Assembly: GCF_053078305.1 (NCBI RefSeq)
Contig: NZ_CP166879.1
Reading direction: 5' to 3' (one strand)
Length of the DNA stretch: 64,000 nucleotides
Shown: piece after piece, positions 1 to 64,000 of the stretch
How the letters are laid out: each line of letters starts with the position of its first letter
How positions within the stretch are numbered: position 1 is the first letter of the stretch
The notes under the pieces: generated by a model
The model's database searches: none
What the model was told of the DNA's origin: nothing
The model's input: only the letters and a program-made list of their open reading frames with translations
Translations under genes and position numbers: made by a program

Positions 1-111
1 CCCGCTGATATCATGCCGCTCTACCTTTGGCTGATGGGCGATGACAGCCGCCGTAAAACCGGCATGACCTTTGACGCCCAACCGGGCCGTAAACCAGGAA
101 TTTCCCAATGA
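1..111 (+). CDS. yciK: 3' end of upstream gene (partial), probable short-chain dehydrogenase YciK
   Basis: Frame-1 translation ends ...GRKPGISQ with stop at 109-111 overlapping the btuR ATG (ATGA); yciK-btuR adjacency is from recalled K-12 gene order. Confidence 0.55.
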   Translation, partial: PADIMPLYLWLMGDDSRRKTGMTFDAQPGRKPGISQ

Positions 112-698
112 GTGATGAACGCTACCAACAGCGTCAGCAACGAGTGAAAGAGAAAGTAGATGCTCGTGTGGCCCAGGCCCAGGATGAACGCGGTATTATC
201 ATCGTCTTTACCGGCAATGGAAAAGGCAAAACCACCGCGGCATTTGGTACGGCAACACGCGCAGTTGGTCACGGAAAAAAAGTGGGCGTCGTGCAGTTTA
301 TTAAAGGCACCTGGCCTAATGGCGAACGCAATCTGCTGGAGCCACATGGCGTTGAGTTTCAGGTGATGGCAACGGGCTTTACCTGGGATACACAAAACCG
401 CGAGTCTGATACCGCCGCCTGCCGCGAAGTCTGGCAACATGCAAAGCGGATGCTTGCTGATTCCTCACTGGATATGGTTTTGCTCGATGAGCTGACATAT
501 ATGGTGGCGTATGACTATTTGCCACTGGAAGAAGTGTTGCAGGCGTTAAATGAACGTCCACATCAACAGACGGTGATTATCACGGGTCGAGGCTGTCATC
601 GGGATATTCTTGAACTGGCGGATACGGTGAGTGAGTTGCGCCCCATCAAACATGCGTTTGATGCCGGTGTAAAAGCGCAGATAGGGATCGATTATTAA
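108..698 (+). CDS. btuR: cob(I)alamin adenosyltransferase
   Basis: 196 aa ORF with P-loop-like GNGKGKTTAAFG and full-length match to recalled BtuR/CobO. Confidence 0.9.
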   Translation: MSDERYQQRQQRVKEKVDARVAQAQDERGIIIVFTGNGKGKTTAAFGTATRAVGHGKKVGVVQFIKGTWPNGERNLLEPHGVEFQVMATGFTWDTQNRESDTAACREVWQHAKRMLADSSLDMVLLDELTYMVAYDYLPLEEVLQALNERPHQQTVIITGRGCHRDILELADTVSELRPIKHAFDAGVKAQIGIDY

Positions 699-737
699 TC
701 TGTAAAAATGCCGGATATGACGTCCGGCATACTTTGA

Positions 738-1610
738 TTAACCGTTATTACGTCCGCCAGAACGACGACCGCCGCTCACCTGACTGTGACGTTTCACCGC
801 ACGACGAATCTGATTCGCCTTCATGCGACGACGGTCTTTTTCTACAGCGACTTTAGAGCTGGTTTCTGGCGGTAGCTCCACCAGTTCGCGCAGATAGTTA
901 GTCTGGGCGAGGTCCAGCTCCGTCCAGCCACCGCGTGGCAGACCTTTTGGCAGTGGGATATCACCGTAACGAACACGGATCAGGCGGCTCACCTGCACAC
1001 CAACCGCTTCCCACAGACGACGAACTTCACGGTTACGGCCTTCGGTCAGAGTCACGTTGTACCACTGGTTGATCCCTTCGCCGCCGCTGAACTTGATGGT
1101 TTTAAAAGCTGCCGGACCATCTTCCAACTGCACGCCACGACTCAAATCACGCAGTTTCGCGTCGTCAACCTGACCAAATACACGCACGGCATATTCACGT
1201 TCAACTTCACGGCTTGGGTGCATTAAACGGTTTGCCAGTTCACCATCGGTGGTGAACAGCAGCAGACCACAGGTATTAACGTCCAAGCGACCCACGGCAA
1301 TCCAGCGTGCGCCACGCAGTTTTGGCAGACGGTCAAACACCGTTGGACGTCCTTCCGGATCGTTACGGGTACACAACTCACCTTCCGGTTTGTAATAGGC
1401 CAGAACGCGACAAATTTGTTCAGCGGACTCACGTACCGAAATCAGGTGACCATCGATACGGATTTTCAATCCAGGGGTAACTTCAACGCGATCGCCGAGT
1501 TTAGCAATTTTGCCATCAACACTCACACGACCGGCTTCAATAATAGATTCGATTTCACGGCGAGAACCGTGGCCGGCACGCGCCAGCACTTTCTGTAGCT
1601 TTTCGCTCAT
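738..1610 (-). CDS. rluB: 23S rRNA pseudouridine synthase RluB
   Basis: 290 aa ORF, S4 domain plus pseudouridine synthase core and basic C-terminal tail, matches recalled RluB. Confidence 0.9.
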
Positions 1611-1822
1611 AGAGCTTCCTTTTGGTGTCGCCTTCCCAGGCGTCTGATATGCTTTTGTGCAACAGTGAGTCAGAACTTACATCTGACTCACTGATAGTAA
1701 AGTCTGTTTGAACTCTTCAGGCCTTAAGTAAACGACTCGACGTTTTAACTGGCCTGGCTTTGAGGCGCAACATACTACACTATCTTTATGGTTAAAGCTT
1801 GTTTCGATTATCATCAGCTTAA

Positions 1823-2458
1823 TTACCAGCCACCACCGCCTCCGCCACCCGCGCCGCCGCCAGCACCACCACCGGAATAACTTCGCCCCAACAAACTGGT
1901 ATTGGCCCCCAGACTCAGGTGCATCTGTAATGAGAACAAAACGCCACTACGGGCAATTTCCGGGGCGCTAACAGCCGCTGTGAGTGATGGGGTGATACGT
2001 GCTACCCATTCTCTTCCAAGGTTTGCTGAGACTGCCCAACCTGGCAACGCGTAATCCAGTTTCCGTGTTTCCCCTTTCCGCCGCCGCCCACTGTGTGTTG
2101 CCGCCTCTTTACGCGCAAGATAGTTAACGATAGCTTCACCGTGGGCATAACGTTGCTGCCCAGTTTGGGTAAACTTTGGCAGAAAAATATACCCCATACC
2201 AGTGAGATAACCGGTCAGGAAAACAGCGCTAAAATAACCCGCTGGCATATACCAGTAAAAGAATACATCTCCGACATTGATATAGAGAGAATAAAAGGCC
2301 ACGCCTGAACAAATCAGCGGTAAAAACAAAGTGATGATTACACGATTAACGCAAGGCTTGTCATCATCGCGGGCAAACAAAAGCTCAAGGGAGCAAAATA
2401 AAAAAGGAAGAAGCCAGCAGATCATAATAAACATATCGCCCATGTAACCAGGTAAATC
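1823..2458 (-). pseudogene. yciQ: yciQ 3' fragment (C-terminal part of DUF2207-type membrane protein), separated from its 5' part by the prophage
   Basis: ORF with hydrophobic segments and Gly-rich C-terminus; the other half of the same gene is on the same strand at 41765-43030. Junction position approximate. Confidence 0.75.
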
Positions 2459-2459
2459 A

Positions 2460-2616
2460 TTTGATACCGACAAGGGTTTTAGTGAAAGGAGGTGAAATCA
2501 CCTGTAAGATACTGAAATAAAACAGGTGATCGATGATTCTGGAGGTTGTTTAGTTTTGATACTGATTAAATAAAATCCGGTATAAAATTAAGGTATCGGC
2601 AACAAATTTGATACTG
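2460..2616. repeat. left-end transposase-binding repeats (attL-like), copies of GATAC(C/T)G / CGGTATC
   Basis: Seen at 2460-2470, 2555-2566, 2592-2599 (inverted) and 2607-2616; same motif clustered at the right end. Confidence 0.6.
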
Positions 2617-2747
2617 CACATACTGCTTATGGACGTTTTTAAAAGTACTTAAAATGTCTTTTATGCTAAAAAGTTTATATCAATATCGATCTGGTCACAA
2701 ATCAAGTTGAAAGTGCTCGCTAAGTGCATAGCCTGGGCTTCATGGGG

Positions 2748-3266
2748 TTACGCTTTGGCTTCTTTATGGGTTAAATTGAAATGATGCTCCTTGGTTTCAT
2801 CTCCCTCGAAAATCTCTCTAACCTTTTGATCTGATAAATTATTAAGGCTCAATGCTGCCAGGCGTCGAATACCTGTTAAAGCGATCAACTCTTGATTCTC
2901 TTGATTGCAGAATTCCAGCAATTTTTCTACCCCTTTCCTTCTCAAGGTGTAAATAACTAATTCTTGCTCTTCTTGGCTCAAAGTGTCGATGAGTTCGAGC
3001 AACTCGCTATTGCCACCGTTCTTTTGAGGGGGCTGGTGTTTTATTTCTGCACTACCTGTAATGATGGAAACAACATGTGCAGGTAAGTCGCTTAAACGGT
3101 AGGCAAATGCTCTCCCTCTGATACCAGGTGTAGTTACCGAACGTTTTTCCCATCCTTCATTTTTTGCTCGTTTATGAAGCCCAGCCAGAGATGAAGGAAG
3201 ACCTCCAACCCCCAACAAGTCACTGGCAAGGATCCATTCTTGGTCAAGGATCATATCAAACTCCAT
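2748..3266 (-). CDS. Mu c-like repressor
   Basis: Leftward 172 aa ORF at the left end; its N-terminal motif DLxGxGGLPSSLAGLHKRAKNEGW is shared with the transposase N-terminus (DLPSSLAGLHKKAKREAW), as in Mu c and A. Confidence 0.75.
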   Translation of the reverse strand: MEFDMILDQEWILASDLLGVGGLPSSLAGLHKRAKNEGWEKRSVTTPGIRGRAFAYRLSDLPAHVVSIITGSAEIKHQPPQKNGGNSELLELIDTLSQEEQELVIYTLRRKGVEKLLEFCNQENQELIALTGIRRLAALSLNNLSDQKVREIFEGDETKEHHFNLTHKEAKA

Positions 3267-3483
3267 TTGATATTAACTTTTGTTTATATCTTTTATGCGG
3301 TTTATTTCAAAAATAACTCAATAAAAAACAAATAGATACAGAGCAAATTTAAAAATTTGAAATTAACCAGTTGATATTTACTAAGTTAATATCTAACATA
3401 TCAAACATACACTAGTGAGTAACTCAATAGAGTAGCACACATGAGTAATAAAGTTTGCCATAGAAAGTACACAGGGGGCCATT
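3267..3483. promoter_or_regulatory. divergent early promoter/operator region between repressor and ner
   Basis: AT-rich 217 bp intergenic region with reiterated TTGATAT(T)TAC / TTAATATCTAAC / ATATCAAAC half-sites. Confidence 0.5.
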
Positions 3484-3729
3484 GTGAGTCTTATTGAAGA
3501 TTGGTCTTCCGCCGATATAAAGGCAGCCTTAGAAAAACGCGATACCAATTTGTCACGTTTATCAAGGGAAAATAATTTGCAGCCTAGGACTTTGGGTAAT
3601 GCTTTGCGAGTTCCCTACCCTAAAGGTGAAAAGATAATTGCTAGGGCTATAGGTGTAGAGCCACAGGTTATTTGGCCTACTAGATATGAACGACGTGCGC
3701 GGAGGAAATATGTGGGTTGCAATGACTGA
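3484..3729 (+). CDS. ner: Ner-like DNA-binding regulator
   Basis: 81 aa ORF resembling recalled Mu Ner (…LSRLSR…TLGNAL…PKGEKIIA…EPQVIWPTRY), first rightward gene. Confidence 0.8.
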   Translation: MSLIEDWSSADIKAALEKRDTNLSRLSRENNLQPRTLGNALRVPYPKGEKIIARAIGVEPQVIWPTRYERRARRKYVGCND

Positions 3730-5794
3730 ATTGATTTCATTCAGTGACCTACCTAGTTCTTTGGCAGGTCTGCACAAAAAAGCAAAGAGGGAAGCGTGGA
3801 AAACGCGGCTAAAACCAGGGGTAAAAGGGAAAGTTTTAGAGTGTGAAATAGGAGCTTTGCCTTTAACTGTTCAGCAGGCAGTACGCGAACGCCATGCCCT
3901 GCAACTGATGACGCAAAAAGCCGATGAATCACCGGCTCCGGTGGTGACAAAGGCCAGACGCTCACCTGCCGTGGTTGATGCGGTGGAGGCATATCGCGGA
4001 TCACCCCAACTGATGGTCGAACGCCTCAATGCCCTGACTGAAAATCAGCGCCAGGTGGCTGATGCACGAATCGCGATCGTCAGCGAAGTTCTGAAAGTCG
4101 CGCAACAACCTGGTTTCAGCTGTGCGAAGGCTATCCGGTTTATCGTTGACAACCTGGCACGTTCGCAGTTGGACGAGCGCATTGTGGCAATGGTTGAGAC
4201 GGCGAACGCCAAAAAGGGAAACAGCCGCGCGTTAAGTGAAATCACGCTGAAACGCTGGATTGCGGCCTTTAACAAGGCGCAGAACGCCGCTGAACGCCTG
4301 CTTTTACTGGCACCGGGTAAGCGCCAGGAAATAAAAGCCGAAGATATTAACTGGCTGCCCGAATTTCTGGCGCAGTATCGCCAGTCAAACGGCCGACCAA
4401 TGACCGAGGCTTACGAGGATTTTGTCGCTGAATGGCAGCACCGGCACGCCGATGAGCCTTATATGCTCGATATCATGCCGTCTTATGACACCATTCGCCG
4501 CGCAATGAAGAAACTGCCGGAAGTGGTGAAACAAAAAGGCCGGGTGACCGGCAGTGAATACCGCCAGCTTGAGGGATTCACGCGCCGCGACTGGTCAAAA
4601 ATGCCGGTGAATTATGTCTGGATTGGTGACGGTCACGGCATGAAGCTGAAATGCGCACACCCGGTTCACGGTCGGCCATTTGCACCGGAAGTGACCTTTG
4701 TTATCGACGGTGGCACGCGCTTTGTGGTGGGCTGGAGCCTTGACCTGGCTGAAAATGTTTTCGCCGTAGCCGGTGCCATACAGCACGGCATTCGCCATCA
4801 CGGCAAACCGTTTCTGTATTACTCGGATAACGGCTCCGGGGAAACCGCCGACATCCTGGATAAGGAGGTTGTGGGGATACTGCCGCGACTGGGGATTAAT
4901 CACCCGACCGGGATTGCCGGTAATCCGCAGGGACGAGGCATTATCGAACGGCTTAACCGCACATTACCGATGCGCATAGCCCGTAAATACCGCACCTATT
5001 TCGGGAAAGGTGCAGATCGCGAGACGTTACGCAAAACCAACCGCGATTTACGCTCGGCATTTACTGCCCTGCAACAGGGCAAACGGCTGAACGCCCGGCA
5101 GCAGTCAGCGATGCGTGATTTACCGTCCTGGTCTGAACTGATTGATGCCATTCGTGACGGTGTTGAGTGGTACAACAACCGGCCGCACGATGAATTACCG
5201 GTGAAGCCGAACGGCAAGCATTACAGCCCGGCGGAGTTCAGAAAAAAACGCCTGGCGGAAGAGGACACGGAAATTGAATGGCTGTCCGATGTTGAGCTGC
5301 GGGATATGTTCCGGCCGATGGTGGAACGCCCTGTAAGACGCTGTGAAATACGCTGGCTGAATAATATTTACTACGCGCCCGAGCTGCGTGACGAGCATGG
5401 TCGTAAGGTGCTTATCAGCTATGACATTCATGATGCCGAACGAATTACCGTACGTCGCCTGGATGGCAGCGTGATTTGCGAGGCGGTATGGGACGGTAAT
5501 AAACGCGAAGCCTTCCCGGTTAGCGCGGAATACTACAAACAGCAGCAACGCCTTAAAGGCATGCGTAAACGCGCAGAGGAAAAAATCCGTGATGCCGAGG
5601 ATGAGGTTGTCAACGTGCTGGAGCACAAGCCGCAGGAGCCCTGGCTGGAAAACATATACCGCCCTGTGGGTAATACGGTGACCGTTCAGCAACCGGTCGC
5701 TGACGATGAACCTGATGAAGAATACGAGCGTAATTTCCAGCGGGGATTGCAGTTGCTGGAAGCGAAATTAAAAGAAAATGACCCGCTGGCCTGA
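3710..5794 (+). CDS. Mu-type DDE transposase A
   Basis: ~700 aa ORF with repressor-like N-terminal DNA-binding domain; GGAGG at 3701-3705 favours the ATG at 3710 over the in-frame ATG at 3686. Confidence 0.85.
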   Translation: MWVAMTELISFSDLPSSLAGLHKKAKREAWKTRLKPGVKGKVLECEIGALPLTVQQAVRERHALQLMTQKADESPAPVVTKARRSPAVVDAVEAYRGSPQLMVERLNALTENQRQVADARIAIVSEVLKVAQQPGFSCAKAIRFIVDNLARSQLDERIVAMVETANAKKGNSRALSEITLKRWIAAFNKAQNAAERLLLLAPGKRQEIKAEDINWLPEFLAQYRQSNGRPMTEAYEDFVAEWQHRHADEPYMLDIMPSYDTIRRAMKKLPEVVKQKGRVTGSEYRQLEGFTRRDWSKMPVNYVWIGDGHGMKLKCAHPVHGRPFAPEVTFVIDGGTRFVVGWSLDLAENVFAVAGAIQHGIRHHGKPFLYYSDNGSGETADILDKEVVGILPRLGINHPTGIAGNPQGRGIIERLNRTLPMRIARKYRTYFGKGADRETLRKTNRDLRSAFTALQQGKRLNARQQSAMRDLPSWSELIDAIRDGVEWYNNRPHDELPVKPNGKHYSPAEFRKKRLAEEDTEIEWLSDVELRDMFRPMVERPVRRCEIRWLNNIYYAPELRDEHGRKVLISYDIHDAERITVRRLDGSVICEAVWDGNKREAFPVSAEYYKQQQRLKGMRKRAEEKIRDAEDEVVNVLEHKPQEPWLENIYRPVGNTVTVQQPVADDEPDEEYERNFQRGLQLLEAKLKENDPLA

Positions 5795-5865
5795 AATAAA
5801 AAAATAACCCGAGCGGCGACTCAGGTTATTTGATTAAACAAGGTATCAAATGAAAGGTTAATAAT

Positions 5866-6798
5866 ATGACTGATATTAACGATGTAATCAAGACCATTGA
5901 TGAACTTATTGATGGCGGCGTACTGACGCAGTATGCCATCGCCAGAGAGGCGGGAATTTCCGACGGCACATTATCGGCTTTCCGTAAGGGAAAATATAAA
6001 GGCGATAACGCTGCTGTGGCTGCTTCCCTGCGTTCCTGGTATGAGAACTGGAATAAACAAAGCGCACTGCCGGAACCGCCGCAGTTTGTGGAAACGCAGA
6101 CAGTCCAGGAGCTGCGCACACTGTTTCAGGCGGTTCGTCTGATGGGCTGTATTAACGTTATTGTGGGCGTACCGGGTGTGGGTAAAACGGCCACTGCCCG
6201 TAATTACTGCCAGGAGCAACCAAACACCTGGATGATCACCCTGTCACCCGCGCACTCCAGCGTCACGGAGTGTCTGCTGGAGCTGGCCGATGCGCTGGGG
6301 ATTGATTACACCCGCGCGAACAAAGGGGCATTATCCCGCGCCATCCGCCGTCGCCTGATGGGAACGCGTGGACTGGTGATTGTGGATGAGGCGGATCATC
6401 TTGGTATTGACGGTCTGGAGCAACTCCGGGCAATTCAGGACGCCACGGGGATCGGGATGGTGCTTATTGGTAACCCGCGCGGATTGTTTAAAGGTGGACG
6501 CCGCGCCTTTGATGATTTATCGCGCCTGTTCAGCCGTCTTGCCCGTACAAAACAACTTCGCAAGGCCAAAAAGGCGGATGTGCTGGCCATTGCCAGTGCG
6601 TGGGGGATCAGTGGTGAGGCCGAGCTGGCCGTCATGCAGGCTATCGCTGAAAAGCCGGGAGCGTTACGCGTTCTGACACATACGCTTAACCAGGCGTGGC
6701 TCACCGCCAGCGGTGAAGGCGCGGCGCTGACAGAAAAACATATTAATGCGGCCTTTAAAGAGGTTTATACCAACCCTGAATTACTCTCACAGGTGTGA
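5866..6798 (+). CDS. MuB-like transposition ATPase / target DNA activator
   Basis: 310 aa with Walker A GVPGVGKT and Walker B LVIVDEAD, immediately after the transposase. Confidence 0.85.
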   Translation: MTDINDVIKTIDELIDGGVLTQYAIAREAGISDGTLSAFRKGKYKGDNAAVAASLRSWYENWNKQSALPEPPQFVETQTVQELRTLFQAVRLMGCINVIVGVPGVGKTATARNYCQEQPNTWMITLSPAHSSVTECLLELADALGIDYTRANKGALSRAIRRRLMGTRGLVIVDEADHLGIDGLEQLRAIQDATGIGMVLIGNPRGLFKGGRRAFDDLSRLFSRLARTKQLRKAKKADVLAIASAWGISGEAELAVMQAIAEKPGALRVLTHTLNQAWLTASGEGAALTEKHINAAFKEVYTNPELLSQV

Positions 6799-7022
6799 TT
6801 ATGGCGGTATTTAATATTCCTGATATTTACGGACGCTTTTACCTGGTTAATTTCGATAACGTGAAGGTGATTTCACTGGCCGAAAATAAAGAATGTGGCG
6901 ATTTACTTTTTGAATTTAATGACCGCACACGAATGGTGATATCTGCCGGACTTGATCGCGAAGGTGCGACAGACGTTTACAGCGGAATATGCCGTTCTGT
7001 TGGTGCGAAACAAGTCAGCTAA
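6795..7022 (+). CDS. hypothetical early-region protein
   Basis: 75 aa ORF overlapping the B stop codon. Confidence 0.35.
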   Translation: MIMAVFNIPDIYGRFYLVNFDNVKVISLAENKECGDLLFEFNDRTRMVISAGLDREGATDVYSGICRSVGAKQVS

Positions 7023-7289
7023 ATGAGGTGTTATATGAATATGCAATCCTGCGGTAACAAAATGAATTTATTCGACTCCCTGAACAGCGCGCGCCGTCTG
7101 ACCGAACTTGCCGGTGCGGTACTGGAACGCAGTAAGCGCTATCCGCAACGTTTTGCACTGAAAACCACGCCGCCGGTAGGCAACGTGCAGGGAACCGGTG
7201 AAATTGAAATCACCATACAGACCAACGGCCTGCGCCGCCGTGTGAAGGCCACCCGCATCAGCGGCTGCACGGTTTACTGGGAGGTGTGA
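7023..7289 (+). CDS. hypothetical early-region protein
   Basis: 88 aa ORF; true start may be an internal Met. Confidence 0.35.
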   Translation: MRCYMNMQSCGNKMNLFDSLNSARRLTELAGAVLERSKRYPQRFALKTTPPVGNVQGTGEIEITIQTNGLRRRVKATRISGCTVYWEV

Positions 7290-7366
7290 GGTGAAAAAAA
7301 AATCTCATTGCATGGGCGTGGTCGAGTGGTCTTATTGAGTTTGGTTACGTCCTGCCGGAAGGTGCA

Positions 7367-7573
7367 TTGCCGATAGTTGCCGGAAAGCCTGCCACGGTAC
7401 GGCATGTGATTGAGGTTATGGCGCGTCATGGACGTGATGAACAGGAGCAGTTACTGGTTCCGGGGATACCGGAAGCGGTGACGGAGGAAGAAGCCTTTAA
7501 TGCCATGATTCGGTTCTGCCGTGAGGTCAGACGCCGGGTCAGTTATCCAAACAGAACGAGGACCAGAGGATGA
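7367..7573 (+). CDS. hypothetical early-region protein
   Basis: 68 aa ORF, stop overlaps next start. Confidence 0.35.
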   Translation: MPIVAGKPATVRHVIEVMARHGRDEQEQLLVPGIPEAVTEEEAFNAMIRFCREVRRRVSYPNRTRTRG

Positions 7574-7842
7574 GTAAAGTCGTACGCATTATTTTCGAAT
7601 ACAAGGAGCACGTTATCCATAAAAACGCGGATGGAACAGTGCGCATGGGGATAAGTCTGGACATACGTTCAACCGGGATAAAGCAGAAAGGTGATGGACC
7701 TGCCATGATTTTTGGGGTGGTTATGCTCGCGGAAAGCAGAGACTTTGCTGAACTTGTGGCAATGAAAGCCAGTGCGCTCATGAAAGATATGAGCATGCGT
7801 TCCGGGGTTATTAAAGGTAATGAATTTAATCAGCAGGGGTAA
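7570..7842 (+). CDS. hypothetical small protein, tandem paralog 1
   Basis: 90 aa; N-terminus MSKVVRIIFEYKEHV parallels the next ORF. Confidence 0.45.
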   Translation: MSKVVRIIFEYKEHVIHKNADGTVRMGISLDIRSTGIKQKGDGPAMIFGVVMLAESRDFAELVAMKASALMKDMSMRSGVIKGNEFNQQG

Positions 7843-7846
7843 TTCC

Positions 7847-8140
7847 ATGAGCAAAGTACGCGTTATTTTTGAATTTAAGCATGTTTCGCATGACGAAAAA
7901 CCGGCAGGCAATGACTGTGTTGAAGTGCATGAAAAGATTGGTGTGGATGTAAAAACAGAACGTGATACGAATAACAGGCCGACGTCACTCTGTGACGTTT
8001 ATGTAAGTATTCTCCAGTATCACAGTCCTGAAATTATTCAGTTTCTCTCAGCGGAATTTCAGGCATCTGTACAGGCTTTTGGGGCGGATGCCATCATTAA
8101 ACGCCACCGCGTGCATAAAGCATCAGGCACACTGCAATAA
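7847..8140 (+). CDS. hypothetical small protein, tandem paralog 2
   Basis: Starts MSKVRVIFEFKHV at the ATG at 7847 (ORF track start 7820 is further upstream in frame). Confidence 0.45.
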   Translation: MSKVRVIFEFKHVSHDEKPAGNDCVEVHEKIGVDVKTERDTNNRPTSLCDVYVSILQYHSPEIIQFLSAEFQASVQAFGADAIIKRHRVHKASGTLQ

Positions 8141-8151
8141 GGAAAAACAAA

Positions 8152-8682
8152 ATGGCAAAACGCGTTACAAAATTAAAGGCCGCAGCAGAGGCGGCACCGC
8201 AGACCCGTGAAGAGGTCAGCCGCGATATCCGCACCCTGGGCGATATTCAGCGAGAGGCGCTGCGCCTGGAAACAGCGATGAATGATGAAGTGGCAGAAAT
8301 CACCGCCCGTTATACGCCGCAGATTGAAAACCTTAAAAAAGAAATCAAAGTGCTTTTTAAGGGGATTCAGGACTGGTGCAAAACCAACCGTGATGAGCTG
8401 ACGAACGGCGGCAAAACCAAAACTGCCAATCTGACCACCGGAACAGTGTCATGGCGGCTGGGAAATCCATCATGCAGCGTCAGCCGTGATGTGGAAGGTG
8501 TGATTGAAATGCTGCGCCGTATGGGGCTTGAGCGATTCATCCGCACGAAAGAGGAAGTGAACAAGGAAGCGGTCCTGGCGGAGCCGGATGCAGTGAAAGG
8601 CATTGCCGGTATTAAGGTGAATAAAGGCGCTGAAAGTTTTTATGTCGAGCCTTTTGAACAGGACGCCGGACTGAATAAATAA
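8152..8682 (+). CDS. gam: Gam-like host-nuclease inhibitor (DNA end-binding)
   Basis: 176 aa with strong resemblance to recalled Mu Gam (…IGDIQREALRLETAMNDEVAEITARY…NRDELTNGGKTKTANLTTGTVSWR…ERFIRTKEEVNKEA…). Confidence 0.85.
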   Translation: MAKRVTKLKAAAEAAPQTREEVSRDIRTLGDIQREALRLETAMNDEVAEITARYTPQIENLKKEIKVLFKGIQDWCKTNRDELTNGGKTKTANLTTGTVSWRLGNPSCSVSRDVEGVIEMLRRMGLERFIRTKEEVNKEAVLAEPDAVKGIAGIKVNKGAESFYVEPFEQDAGLNK

Positions 8683-8779
8683 CACCGCATTAAATCTTTA
8701 AATATCACATCGTTTTAAGTATGGCGCTCGCGTCAGGGGACTGTCTGCGCCTGTAAACTGAAAATAAGGAACAGGATAT

Positions 8780-9322
8780 ATGGCATATTTTTATTTCAAA
8801 TTAGACCGTGTGCAGACAAATAAATATTTCACCAAATATCAACAGACTGTTTTACCGCTACGCAACAGTATTCTTCGGGCATTACTGAAAAATACAGGCG
8901 CTGCCGGATTGCGCTTAAAGCCGTTTGCCATGGACGTAATCAGTGAGTTTTATTTTTCTGGTACTCTGCCTGCGGGCTGGCGTAAGCGCGATGATGTGGC
9001 TTTTATCGGGGACGGACCGTGCTTTATTGCCAGACCTGATGAGTCATGCCCTGAAGGACCGGCGATTGCCGCAATGATTGAAGCCGCTGAACGCGAGTTA
9101 AGAAAGCGTCCTGATTTCCTTGTCTGGCTCTGTGAAAAGCTGGGGGTAATGAGAATCCCCTCCATGTTTAACATGGACTCCTGGTGGACCCCGTCGCTCT
9201 CCCGTGATGCCCTGTGCGTGGTGTTTAAAGTAGGCGCTTATGGCAGGGAAATAAAAGGGGGTATTCCTGAAGAATGCCAGGAGATTAAACATTCTGAATA
9301 TGTGGCGCTGACGGAGGAATAA
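8780..9322 (+). CDS. hypothetical protein
   Basis: 180 aa ORF, no recognised motif. Confidence 0.4.
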   Translation: MAYFYFKLDRVQTNKYFTKYQQTVLPLRNSILRALLKNTGAAGLRLKPFAMDVISEFYFSGTLPAGWRKRDDVAFIGDGPCFIARPDESCPEGPAIAAMIEAAERELRKRPDFLVWLCEKLGVMRIPSMFNMDSWWTPSLSRDALCVVFKVGAYGREIKGGIPEECQEIKHSEYVALTEE

Positions 9323-9325
9323 TTC

Positions 9326-9859
9326 ATGATTGATGCAAAAGTGCTTGAAGGGGTTAAAAACTGGCTGAGTATTTACGGGCGTCTGACCTGCGGAGTTCTG
9401 GCTGAAAAAATGAATATGCCGCCATCCTCGATGGTTTATTTTCTGCGTGATGCGGTTGATGCCGGGGTGCTGACGGAATGTAACGGTTTTTATGATATTC
9501 CGCGTCCCCGCCCGGTGCAGCCGGTTCGTCGCAAATGCAGCCAGGAGTCTGCGGCTGATGATGTTCAGTGGTGCAGCTTCAGAAAATCCCTGCCGTGGAT
9601 TGAGGGGCATGATATTCCGTCGATGGCGTGGGAATTTGCTCAGGGCATACTGACCTGTGAAACCGTTTATGTGGTGGCTGAAGTTGATGAGCAGGCCATG
9701 AAAGAAGGCGTGCCCCAGTTTGTGATGGCGTATATCGACATACGCCTGGGTGTCATTATCTGCGGTTTAAGCGGCTGGAATATCACCTCGCGCGTTCTGC
9801 GTTACCTGATTGTTGACCGGACGGCCGCGCCTGCCGGGATATCTGCGGAGGTGGCGTAA
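9326..9859 (+). CDS. hypothetical protein
   Basis: 177 aa ORF, tightly spaced after the previous gene. Confidence 0.4.
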   Translation: MIDAKVLEGVKNWLSIYGRLTCGVLAEKMNMPPSSMVYFLRDAVDAGVLTECNGFYDIPRPRPVQPVRRKCSQESAADDVQWCSFRKSLPWIEGHDIPSMAWEFAQGILTCETVYVVAEVDEQAMKEGVPQFVMAYIDIRLGVIICGLSGWNITSRVLRYLIVDRTAAPAGISAEVA

Positions 9860-10374
9860 TGTTCTTTAAAACATCAAACCCTTCCGCGCTGGCCGCGTGG
9901 CAAAAATATCAGCAGGACTGCCAGAAAGTTAAGGATGAGGCAAAACGCCTTGAGGCCGTGCTGAATGTTGCGTGCCGGTCGGTATTTGTATCCGGTATCA
10001 GTGGCTTTTGTTTTAAAGGGCTGCGCTTTATGGATGACAAATATCCTTTTCATCGCGACTTATGGCGAAAACCGACTGCGTCGAATGGCTGGAGCTGCAC
10101 ACCGCGCACATCACGTATTCCCAAAGCCCTGCGCGTTGCCTCTGACGAACTTAACAGTCTGTGGCGTGAATATTCGCCCGTCACGTATGCCAGAACCGAT
10201 GCACTGTTGTTCTGGCTGGGTATTGATTTCTCGGCAATCATGTTTGGCCCTGTGAAGTGGTTCTGCGTTGACGATGTGATTTACCTTGAGTGCGGCGTAA
10301 AACCCGCAAATCAGAAAATGACCGAAATTCTGTCTGATGAGTTTTATGCTGCTGAAAAGCGAGTCAGGGGGTGA
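9859..10374 (+). CDS. hypothetical protein
   Basis: 171 aa ORF, start overlaps previous stop. Confidence 0.4.
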   Translation: MFFKTSNPSALAAWQKYQQDCQKVKDEAKRLEAVLNVACRSVFVSGISGFCFKGLRFMDDKYPFHRDLWRKPTASNGWSCTPRTSRIPKALRVASDELNSLWREYSPVTYARTDALLFWLGIDFSAIMFGPVKWFCVDDVIYLECGVKPANQKMTEILSDEFYAAEKRVRG

Positions 10375-10377
10375 TGT

Positions 10378-10929
10378 ATGATGATTTTACAACCCATGGG
10401 GCGAAAAGGTCAGGCACCTGCTCATGTCCGTGCGTGGACACCTGAAGAAGATGCGCTGCTGATTGCGCTTTATCCATCCACCCCGGTTAAGGATATTGCT
10501 GTCAGGGTAAAAAGAAGTTTCTGGGGTGTACATAACCGGATTGTTTTATTACGCGGTACTTACCCGGAGTTGCTCAAATGCAAACGTCCAAGATTTAAAC
10601 ATGATGAAGATAAATTTATCCGAAAAAATGCCAGAACGATGACCGGTAAGCAAATAGGAGAATATCTGGGGCGAGACCGGGATTCTGTCCACAATCGGGC
10701 GCGATATATTGGCGTAAGCATGAAAAAATACGGAGAATTGCTGCCCTTCACCCGTATACCTGACGATGATGTTCATCTTATTCGTGAATTACGGGATGCT
10801 GAATCACCACGACGTCTTACCTTCCGGGAAATAGGCGAGAAATTTGAATTATCCGAGAGTACGGTGAATTTTATTTATCACCATCGCCGGACTGCCGAGG
10901 ACGCTGTATTACGGGAGTTAACGCCATGA
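10378..10929 (+). CDS. hypothetical protein with three helix-turn-helix-like repeats
   Basis: 183 aa; three similar ~45 aa segments with an acidic turn then basic helix (PEEDALLIALY…, KHDEDKFIRKNA…, IPDDDVHLIREL…). Confidence 0.4.
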   Translation: MMILQPMGRKGQAPAHVRAWTPEEDALLIALYPSTPVKDIAVRVKRSFWGVHNRIVLLRGTYPELLKCKRPRFKHDEDKFIRKNARTMTGKQIGEYLGRDRDSVHNRARYIGVSMKKYGELLPFTRIPDDDVHLIRELRDAESPRRLTFREIGEKFELSESTVNFIYHHRRTAEDAVLRELTP

Positions 10930-11111
10930 TAAAGAGACTTGTATTTTTCGCAATTTTCGTTCCGGTGTTGGGGGTTGGTTTTATATTTGCGATTACAGGA
11001 AACCTGTCCATGATGCCAGATATTTGGTTCTTTATCAGGATGTCGCTCTTCCTGTTTATTATGAATCTTCTTATCGACATATATATCCGTATTACTGGAA
11101 AACATAAATGA
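10926..11111 (+). CDS. small hydrophobic membrane protein
   Basis: 61 aa, two hydrophobic stretches, AT-rich, start overlaps previous stop. Confidence 0.4.
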   Translation: MIKRLVFFAIFVPVLGVGFIFAITGNLSMMPDIWFFIRMSLFLFIMNLLIDIYIRITGKHK

Positions 11112-11482
11112 GAAAAATCACGTCCTTGTCAGAGTTACAGGAGATGAATATGAGTATTGAATTAAGATCGTCTTATGAGTATCGCAAATTTCTTATCGCC
11201 GGAGGCATGAAACCGGAAGATGTGGAAAAAATCGTTTCTTTTATGGATAAGGAATGTGACAAGCGGGATGTGTCAGAAATTATTATGGATGACATGATTC
11301 TGGATTCAGTCGTGGCGTTAAGTCCGTTATGGATTGTGCATTCTCTTGCGGAAATTGCCAAAGGCACCGATAAACAGGCAGCTGTTGCTGCCCTTCAGAC
11401 GCTTAATGAAATGCGTATATCTCCACGCCCGACATTAATACAGATGATTTTGTCCAGTATGGAGGATAAAGCAAATGAATAG
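11108..11482 (+). CDS. hypothetical protein
   Basis: 124 aa, ATGA overlap with previous gene. Confidence 0.4.
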   Translation: MRKITSLSELQEMNMSIELRSSYEYRKFLIAGGMKPEDVEKIVSFMDKECDKRDVSEIIMDDMILDSVVALSPLWIVHSLAEIAKGTDKQAAVAALQTLNEMRISPRPTLIQMILSSMEDKANE

Positions 11483-11672
11483 TCTACCCGCTGGATGGGC
11501 GCGCCCTCTGATGGCTAAGAAGCATCATTTTTTTAAAACTGGCGATAATATCAGTATATGTAGGCGGTGGTTATATCTGGCTCATAATCGCGAGCCGGAT
11601 ACATTTGAAAGCCCTGATGACTGTGCCGAATGTCGCAGAAGACTGAATAAGGAGAAAGATAATGGACAGTAG
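11475..11672 (+). CDS. hypothetical small Cys-containing protein
   Basis: 65 aa with C…C-x2-C spacing (possible zinc ribbon); overlaps neighbours. Confidence 0.35.
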   Translation: MNSLPAGWARPLMAKKHHFFKTGDNISICRRWLYLAHNREPDTFESPDDCAECRRRLNKEKDNGQ

Positions 11673-11958
11673 TTCGCAGTTGTTCTGGTGTTTATATATC
11701 ACATCGTTTTTCGGTGCATTCGTCATTACACGATGGCTGTGCCGGAAAGTTATCAGTATTTTTCATAAAAAATACCTGATTGGGCTGGCGGCGACTTCTC
11801 TGATTAATGCACTTGCCAGATATCATAAGGGGGAATACTACTCAAGAATAAAAACTGATGATGGTTTTAATATTTTTGTGATTCCTCCGGAGTATCGGGT
11901 TCAGCTCGATCGGGAAAGTAATATCTATCATATCAGCAGGAGTGTTGATACAGCATGA
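11662..11958 (+). CDS. hypothetical membrane-anchored protein
   Basis: 98 aa with N-terminal hydrophobic segment; overlaps neighbours. Confidence 0.4.
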   Translation: MDSSSQLFWCLYITSFFGAFVITRWLCRKVISIFHKKYLIGLAATSLINALARYHKGEYYSRIKTDDGFNIFVIPPEYRVQLDRESNIYHISRSVDTA

Positions 11959-12464
11959 GAGGGAAACTGATATCCGCTATTCATGTGGCAAAGCGCGAGC
12001 TTGCCCTGGATGATGAGACCTACACATTCGTACTACTGGCAGCCACCGGCAAAACCAGTTGCCGGGATATGTCACCGGATGAGTTATCCCGCGTGCTGGA
12101 TGTTTTCAAAAAACGCGGTTTTAAAGTGCGTCAGAAACCGGTTAACCGGGCCTTAAAACCGGGTACGGTGACCGCCAAAATTCGCGCCATCTGGAAAGTG
12201 ATGCACTGGCAGGGCTTTATCTCTGATGGTGCGGAAACCGCTCTTAACCGCTGGGTGAAATCGCAGACGGCCGCGCAGAACGGCGGCGAAGGTGTGGCAA
12301 ACTGGCAGTGGCTGGAGCAACACCCCGCCCTGGCCTCAGATGTGCTGGAGCGTCTCAAGCGATGGCACCGCCGCAAAATGCTGGCCGCGATGGGAATGCC
12401 CGAACGCACGCTGATGGGGTATGACGCCGTTTGCAGGCAGTATGAAAAATCACTTCCCCGTTAA
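11955..12464 (+). CDS. GemA-like (Mu gp16-like) protein
   Basis: 169 aa; N-terminus …LISAIHVAKRELALDDETY… resembles the Mu gp16/GemA family as I recall it; sits just upstream of the Mor/C activator. Confidence 0.55.
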   Translation: MRGKLISAIHVAKRELALDDETYTFVLLAATGKTSCRDMSPDELSRVLDVFKKRGFKVRQKPVNRALKPGTVTAKIRAIWKVMHWQGFISDGAETALNRWVKSQTAAQNGGEGVANWQWLEQHPALASDVLERLKRWHRRKMLAAMGMPERTLMGYDAVCRQYEKSLPR

Positions 12465-12533
12465 CCCCAAATCCCGCCACAACGCGGGATTTTTATTTTA
12501 AACTTACCGGGAACGCGAGAACCGGAGGCTGAT

Positions 12534-12959
12534 ATGGCAGAAACTCAGATGAGCATGTTTGGTGGTGACAGTGAGCAACTGCACGCCCTTATCGACCGCC
12601 TTGATGACATCCCTGATGATGTTCTCAAAAAGAACTGGCCGCGTACCCTGTCTGAACTGGTTGAAGTCACCGGCGCAGAACTTCAGCGTCAGGGGATTGA
12701 GCCGGTACTGGCCGGTAAACTGGCACGCAAGGTGGCTGCGGCTCAGGCCGCCTATATGGGCGGACGGGGTTATTACCTGCCGGTCGGGGAATCTCTCTTT
12801 GCCGAGCTGCGAAACAATGAGATATTTTCGCGCTGGGACCGGGGCGAGAAAATTGAATCCCTTCGCCGCCATTACCGGATGTCAGAAACCCAGATTTATA
12901 CCGTCATACGTGAACAGCGCCGTCTGCATCTGGCAAGAACACAACCGCCACTTTTCTGA
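12534..12959 (+). CDS. Mor/C-family transcriptional activator
   Basis: 141 aa with C-terminal HTH and pattern …GGRGYYLPVG…ETQIYTVIREQRR similar to recalled Mu Mor. Confidence 0.7.
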   Translation: MAETQMSMFGGDSEQLHALIDRLDDIPDDVLKKNWPRTLSELVEVTGAELQRQGIEPVLAGKLARKVAAAQAAYMGGRGYYLPVGESLFAELRNNEIFSRWDRGEKIESLRRHYRMSETQIYTVIREQRRLHLARTQPPLF

Positions 12960-13030
12960 TATTCCGCAAAGCCTGCCGCCTTTCCTTCACCGTTACGCTG
13001 ACTCAGAGAACATCATGAGACAGCGTAACA

Positions 13031-13531
13031 ATGCCAAAACTCCCCGCACCACTGCGTAAAAAGCTGATTGCCCTTGTTCTGGCCGGTGCCGGGACGTTCA
13101 CGATTGCCACGCATTACACCGGTTACTGGGAAGGGAAAGAAAACTCCACGTATATCGATCCCACCGGTACACCCACCATCTGTTACGGCCATACCGGCCC
13201 GGATGTGAAACCGGGTATGACCCTGACGGATGAAGAATGCCTGGAACTACTGGAAAAGGACATGAAATGGGCCTTTGCGGCCATTGATCGGCGTGTTCAG
13301 GTGCCGCTTACCCGTGGTCAGACGGTGGCGCTGGCTTCGTGGATCTTCTGGGCCGGTGAAACGAACTTTCGCAACTCCACGCTTCTGCGCCTGATCAATG
13401 CCGGGCAGATGCCCGCGTCCTGTAAGCAGTATATCCGCTGGATTTATTCAAAGGGGGTGAAGCTCCCCGGCCTTGAGGCCCGCCGTTCGGCGGATGAATG
13501 GTTATGTCGCTACGATTTGCCGAAAGTCTGA
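13031..13531 (+). CDS. SAR-type endolysin (phage lysozyme)
   Basis: 166 aa with N-terminal hydrophobic anchor and lysozyme motif GYWEG…TICYGHT. Confidence 0.8.
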   Translation: MPKLPAPLRKKLIALVLAGAGTFTIATHYTGYWEGKENSTYIDPTGTPTICYGHTGPDVKPGMTLTDEECLELLEKDMKWAFAAIDRRVQVPLTRGQTVALASWIFWAGETNFRNSTLLRLINAGQMPASCKQYIRWIYSKGVKLPGLEARRSADEWLCRYDLPKV

Positions 13532-13604
13532 ACCGCTTCTGGCGACCGATCATGATAGCGCTGCTGTGTGCGGTACTGCTGTTACGGGGTGTCCTGTGGC
13601 TGCG

Positions 13605-13994
13605 GTGAATAATGCCTTACCGGCCCTGATTGCCGGGGCGTGCATGGCGGCGCTGGGGATTATCGCTGTACTGGTTGCCGCGATATGGGGAATGCACCAG
13701 AAGACGCAGCGCCTTGAAGACAATAATCAGGTGCTTGTGCGTGAGCGGGATGAGGCGCGTCAGGTGCTGGCAAATCAGCAGCACACCCTGCAACTCATTT
13801 CACAAATCAGTGAGGCGGCCACGAATGAAAAACAACAGAACATTCAGCACAGCGAGGGGCAGCAGAGCGTTGTCCGCCGGTCGCTGGCAGCAGTGCCTGC
13901 GGCCTCTGCCCCTGTTCCTGATGATGTGGCTGATCGGGTGCGCCGGGCCGTCTGTGAAATACGTGCCTGTGAAGCCGGTGCCGATCCCCGCTGA
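13605..13994 (+). CDS. Rz-like i-spanin (putative)
   Basis: N-terminal TM segment then charged, Q-rich probable coiled coil; immediately downstream of the endolysin. Start uncertain (GTG 13605 or ATG 13644). Confidence 0.45.
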   Translation: MNNALPALIAGACMAALGIIAVLVAAIWGMHQKTQRLEDNNQVLVRERDEARQVLANQQHTLQLISQISEAATNEKQQNIQHSEGQQSVVRRSLAAVPAASAPVPDDVADRVRRAVCEIRACEAGADPR

Positions 13995-14196
13995 ATGGCT
14001 GGCTGACTGCCTGGTCCCTCCTGCGCCGGAGCCGTTCACGTTTGGGGCATCGGTCACTTACAACCTGCAACTGCTGGCGGTGATCAAGAACTGCAACGTG
14101 GACAAGGCCAGTATTCGTCGTCTGGAGGCGCGGCGACAACATGAATTTACTGATATGGCCGGAACGCCTGCTGTTCCGGCAGGAAAGACGAAGTAA
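13825..14196 (+). CDS. Rz1-like o-spanin lipoprotein (putative, overlapping)
   Basis: Alternate frame with lipobox-like LIGC and Pro-rich region overlapping the i-spanin 3' end. Confidence 0.4.
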   Translation: MKNNRTFSTARGSRALSAGRWQQCLRPLPLFLMMWLIGCAGPSVKYVPVKPVPIPAEWLADCLVPPAPEPFTFGASVTYNLQLLAVIKNCNVDKASIRRLEARRQHEFTDMAGTPAVPAGKTK

Positions 14197-14206
14197 GGAA
14201 AAAGGT

Positions 14207-14434
14207 ATGGATGATTCAGATCGTGCTCAGGCTGTGATGGAGCGGGGATCAGAACGCGCCCTTTGTAACCGGCTGACACGTAAGCGCCGGGCAGTGGATG
14301 CTCCGGGCAGACGTGTCTGCGCAGACTGTGGCGGAGAGATCCCCGCCGCACGTCTTGTTGCTGTGCCGGATGCCATCCGTTGTGTGAACTGCCAGAACAT
14401 CATGGAGGCCCGTCATGTGGGTCAGCATCGTTAA
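14207..14434 (+). CDS. TraR/DksA-family C4 zinc-finger protein
   Basis: CADCGGEIPAARL…AIRCVNCQ motif; start taken at the ATG at 14207 with a purine-rich SD. Confidence 0.6.
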   Translation: MDDSDRAQAVMERGSERALCNRLTRKRRAVDAPGRRVCADCGGEIPAARLVAVPDAIRCVNCQNIMEARHVGQHR

Positions 14435-14723
14435 AGATTATGTTGTGCCGATCCTTTCGGCGACGGCAACCGCTGGCGGGATATTCATGGCGCTGATGCG
14501 CAAAACGTTTGTCCCCCGCGAGGCCTTTGAAAAACTCTCCGACCGCGTTGAGAAGGTGGAAACCCGCCTGTCGTCACTGCCGACAGAAGCCGAGGTCAAC
14601 CGTCTGAATGTGGAAATCGTGACCCTGCGGGGTGAACTGAAAACCACGAACGCCACGCTCCGCTCTGTCTCCTATCAGAACGAACTGCTGCTGGAGCAGG
14701 CTGTAAGGAAAAAAACGCAATGA
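14415..14723 (+). CDS. hypothetical membrane protein
   Basis: 102 aa, N-terminal hydrophobic segment, coiled-coil-like C-terminus. Confidence 0.45.
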   Translation: MWVSIVKDYVVPILSATATAGGIFMALMRKTFVPREAFEKLSDRVEKVETRLSSLPTEAEVNRLNVEIVTLRGELKTTNATLRSVSYQNELLLEQAVRKKTQ

Positions 14724-15010
14724 GTGATTTCATTACTGAAGATCAGCGTCTGGTCATTCTGCGGTCGCTGGCAGATTACAACGGTGAACTGGGTGAATCC
14801 GTGCTCCAGGACTGTCTGGATGATTACGGCCACCGCGTGTCCCGCGACACCGTTCACACCCACATAGCCTGGCTTGCCGAGCAGGGACTGGTGCGCAAAC
14901 GCGTTCTGATTAACGGTTATTTCATCGCGGAACTGACCGGTCGTGGGCAGGATGTGGCGGAAGGCCGGGCCTGCGTTCCGGGTGTGAAGAAACCACGCGC
15001 AAGGGGGTAA
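14720..15010 (+). CDS. hypothetical protein (possible winged-helix)
   Basis: 96 aa ORF, start overlaps previous stop. Confidence 0.4.
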   Translation: MSDFITEDQRLVILRSLADYNGELGESVLQDCLDDYGHRVSRDTVHTHIAWLAEQGLVRKRVLINGYFIAELTGRGQDVAEGRACVPGVKKPRARG

Positions 15011-15012
15011 CG

Positions 15013-15594
15013 ATGGACAAGCCGACGCGTGGTCGTGTACGCAAGGTGGATTTGCTCCCCGACAGCATCCGTAAGCCGCTGCTGGAAATGCTGCGTGAAA
15101 AACGTCTGACGCAGGTCCAGATCCGCGAGGAAATCAACCGTCTGATCCGTGAGGCGGGCCTGCCGGAAGAGCAGCAGCTTTCACCGGCGGCCATCAGCCG
15201 GGAAGCCTCCCGTAATGAGCTGATTGCCCGTAACCTGCGTGATTTACGCGAGCAGACAAAAGCCATGATGGCCGAACTGGGGGACAAGCCAACCGGTGAA
15301 ACCACAGCGCTGATTCTGGAAATGTCCCGCGCCCTGATGTACCGCCGCCTGCGTGCCGCGACCGAATCTCTGAACAGCGACAGCGACGTGGATATGCGCC
15401 TCATCAAAGACATCCTCCTGTCAGCACAGCGTGCGGAAAGTGCCGCCGAGCGCAGCATTAAGCGTGAAAAAGAAATCCGGGCCGCATTTGCTGAAGAGAT
15501 GGCAAACGCGGTCACCGACGAGCTGCGCGGCGTGGATGGCATGAGCGAGCAGATAGAATTTCGTATCAGGCAGATGCTGCTGGGTAAAGCGTAG
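15013..15594 (+). CDS. putative terminase small subunit (Mu gp27-like)
   Basis: 193 aa basic/helical protein directly upstream of the large terminase. Confidence 0.6.
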   Translation: MDKPTRGRVRKVDLLPDSIRKPLLEMLREKRLTQVQIREEINRLIREAGLPEEQQLSPAAISREASRNELIARNLRDLREQTKAMMAELGDKPTGETTALILEMSRALMYRRLRAATESLNSDSDVDMRLIKDILLSAQRAESAAERSIKREKEIRAAFAEEMANAVTDELRGVDGMSEQIEFRIRQMLLGKA

Positions 15595-15604
15595 GAGGTG
15601 AATC

Positions 15605-15853
15605 ATGGCAACAGATAACCGCTCACTGATGATCTGTGCCCATCAGAAGGCATTCAGTCTTGCAACACAGTTACCTCCTGAAACCATAAAAGTGTGTCGT
15701 GAGTTGACTGAACTCTGCATTGCCGGGGAAATCTCCCTGAAACAACTGCATTCGCTGCTGGCAGAGGCTGTCACTGATGAATTGAGCAGCGTGGACGTGA
15801 TGACTGAAGAGCTTGAGTCCCGAATCAGGGGCATTCTGACAGGTAAAGCATGA
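15605..15853 (+). CDS. hypothetical protein, paralog of the small-terminase C-terminus
   Basis: 82 aa; C-terminus AVTDELSSVDVMTEELESRIRGILTGKA parallels AVTDELRGVDGMSEQIEFRIRQMLLGKA of the preceding gene. Confidence 0.4.
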   Translation: MATDNRSLMICAHQKAFSLATQLPPETIKVCRELTELCIAGEISLKQLHSLLAEAVTDELSSVDVMTEELESRIRGILTGKA

Positions 15854-17517
15854 TGAGCAAAGCCAAAGAAACGTCTCCTTCACTGATGCAAATGACGCCT
15901 CCCCGCAAAATTGATCTGGCCGGTGAAAAAGCCCTGCTGGGCGTGGATGTGCCGGACAGCCTTGATTTACCCGGTGATATGCCGGTGTTTCTGGATTATC
16001 AGGCCCGCTGGTTTGAGGATGAAAGTCAGGTCTGCATCGCGGAAAAATCCCGACGCACCGGGCTGACCTGGGCGGAAGCCGGGCGTAACGTCATTACCGC
16101 CGCAAAGCCTAAGCGTCGTGGTGGCCGTAATGTGTTTTATGTGGGGTCAAAGCAGGAGATGGCGCTGGAATATATTTCTGCCTGCGCCCTGTTCTCCCGT
16201 GCCTTTAACCAGCTGGCAGATGCTGATGTGTATGAGCAGACCTTCTGGGATCGGAATAAAAAAGAAGAAATTCTGACCTACATGATCCGCTTTCCGAACA
16301 GTGGATTCAAAATTCAGGCACTGTCTTCCCGTCCGTCAAACCTGCGCGGCCTTCAGGGGGATGTGGTGATTGATGAAGCCGCGTTCCACGAGTCACTGGA
16401 TGAGCTTCTCAAGGCGGCAATGGCGCTCACCATGTGGGGCGCGCGCGTGCGTATTATCTCCACGCATAACGGCGTCGATAATCTGTTTAATCAGTACATT
16501 CAGGAAGCCCGCGAGGGGCGCAAGGATTACAGCGTCCACCGCATAACCCTGGATGATGCCATTGCGGACGGGCTGTACCGTCGTATCTGTTATGTCACCG
16601 GCCGCGAATGGTCACCGGAAAGCGAGCAGAAGTGGCGTGATGATCTCTACAAAAACGCCCCGACCCGTGAGGATGCCGACGAGGAATACGGCTGTATCCC
16701 GAAAAAATCCGGCGGTGCCTATATTCCTCACGCGCTTATTGAAATGGCGATGCTCCGCGACATCCCGATTCTGACGTTTGAAGCCCCGGACGACTTCATC
16801 AGCCGTGCCGCATGGCTGCGTGAATCGGAGGTTTTAACCTGGTGTGAAGAACATTTAAAACCGCTTTTAGAGGCGTTAAATCCCCGTTCCCGCTTCAGCT
16901 TCGGGGAAGACTTTGCCCGCACCGGTGACCTCTCCTGCTTTGTGCTGCTGGAAATCACTGAATCCCTGGCAAAACGCGAGGTGTTTCGCGTGGAGCTGCG
17001 CAACCTGCCGTATGCCCAGCAGGAGCAGGTGATGATGTACATCCTGACCCGCGTTCCGGCGCTGGTCGGTGCGGCGTTCGACGCCACCGGTAACGGCGGC
17101 TATCTGGCCGAAGCCGCGCTGCTGGCCTTTGGCCCGGACATCATCGACTGCGTGATGTTATCGCCGAAGTGGTACGGCGAGTGGATGCCAAAACTGAAGG
17201 CCGAGTTTGAGGATCAGAATATCCTCGTCGCCCGCCATCAGACCACGCTTGATGATTTGCGCCATGTGAAGGTGGTGAACGGTATCCCGCAAATCGACAA
17301 GGGGCGTACGAAGGACCAGAACGCAACGGCTGTGAACGCCCGCCGCCATGGCGATTTTGCCGTGGCGCTCTGTATGGCAAACCGGGCGTCGTACATGGAG
17401 GGCTTCATCCTGGATGAATCAGCCTGTCAGGCGCTGCCGGAGCGGTCGCGGGCCATGGAGGGCGGTTATCGTGATGACGATGAGGCATATCATGAATTTG
17501 ATCGGGGGTGCTGGTAG
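15850..17517 (+). CDS. terminase large subunit
   Basis: 555 aa ORF at the Mu gp28 position. Confidence 0.8.
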   Translation: MMSKAKETSPSLMQMTPPRKIDLAGEKALLGVDVPDSLDLPGDMPVFLDYQARWFEDESQVCIAEKSRRTGLTWAEAGRNVITAAKPKRRGGRNVFYVGSKQEMALEYISACALFSRAFNQLADADVYEQTFWDRNKKEEILTYMIRFPNSGFKIQALSSRPSNLRGLQGDVVIDEAAFHESLDELLKAAMALTMWGARVRIISTHNGVDNLFNQYIQEAREGRKDYSVHRITLDDAIADGLYRRICYVTGREWSPESEQKWRDDLYKNAPTREDADEEYGCIPKKSGGAYIPHALIEMAMLRDIPILTFEAPDDFISRAAWLRESEVLTWCEEHLKPLLEALNPRSRFSFGEDFARTGDLSCFVLLEITESLAKREVFRVELRNLPYAQQEQVMMYILTRVPALVGAAFDATGNGGYLAEAALLAFGPDIIDCVMLSPKWYGEWMPKLKAEFEDQNILVARHQTTLDDLRHVKVVNGIPQIDKGRTKDQNATAVNARRHGDFAVALCMANRASYMEGFILDESACQALPERSRAMEGGYRDDDEAYHEFDRGCW

Positions 17518-19106
17518 TGGGACGTATAATTGATCTTGACGGAAAACCTTTCTCCTTTGACCCGGAGATGCAGAGTGCCGCGCTGGATATTCCGCAGATT
17601 GCCAGCCGTTATATTGAACATCCGGCCTCGGGTATCACCCCGAACCGGGCGGCGCAGTGCCTTCGCGGGGCTGAACGTGGCGATCTGATTGCCCAGTCCG
17701 ATCTGGCCGCTGACATTGAAGAAAAGGATACCCACCTTTTTGCAGAGCTGGGCAAGCGACGTCTTGCCATTCAGGGGGTGCCATGGAGTATTGAGCCGCC
17801 ACCGAACGCCAGCGCGAATGAGAAAAAGGACGCGGAAATGCTCGACGAATATCTGCATTCCGCCGACTGGTTTGATGCCATGCTGTTTGATGCCACCGAT
17901 GCCATCCTGAAGGGCTATTCCTGCATGGAGATTGAGCACGGGATGCTCGGTAAAATGCACATCATCCGCGCCATCCGCTGGCGTGACAGCGGGCATTTCT
18001 GCCTTAACCCGGATGATTTGAGCGAACTGCGGCTGCGTGACGGCAGCCATGCCGGGGTGGCGTTTCAGCCCTTTGGCTGGATAGTGCATCAGTCGCGTTC
18101 ACGCACTGGCTACGGTGGTGCGACGGGGCTTGTCAGAACGCTTATCTGGCCGTTCATTTTCAAAAACTATTCCGTGCGCGATCTGGCTGAATTTCTGGAG
18201 GTGTACGGCCTGCCGATGAAGGTCGGGAAATACCCGTCCGGGGCAACACCGGAGCAGAAAAGCGCCCTGATGCGGGCGGTGATGGATATCGGGCGACGTA
18301 CAGGCGGGATCATCCCTGCCGGGATGTCGCTGGAGTTTCAGGCAGCCGCGAACGGTCAGGCCGATCCGTTTGAAACCATGATTTCGTGGGGGGAGCGTTC
18401 CATCTCCAAAGCTATCCTCGGCGGCACGCTGACCACGGAAGCCGGAGACAAGGGCGCGCGTTCGCTGGGTGAAGTGCATAACGAGGTGCGCCGGGAAATC
18501 AGGGATTCTGATTTACGTCAGCTGGCCGCCACGCTGAACCGCGATCTGGTGTATCCGCTGTATGCCCTGAACACCGCCCACGCCATTGATATCCGTCGCC
18601 TGCCGCGTATCTGTTTCCAGACCAAAGAGCCGGGGGATATCACCAAAATCACCAGTGCGGTGATGCAGCTCAGTACGGGGATGGATATTCCAGATCCCTG
18701 GGTACGGGAGCAGACCGGTATTCCACAGCCAGCCCCCGGTGAAGCCATCTTCCGTGTCCGGCAGAGCAGTAATGAACCCGCGCAGATCAACAGGGAAACA
18801 CCGCCGGAAAAACAGGAAAAGACAGAGCAGACGGCGCTGTCAGCCCGAGTGCCGGAAGCGAAAAGCAGCCCCCGTGATGAACTGGACGACATGGGGGATG
18901 CGGTGCCTGCCCGCCGGTTACAGGAGGCCATCGACCCGCTACTGGAGCCGGTCATTGATGCCATCAGAACGCGGGGGCTGGCGGATGCGCTGGCAGACCT
19001 GCCTGCCCTTTACCGTGAAATGGATGATTCCCGCCTGATGACGCTGCTCAGTGATGCCATGTTTGCTGCGGAAATGAAGGGGATGCTGGATGGCTCAGGG
19101 GATTGA
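17508..19106 (+). CDS. portal protein (Mu gp29/H-like)
   Basis: 532 aa ORF following the large terminase. Confidence 0.8.
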   Translation: MLVVGRIIDLDGKPFSFDPEMQSAALDIPQIASRYIEHPASGITPNRAAQCLRGAERGDLIAQSDLAADIEEKDTHLFAELGKRRLAIQGVPWSIEPPPNASANEKKDAEMLDEYLHSADWFDAMLFDATDAILKGYSCMEIEHGMLGKMHIIRAIRWRDSGHFCLNPDDLSELRLRDGSHAGVAFQPFGWIVHQSRSRTGYGGATGLVRTLIWPFIFKNYSVRDLAEFLEVYGLPMKVGKYPSGATPEQKSALMRAVMDIGRRTGGIIPAGMSLEFQAAANGQADPFETMISWGERSISKAILGGTLTTEAGDKGARSLGEVHNEVRREIRDSDLRQLAATLNRDLVYPLYALNTAHAIDIRRLPRICFQTKEPGDITKITSAVMQLSTGMDIPDPWVREQTGIPQPAPGEAIFRVRQSSNEPAQINRETPPEKQEKTEQTALSARVPEAKSSPRDELDDMGDAVPARRLQEAIDPLLEPVIDAIRTRGLADALADLPALYREMDDSRLMTLLSDAMFAAEMKGMLDGSGD

Positions 19107-20415
19107 TTTAGGTTATGCCGCCACGCTTCCCTCAAAAGAGGCGGTGGCATACTTCCGCGCCAAAGGGGCGCATATCAGCTGGAACTGGTTCGAAACAGAC
19201 GCGGATGTTCATGCCCGTTCATTCACGGCGGCAAAAGTGGCACGCCTGGACGTACTGACCACACTACAGGCGGAAGTGCAGCGTGCTGTTGATGAGGGGA
19301 TTTCACAGAAAGCATTTATCCGCACACTGACACCCCGCCTGCAAAAGCTGGGATGGTGGGGAAAGCAGATTGTGGTGGACAGTGCCGGTAACGCGGAAGA
19401 AGTGCAGCTGGGCAGCCCCCGCCGTCTGGCGCTGATTTACAACGTGAACACCCGCGTGGCTTACAATGCCGGGCGTTACACGCAGATGATGAACAACACG
19501 GACACGCATCCGTTCTGGCAGTATGTAGCGGTGATGGACAGCCGCACCCGCCCGGCGCATTCCGCCCTTAACGGGCTGGTATTCCGCTATGACGATCCGT
19601 TCTGGAATACACACTACCCACCCAATGGCTGGAACTGCCGCTGCCGTGTCCGGCCATTGTCTCAGGCCCGTCTGGATGCAATGGGGTTATCCGTTTCATC
19701 CGGTCAGGATCATCTTTCCACCCGCAATGTTGAGGCTGGCGTGGATAAGCAGACCGGAGAAGTCAGAGAAATGCCGGTGACCACATATTCAGATGGCACC
19801 AGAACCATGACACCGGATGTGGGCTGGTCATATAACCCCGGTTCGGCGGCGTTCGGCACAGACCAGGCGCTGATCCGCAAGCTGATCGAAGTGAAAAGCC
19901 CGGCGTTACGGGAAATGGTGGTTCAGGAGATGAACAACAGCCCGGAGCGGCAGCTGGCGTTCCGCATCTGGGCAAAAAACATCATGAAAACCCGGCGAGG
20001 CGGTAACGATATCCGCACGCTGGGCTTTATGACCGAAAGTATTGCGCAGGCGGTGGAAAGCCGGACGGGAACGCCACCGGCCCGCCTGCTGGCGATGAGC
20101 GGTAAAAATGTGCTCCATGCGGACAGCGTGAAACATCAGAATGACGGTATCGCCCTGACGCCGGAGGATTTCGCGCAGCTTCCCGCCATGCTGGCTTCCC
20201 CCGATGCCGTGCTGTGGGATCATGTCCATCAGAACCTGCTTTACATCACTGAAACCCGTGACGGAACGGCAAAGATTGCCGTCAATGCGCCTTATGGTGT
20301 GAAGCGCCAGCCGGATAAGCTGGATGTGGTAATTAATGCTTACCGGGTAAATAAATTTGATATTGAAAAAGCAATAGAGGGCGGAAAGCTGGAACTACTG
20401 GAAGGTAAATTGTAA
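19090..20415 (+). CDS. Mu F-like head morphogenesis protein
   Basis: 441 aa ORF in the expected position after portal. Confidence 0.75.
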   Translation: MAQGIDLGYAATLPSKEAVAYFRAKGAHISWNWFETDADVHARSFTAAKVARLDVLTTLQAEVQRAVDEGISQKAFIRTLTPRLQKLGWWGKQIVVDSAGNAEEVQLGSPRRLALIYNVNTRVAYNAGRYTQMMNNTDTHPFWQYVAVMDSRTRPAHSALNGLVFRYDDPFWNTHYPPNGWNCRCRVRPLSQARLDAMGLSVSSGQDHLSTRNVEAGVDKQTGEVREMPVTTYSDGTRTMTPDVGWSYNPGSAAFGTDQALIRKLIEVKSPALREMVVQEMNNSPERQLAFRIWAKNIMKTRRGGNDIRTLGFMTESIAQAVESRTGTPPARLLAMSGKNVLHADSVKHQNDGIALTPEDFAQLPAMLASPDAVLWDHVHQNLLYITETRDGTAKIAVNAPYGVKRQPDKLDVVINAYRVNKFDIEKAIEGGKLELLEGKL

Positions 20416-20495
20416 GCCGGTGACGGGGGTCGAACCCGCATAAACATATGACCCCTGAGGGTTTATGCCGCTTTACCAGTTAAGAGTACACCGGC
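20416..20495 (-). ncRNA. tRNA-like element (acceptor stem and T-arm recognisable; anticodon arm not resolved)
   Basis: Minus strand reads GCCGGTG…GCGGG-TTCGACC-CCCGT-CACCGGC: 7 bp acceptor stem and GGTTCGA-type T-loop; an internal 8 bp helix GCATAAAC/GTTTATGC encloses CCTCAGGGG. No encoded CCA. Confidence 0.3.
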
Positions 20496-20533
20496 CTGTA
20501 TTTATTTTAATCAGATAGTTTTAAGGAGGCAAC

Positions 20534-21007
20534 ATGTCATCCATCGATGCAGCCGTGGTGGTGGACGTTGCGCGTCTCCAGCGGGTCTTTGCCCGGCTTC
20601 AGTTTGTGGGTGGTGGAAAAGACCTGGCCCGCAGTGTGGCGGCGAGTCTTCTGTCATCGTCAGAAATGGCGTTTGAACAGGAAAAAGAGCCGGACGGCGA
20701 ACGCTGGCATGACTGGTCAGATCCTTACCGCAAGTGGCGTACCCGTAAGGGATACATGCCCGGCAAAATCCTGACGCTGAACGGCGATCTGGCCCGACGC
20801 CTGACCACGGATTATGGCGACACCTGGGCGCTGATTGGATCAAATGAGCCTTATGCGGCCATTCATCAGTGGGGTGGCCTGCCCGGTATGCCACCGGGAC
20901 CGGCGGCCATTGGTGCACGTCCGTATATGGGCTTTGATCAGGTGGCAGAGCAGGAGATCATGGACGAAATCAGAAAACGCTTTAAAAAGGCCACAGAAAC
21001 GCCTTAA
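20534..21007 (+). CDS. Mu G-like virion morphogenesis protein
   Basis: 157 aa ORF between F and the protease/scaffold gene. Confidence 0.7.
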   Translation: MSSIDAAVVVDVARLQRVFARLQFVGGGKDLARSVAASLLSSSEMAFEQEKEPDGERWHDWSDPYRKWRTRKGYMPGKILTLNGDLARRLTTDYGDTWALIGSNEPYAAIHQWGGLPGMPPGPAAIGARPYMGFDQVAEQEIMDEIRKRFKKATETP

Positions 21008-21183
21008 TTGTTTAAGGTATGCAAATGCATTACCTTACCCCCTTCAGGCGCGTGTCGTGATTTTCTAACCTGTATTTAACGGGCTTTAAAATCTGCGTGA
21101 AGCGCCTTTGTATTTTTCCCCTGGAAGCACTTCCTGAAATCCCGCAAAACCCGCCCTGAAAATTCCCGGCTTATGCTGCCGGA

Positions 21184-22308
21184 ATGAAGACGAAAAACAC
21201 GCCCAAACTTGCTTATGCCATTCTGAATGCCATCAGCCTGTCCGCAGACGGGGACGGTGACTGGTGTCAGATCATGCCAGCCGGTCGGGTAAAGGCCCGT
21301 GACGGTCGCCCGGAAAAACCGGCTGAAGGCTGGCTGATTAACCGTGCGACCGTTGAGCGCATGGTATCCCGGGTTGTGGCGCTCAATCAGCCGGTAAAAA
21401 TTGACTACAACCACCAGACCCTGATTAAGGGGCATCAGGCACCGGCTGCCGGTTTTGTGATGGCCTCACCGGAGAATTTTCGCTTCAGTGAAGAGCGTGG
21501 CTTCGAGGTGCGCCCGAAGTGGAATCCTCCGGCCCTTGAACATCTGCGTAATAACGAATTCCCCTGGTTTTCACCGGTGATTGGCTATGACGAGAGCACC
21601 GGCGAACCTGTCGAACTTCGGATGCTGGCTATTACCGGTGACCCCGGTCTGACCGGCATGAATCCTGTCGCCGCGCTGTCGGCGGATGACCTTTATAACG
21701 CCTTAAACCCTCCTTTAAAGGATACCTCCATGAATGAGCAATTACGCCAGTTGCTGACGGCGCTCGGTCTGACCGTGGCTGACGGTGACGAATTTACGCC
21801 GGAGCTGGGCACGGCAGCGCTGTCTGCCCTCACCGGGATCAAAACCCGTGCGGATGCACACGACAACCTGAAAACACAGGTTGCCAGCCTGTCGGCAGAG
21901 CTGGAAACCGCAAAAGGCACACCGGCTGGCGGCAGTATTGATCTGACGAAATACGTGCCTGTTGAAACGTATAACGCCCTGCGTACCGAATACGTTGCGC
22001 TGTCGGCGCAGCACGGCAGCACCACGCTGGAGCAGGTGCTGGACAAGGCTGAATCCGAAGGGCGCATCTTCAAAAGCGAACGCGGCTATCTGGAACAACT
22101 GGGCGGGCAGATTGGCGTGGCGGCACTTTCTGCACAGCTTGACGCCCGCCAGCCGGTTGCGGCCCTGACCGGCCTTCAGACCGACACCGTGACCGTGCCG
22201 GATAAAAAGACTGCCACCGCTGTGCTGTCGGCTGAAGATATCGCGGCCGCCAAACTGCTGGGTAAAACCGAAGCCGAGTTCCTGAAAATGAAAGAGGAAA
22301 TGCAATAA
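21184..22308 (+). CDS. Mu I-like head protease/scaffold protein
   Basis: 374 aa ORF directly upstream of the major head gene. Confidence 0.75.
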   Translation: MKTKNTPKLAYAILNAISLSADGDGDWCQIMPAGRVKARDGRPEKPAEGWLINRATVERMVSRVVALNQPVKIDYNHQTLIKGHQAPAAGFVMASPENFRFSEERGFEVRPKWNPPALEHLRNNEFPWFSPVIGYDESTGEPVELRMLAITGDPGLTGMNPVAALSADDLYNALNPPLKDTSMNEQLRQLLTALGLTVADGDEFTPELGTAALSALTGIKTRADAHDNLKTQVASLSAELETAKGTPAGGSIDLTKYVPVETYNALRTEYVALSAQHGSTTLEQVLDKAESEGRIFKSERGYLEQLGGQIGVAALSAQLDARQPVAALTGLQTDTVTVPDKKTATAVLSAEDIAAAKLLGKTEAEFLKMKEEMQ

Positions 22309-23255
22309 TGCCTACCCCGATTACACCGGCGATGATCACCGCCCTGATGACGGGCTACCGTTCTGATTTTCAGGCCGGGATGTCCATGGCCCCGTCGCAG
22401 TACAAAAAAATTGCGATGACCGTGCCCTCCACATCGAAATCCAACACCTACGGCTGGCTGGGGCATGCGCCTCATTTTCGTGAGTGGATTGGTTCTCGTG
22501 TGATCCAGAAAATGAAAGCGCACGGTTATTCCATTGTAAACAAGACCTGGGAAGATACCGTCCCTGTTAATCGTGATGATTTTGAGGACGATAATCTCGG
22601 TATTTACTCGCCTTTATTTCAGGAGCTTGGTCGTGCCGCTGCTGTTCAGCCGGATGAGCTTGTATTTGCTGCTCTGCGTGATGGTCTGAAAAGTGCGTGT
22701 TACGACGGTCAGAACTTCTTTGATACCGAACACCCCGTCTACCCAAATGTGGATGGTACCGGTGATGTGGCGCTGGTCAGCAACATGTTTGTGGCAAAAA
22801 CCGGCTCTGTCGGTGCACAGGCAGATTACAGCGGACCGGCCTGGTATCTGCTCGACTGCTCCCGTGCAATAAAACCCATCATCTATCAGAGCCGCCGCAA
22901 GGTTGAACTGGTTGCACAGACAAAAATTGATGAAGGTCGCGCATTCACTGATAACGAGTTTGTGTTCGGTGCATCCGTTCGTCACAACGTGGGCTACGGC
23001 TTCTGGCAGATGGCCTACATGATGCAGTCACCGCTGACGCTGGATGCGCTGTGGCATGGCTGGTCCGCCATGCGTGAGTTTACCGCTGACGGTGGCCGCA
23101 AACTCGGCATCAAACCCACCCATATTGTTGTCCCCACCTCGCTGGAAAAACAGGCGGTGCAGCTGCTGGAGCGTGAACTGTTCGCAGACGGAAACGCAAC
23201 CGTCTCTAACGAGATGAAGGGCAAGCTGGAGCTGGTTGTCGCGGATTATCTGTAA
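22308..23255 (+). CDS. major head subunit (Mu T-like)
   Basis: 315 aa ORF, start overlaps the I stop. Confidence 0.8.
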   Translation: MPTPITPAMITALMTGYRSDFQAGMSMAPSQYKKIAMTVPSTSKSNTYGWLGHAPHFREWIGSRVIQKMKAHGYSIVNKTWEDTVPVNRDDFEDDNLGIYSPLFQELGRAAAVQPDELVFAALRDGLKSACYDGQNFFDTEHPVYPNVDGTGDVALVSNMFVAKTGSVGAQADYSGPAWYLLDCSRAIKPIIYQSRRKVELVAQTKIDEGRAFTDNEFVFGASVRHNVGYGFWQMAYMMQSPLTLDALWHGWSAMREFTADGGRKLGIKPTHIVVPTSLEKQAVQLLERELFADGNATVSNEMKGKLELVVADYL

Positions 23256-23298
23256 ATGGTGAGCCGGGCTTACGGCCCGGCCCCTGCGGAGGGCAAAT

Positions 23299-23730
23299 AT
23301 GAATGAACATCACACTGTGGCAGCAACAGATGATTCAGGTCTTCAGATCAGTGGTGACAATTCTGTCACGGTGCTGGCAGAAGTGCGTTGCAGTCGTTCG
23401 GCGTTTCGTCGTGCGGGGTTCCTGTTCACGCGTGGACGTCAGCAGGTTGAGGTCACCCCGGAGCAGCTTGCCCGACTGGAGGCGGAGCCATGCCTCACTG
23501 TGCGAATACTACAGACGTCTGCTGATGATGCGGGGAGCGTGGCGGGTGTGGTTCATGCAGTGGCCTGTACAGATTTAGCCGAAGCCGAAGCCGAAGCCGA
23601 AGCCGAAGCCGAAGCCGAAGCCGAAGCCGAAGCCGAAGCCGAAGCCGAAGCCGAAGCCGAAGCCGGACAGGATGCTCCCCGGAAAAAGACCGGTAACAAA
23701 GCGAAACAGGCGAAAAAGGCCCGCGCATGA
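23299..23730 (+). CDS. hypothetical head-region protein with (AE)14 repeat and basic C-terminal tail
   Basis: 143 aa; in-frame hexanucleotide repeat encodes alternating Ala-Glu, then PRKKTGNKAKQAKKARA. Confidence 0.5.
   Translation: MNEHHTVAATDDSGLQISGDNSVTVLAEVRCSRSAFRRAGFLFTRGRQQVEVTPEQLARLEAEPCLTVRILQTSADDAGSVAGVVHAVACTDLAEAEAEAEAEAEAEAEAEAEAEAEAEAEAGQDAPRKKTGNKAKQAKKARA
23581..23664. repeat. perfect tandem repeat (GAAGCC)x14
   Basis: Directly visible, 84 bp, in frame within the CDS at 23299-23730. Confidence 0.95.
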
Positions 23731-24146
23731 ATTACGCCACTGAAACCGATATGCGGGCGCGTTACCGCGAGGATTTGCTCAGGCCGTTACTGGCTGTGCC
23801 CCGTTCGGATGAGCCGGACACGCGCAAGCTGAACCGGGCGCTGACAGATGCGTCAGCCCTTATCGACAGCTATCTGTCCGCCCGTTACACGCTGCCGCTG
23901 GAGGTTATTCCGGCCGTTCTTGTTCAGCACTGTTGCGCGATTGCCTTTTATTACCTGTGCGATCAGCGAGCCTCCGATCAGGCGCGTGACCGTTACCGTG
24001 AAGCGCTGGCCTGGCTGAAAGATGTCATGAACGGCAATGTGCCGGTCGGTGTGGATACGAACGGTGCGGCCCCTGAATCCGGGGATTTACCACAGGTTCT
24101 GTCTGATGCAGCGGTATTCGGGCGCAACCAGAAGGGCTTCATATGA
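23727..24146 (+). CDS. head-tail joining protein (Mu gp36-like)
   Basis: 139 aa ORF in conserved position after the head genes. Confidence 0.55.
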   Translation: MNYATETDMRARYREDLLRPLLAVPRSDEPDTRKLNRALTDASALIDSYLSARYTLPLEVIPAVLVQHCCAIAFYYLCDQRASDQARDRYREALAWLKDVMNGNVPVGVDTNGAAPESGDLPQVLSDAAVFGRNQKGFI

Positions 24147-24703
24147 TTACGGAAACCGAACAGGCATACATCGCCCGTATCCGTGAGTATTTCGGGAATG
24201 AACTGGTGTCTGTTGACACGCATCCCGGCGACTGGAGCGACAGCGTACTGCGCACCATGCTGATTAACGCCCCGGCGATCTACGTTGCCTGGCTGGGTGC
24301 CGGTGAAGGCCGTACCCGTGGTCGTCTGGTCAGTCACTGGGTGTTCTACGTCATCGGCGACATGCTCAACGGGCGTGAGGCCAGCCGTCCCGGACTGTAT
24401 CAGATTGTGGCCCGGCTGATTGCCGTGCTTAACGGCTTCAGAACAGAAAAAACCTCACCGCTTTACTTTGAAAAGGCGGTCAACGGTTACACCGAAACCC
24501 AGGCGGACAGTGGTGCGGTGATGTATGCGCTTTATTTCTCCTGCGAGGAAATGATCGCGCCACTGACGGATATCAGCTCGCTGGACGACTTCCTGCGTCA
24601 TTACGAAACCTTTGTGGAGCCGCCCGGTACGCCGCCGTTTGAGGCACATATTGATTTGCCGGGGAACACGACAACGGCGGTCGAACCGCCGGAGGAACTG
24701 TAA
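24143..24703 (+). CDS. Mu gp37-like protein
   Basis: 186 aa ORF, overlapping start. Confidence 0.55.
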   Translation: MITETEQAYIARIREYFGNELVSVDTHPGDWSDSVLRTMLINAPAIYVAWLGAGEGRTRGRLVSHWVFYVIGDMLNGREASRPGLYQIVARLIAVLNGFRTEKTSPLYFEKAVNGYTETQADSGAVMYALYFSCEEMIAPLTDISSLDDFLRHYETFVEPPGTPPFEAHIDLPGNTTTAVEPPEEL

Positions 24704-24949
24704 ATGAAAACCATCTTTATCAAACCCGCGCCGGGACGCCTGATTCGTGATCCCGACACAATGCGCCCGCTGGCACAGGAGGGGGAGGAAAAGCCCTTCA
24801 CGCCGTTCTGGTGTCGGCGTCTTGATGACGGCGATGTCATTCAGGCTGAAAAAGCCGCTGAAGAGGCTCCGGCTGTATCTGCGGATGCAACGACTGCGAC
24901 AGAAAAACCGGTCGCCCAACCGGCATCCGATAAGGAGAAACCGCAATGA
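24704..24949 (+). CDS. hypothetical small protein
   Basis: 81 aa ORF upstream of sheath. Confidence 0.4.
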   Translation: MKTIFIKPAPGRLIRDPDTMRPLAQEGEEKPFTPFWCRRLDDGDVIQAEKAAEEAPAVSADATTATEKPVAQPASDKEKPQ

Positions 24950-26448
24950 TTAATTTTGACGGGATCGGTAATGACCGCCGTATACCGCTGATTGAGGTTG
25001 AGTTTAATAACTCCATGGCTGTCACCGGCACCCCGGCACAGCGTCAGTGTGTACTGCTGTTTGGTCAGGCGAGAATGAAAGAGAATGCCGTGGACGGTAC
25101 CGGTGTTCTGGATGTTCCGGTCAGGATCACCCGTGCGTCTCAGGCAACAGAACTCTGGGGGCGCGGCTCCATGATTGCCCTGATGGTGGCGGAATTTATC
25201 GCCATCAATCCTGATGCTGAACTGTATGCCATTGCTCAGGGGAATGGCACCGGACAGGCAACGGCTGCGGCCATGAATCTGACCGGAACGGTCACCCGTG
25301 ACGGGATTGTTTATGCCTGCGTGGGGGGGCGGCGTTATACACTCCCGGCACCAAAAGGTAAGAAAGGCAAAGAACTGACCGACGAGCTGGCCGCGCTGAT
25401 CAATGCCGATCCTGACGCGCCCTTCACGGCCTCCTCTGGTGCAGGAAGTGGTGATAATGGCGCAGGTCTGAAAGGGTCTCTGGGGATCACCGCCCGCTTT
25501 ACCGGTGAATGCTCCGTGCATGATGTGCGCCTGAACTATCACGACGGGGAAGCAACCCCGGAAGGAATACAGGTCGCTATAGCCTATCCGAAACAAAAAG
25601 CGGCTAACCCGGATATCACCCGAAGCGTGGCGGGTATGGGCGATCGCCAGTACAACTATGTCGTCATGCCCTATAAGGATGATGCAAACCTGAAAATCAT
25701 CAGTGATGAGCTTCTGAAACGCTGGGGACCGGCCAAAATGTCTGACGGCGTGCTGTGGCTGGCACATACCGGCACGTTTGGTGAGGTGCAGGCATTCGGG
25801 GCAAAACGCAATGATTTTCTGGCGACCTGCACATCCATTCCCAAAGCCCCTGAACCGGATTACCTCTGGGCCGCGGCGGTCTGCGCCACCTGTGCACCCT
25901 CTCTGGGAGCAGATCCTGCGCGTCCGCTTCAGACGCTGGCGCTTCCGTCACGCATGGCCCCGGCTCCGGCCGATCGTCTGACGCGTGAAGAGCGTAACAG
26001 TCTGCTGTGGGGAGGGATTGCCTCGGTCAGTGTGGCTGCCGGTGATGTGGTTCAGATCGAACGTCAGGTGACCATGTATCGCCAGAACGTGTACGGCGAA
26101 AGTGATCCCAGCTATCTGGATGTGGAAACCATCTACACCCTCTCCTGGCTGCGTTATTCCCTGCGTACTTTTATCACACAACGTTTTCCGCGCCATAAAC
26201 TGGCTGATGACGGGACGCCCGTTCGTGCCGGTCAGAATATCGTGACGCCGGAGATCATGAAGCTTCAGTTAATTTCGCTGGGTGAAGAGTGGGTGGAACT
26301 CGGGCTGGTCGAAAATCTGGACACCTTTAAAAAGAATCTGCTTGTGGAGCGTAATGCGTCAGATCGAAACCGTCTTGACGTGTTATGCACGCCGGATCTG
26401 GTTAACCAGTTCCGCTTCCTGGCAGCACAGATCCGTTTCATTTTGTGA
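24946..26448 (+). CDS. tail sheath protein
   Basis: 500 aa ORF followed by a ~120 aa tube candidate. Confidence 0.8.
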   Translation: MINFDGIGNDRRIPLIEVEFNNSMAVTGTPAQRQCVLLFGQARMKENAVDGTGVLDVPVRITRASQATELWGRGSMIALMVAEFIAINPDAELYAIAQGNGTGQATAAAMNLTGTVTRDGIVYACVGGRRYTLPAPKGKKGKELTDELAALINADPDAPFTASSGAGSGDNGAGLKGSLGITARFTGECSVHDVRLNYHDGEATPEGIQVAIAYPKQKAANPDITRSVAGMGDRQYNYVVMPYKDDANLKIISDELLKRWGPAKMSDGVLWLAHTGTFGEVQAFGAKRNDFLATCTSIPKAPEPDYLWAAAVCATCAPSLGADPARPLQTLALPSRMAPAPADRLTREERNSLLWGGIASVSVAAGDVVQIERQVTMYRQNVYGESDPSYLDVETIYTLSWLRYSLRTFITQRFPRHKLADDGTPVRAGQNIVTPEIMKLQLISLGEEWVELGLVENLDTFKKNLLVERNASDRNRLDVLCTPDLVNQFRFLAAQIRFIL

Positions 26449-26456
26449 GGTAACGC

Positions 26457-26822
26457 ATGAGCGGAAAACAGTATCAGGGCACGGCCACTATCCGTGTGAA
26501 CGGTCAGGAATACGAGACGCTTGAGGGGGCTACATTTTCTCCGTCAGGTTTTGAACGTGAAGTGGTGAAAGGCGCGAAAGTCTATGGTTACCGCCAGAAA
26601 CCACGTGAAGCGACGCTGGACTGCAAATTTCCGGCAGGCGGAGAAGGCTCACCAGCCGCTGATGAAATCAACAACTGGACTGCGGTCACCATCGAGTTTG
26701 TGGCGGATACCGGCGAAGTCCACATGATGACGAAGGCCTGGAGCAGTGAACCGGCCTCGCTTGACGGTGGCGGGGAGATCTCCGTGAAGTTCGCCAGCGC
26801 CTCCAGTACCCGTGTTCAGTGA
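26457..26822 (+). CDS. tail tube protein
   Basis: 121 aa ORF after the sheath. Confidence 0.7.
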   Translation: MSGKQYQGTATIRVNGQEYETLEGATFSPSGFEREVVKGAKVYGYRQKPREATLDCKFPAGGEGSPAADEINNWTAVTIEFVADTGEVHMMTKAWSSEPASLDGGGEISVKFASASSTRVQ

Positions 26823-27313
26823 TCAGGAAAAATAAAATGACCACACGTAAGAAAAAAACGGCAGTTTCCGATGCCGCCGTGATGGAGGCAATCCGGGAAG
26901 CACTTGAGGGGGCTGATCCACGCACTGCCGGGCTGACAGAGCAACTGGCAAAGGGATATGTGGATCTGCTTGATGGTCTGCCGTTTGGTGAGACCCGTGA
27001 ATATCGTGTCACGTTCCGGGAACTGACTGCGAAAGACAGTATTGACGCAGAAGCAGAAGCCGAGCGCGTGGTGGAGACAAACAATGGCCCGATGCTGATA
27101 GCGTCTCCGTCGTTACGCGGTGTTGCACTGCTGCGCCGTCAGATTGCCGCAGTGGGAGACATTGAGGGTCCGTTGTCACCCCGTCAGATTGGGCGGTTAA
27201 GCGAGCGCGATCTCTCCCGCCTGATGGCAGCGGTCAGCCTGCTGGATACCGCGCTTGCCGGAAAGCTGGCTGCTGACCGGGGGCGATCAGGCGCAGTGTC
27301 GGGATCAGATTGA
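26819..27313 (+). CDS. tail assembly chaperone-like protein
   Basis: 164 aa ORF between tube and tape measure. Confidence 0.5.
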   Translation: MIRKNKMTTRKKKTAVSDAAVMEAIREALEGADPRTAGLTEQLAKGYVDLLDGLPFGETREYRVTFRELTAKDSIDAEAEAERVVETNNGPMLIASPSLRGVALLRRQIAAVGDIEGPLSPRQIGRLSERDLSRLMAAVSLLDTALAGKLAADRGRSGAVSGSD

Positions 27314-27437
27314 AGAAGCGGCAATTATCCTGGGGATGGTGACAAAAAGCGGCCCGGAATGGGCGCTTAACCTCCCCCTGTCGCAACTTTACCGGCACTG
27401 CCGACAGACAGAAAAAATCATCAGAACGAAGCAGTAA
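27255..27437 (+). CDS. overlapping ORF downstream of chaperone (possible frameshift extension)
   Basis: 60 aa ORF in the +1 frame overlapping the chaperone 3' end and ending just before the tape measure start. Confidence 0.3.
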   Translation: MPESWLLTGGDQAQCRDQIEEAAIILGMVTKSGPEWALNLPLSQLYRHCRQTEKIIRTKQ

Positions 27438-27439
27438 GT

Positions 27440-29515
27440 ATGGCCCGAAATCTCAGAGCATCTCTGATAGTTGATTTGCTCGGCAATATCTCAGCCAAAT
27501 CCCGCCAGTGGTCTCAGGAGCTGGGGGCATTCTCACGCTCCGGCCAGGCGGGGCTGGGTGGTCTGGGAAATGCTGCCCGCCGTGCCGGGCAGGAAACAGA
27601 TGTACTCGGAAGCAGGATGCAGCGCACGCTGGCCGGGGTGCGGGGCAGTATCCGCCATGTCACTTCTGATTTTGACCGTCTTCAGGGCAGTATTACCGGC
27701 ACCATCGGGCGGATCAGCAATCTTTACGGAATGCTGGCCGGTGGTGCTGCTGTATATGGCTTTAACCGGGGATTTATTCGCCCGGCAGCGGAGATGGAAA
27801 CCTATATGATTCGCCTGAACTCCCTTTACAAAGGGGATCGGGCGAAAACGGATGATGTCCGCAGGTGGGCAATACAGAATGCGAAGGAAACCACCTGGGG
27901 GCTGGCTGGCGTCATGCAGGAATATACGTCCAGTCTGGGCTTTGGTATGAGTGACAGGGAGGCCCGAAATTTTGTCACCATGCTTCAGGATCAGGGTGCC
28001 GTGGGCGGCTGGTCACTGTCCGATGCACAGGGGGCATCCCTGCAACTGAAACAGATGTATGCAAGAGGCAGTATTCAGGCGGCGGATGCAAATATTCTTG
28101 CCACCTACGGCATTAATGCCTACCGCGTGCTGGCTGATCGTCTGGGTGTGGACCAGAAAGTGGTCAGAAAACTTGGTGAAAAAGGGCTGCTTGGGCCGGA
28201 CAGTATTCGCCTGTTATTTCAGACGCTGGCGGAACAGGCCAGGGGAGCACAAAAGGACGCAATGAATTCCTGGAGTGGCCTGACGGCCATGATGGGTGAC
28301 GTCTGGGACCAGTTTGCCCGGGATGTGATGGACAGTGGGCCATTTGAAAAACTGAAGGGTAATCTCAGGGGATTTCTTTCATGGGTTGACAGTGCCAAAT
28401 CTGATGGCAGTTACCATTCCCTGGCGGAAAGCACGGCATCAGCCATGAACCAGGGCTTTGAGTATGCCCGTGATGCAGTGACAGGGTTTTATCAGGCGAT
28501 CAGAAAGGTACGCGACACGCTTCAGGCTCTGCGGGATGCGGGCTATGGTGATGCGCTGGATCGCATTGGTCAGGGGGCACAGACTGCCGCGAAATACCTG
28601 CTGTACATGTATCTCGCCACCCGTGCCCTGAAAATGGCGCGGGCTGTCGGAACGGGGATTATACGTCCGGGTGCTGCATTGCTGGGATACGGATTATCAG
28701 CGGCGGCCTTCCTGACTTCACCTTTCCGGCGCTCTCCTCCGGCCGGAACACCACCAGGCACATCTCAGGGACGAGGGCAACGTTTTATGAACTTTCTTAC
28801 CGGGGTAAATCCGGCAGCCGTTCAGCCAGTGCTTGTAACAAACTGGCCCGCAGGAGGACTGTCCGGCACCGGCGCGACCGATACATCCTCAGGCGGACGT
28901 CAGGGACGGGGCCGCAGGAAACGCGGACCGGGGCGCGGAAGACCGGTCACGCCTCCCCTGCCACCGTCCCCTGTACCACCGTCGCCCTCTTCTGGTGGGT
29001 CAGGGTTCTGGGGGCGCATGATGGGGCGCGCCGGTGGGTTGCTTTCGTCTGCCGGTAACCGCATGGGACTGGGGCGTTTCTCCGGCTTTTTCCGCAGTGC
29101 CGGTGGACTGGCTGGACGGCTGGGTGGCGGTGCCCTGTGGGCTGGCGCGATGGCAGCCCCGGTTCTGCTGGATGGCAGCGCCAGTATCACAGACAAGGGA
29201 GAAGCGGTCGGCTCTCTTGCAGGCAGTATTGCCGGTGGTGCGCTGGGGGCGGCAGCCGGACCTGTGGGGATTGCCATTGGTTCTACGGTGGGCAGCTATC
29301 TCGGTAACTATCTGGGGGGGTGGCTGACTGAAGCCTGGCAGAAATTACGGGGCAGTGATAATGAAAGCAGTGGACAGGCGGTACAAAAAGCCTCTGCCCG
29401 TGTGGAGCTGGTTGCCCCGGAAGGGTGGCAGGCTCGCAGTATTGATATTGATGACACGTCCGGTCACGGACTGGATGTGAATGTCTGGAACGGAGGGAAT
29501 TATGGCCTCTGGTGA
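27440..29515 (+). CDS. tail tape measure protein
   Basis: 691 aa with Gly/Ala/Pro-rich low-complexity region, typical size and position. Confidence 0.8.
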   Translation: MARNLRASLIVDLLGNISAKSRQWSQELGAFSRSGQAGLGGLGNAARRAGQETDVLGSRMQRTLAGVRGSIRHVTSDFDRLQGSITGTIGRISNLYGMLAGGAAVYGFNRGFIRPAAEMETYMIRLNSLYKGDRAKTDDVRRWAIQNAKETTWGLAGVMQEYTSSLGFGMSDREARNFVTMLQDQGAVGGWSLSDAQGASLQLKQMYARGSIQAADANILATYGINAYRVLADRLGVDQKVVRKLGEKGLLGPDSIRLLFQTLAEQARGAQKDAMNSWSGLTAMMGDVWDQFARDVMDSGPFEKLKGNLRGFLSWVDSAKSDGSYHSLAESTASAMNQGFEYARDAVTGFYQAIRKVRDTLQALRDAGYGDALDRIGQGAQTAAKYLLYMYLATRALKMARAVGTGIIRPGAALLGYGLSAAAFLTSPFRRSPPAGTPPGTSQGRGQRFMNFLTGVNPAAVQPVLVTNWPAGGLSGTGATDTSSGGRQGRGRRKRGPGRGRPVTPPLPPSPVPPSPSSGGSGFWGRMMGRAGGLLSSAGNRMGLGRFSGFFRSAGGLAGRLGGGALWAGAMAAPVLLDGSASITDKGEAVGSLAGSIAGGALGAAAGPVGIAIGSTVGSYLGNYLGGWLTEAWQKLRGSDNESSGQAVQKASARVELVAPEGWQARSIDIDDTSGHGLDVNVWNGGNYGLW

Positions 29516-30851
29516 CGGTCGTGGTGCGTTCCGTGGTGTGCCGTTCCTCGTCTGGCGTGAGCAGCGCGAACGTGGCGGGCGAAACATTGTCCGTCGGGAA
29601 TATCCGTTACGGGAAACCGGTGGAGCAGACGATCTGGGACCTAAACTGGCTGAATTTACGTTCAGTGTACTTGTGATGGGGGATGATGTTCAGACGCAGC
29701 GAAATCGTCTGCGTGATGCCCTTCGTGCTCCCGGTGCCGGGGAGCTGCTTCACCCGGATTACGGCACGTTAAATGTGCTGATAAACAGCTTTGAAAGTCG
29801 TTATAACGCCGCTGAACAGGGCGTGGTTGAGTTCACCATTAATGTCACGCCGGTAAGTGATGATACCGCACCTGCTGTCACACAGGACACGGCCGCCATT
29901 CTGGAGCAGAAGAGTACCACCGCGCTCGGGCAGGTTTTTGAAACCCTGGAAGCGGGCTGGACGGTGATTTCTGACGGAATGCACGATGTCCAGGCAATGA
30001 CCGAAACCATCAGCGATAAGGTGTCCGCCCTGGAAAATGCCGTTTCCGGCATGGGGATTGTGCAGGATATCAGTGCCTTTACTGCCACGTTCACGGCGCT
30101 GAAAGGGAATGCCACGGCATTACTGACAGCACCTTCCCGCATGGCCTCATCTTTTGCGGGGCTTTTCAGTGCCCTGATCACCCTGCCATCGCTGCCGTCA
30201 CTGTCTTCAGGAGGCCTGAATACCCGGCCCGGTGGCAGTATCGGCCGGACGACATCCGCCGTCTATCAGGGAATGCCGCAACTGTACAGGACATTATCTT
30301 CCCTGCGTTACGTGCTGGATGAGCAGGATAATCCGCAGACTCTCATCGGTCTGACACCGGCAGCACAAAAGAATATTCGTCTGATACGGGCGGTAATGCA
30401 GAGTGCTGCCGTGGTGGCCCAGGCACAGACCGTGGGAAAACTGCTGGATCAGGTTCTCAGTCAGGAAACCCTGCCGGATAGTGACGCAGCCCACCGTACC
30501 TGGCCTGTCTGGCTGGAAAGTTCAGTCGATCTTCAGCGCATTAACCGTGACTTAAGCGAAGCGCTCGAACGGCAGGTGATGACACTGTCCGGGCAGGGGT
30601 ATACCGCCACGGCGCTGACGCTTCGTGATGCCAGACTGGCACTGACAGAGGATCTGAATACACGGGGAGTTCAGCTACCCGGTGCAACAGTAGTGACTGT
30701 ACGTACCACCGAGCCTGCACTGGTGACCCTGTACCGTGCCACCGGGAACAGTACCGGCTGGCAACGTTTTGTGCGCCGTAACGGTATTGTTGATCCGCTG
30801 TTCATTCCCGGAGGCCATTCAGTGGAGGTGATTAGTGAGCAGCAGGGTTGA
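29481..30851 (+). CDS. DNA circularisation protein (Mu N-like)
   Basis: 456 aa ORF following the tape measure. Confidence 0.7.
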   Translation: MSGTEGIMASGDGRGAFRGVPFLVWREQRERGGRNIVRREYPLRETGGADDLGPKLAEFTFSVLVMGDDVQTQRNRLRDALRAPGAGELLHPDYGTLNVLINSFESRYNAAEQGVVEFTINVTPVSDDTAPAVTQDTAAILEQKSTTALGQVFETLEAGWTVISDGMHDVQAMTETISDKVSALENAVSGMGIVQDISAFTATFTALKGNATALLTAPSRMASSFAGLFSALITLPSLPSLSSGGLNTRPGGSIGRTTSAVYQGMPQLYRTLSSLRYVLDEQDNPQTLIGLTPAAQKNIRLIRAVMQSAAVVAQAQTVGKLLDQVLSQETLPDSDAAHRTWPVWLESSVDLQRINRDLSEALERQVMTLSGQGYTATALTLRDARLALTEDLNTRGVQLPGATVVTVRTTEPALVTLYRATGNSTGWQRFVRRNGIVDPLFIPGGHSVEVISEQQG

Positions 30852-31968
30852 ACTGTATCTGGGCGGTGAGATTTTTTCCGGCTGGCTGACGGTGAGTGTT
30901 CGTCGCTCTCTTGAACATCTGGCGGGCTCCTTTGAACTGGGGGTAATGATGCCCGGTGTACGCCTTCCGTCATCCGTCCGTGCCGGTCAGTCTCTGGAAT
31001 TGCGCATTGACGGTCAGCCTGTGATCACCGGCTGGCTGGATCAGGTCCGGCAGCGCATCAGCGCCACGCGTTTTCAGATCACGCTCAGCGGACGGGATAA
31101 AACCGGTGACCTGGTGGACTGTTCAGCCATTCATCCGGGCAGCCAGTGGAGGAACCGTACGCTGGAGCACATTGCTTCAGATTTGTGTGCTCCGTTCGGG
31201 GTCACGGTGCGCTGGCAGGTAAATGATGCAACGGCAGCCCGGCCCTTTTCCACCTTCACACTGGAAAACTCAGAAACCGTGGCAGATGCGCTGACACGGG
31301 CCGCGAGACACAGAGGCGTCCTGGTAACCAGTAATGCCGCCGGTGAACTGGTTTTCACTCAGGCCGGCAGTCAGCGTGGCGACACGCTGACGCTGGGCGA
31401 AAATCTGCTGGATTTGGATCACAACGTGGATCACCGTCTGCGCCACAGTGAATACCGTGTACGGGGGCACGGGCGTGGTGGTGGTCATGCCGGGGATGCA
31501 CTGACAGCCGGAACGCTGGCCGCACCCGTTGGTACGGTGACAGACAGTGCCATCCACCGTTACAGACCGAAAATTGTGCTGGCGGATCATGCTGTTGATG
31601 CAGACGGTGCACGCCAGAGGGCTGTCCGGGAAATGCGCCGGGCGGTTGCCCGCTCTGTGCGCCTGACAGCCACCGTGCGGCACTGGTTTCGGGAGAACGG
31701 CCAGTTGTGGGATATCAACCTGCTGACGGCTGTCACGGCTCCCCGCACCGGAGTGGAAGAGCGTGATCTTCTTGTCTGTCAGGTGGAGTTTTCGCTGGAT
31801 GCAAATCACGGCGAAACCACCCGTCTGATTCTGGCACCCCGTGACGGCTTTATTGTTCCGGCAGAGCCGGACAGCCGGGGAAACAGCGGAAGCGGAAATG
31901 CGGGTGATGTGGACGCCTTCGTGCGGGCACAGATGAAAAAACAGGGGATTAAATTCAATGATGAATGA
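30835..31968 (+). CDS. tail/baseplate hub protein (Mu P-like)
   Basis: 377 aa ORF in conserved order. Confidence 0.7.
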   Translation: MSSRVELYLGGEIFSGWLTVSVRRSLEHLAGSFELGVMMPGVRLPSSVRAGQSLELRIDGQPVITGWLDQVRQRISATRFQITLSGRDKTGDLVDCSAIHPGSQWRNRTLEHIASDLCAPFGVTVRWQVNDATAARPFSTFTLENSETVADALTRAARHRGVLVTSNAAGELVFTQAGSQRGDTLTLGENLLDLDHNVDHRLRHSEYRVRGHGRGGGHAGDALTAGTLAAPVGTVTDSAIHRYRPKIVLADHAVDADGARQRAVREMRRAVARSVRLTATVRHWFRENGQLWDINLLTAVTAPRTGVEERDLLVCQVEFSLDANHGETTRLILAPRDGFIVPAEPDSRGNSGSGNAGDVDAFVRAQMKKQGIKFNDE

Positions 31969-32572
31969 CGAAGTCATCAGCCGCCTTCTGGCCCCCGTGA
32001 TGCGGGGTGTTCGTCTGCTGTTCGGGCGTGGTGTACTGACCGGCACAACGGACACGCTGAAAATCCAGAATGTGCAAATCACCGGTATGGATGGTGAAAC
32101 CTTTGATGACGTTGAGCGCCCCCAGCAGTACGGGCAAATCAGCGTCCCCCTGCCTGGTGCGGAAGTTTTTCTGGCCTGTGCTGGTGGACAACGGGATCAG
32201 GCCGTGGTGCTTGTGGTGGAAGACCGCCGCAGTCGCCCGACCGGACTTACCGCCGGAGATACCGGCGTGTATCACCATGAGGGGCACCGTATACGTCTGA
32301 CAAAGAACGGCCGGATCATTGTGACCTGTAAGACGCTGGAGATTTACGCCGATGAAGGAGTTCAGGTGGATACACCGGAGGCTCACTTTACCGGTAATGT
32401 CACAGTGGATAAGAACCTGCATGTCAAAGGCAATGTGTCCATTGACGGCACCGGAAGATCACAGGGGACGTTCACGATGTCCGAAGCGGTTATTGCCGGG
32501 ATCACCTATTCAGGTCATGTGCATCACGATAACGGTGAAGGCAGCAAAACGGGAGGACCAGAGAATGGCTGA
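31958..32572 (+). CDS. baseplate assembly protein V-like (spike)
   Basis: 204 aa ORF. Confidence 0.65.
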   Translation: MMNDEVISRLLAPVMRGVRLLFGRGVLTGTTDTLKIQNVQITGMDGETFDDVERPQQYGQISVPLPGAEVFLACAGGQRDQAVVLVVEDRRSRPTGLTAGDTGVYHHEGHRIRLTKNGRIIVTCKTLEIYADEGVQVDTPEAHFTGNVTVDKNLHVKGNVSIDGTGRSQGTFTMSEAVIAGITYSGHVHHDNGEGSKTGGPENG

Positions 32573-33002
32573 TATTGCTGTCGTCTGGGATCAGGGTTGT
32601 GGTTCCCTGCAACTGAACGGCGCAGATCTTCTGACGGATAACAGCCTGCTGACTGCGGTCATTATTTCACTGTTTACGGACAGGCGGGCGCTGGATTCCG
32701 ATGAAATCCCTGACGGCACCCGTGACCGTCGGGGATGGTGGGGAGACAGTTTCCGGGAGCGCCCCATTGGCTCCCGTCTCTGGCTGTTAAGCCGTGAAAA
32801 GACGCTGTCCTCCGTGGTCAGCCGTGCACAGGCCTATGCTGATGAAGCGCTGGCGTGGCTGCATAAAAGCGGTGCTGCCACATCCGTGGTATGTCATGCC
32901 ATGCGTGTGGGGCATGATCGCCTTTCGCTTTCCGTGAAAATCACCCTGCCGGACGGAAGCAGACATCCGATGATTTTTTATGCTGATATGAAGGGGGAAT
33001 GA
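32565..33002 (+). CDS. baseplate protein (Mu gp46-like)
   Basis: Start taken at the ATG at 32565 (MADIAVVWDQ…); the longer ORF-track start lies inside the previous gene. Confidence 0.6.
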   Translation: MADIAVVWDQGCGSLQLNGADLLTDNSLLTAVIISLFTDRRALDSDEIPDGTRDRRGWWGDSFRERPIGSRLWLLSREKTLSSVVSRAQAYADEALAWLHKSGAATSVVCHAMRVGHDRLSLSVKITLPDGSRHPMIFYADMKGE

Positions 33003-34084
33003 TGCCTTATCAGCCCTTACCACTGGCGCAACTGATCACACAGACACAACAGGATATCAGCCAGCGCCTGCCCGGTTCGCAGCCGGGCGTGAATGAAACC
33101 ACCCTGAATGCCATTGCGTATGCACTGGCGGGTCTGTCAGCACAGGAGCATGAACATCTGGCCTGGATCTCCCGGCAGATAATTCCGACAGAAGCTGATG
33201 AAGCCGAACTCCTGAAACACTGCGCATTCTGGGGTGTCATCCGTAAACCGGCTTCCCGCGCTGACGGACCGGTACAACTGATGCTGACCACGGATGCAGG
33301 GATCACGGAAGGCGTACTCCTTCAGCGAAGCGATGGTGTTGTGTACCGCATCACCGGCTCTGCGACCGGAAAAGCCGGAACACTGAATGTTAATGTGGAG
33401 GCGGAAAGTGCGGGGCGCGCTGGAAATACCCCGACCGGAACCCGCCTGTCCTTTATCACGCCACAGGCGGGCATCAACCAGACAGCCACGGTCACCGGCA
33501 CGGGACTCACCGGTGGTGCGGATGTGGAAACGGTGCCGGAGTTGCTGTCCAGGCTGGTATTCCGGGTACAGAACCCGCCATCAGGGGGAACACAGTATGA
33601 TTTTGAACGCTGGGCACGGGAAGTACCGGGCGTGACGCGGGCATGGTGTAAGCCTGAATGGCCTGAGGCGGGTAGTGTTGGTGTGACTTTTGTTCAGGAT
33701 AATAACCCTGACATTTTCCCCGGAGAAGGTGATGTGAAGCGGGTGGCGGATTATATCCGCAGTCATGATGATCCGGCGACGGGCCAGCCCGTTGGTCAGC
33801 CACTTGGGCCGACAATCAGCGTGTTTAAGCTGACCAATAAGTCGGTGGCGTTTGAGATCAGGATTGTACCCAAAACGCCGGAAAATCAGGCTGCCGTAAA
33901 ACAGGCATTAACGGACCTGCTTTATAACGAATCGCGGCCGGGTGGACTTGTATTGCCTTCATCATTCTGGCGGGCTGTTGCAGGGGTGAAAGGACTGGAG
34001 GATTTTGAAGTTCGCAGTCCGCTGAAGTCCGTGATGGCCGGAGATACAGAGTTGCTGACCGTGGGGGAAATCACATGGCTGTAA
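32999..34084 (+). CDS. baseplate J-like protein (Mu gp47-like)
   Basis: 361 aa ORF. Confidence 0.7.
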   Translation: MMPYQPLPLAQLITQTQQDISQRLPGSQPGVNETTLNAIAYALAGLSAQEHEHLAWISRQIIPTEADEAELLKHCAFWGVIRKPASRADGPVQLMLTTDAGITEGVLLQRSDGVVYRITGSATGKAGTLNVNVEAESAGRAGNTPTGTRLSFITPQAGINQTATVTGTGLTGGADVETVPELLSRLVFRVQNPPSGGTQYDFERWAREVPGVTRAWCKPEWPEAGSVGVTFVQDNNPDIFPGEGDVKRVADYIRSHDDPATGQPVGQPLGPTISVFKLTNKSVAFEIRIVPKTPENQAAVKQALTDLLYNESRPGGLVLPSSFWRAVAGVKGLEDFEVRSPLKSVMAGDTELLTVGEITWL

Positions 34085-34632
34085 CCCTGACCCCGCATCA
34101 GCGCGCCCTGTTGCAGTTGCTGCCTGACGGGCTGGCATGGGATAAGCGGCCGTCATCCGTTCTTGCAGCTTTGTGCCTGGGCCTCAGTCATTCCACGGAG
34201 CGTGTTTCCTGGACCGGTAACCAGATGCTGGCAGAACGTTTTCCTGATTCATCCCGTCTGCTGCTGGAAGACTGGGAGCGTTATCTGGGGTTGCCGGAAT
34301 GTGATATGACCGGCGCAACCATTCAGGAACGTCAGCGTTATGCCGGGAATAAATACCGGATGAAACCCTCTCTTAACCGTGAATTTTATATCCGGTTTGC
34401 GGCTGAGTTTGGTTATGAAATAGATATCCAGCCATCACCGGAATCACAATGGATCAGTATTGTGACAGTGAAGACGGCGGTGGGATACCGTCACATGAAT
34501 GTACTGGACGATATTCTTACACCACTGCGAATTTATGATGCAAGTGCGCTGGAGTGCATTTTAAACCGTTATAAGCCAGCCTGGCAGACGTTTTTATATC
34601 TGTACGAAAACAGTCATGAGGAGACGGAGTAA
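34075..34632 (+). CDS. tail protein (Mu gp48-like)
   Basis: 185 aa ORF directly upstream of the tail fibre. Confidence 0.6.
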   Translation: MAVTLTPHQRALLQLLPDGLAWDKRPSSVLAALCLGLSHSTERVSWTGNQMLAERFPDSSRLLLEDWERYLGLPECDMTGATIQERQRYAGNKYRMKPSLNREFYIRFAAEFGYEIDIQPSPESQWISIVTVKTAVGYRHMNVLDDILTPLRIYDASALECILNRYKPAWQTFLYLYENSHEETE

Positions 34633-35543
34633 TGTATTTTGTCGACAACAATTCAGGTGTGACCGATATGCCACCACTGGCCCCCTCTCAGGGTACGCAG
34701 GTTAAATGGTTTACTGAAGGTGACGGACGCAAAGGGATCAGCCATATCGGTCAGGACTGGCTGAACATCGTGCAGGCAGAGCTGCTTGCCATTCTGACAG
34801 AAGGAAAGGTTCAGCCGGATAAGGCAAAACTGAACCAGCTGGTGACAGCCATTAAGGCAATCATTGCAGCAAACGCATACAGCCGGAAAAACAACCTTAA
34901 GGAGATTGCGGATGCAGGTGCAGAAGCACAGGCTGCTGCCCGCCGTCATCTGGGGCTGGGAGGATTATCAGGAAAAGACAGTCTGGCTGCTGCTGATGTG
35001 GGAGCACTGGAGAAATCCCGGAATTTTGACGATGTACCGGATAAACCGACGGCCCGCCTGAATCTTGATGTTTACAGTAAGGGAGAAGGCGATGAGCGTT
35101 ATCTGCGCAGGGACCAGAATGGCGCGGATATCCCGGACAAAGGAACCTTTATCGATAACCTCGGTTTACGGGAAACGGTAAATAAGGCTGCTGATGCCCT
35201 GCCATCGGGTGGAACCGCCGTGGCAGCGAATAAACTCGCCACCCCAGTAAATATTAATGGCGTTCCTTTCGACGGAACGCAGGATATCAACATCACGTCA
35301 GGAATGACGCAGTCAACCGCAGATGGCCGGTATGTACAGAATGTTCAGCTTGGAGCACAGAGCTATCATTCACCCGGAGGCAATGAAATGTCATGGAATT
35401 ACAGCGCACCTTCCGGTTGTATGCTTTCCGGTATTAACGTGCAGGAAACCGGCTCCCGGTCTGCGGACAATATCGGTGGGGTCTATTATCGCCCGGTTCA
35501 GATTTATATTAATAATGCCTGGAGAACGGTAAGTTCAGTGTAA
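34632..35543 (+). CDS. tail fibre protein (constant part plus current variable C-terminus)
   Basis: 303 aa; its 3' third overlaps the left inverted repeat of the invertible segment, and its C-terminal ~75 aa are homologous to the inverted fragment at 36179-36400. Confidence 0.75.
   Translation: MYFVDNNSGVTDMPPLAPSQGTQVKWFTEGDGRKGISHIGQDWLNIVQAELLAILTEGKVQPDKAKLNQLVTAIKAIIAANAYSRKNNLKEIADAGAEAQAAARRHLGLGGLSGKDSLAAADVGALEKSRNFDDVPDKPTARLNLDVYSKGEGDERYLRRDQNGADIPDKGTFIDNLGLRETVNKAADALPSGGTAVAANKLATPVNINGVPFDGTQDINITSGMTQSTADGRYVQNVQLGAQSYHSPGGNEMSWNYSAPSGCMLSGINVQETGSRSADNIGGVYYRPVQIYINNAWRTVSSV
35157..35300. repeat. left inverted repeat of tail-fibre invertible segment
   Basis: Perfect 144 bp inverted copy of 36399-36542, checked base by base. 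Confidence 0.85.
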
Positions 35544-35577
35544 ACCACAGAAAAGGGTGCTGAATGCACCCTCTGAA

Positions 35578-36099
35578 TTATTCCGGTTTTTCCGGCCAGG
35601 GAATCGCCTGGTAATGCCCCTCACTGGCAATATCATTAAAGTGCATTTCTTTAAGCTGTCGGATATACGCCATCCAGCGCGTCAGCTGTAATTTATTTTC
35701 ATCGCTAATCATGTCCAGTTTTAATTCCGTTTTCCAGTCATCCACAGTTTCGTTGGCTTCCTGGAGCAGCGATGAGCGGCGCTTTTCAGCAACCGTCTTC
35801 CAGTTTACCGGCACCTTTGATATCAGGCCATCAGAAAACTGCCAGTTACCGTCAATATCCACACCTTCCGGCAGTTCGTCCACTTCAACAACAGTAAAAC
35901 CTGCCGGATATAAAGCAGAGACATCTTCAGCAACAGAGCAGATAATACCCGTTACAGGCGAAATACAGAGTTTGTATTTCTTTGTGAAAAGCGGGAGAGA
36001 TTCATAAAAATCCCTTCCGTCCTCACTCTGGAAATACTGAACATCCTCACCATAGGGTTTGTGTTCCGGGTAATATCGTTTTACGTTAATAAGCTCCAT
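35578..36099 (-). CDS. tail fibre assembly chaperone (U'-like)
   Basis: 173 aa from the ATG at 36099 with AGGTG SD; C-terminal …ISDENKLQLTRWMAYIRQL…PWPEKPE matches the Tfa/U family. Confidence 0.75.
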   Translation of the reverse strand: MELINVKRYYPEHKPYGEDVQYFQSEDGRDFYESLPLFTKKYKLCISPVTGIICSVAEDVSALYPAGFTVVEVDELPEGVDIDGNWQFSDGLISKVPVNWKTVAEKRRSSLLQEANETVDDWKTELKLDMISDENKLQLTRWMAYIRQLKEMHFNDIASEGHYQAIPWPEKPE

Positions 36100-36178
36100 T
36101 ATTTCACCTTGTTTTTGTTGAAAAGACAAAATCATCATATATTTATTCAGATAATCTGTTTTTTGAACTACTGCACTT

Positions 36179-36542
36179 TTATGCGCTGGAAGCTGTTTTC
36201 CACGAACCATTTATCAGAAACTGAACAGGGCGATAATATGCGGTTACCGTTGCATTACCATCACCAGCGACATCAAGCCCTGTAAGTACGCATCCGTCAG
36301 GAACTTCAAAAATATTATATTGCATTCCAATCGTTGACCTTGAACCTCTTCGAATGCTTTGAACATAACGTGAGTCAGCCACAGACTGCGTCATCCCCGA
36401 TGTAATATTGATATCCTGCGTTCCGTCGAAAGGAACGCCATTAATATTTACTGGGGTGGCGAGTTTATTCGCTGCCACGGCGGTTCCACCCGATGGCAGG
36501 GCATCAGCAGCCTTATTTACCGTTTCCCGTAAACCGAGGTTT
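36179..36542 (-). other. alternative tail-fibre variable C-terminal segment (promoterless, usable after inversion)
   Basis: Reverse-strand coding segment homologous to the C-terminus of 34632-35543 (AANKLATPVNINGVPFDGTQDINITSGMTQS…YYRPVQ…), ending at the stop at 36179. Confidence 0.65.
36399..36542. repeat. right inverted repeat of tail-fibre invertible segment
   Basis: Perfect reverse complement of 35157-35300. Confidence 0.85.
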
Positions 36543-36603
36543 CAGGGATGTCGTATATCTGCTTTAAAAGGCATTTTCACCTCTTTTTAAGGAAGGTAAA
36601 TAC

Positions 36604-37164
36604 ATGCTGATTGGCTATATACGCGTATCAACAAATGACCAGAACACAGGTTTACAAAGAAATGCGCTGGAATGTGCAGGATGTAAGCTGATTTTTGAAG
36701 ATAAAATGAGCGGAAAAACAACGCAGCGGCCGGGACTGAAGCGGGCACTGAAGAAACTAAAACCCGGTGACACGCTGATGGTCTGGAAACTGGACAGGCT
36801 GGGGCGCAGTATGCGCCACCTTGTTGCGCTGACAGATGAATTACAGCAACAGGGGATAAATTTTCGTAGTCTTACTGACAACATTGATACGTCAACCCCC
36901 ATGGGGCGCTTCTTTTTTCACATAATGGGTGCGCTGGCAGAAATGGAGCGTGAATTGATTGTCGAACGGACACGGGCTGGTCTTGCAGCTGCCCGTGAAA
37001 GGGGACGAACCGGTGGCAGACCCCGTCGTCTCACGCAGGAACAATACGAGCAGGTCGGGCGTTTACTGGCCGGGGGTGTCAGCCGAAGACAGGTGGCACT
37101 TATTTTTGATATCGGCCTTTCAACCCTTTATCGTTATTATCCTGCAAGCATTTCGGAAAAATAA
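36604..37164 (+). CDS. gin: Gin/Hin/Pin-family serine DNA invertase
   Basis: 186 aa starting MLIGYIRVSTNDQ… with resolvase catalytic domain and C-terminal HTH, adjacent to the inverted repeats. Confidence 0.9.
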   Translation: MLIGYIRVSTNDQNTGLQRNALECAGCKLIFEDKMSGKTTQRPGLKRALKKLKPGDTLMVWKLDRLGRSMRHLVALTDELQQQGINFRSLTDNIDTSTPMGRFFFHIMGALAEMERELIVERTRAGLAAARERGRTGGRPRRLTQEQYEQVGRLLAGGVSRRQVALIFDIGLSTLYRYYPASISEK

Positions 37165-37254
37165 GACGCTCCCTTTGTTGGGCCTTTACTGAATTAACGC
37201 AAAATGGCGTTTATCGGTCTGTGGATATGATAATTCTGTTTATTCAGGAACAGG

Positions 37255-39312
37255 ATGAATATTATGACGTCCAAATGGGTTCAACTATCATCAATGCCCG
37301 GAAACTTTACCGTTAAAGTTTCCGGTGGTACAGCGGCATTTCTTGAGGCTCCTTTTCCTCCGGCTGAAACGAAAGGAGGAATGACATTTGCTGACTGTCT
37401 CATCAGTTTTAATACACAGGATTGCCTGTGGGTAAGGCCAGTATCCGGTGATCCGAACGTGGAAATTACCGGAGCGGGTATTGGTGCTGTCATTCCGTTA
37501 AGTGCTGATGTTGCCGGTACTACTGAACCGTCAGACTGGGATAATGCTGAAACACATACCCGTCCGGCAGGAAATGAAACGGCTTCCAGCTCCCCTTCCT
37601 GGTATTACGTGATTGTTATAGCCGGTCAGTCCAATGCTTCATCTTATGGTGAAGGGTTGCCCCTGCCGGATTCTTATGATCGTCCTGATCCACGTATTAT
37701 GCAGCTGGCACGCAGGAATACACAAACCCCCGGAGGTATTCCCTGCAAATACAATGAAATCATTCCAGCAGATCACTGCCTTCATGATGTTCAGAATATG
37801 AGTCTGCTGAACCATCCAAAAGCAGACCTGAAAAAAGGGCAGTATGGTTGTGTGGGTCAGGGACTTCATATTGCGAAAAAAGTATTACCGGTGATTCCTG
37901 CTGATGCCGGGATTTTACTGGTTCCCTGTGCCCGTGGCGGCTCTGCTTTTACAACCGGCGCAGTTGGCTCATTCGATCCGGCAAGTGGTGCAGCCGAGGC
38001 GTCACTACGCTGGGGAGTGGATACCCCACTGTATCAGGATCTTGTCAGTCGAACGAAAGCGGCACTTGAGGCGAATCCAAAGAATGTGCTGTTATCTGTC
38101 GTATGGATTCAGGGGGAAGGAGACCTTAAAGCGACCCCGGCCCAGCATGGTGCCCAGTTTACTGCGATGGTGAAAAAATTCCGTGCGGATCTTGGTGCTT
38201 TCTCCGGTCAGTGTATTGGTGGTTCATCAGACAGTGTGCCGTGGTTATGTGGTGACACAACCTATGACTGGAAAGAGAAGAACCCGGCGGCATATGAAAC
38301 CATTTATAGCGGATATAAAAACCGGGCTTCCGAGAACATTCACTTTGTTCCACTGATGCACGATGAGTTCGGTAATAAAACCGCGACCAACCTGCCGGAG
38401 CACGACCCGGATATCGCTTCTGCCGGGTATTATGGTGCGGAATCACGGGGAGATGGCAACTGGACAACAGCATCCAGGGCAACCCATTTTAGCTCCTGGG
38501 CGCGCCGTTTTCTGGTCTCAGATCGTTTTGCATCAGCAATTCTTAAATATGCAGGTCTGACCTCTGCATTTATTGCCGGTGTGGCCCCTGATGGTGAAGC
38601 CCTGCCTCAGCCCGCGCCGGGTGGAAAACCGGAAGCTCCGACAGGTAGTCAGCCAGGAAGCAGTGAGTCCCCCCAGCCGACATCCCCGTCACTCCGTACG
38701 CTGCTTTCACTTAAAGCATCAGCAGGGGAAGCCCCGGCTCAGGGATGGAAAATTACAGATGGTACAATCCAGCTGACGGACGAAGGTAAAGCGCTGACCG
38801 TATCCAAACAAAGCGGAAAAACCTGGTCACTTACCCATGCGACCAGTGCTGCCGGAGAGCTGTTGCAGCATGGTGGTCAGTTGACCTGTAAATTCCGTCT
38901 GTCAGGTGAAGTAAAAGAAGGCCAGTTTGCTCTGGGTATTTACCTCCACACCGATACGGTCCCGGAAGGTGTAACCATGAGTGGTACAGGCACACCGTTC
39001 CTGATGGCGTATTATCTCCAGACAACAGGCGGCCAGTTAAATCTGATGCACCATAAAACAGGGGGGAATACGAAACTGGGATCATTTGGAGCCTACAATA
39101 ACCAGTGGCATACACTTGTCCTGAAGTTTACGGCGGGAAGTGCCCAGGTAACGCCTGTGCTGGATGGCACTCCGGGCCAGGCATTCCAGATGGTGAAAGA
39201 TGCACTTTCCCCTGCCAAAGATACGCTGACACTGACAGATGTCACCAAAGGGGCAACTTATGGCGTGTCTTTTGAGAGCGTTGTCCTTGAGGTTAATACC
39301 CCTGCGGCATAA
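37255..39312 (+). CDS. NanS-like SGNH esterase (putative 9-O-acetyl sialic acid esterase) with C-terminal extension
   Basis: 685 aa; residues ~115-430 closely resemble recalled E. coli NanS/YjhS (YYVIVIAGQSNASSYGEGLPLPDS…DTPLYQDLVSRTKAAL…CGDTT…DRF); ~250 aa extra C-terminal domain. Confidence 0.7.
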   Translation: MNIMTSKWVQLSSMPGNFTVKVSGGTAAFLEAPFPPAETKGGMTFADCLISFNTQDCLWVRPVSGDPNVEITGAGIGAVIPLSADVAGTTEPSDWDNAETHTRPAGNETASSSPSWYYVIVIAGQSNASSYGEGLPLPDSYDRPDPRIMQLARRNTQTPGGIPCKYNEIIPADHCLHDVQNMSLLNHPKADLKKGQYGCVGQGLHIAKKVLPVIPADAGILLVPCARGGSAFTTGAVGSFDPASGAAEASLRWGVDTPLYQDLVSRTKAALEANPKNVLLSVVWIQGEGDLKATPAQHGAQFTAMVKKFRADLGAFSGQCIGGSSDSVPWLCGDTTYDWKEKNPAAYETIYSGYKNRASENIHFVPLMHDEFGNKTATNLPEHDPDIASAGYYGAESRGDGNWTTASRATHFSSWARRFLVSDRFASAILKYAGLTSAFIAGVAPDGEALPQPAPGGKPEAPTGSQPGSSESPQPTSPSLRTLLSLKASAGEAPAQGWKITDGTIQLTDEGKALTVSKQSGKTWSLTHATSAAGELLQHGGQLTCKFRLSGEVKEGQFALGIYLHTDTVPEGVTMSGTGTPFLMAYYLQTTGGQLNLMHHKTGGNTKLGSFGAYNNQWHTLVLKFTAGSAQVTPVLDGTPGQAFQMVKDALSPAKDTLTLTDVTKGATYGVSFESVVLEVNTPAA

Positions 39313-39584
39313 TCGTGACGGCCGGGAATTTATCCGGCTGTAACATCAGTTAATAAGAGTGAGGCTTATATGACATATATAAACGTCTGCCTGCTGTATT
39401 TCTGCACGGTGGTTTGTTGTCTGTTGCTTGTCAGCGGTGGTTATAAAATTATTCGCAATTATTTTCGAAATAAAATTGATGCAGCTGCCGAGGAAAAGAT
39501 AAAAAGCGGTGCTGTAATGCCGCAGCCGAAAGACTCCGGTCAGATTTAATTTTTTGTGAACCAGAAAAGGAAAGGAGAATATTC

Positions 39585-39830
39585 ATGCCAGAGATTAAAG
39601 GCACGGTTACTGAAGAGCTTGTCAAACAGGCACTTTATTCTGAAGAAGTGAACCGCGTGCTGAAGGCGCAGGTTCGCAAGGATTTTGAGGCACAAATCGA
39701 CGCATATGTTGATGAAGTGCTGGCCCGAATGGTTGGCCATTCTCCGGCTGAAAACAGCACGGAGAATGAGCCTCAGCCCGTAGAGCAACCAGAGCCGGTT
39801 CAGCCCGGAACTGACAGTGCCATGATGTAA
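39585..39830 (+). CDS. hypothetical small acidic protein
   Basis: 81 aa ORF with strong SD AAAGGAAAGGAG upstream. Confidence 0.4.
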   Translation: MPEIKGTVTEELVKQALYSEEVNRVLKAQVRKDFEAQIDAYVDEVLARMVGHSPAENSTENEPQPVEQPEPVQPGTDSAMM

Positions 39831-39904
39831 CAATACAAACCGACAGCTTCTCCTGTCGGTTTGATTTTCATGGGCGATGTATATACCAGTCAGAGGAAAT
39901 AATC

Positions 39905-40105
39905 ATGGACAAGAACAAAAAGCAGCCCGATACCAAAGGTCTGGAAATATTAAGCGCAGAAATTATCAATGCGCTACGTTCAGGACTTGATGAAAATACA
40001 TTACAGGATCGAAACTTCACCACTGCAATGTGGATAGCGATGCAGATCCTGTGTACCCCAAGATGCGCTATTTTTGCGGTTCGTGAGGGTCAGTTGACTC
40101 GCTGA
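39905..40105 (+). CDS. hypothetical small protein
   Basis: 66 aa ORF, weak support. Confidence 0.3.
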   Translation: MDKNKKQPDTKGLEILSAEIINALRSGLDENTLQDRNFTTAMWIAMQILCTPRCAIFAVREGQLTR

Positions 40106-40298
40106 TTGCCCGAATTACATCAGAAAAGCACGCGTTCCATAATTGCATAGCTGATGAATCACCAGCTGTATGAAAAGAGGTAAAGACACAACTGGTGGAT
40201 GTCATTGCTGCAATTGTGATATCAGCTGCAATTCGCGCAGCCTGTAACTTTTGGTCGGTGGTCAGTTTATCCATTTTCTCCTGCCTGAACAGATGCAT
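40068..40298 (-). CDS. hypothetical small protein
   Basis: 76 aa ORF on the opposite strand overlapping the previous ORF; only one of the two is likely real. Confidence 0.25.
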   Translation of the reverse strand: MHLFRQEKMDKLTTDQKLQAARIAADITIAAMTSTSCVFTSFHTAGDSSAMQLWNACFSDVIRAISESTDPHEPQK

Positions 40299-40529
40299 CT
40301 CTGCTTTACAGGAGGCCGGGGAATATCATAGGATACACCACGAGCTCAGAGTGAAGCATTGATGCAGTTTTTTACAGATTGACCCAGAATAGTTCGCGCT
40401 ATCTGAGTCGCCATTTATGTAGTCCCGAAGTAAAGCATTGATGCAAACTTGTCTAAATCGGCCCAGCATAGTTCCAGCTATGCTGGGTTTCCCTTTTATG
40501 TAGTATCCTGTTGATTTGAAACATACTAC

Positions 40530-40760
40530 ATATACGCGCGATCCTACCTTCACTGGATAAAAAGTCAATAAAATGATCATTTTATGATCGTTTTCACCAC
40601 CTAACTCTTCGTTTTCTTTAAGTAAATAATCACCGCCCTGAATCATTGTTGATGACTTTTCAATCTATTTGTTGTATCAATTAAACAAATCGAATCGATC
40701 GTTTTTGTCGATCGATTGCATGAGAAAGGCATCAACAACAAAGCAGGAGGTTATGCGGCC
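40530..40760. promoter_or_regulatory. putative mom operon control region with clustered Dam (GATC) sites
   Basis: GATC at 40540, 40575, 40586, 40697 and 40710 within ~180 bp upstream of com; Dam-regulated mom promoter in Mu is established knowledge. Confidence 0.45.
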
Positions 40761-40961
40761 ATGTATCGAAACATACGGTGCCGACACTGCAATAAGCTAC
40801 TGGCACGGGCCAGTTTCAGTTATCTGGAAGTAAAATGTCCGCGCTGTAAAACCCTCAATCAAATCACATCTCCGAGCGCCACAGAGCACCCCACATACAC
40901 AAGGAAATCCTGTCGTGGGGAACAGAAAGCAAGTCACATCCCGTATCATCAGCACGCCTGA
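40761..40961 (+). CDS. com: Com-like zinc-finger translational activator
   Basis: 66 aa from the ATG at 40761: [14 protein letters not shown]…[10 protein letters not shown], two CxxC pairs as in Mu Com; 3' end overlaps the mom start. Confidence 0.7.
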
Positions 40962-41652
40962 ACTTATTCGCTATAACGACAATATCGTTGGTTATGGTTC
41001 CCGTGAGTTGCGGGTTGAGACAATAAGTTGCTGGCTGGCCAGACTGGTTATCGTCAATAAACATTACAGCCACCGTTTCGTAAATAACTCCTACCTTCAT
41101 CTGGGCATATTTTCAGAACGGGAACTTGTTGGCGTAATGCAATGGGGTTACGCCCTTAACCCAAACAGTGGTGCACGCGTCGTAACGGGTACGCAGAACC
41201 GAGAATATATGGAGCTGAACCGGCTATGGATGCATGACTGTATGCCGAGAAACTCCGAATCAAGGGCAATCAGTTACGCGCTCAAGCTAATCAGGCAGCT
41301 TTATCCGCAGGTACAGTGGGTTCAGTCGTTTGCAGATGAGCGTTGTGGCTGTCTTGGTGTCGTGTATCAGGCAAGCAATTTTGATTATGTAGGCAGCCAT
41401 GAAACAATATTCTATGAACTTGATGGCGAGTGGTATCACGAGATTTGCAGGAATGCCATTAAACGAGGCGGACAACGAGGTGAACATCTGAGGGCTAATA
41501 TCGACAGAGCCAGTGTGCATAAGTTCCGACAGTTTCGTTACATCCGGTTTCTGAACAAGAGGGCCAGAAAACGCCTCAACACAAAGCTATTCAAAGTCCA
41601 GCCTTACCCAAAACCACAAACAGTTAAAACTGGTTTGAAAGAGAGTGAATGA
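40915..41652 (+). CDS. mom: Mom-like DNA modification protein
   Basis: 245 aa ORF (GTG start) overlapping com and located at the right phage end, the Mu com/mom arrangement; function by position and architecture. Confidence 0.6.
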
Positions 41653-41710
41653 GCGCTTAAAAACTCATTCTAAAACTCAAAAGAAAAGCGCCGATTTAGT
41701 ATCAAATAAG

Positions 41711-41764
41711 TTGCGTATCGGCGTTTTTCAGCGGTATCAAATGAAATGCAAATCGGTATCAAAA
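41711..41764. repeat. right-end transposase-binding repeats (attR-like)
   Basis: CGTATCGG (41714-41721), GCGGTATCAAA (41731-41741), TCGGTATCAAA (41753-41763), inverted relative to the left-end copies. Confidence 0.6.
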
Positions 41765-43030
41765 AAATCGCCGCGCTATACCCACCAGACTCATTCCTGC
41801 CCAGCCTACAGGACTCAGGTTACCGTAAAGAATGACCGCCAATATTGCCAGTCCACCCCATTGCAAAAAAGTATCAGGCCGGTAAAACGAAGACTTTTTA
41901 CGCGGCAGATAAAATTTCTGCATCCGTAAAAATGCCCTGCGTAAGACTCTGTTGCGTCTCCCCGTAAGAACGACCTTATCGCCTTTACGAAATAACGCTT
42001 CCAGTAATAACTGCTCTGCGGGCAGTAATACCTCATTATTTCTGGTCGCGCCTTCATTAACACGAATCAGGATTTGCTGGTTCTTATCATACTGATCTTC
42101 CAGATGAATTTTTCCTTTCACAATCAGATTTACGATATCGGCACAAAACCCTTTATCGTCGTAAACCAGCTTCGCATCGAGACGTAACATGCCGGGCGTG
42201 TAATCTGGCGGAATGACATCGGTTTCAATCACATCTACCGGCGTAAATTGCGGCCTGCGCTTCCAGAGATATAACCATCCACAAACCAGGAATAGACACG
42301 GAAACCAAATTAACAACGATGACGTGGAGGGTAAAAGAAGATGGCTGAAAATATTCGTCGTTTGTGGAGCCGGGGCATTGCTAAGTAACGAGTGAGGCCA
42401 ACGGTAGAGGACCGTGAAATCTTCACGATAAAACGGATCGCTGGATTCAATTCTTCCGTCCTCAAGGATGCGGCCATTTCGATATGTGTCGCCCTCTTCT
42501 CCAGTAAAGAGATCGATTTCGCTAAATGGATTACCCGCGATATCAGGGAACTTGAGTGAAAATCGGGTCTTATAGATTTCAAACGGCCAGTGGTTACCAG
42601 TCACGTTCCAGATTAACAGATCTGAATCTCCCTCACGCAGGAAAGCATTTTTAACCTGATAATGAATTTGATAATGATAGTCGCCTTGGGGCAAGAAACG
42701 TTGTTTATCGCCCACGACAATACTCATTAACCCGATATGCCAGTCAAGATGCCAGGGTTCAGGAATACCATCACGGGTTACGCCAACAATATGATAGTTC
42801 AGCAGTGCTGCGTCCCCATCAGGCTGCATCCAGAGTCGTGGTAAATCACGATAAAATCCGTGCTTAATCTGCTGATTTCGCGCCTGAAAATGAATGTTCT
42901 CTTTGATGTCGAGCACCCCATCCGGTTGCAGAGTGGCTTCAGAAGGGATCTCCGTGTTTTCTGCATAACTTAGAGATGATACAAACAGCCCTGCTATCAA
43001 CAGCAAAATGCAGCGAAACTTCCCTGCCAT
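41759..43030 (-). pseudogene. yciQ: yciQ 5' fragment (N-terminal part), truncated by the prophage; stop codon formed at the junction
   Basis: 423 aa ORF with signal peptide whose TGA (41759-41761) lies inside the phage terminal motif. Confidence 0.75.
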
Positions 43031-43057
43031 AGTCTTCCATCCGTGGAACGCAATTTG

Positions 43058-43678
43058 TTATAAGAAAGGCTTCACATCACCTACGCCTTCACGCACCACG
43101 ACCGGCGTATCATCGGTAAGATCAATAACCGTTGTTGGTTTCTGCCCGAGATAGCCGCCGTGAATGATCAAATCCACCTGTTTTTCCAGACGGTCTTTAA
43201 TTTCTTCCGGATCGGATTCGGTAAATTCGCTGCCTGGCAGCATTAGCGAAGTGGAAAGCATCGGTTCGCCCAGTGCTTCAAGCAACGCCTGCGCAATCGG
43301 GTTAGAAGGCACACGCATACCGATGGTTTTGCGTTTTTCCTGCAACAGACGGCGTGGCACCTCCTTCGTCCCCTTCAGGATGAAGGTATAGTTGCCCGGC
43401 GTGTTGTTTTTCATTAAACGAAACGCAACGTTATCGACAAATGAATAGGTCGAGAGTTCAGAAAGATCGCGACACATCAGGGTAAAGTTGTGACCGTCCG
43501 GCAGCTGGCGAATACGACAAATACGCTCCATCGCGTTTTTATCTTCAATTTTACAGCCGAGCGCATAGCCGGAATCGGTTGGATAAACAATCACCCCGCC
43601 TTTACGCACGATCTCCACCGCCTGGTTGATCAGACGTTGCTGCGGGTTATCAGGATGAATATAAAAAAACTGGCTCAT
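43058..43678 (-). CDS. yciO: Sua5/YciO/YrdC-family protein YciO
   Basis: Matches recalled YciO from MSQFFYIHPDNPQQR…; start taken at 43678 rather than the upstream ORF-track start. Confidence 0.9.
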   Translation of the reverse strand: MSQFFYIHPDNPQQRLINQAVEIVRKGGVIVYPTDSGYALGCKIEDKNAMERICRIRQLPDGHNFTLMCRDLSELSTYSFVDNVAFRLMKNNTPGNYTFILKGTKEVPRRLLQEKRKTIGMRVPSNPIAQALLEALGEPMLSTSLMLPGSEFTESDPEEIKDRLEKQVDLIIHGGYLGQKPTTVIDLTDDTPVVVREGVGDVKPFL

Positions 43679-44556
43679 AATTCCCTCTCTGTGGTGTTCT
43701 GCGGCTGTTCCCATAGCTGCCAGACGCCTTCAACGCCTGCGGGCAGCCAGAGTTTACGACCCAGTTCGATCCACGGGCATGGCTGATGAAAATCAGATCC
43801 TTGTGATGCCCATAAATGGTGCTGGCGGGCAAGCGTCGCCAGCTGGGTACGTTCATTGGGCGATTGCTGGCACTGCGCGACTTCCATCGCGTCGCCGTCG
43901 TGTTCGGCAAAATGCGCAACCAATCTTTTCAGCCATTTAGCACTAAGATTGTACCGCCCAGGATGAGCTAGCACCGCCTTACCGCCAGAATGATGAATGA
44001 CATCAATAGCTTGTTCTATTGTACACCACTGTGGCGGAACGTATCCGGTTTTCCCGCGCGCCAGATACTTTTTAAAGACATCCGCCATTGAACTGGCTTT
44101 GCCGCACTCAACAAGGAAACGCGCAAAATGACCGCGCGTCACTGCGCCGCCCTGCGCCAGTCGTTGTGCGCCTTCCAGCGCCCCAGGTATTTGCGCTTTT
44201 TCAAGTCTTTCGGCAATTTGCTGCGCCCGCTGATTGCGCCGTTCTGTCTGCTGCGCGAGGAACTCACACATTAGCGGATGAGTAATATCAATATTCAGCC
44301 CGACAATATGAATTTCATGATTTTCCCAGACCGTGGAAATTTCCACGCCGGGAATAAGATTCAGCGCCAGTCCCGAACGTGAAATTTCCTCTCTTGCTGG
44401 CGCGATTGCAGCTGTGGTGTCATGGTCGGTGATCGCCAAGGTGCCGACGCGCATCTCGACTGCACGGTGCACCAATGCTTCTGGCGTCAGGCAGCCATCG
44501 GAAGCTGTGGTATGGCTGTGCAGGTCGTAAATCACTGCGTAATTCGTGTCGCTCAA
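43675..44556 (-). CDS. trpH: PHP-domain phosphoesterase TrpH/YciV
   Basis: 293 aa with PHP motifs (HSHTTASDG…), located upstream of the trp promoter. Confidence 0.9.
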   Translation of the reverse strand: MSDTNYAVIYDLHSHTTASDGCLTPEALVHRAVEMRVGTLAITDHDTTAAIAPAREEISRSGLALNLIPGVEISTVWENHEIHIVGLNIDITHPLMCEFLAQQTERRNQRAQQIAERLEKAQIPGALEGAQRLAQGGAVTRGHFARFLVECGKASSMADVFKKYLARGKTGYVPPQWCTIEQAIDVIHHSGGKAVLAHPGRYNLSAKWLKRLVAHFAEHDGDAMEVAQCQQSPNERTQLATLARQHHLWASQGSDFHQPCPWIELGRKLWLPAGVEGVWQLWEQPQNTTEREL

Positions 44557-44631
44557 GGCGCACTCCCGTTCTGGATAATGTTTTTTGCGCCGACATCATA
44601 ACGGTTCTGGCAAATATTCTGAAATGAGCTG

Positions 44632-44665
44632 TTGACAATTAATCATCGAACTAGTTAACTAGTAC
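44632..44665 (+). promoter_or_regulatory. trp promoter and TrpR operator
   Basis: TTGACA at 44632-44637, TTAACT at 44655-44660, palindromic operator CGAACTAGTTAACTAGTACG. Confidence 0.9.
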
Positions 44666-44693
44666 GCAAGTTCACGTAAAAAGGGTATCGACA

Positions 44694-44738
44694 ATGAAAG
44701 CAATTTTCGTACTGAAAGGTTGGTGGCGCACTTCCTGA
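44694..44738 (+). CDS. trpL: trp leader peptide
   Basis: [14 protein letters not shown] with tandem Trp codons. Confidence 0.95.
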
Positions 44739-44780
44739 AACGGGCAGTGTATTCACCATGCGTAAAGCAATCAGATACCC

Positions 44781-44808
44781 AGCCCGCCTAATGAGCGGGC
44801 TTTTTTTT
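44781..44808 (+). terminator. trp attenuator terminator
   Basis: AGCCCGCCTAATGAGCGGGCT hairpin followed by T8. Confidence 0.9.
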
Positions 44809-44829
44809 GAACAAAATTAGAGAATAACA

Positions 44830-46392
44830 ATGCAAACACAAAAACCGACTCTCGAACTGCTAACCTGCGAAGGCGCTTATCGCGACAATCCCACCGCGCT
44901 TTTTCACCAATTGTGTGGGGATCGTCCGGCAACGCTGCTGCTGGAATCCGCAGATATCGACAGCAAAGATGATTTAAAAAGCCTGCTGCTGGTAGACAGT
45001 GCGCTGCGCATTACAGCTTTAGGTGACACTGTCACAATCCAGTCCCTTTCCGGCAACGGCGAAGCCCTGCTGACACTACTGGATAACGCCCTGCCTGCGG
45101 GTGTGGAAAATGAACAATTACCAAACTGCCGTGTGCTGCGCTTCCCCCCTGTTAGTCCACTGCTGGATGAAGACGCTCGCTTATGCTCCCTTTCGGTTTT
45201 TGACGCTTTCCGCTTATTGCAGAATCTGTTGAATGTACCGAAGGAAGAACGAGAAGCCATGTTTTTCGGCGGCCTGTTCTCTTATGACCTTGTGGCGGGG
45301 TTTGAAGATTTACCGCAACTGTCAGCGGAAAATAACTGCCCTGATTTCTGTTTTTATCTCGCTGAAACTCTGATGGTGATTGACCATCAGAAAAAAAGCA
45401 CCCGCATTCAGGCCAGCCTGTTTGCTCCGAATGAAGAAGAAAAACAACGTCTCACTGCTCGCCTGAACGATCTTCGCCAGCAACTGACCGAAGCCGCGCC
45501 GCCGCTGCCGGTGGTTTCCGTGCCGCATATGCGTTGTGAATGTAATCAAAGTGATGACGAGTTCGGTGGCGTAGTGCGTTTGTTGCAAAAAGCGATTCGC
45601 GCCGGAGAAATTTTCCAGGTCGTGCCATCTCGCCGTTTCTCGCTGCCCTGCCCGTCACCGCTGGCGGCCTATTACGTGCTGAAAAAGAGTAATCCCAGCC
45701 CGTACATGTTTTTTATGCAGGATAATGATTTCACCCTGTTTGGCGCGTCGCCGGAAAGTTCGCTCAAGTATGACGCCACCAGCCGCCAGATTGAGATCTA
45801 CCCGATTGCCGGAACACGTCCACGCGGTCGTCGTGCCGATGGTTCACTGGACAGAGACCTCGACAGCCGCATCGAACTGGAAATGCGTACCGATCATAAA
45901 GAGCTTTCTGAACATCTGATGCTGGTGGATCTCGCCCGTAATGATCTGGCACGCATTTGCACCCCCGGCAGCCGCTACGTCGCCGATCTTACCAAAGTTG
46001 ACCGTTACTCTTACGTGATGCACCTGGTCTCCCGCGTGGTCGGTGAGCTGCGCCACGATCTCGACGCCCTACACGCTTACCGCGCCTGTATGAATATGGG
46101 TACGTTAAGCGGTGCGCCGAAAGCACGCGCTATGCAGTTAATTGCCGAGGCTGAAGGTCGTCGCCGCGGCAGCTACGGCGGCGCGGTAGGTTATTTCACC
46201 GCGCATGGCGATCTCGACACCTGCATTGTGATCCGCTCGGCGCTGGTGGAAAACGGTATCGCCACCGTGCAAGCCGGTGCTGGCGTAGTCCTTGATTCTG
46301 TTCCGCAGTCGGAAGCCGACGAAACCCGTAATAAAGCCCGCGCTGTACTGCGCGCTATTGCCACCGCGCATCATGCACAGGAGACTTTCTGA
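44830..46392 (+). CDS. trpE: anthranilate synthase component I
   Basis: 520 aa, matches recalled TrpE. Confidence 0.95.
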
Positions 46393-47987
46393 TGGCTGAC
46401 ATTCTGCTGCTCGATAATATCGACTCTTTTACGTACAACCTGGCAGATCAGTTGCGCAGCAATGGGCATAACGTGGTGATTTACCGCAACCATATTCCGG
46501 CGCAAACCTTAATTGAACGCCTGGCGACGATGAGCAATCCGGTGCTGATGCTTTCTCCGGGGCCAGGTGTGCCGAGTGAAGCCGGTTGTATGCCAGAACT
46601 CCTCACCCGCTTGCGCGGTAAGCTGCCGATTATTGGCATTTGCCTCGGTCATCAGGCGATTGTCGAAGCCTACGGGGGGTATGTCGGTCAGGCGGGCGAA
46701 ATTCTTCACGGTAAAGCCTCCAGCATTGAACATGACGGTCAGGCGATGTTTGCCGGATTAACAAACCCATTGCCGGTGGCGCGTTATCACTCGCTGGTTG
46801 GCAGTAATATTCCGGCCGGTTTAACCATCAACGCCCATTTTAATGGCATGGTGATGGCGGTGCGTCACGATGCAGATCGCGTTTGCGGATTCCAGTTCCA
46901 CCCGGAATCCATTCTCACCACCCAGGGCGCTCGCCTGCTGGAACAAACGCTGGCCTGGGCGCAGCAGAAACTAGAGCCAACCAACACGCTGCAACCGATT
47001 CTGGAAAAACTGTATCAGGCGCAGACCCTTAGCCAGCAGGAAAGTCATCAGCTATTTTCAGCGGTGGTACGTGGCGAACTGAAACCGGAACAACTGGCGG
47101 CGGCGCTGGTGAGCATGAAAATTCGCGGCGAGCACCCGAACGAGATCGCCGGAGCAGCAACCGCGCTACTGGAAAACGCAGCGCCGTTCCCGCGCCCGGA
47201 TTATCTGTTTGCTGATATCGTCGGTACTGGCGGTGACGGCAGCAACAGTATCAATATTTCTACCGCCAGTGCGTTTGTCGCCGCGGCCTGTGGGCTGAAA
47301 GTGGCGAAACACGGCAACCGTAGCGTCTCCAGTAAATCTGGTTCGTCCGATCTGCTGGCGGCGTTCGGTATTAATCTTGATATGAACGCCGATAAATCGC
47401 GCCAGGCGCTGGATGAGTTAGGCGTATGTTTCCTCTTTGCGCCGAAATATCACACCGGATTCCGCCACGCGATGCCGGTTCGCCAGCAACTGAAAACCCG
47501 CACCCTGTTCAATGTGCTGGGGCCATTGATTAACCCGGCGCATCCGCCGCTGGCGTTAATTGGTGTTTATAGTCCGGAACTGGTGCTGCCGATTGCCGAA
47601 ACCTTGCGCGTGCTGGGGTATCAACGCGCGGCGGTGGTGCACAGCGGCGGGATGGATGAAGTTTCATTACACGCGCCGACAATCGTTGCCGAGCTGCACG
47701 ATGGCGAAATTAAGAGCTATCAGCTGACCGCAGAAGACTTTGGCCTGACACCCTACCACCAGGAGCAACTGGCAGGCGGAACACCGGAAGAAAACCGTGA
47801 CATTTTAACACGCTTGTTACAAGGTAAAGGCGACGCCGCCCATGAAGCAGCCGTCGCGGCGAACGTCGCCATGTTAATGCGCTTGCATGGCCATGAAGAT
47901 CTGCAAGCCAATGCGCAAACCGTTCTTGAGGTACTGCGCAGTGGTTCCGCTTACGACAGAGTCACCGCACTGGCGGCTCGAGGGTAA
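46392..47987 (+). CDS. trpD: anthranilate synthase component II / anthranilate phosphoribosyltransferase
   Basis: 531 aa bifunctional protein, start overlaps the trpE stop. Confidence 0.95.
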
Positions 47988-49349
47988 ATGATGCAAACCG
48001 TTTTAGCGAAAATCGTCGCAGACAAGGCGATTTGGGTAGAAGCCCGCAAACAGCAGCAACCGCTGGCCAGTTTTCAGAATGAGGTTCAGCCGAGCACGCG
48101 ACATTTTTATGATGCGCTACAGGGTGCACGCACGGCGTTTATTCTGGAGTGCAAGAAAGCGTCGCCGTCAAAAGGCGTGATCCGTGATGATTTCGATCCG
48201 GCACGCATTGCAACCGTCTACAGAAATTACGCTTCGGCAATTTCGGTGCTGACTGACGAGAAATATTTCCAGGGAAGCTTTGATTTTCTCCCCATCGTCA
48301 GCCAAATCGCGCCACAGCCGATTTTGTGTAAAGACTTCATTATCGACCCTTACCAGATCTATCTGGCGCGCTATTACCAGGCTGATGCCTGTTTATTAAT
48401 GCTTTCAGTACTGGATGACGAACAATATCGCCAGCTTGCCGCCGTCGCCCACAGTCTGGAGATGGGTGTGCTGACCGAAGTCAGTAATGAAGAGGAACTG
48501 GAGCGCGCCATTGCATTAGGGGCAAAGGTCGTTGGCATCAACAACCGCGATCTGCGTGATTTGTCGATTGATCTCAACCGTACCCGCGAGCTTGCGCCGA
48601 AACTGGGGCACAACGTGACGGTAATCAGCGAATCCGGAATCAATACTTACGCTCAGGTGCGCGAGTTAAGCCACTTCGCTAACGGTTTTCTGATTGGTTC
48701 GGCGTTGATGGCCCATGACGATTTGCACGCCGCCGTGCGCCGGGTATTGCTGGGTGAGAATAAAGTATGTGGCCTGACGCGTGGGCAAGATGCTAAAGCA
48801 GCGTATGACGCGGGCGCGATTTACGGTGGGTTGATTTTTGTTGCGACATCACCGCGTTGCGTCAACGTTGAACAGGCGCAGGAAGTGATGGCTGCGGCAC
48901 CGTTGCAGTATGTTGGCGTGTTCCGCAATCACGATATTGCCGAGGTGGTGGACAAAGCTAAGGTGTTATCGCTGGCGGCAGTGCAACTGCATGGTAATGA
49001 AGATCAGCTGTATATCGATACGCTGCGTGAAGCTCTGCCAGCACACGTTGCCATCTGGAAAGCATTAAGCGTCGGTGAAACCCTGCCCGCCCGCGAGCTT
49101 CAGCACGTTGATAAATATGTTTTAGACAACGGCCAGGGTGGAAGCGGGCAACGTTTCGACTGGTCACTATTAAATGGTCAATCGCTTGGCAACGTTCTGC
49201 TGGCGGGGGGCTTAGGCGCAGATAACTGCGTGGAAGCGGCACAAACCGGCTGCGCCGGACTTGATTTTAATTCTGCTGTAGAGTCGCAACCGGGCATCAA
49301 AGACGCACGTCTTTTGGCCTCGGTTTTCCAGACGCTGCGCGCATATTAA
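47988..49349 (+). CDS. trpC: indole-3-glycerol phosphate synthase / phosphoribosylanthranilate isomerase
   Basis: 453 aa starting [21 protein letters not shown]…. Confidence 0.95.
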
Positions 49350-49360
49350 GGAAAGGAACA

Positions 49361-50554
49361 ATGACAACATTACTTAACCCCTATTTTGGTGAGTTTGGCG
49401 GCATGTACGTGCCACAAATCCTGATGCCTGCTCTGCGCCAGCTGGAAGAAGCTTTTGTCAGCGCGCAAAAAGATCCTGAATTTCAAGCCCAGTTCAACGA
49501 CCTACTGAAAAACTATGCCGGGCGTCCAACCGCACTGACCAAATGCCAGAACATTACGGCTGGGACGAAAACCACGCTGTATCTGAAGCGCGAAGATTTG
49601 CTGCACGGCGGCGCGCATAAAACTAACCAGGTGCTCGGTCAGGCTTTACTGGCGAAGCGGATGGGTAAAACCGAAATCATCGCCGAAACCGGGGCCGGTC
49701 AGCATGGCGTGGCGTCGGCCCTTGCCAGCGCCCTGCTCGGCCTGAAATGCCGTATTTATATGGGGGCCAAAGACGTTGAACGCCAGTCGCCTAACGTTTT
49801 TCGTATGCGTTTAATGGGTGCGGAAGTGATCCCGGTGCATAGCGGTTCCGCGACGCTGAAAGATGCCTGTAACGAGGCGCTGCGCGACTGGTCCGGCAGT
49901 TATGAAACCGCGCACTATATGCTGGGCACCGCAGCTGGCCCACATCCTTATCCGACCATTGTCCGTGAGTTTCAGCGGATGATTGGCGAAGAAACCAAAG
50001 CACAGATTCTGGAAAGAGAAGGTCGCCTGCCGGATGCCGTTATCGCCTGTGTTGGCGGCGGTTCGAATGCCATCGGCATGTTTGCAGATTTCATCAACGA
50101 AACCGACGTCGGCCTGATTGGTGTGGAGCCTGGCGGTCACGGTATCGAAACTGGCGAGCACGGCGCACCGCTAAAACATGGTCGCGTGGGCATTTATTTC
50201 GGTATGAAAGCGCCAATGATGCAAACCGAAGACGGGCAGATTGAAGAATCTTACTCCATCTCCGCCGGGCTGGATTTCCCGTCCGTCGGCCCGCAACACG
50301 CGTATCTTAACAGCACTGGACGCGCTGATTACGTGTCAATTACCGATGATGAAGCCCTTGAAGCCTTCAAAACGCTCTGCCTGCACGAAGGGATCATCCC
50401 GGCGCTGGAATCCTCCCACGCCCTGGCCCATGCGCTGAAAATGATGCGCGAAAACCCGGAAAAAGAGCAGCTACTGGTGGTTAACCTTTCCGGTCGCGGC
50501 GATAAAGACATCTTCACCGTTCACGATATTTTGAAAGCACGAGGGGAAATCTGA
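49361..50554 (+). CDS. trpB: tryptophan synthase beta chain
   Basis: 397 aa, matches recalled TrpB. Confidence 0.95.
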
Positions 50555-51360
50555 TGGAACGCTACGAATCTCTGTTTGCCCAGTTGAAGGAGCGCAAAGA
50601 AGGCGCATTCGTTCCTTTCGTCACGCTCGGGGATCCGGGCATTGAGCAGTCCTTGAAAATTATCGATACGCTAATTGAAGCCGGTGCTGACGCGCTGGAG
50701 TTAGGTATCCCCTTCTCCGACCCACTGGCGGATGGCCCGACCATTCAAAACGCCACTCTGCGCGCCTTTGCGGCAGGTGTGACTCCGGCACAATGTTTTG
50801 AAATGCTGGCACTGATTCGCCAGAAACACCCGACCATTCCCATTGGCCTGTTGATGTATGCCAATCTGGTGTTTAACAAAGGCATTGATGAGTTTTATGC
50901 CCAGTGCGAGAAAGTCGGCGTCGATTCGGTGCTGGTTGCCGATGTGCCAGTTGAAGAGTCCGCGCCCTTCCGCCAGGCCGCGTTGCGTCATAATGTCGCA
51001 CCTATCTTCATCTGCCCGCCAAATGCCGATGACGACCTGCTGCGCCAGATAGCCTCTTACGGTCGTGGTTACACCTATTTGCTGTCACGAGCGGGCGTGA
51101 CCGGCGCAGAAAACCGCGCCGCGTTACCACTCAATCATCTGGTTGCGAAGCTGAAAGAGTACAACGCTGCACCTCCATTGCAGGGATTTGGTATTTCCGC
51201 CCCGGATCAGGTAAAAGCAGCGATTGATGCAGGAGCTGCGGGCGCGATTTCTGGTTCGGCCATTGTTAAAATCATCGAGCAACATATTAATGAGCCAGAG
51301 AAAATGCTGGCGGCACTGAAAGCTTTTGTACAACCGATGAAAGCGGCGACGCGCAGTTAA
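50554..51360 (+). CDS. trpA: tryptophan synthase alpha chain
   Basis: 268 aa starting [28 protein letters not shown]…. Confidence 0.95.
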
Positions 51361-51366
51361 TCCCAC

Positions 51367-51394
51367 AGCCGCCAGTTCCGCTGGCGGCATTTTA
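51367..51394 (+). terminator. trp operon terminator
   Basis: GC-rich hairpin AGCCGCCAG-TTCC-GCTGGCGGC followed by ATTTT. Confidence 0.7.
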
Positions 51395-51740
51395 ACTTTC
51401 TTTAACGAAGCCGGAAAAATCCTAAATTCATTTAATATTTATCTTTTTACCGTTTCGCTTACCCCTGTCAAACGTCAACTTACGTCATTTTTCCGCCCAA
51501 CAGTAATATAATCAAACAAATTAATCCCGCAACATAACACCAGTAAAATCAATAATTTTCTCTAAGTCACTTATTTCTCAGGCAATTGTTAATATATCAA
51601 GAACGTTCCTCATAATATATTTTCCCACTTTATTCTCGTTACGCTTAATTTGACTAATTCTCATTGGCGACTAATTTTAATGAGTGTCGACACACAACAC
51701 TCATATTAATGAAACAATGCAACGCAACGGGAGAAATAAC

Positions 51741-51920
51741 ATGGCCGAACATCGTGGTGGTTCAGGAAATTTCGCCGAAGACCGTGAGAAGGCATCCGAC
51801 GCAGGCCGTAAAGGCGGTCAGCATAGCGGCGGTAATTTTAAAAATGATCCGCAACGCGCATCTGAAGCGGGTAAAAAAGGCGGTCAACAAAACGGTGGTA
51901 ATAAATCAGGTAAATCCTGA
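51741..51920 (+). CDS. yciG: KGG-repeat general stress protein YciG
   Basis: 59 aa from ATG 51741 with repeated KGG motifs and SD GGGAGA upstream. Confidence 0.8.
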   Translation: MAEHRGGSGNFAEDREKASDAGRKGGQHSGGNFKNDPQRASEAGKKGGQQNGGNKSGKS

Positions 51921-52005
51921 TTCACCGTTAATTATTAATATCAGCTGATAAAGATAATTGCATCTGCGGGCCATATGGCTCGCAGTGATTCCACTGGAGA
52001 AAAAT

Positions 52006-52506
52006 ATGAATATGAAGACCATTGAAGATGTATTTATTCACCTGCTTTCAGATACCTAAAGCGCAGAAAAACAATTAACCCGGGCACTGGCAAAACTCGC
52101 AAGAGCAACATCAAACGAAAAATTAAGTCAGGCTTTTCATGCGCACCTCGAGGAAACACATGGACAGATTGAACGTATTGATCAAGTTGTGGAATCAGAA
52201 TCGAATCTGAAAATTAAGCGCATGAAATGTGTGGCAATGGAAGGTCTTATTGAAGAAGCTAATGAGGTCATCGAAAGTACCGAGAAAAACGAAGTGCGTG
52301 ATGCCGCACTGATTGCCGCAGCACAGAAAGTCGAGCATTATGAGATTGCCAGTTACGGGACATTAGCGACGCTGGCTGAACAATTAGGTTACCGTAAAGC
52401 AGCGAAGCTTCTGAAAGAAACCCTGGAAGAAGAAAAGGCCACCGACATCAAACTGACTGATCTGGCCCTTAATAACGTAAATAAGAAAGCCGAAAATAAA
52501 GCCTGA
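52006..52506 (+). pseudogene. yciF: yciF (DUF892-type) interrupted by in-frame TAA at 52057-52059
   Basis: ATG 52006 with SD; MNMKTIEDVFIHLLSDT then TAA, after which the same frame continues SAEKQLTRALAKLA… to the stop at 52506; I recall Tyr at this codon in K-12. Confidence 0.65.
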
Positions 52507-52551
52507 AATATGAACTTTAACTTTTAGTCATTTTATAAAGAGGACATTTTC

Positions 52552-53058
52552 ATGAATCGTATTGAACATTATCATGACTGGTTACGTGACGCCCACGCAA
52601 TGGAAAAGCAAGCCGAATCTATGCTTGAATCCATGGCCAGCCGTATAGATAATTATCCTGAACTACGCGCTCGTATTGAACAACATCTTAGTGAAACCAA
52701 AAACCAGATTGTTCAACTGGAAACTATTCTTGATCGTAATGACATTTCACGTTCAGTCATTAAAGATTCCATGAGTAAAATAGCTGCGCTTGGGCAGTCA
52801 ATCGGTGGTATATTCCCTTCTGATGAAATAGTCAAAGGTTCTATTAGCGGGTATGTCTTCGAGCAATTTGAAATCGCCTGTTATACTTCACTATTAGCAG
52901 CAGCAAAAAATGCCGGTGATACAGCCTCAATTCCGATCATCGAAGCGATTTTAAATGAGGAAAAGCAAATGGCCGATTGGCTGATTCAGCATATTCCGCA
53001 AACAACTGAGAAATTTTTAATTCGCTCTGAAACTGATGGCGTAGAAGCGAAGAAATAA
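52552..53058 (+). CDS. yciE: DUF892-type protein YciE
   Basis: 168 aa, paralog of yciF. Confidence 0.9.
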   Translation: MNRIEHYHDWLRDAHAMEKQAESMLESMASRIDNYPELRARIEQHLSETKNQIVQLETILDRNDISRSVIKDSMSKIAALGQSIGGIFPSDEIVKGSISGYVFEQFEIACYTSLLAAAKNAGDTASIPIIEAILNEEKQMADWLIQHIPQTTEKFLIRSETDGVEAKK

Positions 53059-53117
53059 TACCCTTTATGCCATGTCCTTATTGACCCCGTATATTACGGG
53101 GTCGTTTTTGTGCGGAA

Positions 53118-53756
53118 TTAAAAACGATATCCTGCTGAGAACATAAACACCCACGGATCGAGGCGTACGCTATCATGTTGCTGTGCACCGCCCAGTTTAT
53201 AATTGGCGGTGGTATCGATATCCATGTACCACACTGACATGTTAACCAACCAGTCACGGTTAATCAGATAATCAACCCCCACCTGCCCGGCAGCTCCCCA
53301 GGAATCTTTCAGACTGAGATCGGAAAGCCCCGCCTCTTTGCCATGATCGTTAAATCCATTATCAAAGAAGGTGGTGTAGTTAATACCTGCCCCAACATAA
53401 GGACGGAATTTGCTGCTGGCATCACCAAAATACCACTGCGCCATCAGTGTTGGCGGCAGATGATGAACGGTTGCAATCTCGCCGGTCGCCCGGGTGCCGA
53501 TTTTATGGCGGAACGGCGTCGCTGCCAGTAATTCCACACCAATGTTGTCGGTCGCCATATAAGTAAACGTCAGGCCCAGTTGCGTGTTATTGGTCACGCT
53601 GAATCCGCCCAGACTTCCTAACGTACCACCAGCACCTTCTGTTGGACGTACGGTTGCAGAACCTGCACGCATAAAAAATTCGCCTGCTTCATGCGCAAAG
53701 GCACTGCCAGAGAGAAGAGTTGTTACTGCCAAAGCCGCCACTGTTAACTTTTTCAT
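53118..53756 (-). CDS. ompW: outer membrane protein W
   Basis: 212 aa with signal peptide and C-terminal aromatic residue (…GYRF), matches recalled OmpW. Confidence 0.95.
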   Translation of the reverse strand: MKKLTVAALAVTTLLSGSAFAHEAGEFFMRAGSATVRPTEGAGGTLGSLGGFSVTNNTQLGLTFTYMATDNIGVELLAATPFRHKIGTRATGEIATVHHLPPTLMAQWYFGDASSKFRPYVGAGINYTTFFDNGFNDHGKEAGLSDLSLKDSWGAAGQVGVDYLINRDWLVNMSVWYMDIDTTANYKLGGAQQHDSVRLDPWVFMFSAGYRF

Positions 53757-54112
53757 ATCCGCTCCGTCGTTATGGTTATAAAAACGTGACGAATATACCT
53801 ACATTGGAGTAACAAATGATCCTACATAGATCACATTACATATGATAATTCACCATTTATTGATCTTGATTAATTTAGAAGTTGCATTGAGAATCCTGGT
53901 TAATGTGATTTAAATCAATTTTTAAATATTTTCGCTACGCAAATATTAACTCGATCGCCACTTGCCGCGGTTTGCCCACGTCTGAAGGCCAGCAATTACC
54001 TCCGCTTTACAAAGATATGCTTTTCCATACAAGACCTGATGCTGCCACCCGAGGCTTAACCAGGGTACAATTGCCCGCTAATTAACACCTGCATAAAACT
54101 CAAGGAGAGTGC

Positions 54113-54856
54113 ATGTCTATCACGGCGCAGTCCGTATACCGTGACACCGGAAATTTCTTCCGTAATCAATTTATGACCATTCTGTTGGTATCGTTGCTAT
54201 GTGCGTTTATCACAGTGGTGTTAGGGCATGTTTTCTCACCCAGTGATGCACAGCTTGCGCAGCTCAATGACGGCGTGCCCGTTAGCGGCAGTAGTGGGTT
54301 GTTCGACCTGGTTCAGAATATGTCACCGGAACAGCAACAAATTTTGCTGCAGGCTTCAGCGGCGTCCACTTTTTCAGGATTAATCGGTAACGCCATTCTC
54401 GCCGGAGGCGTAATATTAATTATCCAGCTGGTGTCTGCGGGTCAGAGAGTCAGTGCGCTGCGAGCTATTGGTGCCAGTGCGCCGATATTGCCAAAGTTAT
54501 TTATTCTGATTTTTCTGACTACCCTTTTAGTACAGATTGGCATCATGCTGGTGGTCGTTCCGGGAATTATCATGGCCATTTTACTGGCCCTGGCACCGGT
54601 GATGTTGGTACAGGACAAAATGGGCGTTTTTGCCTCGATGCGTAGCAGTATGCGGCTGACTTGGGCGAATATGCGTCTGGTGGCACCCGCAGTACTGAGC
54701 TGGTTGCTGGCAAAAACACTGTTGCTGCTTTTTGCCTCTTCTTTTGCCGCATTAACCCCGGAAATTGGTGCCGTACTGGCGAACACCTTGAGCAACCTGA
54801 TTTCAGCCATATTGCTCATCTATCTGTTCCGCCTGTATATGTTGATTCGCCAATAA
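54113..54856 (+). CDS. yciC: inner membrane protein YciC
   Basis: 247 aa polytopic membrane protein at the expected position. Confidence 0.9.
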
Positions 54857-54885
54857 CCTTAAGCATTTGATTACGGAATCGTAAA

Positions 54886-55425
54886 ATGAAGCAGTTTCTT
54901 GATTTTTTACCGCTGGTTGTCTTTTTCGCGTTTTACAAGATTTATGACATCTATGCGGCTACTGCGGCGCTGATCGTCGCCACGGCGATTGTGCTTATCT
55001 ATAGCTGGGTTCGCTTTCGTAAGGTTGAGAAGATGGCCCTGATCACTTTTGTTCTGGTGGTCGTCTTCGGTGGCTTGACGCTGTTCTTCCACAATGATGA
55101 GTTTATTAAATGGAAGGTTACAGTCATTTATGCTCTGTTTGCGGGAGCCCTGTTAGTCAGCCAATGGGTGATGAAAAAGCCGCTAATTCAGCGGATGCTG
55201 GGTAAAGAACTCACGCTGCCGCAACCGGTATGGTCGAAGCTGAATCTGGCCTGGGCTGTTTTCTTTATCCTTTGCGGTCTGGCAAACATCTACATCGCAT
55301 TCTGGCTGCCGCAAAATATTTGGGTCAACTTTAAAGTCTTTGGCCTGACCGCCCTTACCTTAATCTTCACATTGTTAAGTGGTATCTATATCTACCGCCA
55401 CATGCCGCAGGAAGATAAATCCTAA
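54886..55425 (+). CDS. yciB: inner membrane protein YciB
   Basis: 179 aa membrane protein. Confidence 0.9.
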
Positions 55426-55529
55426 CCAGACTGCCAGTCCTTCGGGGCTGGCGCTGTATCTCCTCTGTTCTCCTCAGGAAAATCATAGTAGCATCGCGCC
55501 TGTGATTTTCCTTTTAAGTCGGTTTTATC

Positions 55530-55928
55530 ATGTCTACAACACATAACGTCCCTCAGGGCGATCTTGTTTTACGTACTTTAGCCATGCCCGCCGATACCAA
55601 TGCCAATGGTGACATTTTTGGTGGTTGGTTAATGTCACAAATGGATATTGGCGGCGCTATTCTGGCAAAAGAAATTGCCCACGGTCGCGTAGTGACTGTG
55701 CGGGTTGAAGGAATGACTTTCTTACGGCCGGTTGCGGTCGGCGATGTGGTGTGCTGCTATGCACGCTGTGTCCAGAAAGGGACGACATCGGTCAGCATTA
55801 ATATTGAAGTGTGGGTGAAAAAAGTAGCGTCTGAACCAATCGGGCAACGCTATAAAGCGACAGAAGCATTATTTAAGTATGTCGCGGTTGATCCTGAAGG
55901 AAAACCTCGCGCCTTACCTGTTGAGTAA
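55530..55928 (+). CDS. yciA: acyl-CoA thioesterase YciA
   Basis: 132 aa hotdog-fold thioesterase. Confidence 0.9.
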   Translation: MSTTHNVPQGDLVLRTLAMPADTNANGDIFGGWLMSQMDIGGAILAKEIAHGRVVTVRVEGMTFLRPVAVGDVVCCYARCVQKGTTSVSINIEVWVKKVASEPIGQRYKATEALFKYVAVDPEGKPRALPVE

Positions 55929-55933
55929 TAATC

Positions 55934-55957
55934 AAAAGCCTCCGGTCGGAGGCTTTT
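55934..55957. terminator. bidirectional terminator between yciA and tonB
   Basis: AAAAGCCTCCGGTCGGAGGCTTTT palindrome flanked by A-run and T-run. Confidence 0.7.
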
Positions 55958-55967
55958 GACTTTCTGC

Positions 55968-56687
55968 TTACTGAATTTCGGTGGTGCCGTTAATTTTAAA
56001 CAGGATATTCACCACAATCCCACTGCCTGGCTTACCCGGCTCATAACGCCATCTGCGCATCGCATTTTTCACCTCACGCTCAAACATGTTCGCAGGCTTG
56101 GCTGAGAGGATTTGTACGTTATCCACGCGACCATCCGGCGTGACGTCAAATTTAACTTTAACCTGCCCTTCAATGCGCAATGCCTGTGCTCGTGCCGGAT
56201 ACTGCGGCTGATTACGGCTTAATGCGCGTGGTCCTGAAGCCACACTGGTAACCGGCTTGCTGGTCGCAGCCGTTGCCGTACTTGATGTCGGGCGTGCCGG
56301 TGCCGTATTTTCAAACGGTGATGCCGGACGCGACTCTACGGGTTTGACATCGCGTTTTGGCTGTTCCTGTACCTTTTTCACCGGCTTCGGTTTTGGCTTA
56401 GGTTTCGGCTTCGGCTTTTCAATGACCACCGGAGCTTCTTTTGGCGGTTCGGGGATCGGCTCAGGTTCCGGTTCTGGCTCTACCACCGGCTCCGGTGGCG
56501 GCTGAACGGCTTGTGGCGGTTCGAGATCAGCAGGCGCAACCATCGTGACAGAAATTGGCTGCGCAGGCGCAGGTAGTTCAATAACCTGATGTACCGAGGT
56601 ATAGAGCAGACCCGCCACAACAGCACCATGAATGCAGACCGAAAGTAACGTCGGCCAGGGGAAGCGGCGAGGTAAATCAAGGGTCAT
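55968..56687 (-). CDS. tonB: TonB energy transducer
   Basis: Start at MTLDLPRR (56687); Pro-rich (EP)n/(KP)n spacer. Confidence 0.95.
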
Positions 56688-56910
56688 TGAAGTCATAATC
56701 ATTTCAGTAGAAAAACCAGGTCTCGATTTTAAATGCAAATAGCAATCATATTCAATAAGGCAAGACGATCAGGATCAGTGAAAATGTCATTTTTGGCGTA
56801 ATTGACCTTACTTTATGCATGGTCTTAACAAAGACATCATCTTTCCGTTGCAGATCTTCGCCCTTTCAAATAACGTACTTTACAACTTTCCCGAACAAGG
56901 AGTTGTGCCC

Positions 56911-57207
56911 GTGTTGTATGTTATTTACGCTCAAGACAAAGCTGATAGCCTCGAAAAACGCCTTTCCGTTCGTCCGGCACATTTAGCACGTTTACAGTTA
57001 CTGCATGATGAAGGTCGTTTGTTGACAGCTGGTCCAATGCCAGCGGTAGACAGTAACGATCCAGGGGCTGCGGGATTTACTGGCTCAACCGTTATTGCTG
57101 AATTTGAATCGCTGGAAGCAGCTCAGGCCTGGGCCGATGCTGACCCGTACGTAGCGGCAGGTGTCTATGAACACGTTTCAGTGAAACCATTTAAGAAAGT
57201 GTTCTGA
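56911..57207 (+). CDS. yciI: YciI-like protein
   Basis: 98 aa from the GTG at 56911 with AAGGA SD, matching recalled YciI ([10 protein letters not shown]…). Confidence 0.8.
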
Positions 57208-57506
57208 ATAGAGATTCAATATTTAAGGGCACGGTTTTTGCAACCGTGTTCTTGTTTGGCCTTTCCTTATAGCCGGTCAGTGCATTCACCACCACAAGCA
57301 GATAATAACTTTATCTGTATTTCTTTATATGATGTGAGCATATTCAGGAAAAATGACCTTTCCTGAGGTACAGTTGCTCGCTCAAAACCTTTGATTACTG
57401 CGGATAAAGTCATCTACTATTGTTTAACACATTCACGCGCTGCATGTATGTTTAGAAAATGTGCACGCTAAGATAATTAAACAAAATTGTGGTTACAGAG
57501 GTATCA

Positions 57507-58761
57507 GTGAGTCACTGGGCTACATTCAAACAAACAGCAACAAATTTATGGGTGACCCTACGGCACGACATTCTCGCGCTGGCCGTCTTTTTAAATGGAT
57601 TGCTTATTTTTAAAACAATCTATGGTATGTCGGTCAATTTGCTTGATATTTTCCATATCAAAGCATTTTCAGAGTTGGATCTCTCCTTGCTGGCAAACGC
57701 CCCACTATTTATGCTCGGCGTCTTTCTTGTCCTGAACTCCATTGGCTTACTGTTCCGGGCAAAGCTCGCATGGGCAATCAGTATCATTTTGTTGTTGATA
57801 GCGCTAATTTACACCCTGCATTTTTATCCCTGGCTGAAATTTAGTATTGGATTTTGCATTTTTACGCTGGTGTTTTTGCTGATACTGCGCAAAGACTTCT
57901 CCCACAGTAGCGCCGCAGCCGGGACAATTTTTGCATTTATTAGTTTCACGACATTACTGTTTTACTCAACCTACGGTGCGCTTTATTTAAGCGAAGGTTT
58001 TAATCCGCGAATAGAAAGTTTGATGACCGCGTTCTATTTTTCGATAGAAACCATGTCAACCGTCGGCTATGGAGATATTGTCCCTGTTTCTGAATCAGCA
58101 CGATTGTTCACTATTTCGGTCATTATTTCCGGCATTACCGTTTTTGCCACATCTATGACCTCAATTTTTGGTCCGCTTATCCGCGGGGGATTCAACAAAC
58201 TTGTAAAAGGAAACAATCATACAATGCATCGTAAAGATGCATTTTATTGTTTGCGGACATTCGATTCTCGCCATCAATACGATCCTGCAACTGAATCAAC
58301 GCGGACAAAACGTAACGGTTATCAGCAACTTGCCTGAAGATGATATCAAGCAACTTGAGCAACGCTTAGGCGATAACGCAGATGTTATCCCCGGTGACAG
58401 TAATGACAGTTCTGTATTAAAGAAAGCGGGAATCGATCGTTGCCGGGCCATTCTGGCGCTGAGTGATAACGATGCAGATAACGCGTTTGTTGTACTCTCG
58501 GCAAAAGATATGAGCAGTGATGTCAAAACAGTTCTCGCCGTCAGTGATAGCAAAAACCTGAATAAGATTAAGATGGTACATCCGGATATCATTCTCTCAC
58601 CGCAACTGTTTGGCAGCGAAATTCTGGCGCGAGTTTTAAATGGTGAAGAGATTAATAATGATATGCTCGTTTCAATGTTGTTGAACTCCGGTCATGGCAT
58701 TTTCAGCGATAACGATGAACAAGAAACGAAAGCTGACAGTAAAGAATCGGTGCAAAAATAG
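57507..58761 (+). pseudogene. kch: voltage-gated K+ channel Kch with apparent +1 frameshift near 58236
   Basis: ORF from GTG 57507 matches Kch up to …NNHTMHRKD then changes frame; the downstream ORF (58237-58761) carries the Kch C-terminus from HFIVCGHSILAIN… An extra base near GATGCATTTT is the simplest explanation; a sequencing error is possible. Confidence 0.65.
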
Positions 58762-58814
58762 AGTTAAAGACGGAAAAGTAAACTTATTGGGCACCGCAAT
58801 GGTGCCCAGAACAT

Positions 58815-58988
58815 TTAGATATTGTAGATCGCAAACAATAACGAGTTACGCTGTTTGTTTAGAATGCACTTCCTGATGCTGTGGATACGCATATTTCGGC
58901 GCGATTGCCCCTCAAGCCAACGCGATTTACGTCGGCTAGCCTGACGCTGCATGCGCCAGCGCCCCACTTCCGTTCTACTCCGCTTCAT
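58815..58988 (-). CDS. small basic protein, possibly YciY
   Basis: 57 aa from the ATG at 58988 (MKRSRTEVGRWRMQRQ…) between kch and clsA; identity from uncertain recollection. Confidence 0.35.
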   Translation of the reverse strand: MKRSRTEVGRWRMQRQASRRKSRWLEGQSRRNMRIHSIRKCILNKQRNSLLFAIYNI

Positions 58989-59130
58989 GTTAACTACTCT
59001 ATGCAATAACAGAATGGTCATTATACCCCCGCCCCCGACGCTGACCAGTGCTTTTCCCGCGTTTTTATTTGCCAGATGAATCCATATGCGTAAACTCATA
59101 ACAATGCGCTTTCAAAAGGATTTCTAATCT

Positions 59131-60955
<1,825 letters not shown>

Positions 60956-60976
60956 ATAATCGCTTTTAGCGTGAAA

Positions 60977-61009
60977 AAGGGCTGACAACTGTCAGCCCTT
61001 ATTGTTTTT
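60977..61009. terminator. bidirectional terminator between yciU and oppF
   Basis: AAGGGCTGACAACTGTCAGCCCTT hairpin followed by a T-run. Confidence 0.65.
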
Positions 61010-62012
61010 AAAGCGGATCGACTTTCAGGCAAGAAACGGCGTGTCTGAAACTCCCCTCCAGAACAGGACGTGTTTTGGCGCACTCTGGACCGGCAATCGG
61101 GCAACGGGTACGGAAAACACAACCGGAAGGCGGGTTGATCGGCGACGGTAATTCCCCTTCCAGTAACTGGATGGTTTTGTTCTTCTCCAGATCCGGATCA
61201 GGTATGGGGACTGCCGACATCAATGCCCTGGTGTAAGGATGTAGTGGATTGTGGTAGACCTCATCATAGGTCCCCAGTTCTACCGCATGGCCGAGATACA
61301 TCACCAACACACGATCGGAAATGTGTTTTACCACGGCCAGGTCGTGAGCGATAAAAATTAATGACAATCCCATCTCACGTTGTAACTGCTGGAGCAGGTT
61401 GACCACCTGCGCCTGAATTGACACGTCCAGCGCCGACACCGGCTCATCACAGATAATCAGCTTCGGTTCAAGAATAAGAGCACGAGCAATCCCGATACGC
61501 TGGCACTGCCCACCGGAGAACTCATGCGGATAGCGGTTAATCAGGTTAGGCAATAACCCGACTTTCAGCATCATCGCCTTCACGCGCTCGCGAACTTCCT
61601 GGCGTGACATTTTCGGATGATAAGTACGCAGTGGTTCAGCGATGATCTCGCCGATGGTCATACGCGGGTTTAGCGATGCCAACGGATCCTGGAAAATCAT
61701 CTGAATATCACTGCGAACGGCACGCCATTCATCGGGCTTCATGCCCAGCAACTCTTTACCTAACCAGGCAACATGACCGTCGGTCGCCTTGACCAAACCG
61801 ATGATGGCGCGAGCAAAGGTGGACTTACCGCATCCCGATTCCCCTACCACACCTAATGTTTCCCCTTCATACAGGCGAAGAGTTACACCATCTACGGCTT
61901 TGAGAGTTTTCGGCGGTTGCCAGAACCACTGTTTGCCATCTTTGATTTCAAAGTGCACTTTCAGATCGGCGATTTCGAGGAGGACTTTTCTTCCTTCGGT
62001 TACAGCATTCAT
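61008..62012 (-). CDS. oppF: oligopeptide ABC transporter ATP-binding protein OppF
   Basis: 334 aa ABC ATPase with Walker A GESGCGKS, signature LSGGQ and Walker B. Confidence 0.95.
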   Translation of the reverse strand: MNAVTEGRKVLLEIADLKVHFEIKDGKQWFWQPPKTLKAVDGVTLRLYEGETLGVVGESGCGKSTFARAIIGLVKATDGHVAWLGKELLGMKPDEWRAVRSDIQMIFQDPLASLNPRMTIGEIIAEPLRTYHPKMSRQEVRERVKAMMLKVGLLPNLINRYPHEFSGGQCQRIGIARALILEPKLIICDEPVSALDVSIQAQVVNLLQQLQREMGLSLIFIAHDLAVVKHISDRVLVMYLGHAVELGTYDEVYHNPLHPYTRALMSAVPIPDPDLEKNKTIQLLEGELPSPINPPSGCVFRTRCPIAGPECAKTRPVLEGSFRHAVSCLKVDPL

Positions 62013-63022
62013 AACAGTTCCTCCACCGGTTTAAAACAAGCACGCAGACGGCCAGGCGTAAACTCTTCCAGCGGCGGTGCGCTACTACAAATTTCCATCG
62101 CATGCGGACAACGTGGCTGGAACGGGCAACCTTTCGGTAATCGCAGCAGGTTTGGCGGATTACCCGGAATAGTCAACATTGTTTCACCTTCCGCATCGAG
62201 ACGAGGCACCGCGTTGAGCAAACCGATAGAATAAGGATGAACGGGTTGATAAAAGACATCGCGCGCGTTGCCATATTCCATCGTGCGCCCGGCGTACATT
62301 ACCAGCACTTTGTCGCAGATCCCCGCCACCACGCCAAGATCGTGGGTGATCATAATGATGGCGGTATTAAATTCCCGCTTCAGTTCATTTAATAGCGTCA
62401 TGATCTGCGCCTGTACGGTGACGTCCAGCGCAGTAGTGGGTTCATCCGCAATCAGCAGCTTAGGCCGACATAGCAATGCCATCGCAATCATGACTCGCTG
62501 ACGCATGCCGCCAGAAAATTCGTGCGGGTACATTTTCATGCGTTTACGCGCTTCCGGCATTTTTACCGCATCGAGCATCCGCACCGACTCTTCAAACGCC
62601 TCAGCTTTGCTCATGTTCTTATGCAGCATCAGCACTTCCATCAACTGCTCACCGACGCGCATATAGGGATTCAACGAAGTCATTGGGTCCTGAAAAATCA
62701 TTGAGATTTGTTCAGCGCGCAGTTTATTGAGTTCACGCTCTGGCAAATTGAGGATTTCACGCCCATTGAAGGTTGCCGATCCGCCAATGCGTCCGTTGGC
62801 AGCCAACAGGCCCATCAACGCAAATGCAGTTTGCGATTTACCCGAACCAGACTCACCTACAATGCCCAGCGTTTCTCCGGCACGTAGGGAAAAATTTAAA
62901 TCATTGACCGCCGTGACGTCGCCGTCCGGGGTACTAAAGGTGACACGCAAATCTTTCACGTTCAGCAGTGCGTCAGCCTGTTGTTGTGCGAGCGGCACAG
63001 TTGCAGTTTCAATTACGCTCAT
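62009..63022 (-). CDS. oppD: oligopeptide ABC transporter ATP-binding protein OppD
   Basis: 337 aa ABC ATPase (GESGSGKS, FSGGMRQR). Confidence 0.95.
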   Translation of the reverse strand: MSVIETATVPLAQQQADALLNVKDLRVTFSTPDGDVTAVNDLNFSLRAGETLGIVGESGSGKSQTAFALMGLLAANGRIGGSATFNGREILNLPERELNKLRAEQISMIFQDPMTSLNPYMRVGEQLMEVLMLHKNMSKAEAFEESVRMLDAVKMPEARKRMKMYPHEFSGGMRQRVMIAMALLCRPKLLIADEPTTALDVTVQAQIMTLLNELKREFNTAIIMITHDLGVVAGICDKVLVMYAGRTMEYGNARDVFYQPVHPYSIGLLNAVPRLDAEGETMLTIPGNPPNLLRLPKGCPFQPRCPHAMEICSSAPPLEEFTPGRLRACFKPVEELL

Positions 63023-63033
63023 GGCTGCACTCC

Positions 63034-63942
63034 TTAACGATCTTTCGGGTCGAGGGCATCACGCAAGCCATCGCCGATAAAGTTGAAACAAAACAGCGTC
63101 ACCACGAGGAATCCCGCTGGGAACAACAGTAACCATGGAGAGACTTCCATCGAGTTCGCGCCATCACTCAGCAATGCCCCCCAGCTGCTTAACGGCTCTT
63201 GCGTACCCAACCCCAGGAAGCTAAGGAAAGATTCAAAGAGGATCATGCTGGGCACCAGTAGCGATGCGTAGACCACCACCACACCGAGTACGTTCGGCAC
63301 AATGTGGCGAATAACAATGCCCGGCGTCGATACACCGCCAACTTGTGCCGCCTCAATAAACTCTTTGCGCTTCAGACTCAGGGTTTGCCCACGCACAATA
63401 CGAGCCATATCCAGCCAGGAAACCATGCCAATCGCCACGAAAATCAGCAGGATGTTTTGGCCGAAAAAGGTCACCAGCAAAATGACGAAGAACATGAATG
63501 GGAAGGAGTTGAGGATTTCCAGCAGACGCATCATTACCGAATCCACTTTACCGCCCAGATAACCGGAAAGCGAACCGTAAAGTGTCCCCACGACCACTGC
63601 CACCAGTGCCGCAGCAACACCGACCATGAGTGAGATACGCCCGCCAATCGCAACGCGCACAAGCAGGTCGCGACCGGATGAGTCAGTACCAAAGTAGTGA
63701 CCGGACTCCATATCCGGGGCGCTGGACATCATCGCCCAGTCAGTATCGTCATAGGCAAACTGCGAAAGCATCGGTGCCAGGATTACAAATAACGCGATCA
63801 GCACCAGCACTATCAGACTGGCAACCGCCGCACGGTTATGCATAAAACGTCGACGTGCGTCCTGCCACAAGCTGCGCCCTTCGACCTCCAGCTTTTCACT
63901 GAAATTTTCCAGCGTCTCGCTGTTTTTCTTACTTAACATCAT
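63034..63942 (-). CDS. oppC: oligopeptide ABC transporter permease OppC
   Basis: 302 aa polytopic permease. Confidence 0.95.
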   Translation of the reverse strand: MMLSKKNSETLENFSEKLEVEGRSLWQDARRRFMHNRAAVASLIVLVLIALFVILAPMLSQFAYDDTDWAMMSSAPDMESGHYFGTDSSGRDLLVRVAIGGRISLMVGVAAALVAVVVGTLYGSLSGYLGGKVDSVMMRLLEILNSFPFMFFVILLVTFFGQNILLIFVAIGMVSWLDMARIVRGQTLSLKRKEFIEAAQVGGVSTPGIVIRHIVPNVLGVVVVYASLLVPSMILFESFLSFLGLGTQEPLSSWGALLSDGANSMEVSPWLLLFPAGFLVVTLFCFNFIGDGLRDALDPKDR

Positions 63943-63956
63943 CGCGAGCTCCAGTA

Positions 63957-64000
63957 TCAGTAACGGATTTTCGGGTCGATAACCGCATATAGCACATCGA
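63957..64000 (-). CDS. oppB: oligopeptide ABC transporter permease OppB (3' end, partial)
   Basis: Reverse translation of the window end gives …DVLYAVIDPKIRY-stop. Confidence 0.7.
   Translation of the reverse strand, partial: DVLYAVIDPKIRY

Follow-up and report, generated by a model that had tools for sequence, protein, structure and literature searches.

The question raised by this locus is what an in-frame TAA at codon 18 of yciF, the second of the three genes in yciGFE, represents. These genes are described as an operon under activation by McbR (PMC7705038), and the yciGFE(katN) locus is sigma(S)-dependent according to the title of a paper cited in that source. An earlier note, made from the letters of the window (the whole 64,000-nt stretch of DNA analysed), had left two explanations side by side: a strain-specific nonsense mutation or a sequencing error. 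As set out below, the evidence favours, with a probability of about 0.92, a real and vertically inherited change from C to A at position 52059, which would have made yciF a pseudogene in a small clade of E. coli.

The yciF reading frame and its codon 18

Direct reading and translation of the sequence place the ATG of yciF at 52006-52008 and its normal stop, TGA, at 52504-52506. The conceptual translation, MNMKTIEDVFIHLLSDT*SAEKQL...AENKA*, is that of YciF on either side of the internal stop: 17 sense codons precede the TAA, and 148 sense codons of uninterrupted YciF follow it up to the TGA. The frame carries no second lesion and is otherwise undamaged. What the earlier note had described here, namely a proper start with its ribosome-binding site, a TAA after codon 17 and YciF-like sequence continuing to the normal stop, is borne out at each of these positions (Table 1). 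In the ORF table the frame is broken in two: a 33-aa ORF upstream, terminated by the TAA, and a residual ORF of 105 aa that starts with GTG. Read with Tyr in place of the stop, the frame matches PDB 2GS4 with E=2.5e-98; it is no chance ORF. The position is orthologous as well: gene-by-gene comparison with strain 14EC033 and with K-12 (yciF, b1258) finds the synteny trpA-yciG-yciF-yciE-ompW kept, with yciF in the middle of yciGFE between trpA and ompW.

Table 1. Features of the window discussed in the text, with their positions.
Feature	Position	Strand	Remarks
yciG	51741..51920	+	first gene of yciGFE; intact, 59 aa
yciF Shine-Dalgarno GGAG	51996..51999	+	intact; 6-nt spacer to ATG; identical in F2_81
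yciF pseudogene	52006..52506	+	167 codons with the final TGA; broken at codon 18
premature ochre stop TAA	52057..52059	+	Tyr18 TAC to TAA; mutated base 52059, C to A
residual GTG ORF, 105 aa	52189..52506	+	YciF residues 62-166; without Shine-Dalgarno
yciE	52552..53058	+	DUF892 paralogue downstream of yciF; intact, 168 aa
yciQ parts	41781-43030 and 1823-2442	-	separated by prophage
Mu-like transposable prophage, 39.3 kb	2443-41780		splits yciQ
MuA-like protein, 702 aa	3686-5794		within prophage
MuB-like protein, 310 aa	5866-6798		within prophage
kch	57507-58761	+	split by +G at 58239

The Tyr codon (TAC) that the earlier note gave for K-12 is indeed codon 18 of yciF in MG1655 (NC_000913.3), where 7 of the 501 nt depart from the gene in the window. 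Only two of the differences alter the product, Y18* and I155L. Whereas K-12 has a Tyr codon at this site, the TAA of the window would yield only a 17-residue peptide, with the ferritin-like fold lost. The substitution has the form of the classical ochre mutations of Tyr codons (TAC or TAT to TAA), which likewise arise by a single third-position transversion and cause premature termination. The mechanism is the same as in the classical laboratory mutants, but the allele in the window is natural and fixed in a small clade.

When 5,426 complete RefSeq E. coli genomes were searched by megablast with the yciGFE segment (51650-53100), 4,731 gave a match, the best of them at 99.7% identity. In the best match, F2_81, codon 18 is TAC and yciF differs from that of the window solely by the C to A at 52059; the identity to the intact yciF of both F2_81 and 14EC033 is 99.8%. 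Over a longer stretch no complete E. coli genome is close to the window, the best reaching 98.9% over 22 kb. A Shigella origin was considered on that account, but the proteins in the records of the sister assemblies bear the name Escherichia coli. The other 695 complete genomes have no match to yciG-yciF-yciE at all, and the whole locus may be missing or highly divergent in ~13% of strains. The frequency of the stop itself was determined by exact searches with 41-mers centred on codon 18, so that each 28-nt megablast seed has to cover base 52059. The TAA version occurs in 0 of the 5,426 complete genomes, while the TAC version, used as a positive control, occurs in 4,284; a sense codon at this site is found in the orthologues of K-12, F2_81 and these 4,284 genomes.

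Inheritance of the stop in sister assemblies

Sister loci were collected partly through the residual products. Exact sequence look-ups of the truncated products of 105, 94 and 89 aa returned 104, 474 and 97 contigs, respectively, and the lesions were classified in 18 loci fetched by way of these products. Most of the 18 carry other mutations; the exception is L015 (GCA_018683495.1), which shares the TAA of the window and differs from it at 1 nt in 6,285. A sample independent of yciF status was drawn from loci that encode exactly the TrpC of the window, a divergent allele. Four of these nine loci (L022, GCA_018683035.1; L024, GCA_043582385.1; L025, GCA_043580205.1; L029, GCA_043597085.1) have the TAA and, over 15-17.5 kb, an identity of 99.97% to the window, while the other five (L023, L026-L028 and L030) have an intact 166-aa yciF and are 98.5-99% identical. 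With a Logan assembly made directly from SRA run SRR30292771 (L031), in which the TAA is likewise present, the same stop is found in six independent public assemblies, all 99.97-99.98% identical to the window and separated from it by 1-5 SNPs. A literature search with the accessions of the sister assemblies gave no match.

The carriers are not copies of one another. Position 52083 is G or A among them, a synonymous difference (CGG/CGA), and the stop is therefore older than the diversification of the clade itself. Since the TAA is common to six independent and mutually polymorphic assemblies, it is inherited in a small clade and is no sequencing error. Close relatives with an identical TrpC have an intact yciF, and the TAA is evidently the derived state. 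Y18* has been seen only in the window's own clade and is, across the assemblies compared, clade-specific and not confined to a single strain. The earlier note's nonsense mutation stands, with clade-specific in place of strain-specific, and its alternative of a sequencing error falls. The comparison with yciF alleles of related strains, which the note had proposed as a check, finds relatives with TAC, but the closest ones have TAA.

The yciQ gene differs in the same clade: a 30-bp in-frame deletion near its 5' end gives a YciQ of 621 aa, compared with 631 aa in relatives. This 621-aa form was found as a second clade marker on 24 contigs from the 30 index blocks read, and both of the two neighbourhood types shown for these contigs have a 94-aa truncated yciF call. 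The deletion co-occurs with the yciF TAA and makes a handy marker for the clade.

Loss of the DUF892 domain and alternative explanations

With its stop repaired, YciF matches the Pfam profile DUF892 (PF05974; the 'YciE/YciF ferroxidase family') over residues 5-162 (E=4.7e-52), which is essentially the full length and places the gene in the family by profile. The protein folds into a ferritin-like four-helix bundle (PDB 2GS4 for E. coli, 4ERU for Salmonella). For the Salmonella orthologue, iron binding and a ferroxidase activity that requires two metal-binding sites of the domain are reported; its di-iron ligands are spread over the bundle, and the protein is reported to protect against ROS in bile stress (bioRxiv 10.1101/2023.01.20.524870). 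In the window, the ORF over the whole bundle is broken by the TAA at codon 18, and the largest residual ORF (105 aa) retains just positions 64-158 of the 159 in the profile.

At the level of sequence, these comparisons establish that the mutation exists, that it is inherited and rare, and that the domain is lost. As to the consequences, the C to A change at 52059 would have converted TAC (Tyr18) into the ochre codon TAA, and translation of yciF would start normally and terminate after 17 residues. The DUF892 four-helix-bundle ferroxidase would accordingly not be made. This loss is most likely tolerated, as yciF belongs to the dispensable stress genes and an intact paralogue, yciE, lies beside it, and the mutation may well be neutral. 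The locus is, to judge from these features, a pseudogene and not a functional member of the DUF892 family. Gene callers label the residual 105-aa ORF, or 94- and 89-aa versions starting at ATG, as 'YciF' or 'hypothetical protein'; these leftover ORFs downstream of the TAA are evidently annotation artefacts and not functional products.

Had the stop arisen in sequencing or assembly, position 52059 would really be C and yciF would be intact. The window does differ from its sisters at further sites of its own, a +1 indel in kch among them, and this could signal some consensus errors. However, the TAA is not private, being present in the six independent assemblies, one of them derived directly from an SRA run, and it sits on backgrounds that differ at other sites; moreover, a substitution outside any homopolymer is atypical of consensus errors. 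The sequencing-error reading has next to no probability left and is, by these comparisons, effectively refuted. Slightly less remote, and still highly improbable, is a yciF that continues to function, either by readthrough or suppression of the UAA, for instance by an ochre suppressor derived from tRNA-Tyr, or by re-initiation to give an active, N-terminally truncated YciF. A suppressor of this kind would restore wild-type YciF. The absence of a second lesion in the frame agrees with continued function, as does the synonymous nature of the sole change within the clade, at 52083, but both are equally expected of a recent pseudogene. Of the stop codons in E. coli, UAA leaks least, and both release factors act on it, so that little readthrough is expected. 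The 64-kb window contains no tRNA gene, although a suppressor could lie elsewhere in the genome. Re-initiation was rejected as a rescue because the restart codons have no Shine-Dalgarno: the first in-frame one past the TAA, a GTG at codon 62, lies 130 nt downstream and would drop the first 61 residues, and no Shine-Dalgarno was found for any in-frame restart downstream of the TAA. Finally, programmed recoding sites are conserved across lineages, whereas this stop is limited to one small clade and is absent from the 5,426 complete genomes and from the nearest relatives outside the clade.

A different possibility accepts the inactivation and holds that loss of yciF is positively selected and recurrent across E. 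coli lineages rather than neutral decay, with Y18* as one convergent inactivation in a gene whose loss is advantageous in some niches. In the 18 loci fetched through truncated products, yciF was indeed inactivated independently in at least 11 other ways: by the nonsense mutations S15*, Q23*, L24*, R57* and Q60* (the last on two backgrounds), single-base frameshifts at nt 28, 74, 95, 113 and 179, and one 32-bp duplication. Like Y18*, these other E. coli nulls are independent point lesions that keep yciG and, in most loci, yciE, and they give the same residual ORF calls of 89, 94 and 105 aa; they differ from Y18* in position and genetic background. Truncated products on record from hundreds of contigs and the 695 complete genomes that have no yciGFE match point in the same direction. 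However, the loci were chosen by their truncated product, and such a diversity of lesions is expected from a collection of ~15 billion proteins. Each allele is also rare in the unbiased set of complete genomes, where Y18* and S15* each occur in 0 and R57* (TGA) in 4 of 5,426 (strains 2013C-4830, 2012C-4227, 90-3040 and 2013C-3492). The same considerations of ascertainment and database size, with alleles at 0-4 of 5,426, led to the rejection of a mutational hotspot in yciF. If loss of the iron-sequestering stress protein YciF were selected, it could benefit cells in some niches, but this reading is unlikely, and there is no evidence here for more than ordinary sporadic loss of a dispensable gene.

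On this evidence, the inherited nonsense mutation has left yciF, a dispensable stress gene of the RpoS regulon, as an ordinary ochre pseudogene that is specific to one clade and had been sequenced before. Its significance is small. The allele marks a small clade of E. coli and predicts the loss of one ferritin-like stress protein of the RpoS regulon, and it accounts for the 'YciF' fragments of 89, 94 and 105 aa that gene callers report at the locus. It also offers a clean natural null allele for studies of yciGFE function.

Possible effects on yciE and other differences in the window

The yciE gene is now preceded by ~490 nt of untranslated yciF mRNA, and Rho-dependent polarity may lower its expression. 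The composition of the stretch does not support such an effect: it is rich in A (37%, with 19% C and 23% G), C exceeds G in a single short segment just past the stop, and no clear rut-like C-rich, G-poor tract was found by composition between the TAA and yciE.

In a comparison of 26 core genes with strain 14EC033, 23 are intact in the window, the exceptions being yciF, yciQ and kch. Three substitutions are private to the window, which has T at 47978, A at 48638 and C at 53232 where all sisters have A, C and G, respectively. The inserted G in kch is likewise private and absent from the sister assemblies. It shifts the frame of full-length Kch after D244, with a stop at 58335-58337, and also completes an ATG (58237-58239) in the native frame downstream. 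This ATG opens a 174-aa ORF (MHFIVCGH...) that encodes the entire C-terminal part of Kch, annotated as TrkA_N in the sisters. The insertion does not fall in a homopolymer (AAAGAT[G]CATTTT), and the extra base could either have truly split the gene or be an indel of the assembly. Together with the private substitutions, it indicates either an isolate slightly diverged from its sisters or a few consensus errors.

The interruption of yciQ is due to the Mu-like prophage, which is 94-95% identical to the regions described as 'inserted Bacteriophage Mu-like phage' in two Stx-converting phages, LC727881 and LC727895. The insertion site is empty in every sister assembly that reaches it. The prophage junctions share CCCA, and inverted copies of TTTGATACCGA are found at both ends, 17 nt in from the tip.

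Follow-up and report, generated by a model that had tools for sequence, protein, structure and literature searches.

A one-base insertion at a putative template-switch hotspot separates the pore and RCK reading frames of Escherichia coli kch

The channel gene kch is interrupted in the stretch of Escherichia coli DNA analysed here (the window; 64,000 nucleotides of contig NZ_CP166879.1 from RefSeq assembly GCF_053078305.1, numbered from its first letter). The open reading frame listing and the sequence show the gene, at 57507–58761 on the plus strand, split into two overlapping plus-strand open reading frames, and the frames part at one additional G in position 58239. This kch is probably a genuine pseudogene that owes its frameshift to a template-switch mutation at a quasipalindrome, a site where the same base would be gained repeatedly.

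The 5' open reading frame (57507–58337, plus strand) begins with a GTG codon and encodes 276 residues, of which 244 are native and 32 are out of frame. Its native part comprises six transmembrane segments, the pore, the TVGYGD filter and the linker up to Asp244. The native sequence ends with ...NNHTMHRKD and is followed by the foreign tail AFYCLRTF...QQLA, which is terminated by a TGA codon at 58335–58337. The open frame itself extends upstream to 57489 (57489/57507–58337); the start at 57507 is the one assigned to kch by PGAP in the annotated loci L002 and L003. The 3' open reading frame (58237–58761, plus strand) lies in the +1 frame, with an offset of (58237 − 57489) mod 3 = 1. It encodes 174 residues, namely a methionine followed by the native His245–Lys417, and reads MHFIVCGHS...ESVQK. 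The complete RCK/TrkA_N domain and the C-terminal tail are contained in it. Where an intact gene has a single uninterrupted frame of 417 residues for pore and RCK domain, the window has these frames of 276 and 174 residues instead.

Residues 149–221 of the first frame, which includes the TVGYGD motif, match the Pfam profile Ion_trans_2 (E = 2.9e-16). The second frame matches TrkA_N over the full profile (1–116 of 116, E = 7.7e-21), and its identity to the crystallised RCK domain of Kch (PDB entry 1ID1) is 100%. A chance pattern of open reading frames is ruled out by these matches and by the identity to 1ID1. The break falls after Asp244, in the linker that joins the pore domain to the RCK domain. 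Removal of G58239 in silico yields one protein of 417 residues, which exactly matches a Kch sequence found on at least 1000 public contigs. Furthermore, the window is collinear with the annotated loci L001, L002 and L003, with the order yciI-kch-yciY-cls at the conserved chromosomal position. By position, domains and near-identity the gene is kch, yet it lacks a single frame and is thus a kch pseudogene.

A preliminary description of this DNA had placed a switch of frame after ...HTMHRKD, had assigned the remainder of Kch to an overlapping downstream frame and had suggested one extra base near GATGCATTTT (58220–58260). The switch is confirmed by the list of open reading frames, the sequence and the alignment with intact kch. 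The downstream frame is the one at 58237–58761, with His245–Lys417 in the +1 frame, and the extra base is exactly one, G58239, whose deletion restores the 417 residues. The comparison, for which K-12 and B strains had been named, was made with a set of 5,426 complete genomes. The uncoupling of the pore from its regulatory domain stands as a genetic description and not as a phenotype: the profile matches and the identity to 1ID1 place the two domains on separate, overlapping frames. The preliminary description mentions neither the palindrome that the G perfects nor its recurrence in many lineages, both described below.

Other features of the window lie at some distance from kch. A Mu-like prophage of ~39.3 kb (2443–41780) is inserted within yciQ, with junctions near 2442/2443 and 41780/41781. 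It contains the Mu transposase, DUF935, head morphogenesis genes and, at its right end, mom. Reference bases 1001–1004 (CCCA) are duplicated at both junctions of the prophage, and the junction with yciQ is found in no complete RefSeq E. coli genome. Near position 42941, ~29–30 bp of yciQ that are present in strain 14EC033 (L003, 2162–2190) are missing from the window; in 14EC033 yciQ is also a pseudogene, due to an internal stop.

At the site of the insertion, every intact gene reads AAAGAT-CATTTT and the window reads AAAGATGCATTTT. The additional G (58239, plus strand) destroys the wild-type Dam site GATC (GAT-CAT to GATGCAT), and its context, GAT|G|CAT, is not a homopolymer. Over 22 kb the window differs from strain 14EC033 by two indels only, namely G58239 and an intergenic T-run polymorphism. 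G58239 is thus the sole coding indel in this comparison, and the window contains many other GATC sites. The T-run polymorphism lies between kch and yciY at 58763, with TT in the window and in Res13 and TTT in nearly all other loci. Over ~3.6–4 kb, G58239 is the one difference between the window and strain Res13-Sevr-PER07-33, whose kch is intact. The assembly of the window is not noisy, and its chromosomal part is clean. We infer that G58239 is real in the window's own assembly.

The +G allele is rare among complete genomes and recurs elsewhere. An exact 101-mer match detects it in one of 5,426 complete RefSeq E. coli genomes. This lone carrier is NCCP 13963 (L001), in which PGAP labels kch 'frameshifted'; the record is noisy, with cls likewise frameshifted and further T insertions. 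No SNP separates NCCP 13963 from an independent assembly (L013/L020) over the 3.5 kb compared, and the latter has the G without the two T insertions. None of the complete RefSeq genomes has the G on the kch haplotype of the window, and a scan of GTDB representative genomes for an exact 39-mer of the window returned no match. In a public protein collection, the exact frameshift product of 276 residues occurs on 17–23 public contigs, and a look-up through the downstream gene call of 143 residues added more loci. More than 12 separate runs or assemblies contributed these contigs, and the prophages next to the locus differ among them. The 20 retrieved loci with the G are 98.4–99.1% identical to the window, and none of them is the window's own locus. 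Differences among these loci, and between them and the window, reach ~100 SNPs per 6.7 kb. The public protein look-up gave no match for the products of 282 residues (upstream GTG) and 174 residues (ATG at 58237), because gene callers use the start at 57507 and, for the second frame, a TTG at 58330. A metagenome scan gave 0 matches to the G allele, with just 21 to the wild-type 32-mer, which are too few to inform on frequency. For screening E. coli and Shigella assemblies at this site, the 20-mers CGTAAAGATGCATTTTATTG and CGTAAAGATCATTTTATTG can be used.

The G is present on at least five distinct kch haplotypes, with the nearest distinguishing SNPs 88 bp upstream and 141 bp downstream. In a sample of 25 wild-type loci, most of these haplotypes have a twin that differs by 0–1 SNP and lacks the G. 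Since the same G is found on at least five haplotypes, most of them with a G-less twin, the alleles are best read from their flanking sequence as homoplasy, that is, recurrent independent mutation and not inheritance or recombination of a single allele. The recurrence on independent lineages is also the strongest evidence at hand for a real base as opposed to an error of sequencing.

An error of sequencing or assembly would mean that the strain has an intact kch and that the G is a consensus artefact, for example a miscall by nanopore sequencing at a GATC methylated by Dam, or an error provoked by the hairpin described below. Just one base would have to be wrong, and the wild-type site is a Dam site. 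Moreover, the sole carrier among complete genomes is a noisy record, with its T insertions and frameshifted cls, and the sequence of two metagenome scaffolds is broken at just this site. However, the context offers no homopolymer, and no other coding indel occurs in 22 kb despite the many GATC sites. A systematic error at an invariant sequence should strike many assemblies, whereas the G occurs once in 5,426 complete genomes; on this count, a nanopore miscall at Dam sites as the systematic cause was rejected. The same allele is shared by more than 12 assemblies that are independent and otherwise clean; in one of them the G seen in NCCP 13963 recurs and the T insertions of that record are missing. 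An artefact is therefore improbable. The two scaffolds (L021 and L023, both ENA metagenome scaffolds) have gaps of 10 N exactly at the quasipalindrome, at positions equivalent to 58205–58245 of the window, which suggests breaks of the assembly graph caused by strain mixtures or by the palindrome itself.

The insertion lies within an imperfect inverted repeat. In wild-type kch it reads AATGCATC-GTAAA-GAT^CATT and has a single bulge, the unpaired C58227. The left arm AATGCATC (58223–58230, plus strand) contains the ATG of Met240 (58224–58226) and the base that is bulged in the wild type. The loop GTAAA (58231–58235, plus strand) and the right arm GATGCATT (58236–58243, plus strand; GAT-CATT in the wild type) were located by a hairpin fold and a repeat search. 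With G58239 paired to C58227, the stem is a perfect one of 8 bp with a loop of 5 nt, and the repeat search returns the same arms. The repeat is part of an extended imperfect palindrome (58211–58252, plus strand) with an outer stem of 7 bp, AAACAAT/ATTGTTT (58211–58217 and 58246–58252). The minimum free energy of the DNA hairpin changes from −1.8 to −7.1 kcal/mol with the G (ΔΔG −5.3; z = −5.2 relative to shuffled sequences). In a ranking by hairpin stabilisation of 5,012 one-base insertions enumerated for kch, the G at 58239 comes second.

As controls, nine neighbouring one-base frameshifts with the same N-terminus were taken, and the contigs with the exact product of each were counted. Six of the nine are found on no contig, deletion of a T in a T4 run and insertion of a G in a G5 run on 6 contigs each, and deletion of a G in the G5 run on 143; the observed insertion at 58239 is on 17–23. 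These controls support a hotspot at 58239. The deletion in the G5 run (58185–58189), which gives a product of 232 residues and whose contigs include a 5-Mb chromosome, is the commonest kch frameshift tested. Simple slippage cannot produce the G at 58239, since this position is not in a repeat run. The reciprocal correction of the hairpin, deletion of C58227, has no product in the public protein collection, which could reflect strand bias, selection or sampling. Additionally, eight other top-ranked hairpin-stabilising insertions in kch are all absent from the collection. Perfection of a hairpin alone therefore does not predict recurrence, and besides hairpin stability another factor must contribute, such as the geometry of the site, strand bias or selection.

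Two further kinds of insertion were observed in and near kch. At a position equivalent to 58230 of the window, locus L016 has a different insertion in the same quasipalindrome (ATGCATC to ATGCATCC), with a product of 242 residues on 2 contigs, which hints at more than one kind of fragility in the quasipalindrome. Insertion of a T recurs in the motif CAGTTC (giving CAGTTTC), with two cases in NCCP 13963, in kch and cls (equivalent to 58531 and 59230 of the window), and another in a kch product of 319 residues (P0002) on 7 Logan contigs. It is either a systematic sequencing error at this motif or another hotspot.

Quasipalindromes are established hotspots of template switching in E. coli, and the mutations make the repeat more perfect (PMC7202029, PMC6357072). 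Three properties of such mutations are found at kch: the ancestral repeat is imperfect, the new base has its template in the other arm, and the event has occurred repeatedly and independently. A fourth, correction of either arm, is not seen, as only the G and no deletion of C58227 was found. The arrangement of the arms points to the following origin. During replication, a nascent strand ending in ...GAT would fold back onto the left arm just copied, where GAT would pair with ATC and a G would be copied opposite the unpaired C58227. After return of the strand to its proper template, the product would be the perfect 8-bp inverted repeat with a +1 frameshift after Asp244. Alternatively, misalignment on the direct quasi-repeat ATGCAT...AT-CAT may give the same G. 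Both routes have the same product because ATGCAT is itself palindromic. With such a hotspot, the same allele would arise repeatedly in unrelated E. coli and stay rare.

Given the orientation of the gene in K-12 and an intramolecular switch, the insertion in kch would presumably be a lagging-strand event. This fits poorly with published work, according to which the leading strand is the one more prone to induced template switching (PMC6357072). Switching becomes more frequent when ExoI/ExoVII are lost and under AZT, 5-azaC or fluoroquinolones, and the orientation relative to replication matters (PMC7202029, PMC6357072). In the literature searched, no paper links kch to quasipalindromes or template switching, and the hotspot appears to be undescribed so far.

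The insertion would abolish the normal RCK-gated channel. What remains would be a shortened pore protein that ends in 32 nonsense residues, and a free RCK domain that is, at most, inefficiently expressed. Most likely, the allele is null or nearly so and has a small cost. As growth of kch knockouts is not detectably altered (PMC2234077), losing kch probably costs little, and a null allele of small cost fits an allele that keeps arising and yet stays rare. The gain-of-function mutations reported in the same work all map to the RCK domain (PMC2234077).

Full-length Kch might still be made by a programmed +1 ribosomal frameshift or by other recoding. A slip of tRNA-Lys from AAA to AAG at 58233–58236 would indeed restore the frame with a single change, D244M. 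However, recoding sites are conserved across relatives, and the interrupted form of kch is not a conserved gene structure but a derived one that is rare (1 of 5,426 complete genomes). Inspection of 58200–58340 revealed no stop or rare codon in the A-site, no upstream Shine-Dalgarno stimulator and no downstream structure; the hairpin across the site is all the structure there is. Such recoding is highly improbable. Programmed frameshifting and transcriptional slippage were rejected for want of conservation, a slippery run and stimulators.

Alternatively, the allele could be tolerated or favoured with the two pieces assembling to a functional channel, in which a pore subunit combines with a free RCK subunit started at the ATG at 58237. 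This ATG is created by G58239 itself; it lies 13 nt downstream of Met240 and is in frame with the whole RCK domain. The mutation offers a possible start to a frame that takes in the whole TrkA_N profile and all of the crystallised RCK domain, and it is the only nearby frameshift that does so. It is commoner than most of the neighbouring frameshifts, and deletion of C58227, which creates no ATG, is not found. Moreover, the linkers of Kch-type channels carry methionines proposed as internal starts, with Met240 as a putative natural one (PMC2920069).

Against this, no Shine-Dalgarno sequence is seen 5–10 nt before the ATG at 58237, and the nearest candidate, AAGGA, is not at a usable distance (~25 nt upstream). 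Both AUGs, that of Met240 and that at 58237, are paired in a predicted mRNA hairpin (58211–58252) whose energy falls from −8.4 to −15.3 kcal/mol with the G. The start at Met240 is within this predicted hairpin in wild-type kch too (−8.4 kcal/mol, z = −2.1), and the predicted fold could matter for the question whether RCK is ever produced as a separate protein. The pore piece, furthermore, carries the nonsense tail, and the allele is rare, scattered and fixed in no lineage seen. According to a passage in PMC2920069, which cites Kuo 2003, removal of the putative internal start left expression and function of Kch unchanged. A channel of two pieces is therefore unlikely. There is a similarly small chance that the allele persists for reasons beyond recurrent mutation, either through a two-subunit channel with altered gating or because certain niches favour repeated inactivation of kch. 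The preferred reading remains a pseudogene that arises from a mutational hotspot.

The kch gene of the window should accordingly carry an annotation as a frameshifted pseudogene. As loss of kch has no known laboratory phenotype, the pseudogene is routine and the hotspot is of modest interest. The recurrence concerns a non-homopolymer insertion across unrelated E. coli, exactly as quasipalindrome template switching predicts. To our knowledge, natural examples of template switching in bacterial populations are few (thyA, rpsL). The insertion in public genomes could serve as a free reporter, in the wild, of template-switch mutagenesis, which is reportedly strongly stimulated by fluoroquinolones. 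It also cautions against taking the same frameshift in different strains as a sure sign of common ancestry or of a common sequencing error. The insertion adds one more case to a known class of mutation and opens no new class.

Compared to E. coli Kch (417 residues, six transmembrane segments and RCK domain, 1ID1), the gene of the window has the same locus, the TVGYGD pore and an identical RCK domain, but its frame is broken after Asp244 and pore and RCK domain are on separate frames. Separate RCK polypeptides are known from other systems: MthK has an additional soluble RCK domain, and KtrAB and TrkAH have a separate RCK protein. In the kch allele, a pore frame likewise stands beside a complete RCK frame with its own ATG. 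The separate RCK domain of MthK, KtrAB and TrkAH is conserved and expressed, whereas that of kch results from a rare accident and has no evident ribosome-binding site. The slippage frameshifts of the G5 run (58185–58189) are likewise recurrent one-base changes that truncate Kch near the boundary of pore and RCK domain, but the insertion at 58239 is outside any repeat run. The closest counterparts are the known quasipalindrome hotspots of E. coli (the natural hotspot in thyA and the lacZ reporters QP5 and QP6, as described by the Ripley model). The change in kch perfects the repeat in the same way, the inserted base complements the unpaired base of the other arm, and the change recurs independently. 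In contrast to these hotspots, the one in kch is deduced from homoplasy in natural populations and not from a mutation rate, its stem is short (8 bp) and A/T-rich, and of the two possible corrections one, the inserted G, is seen.
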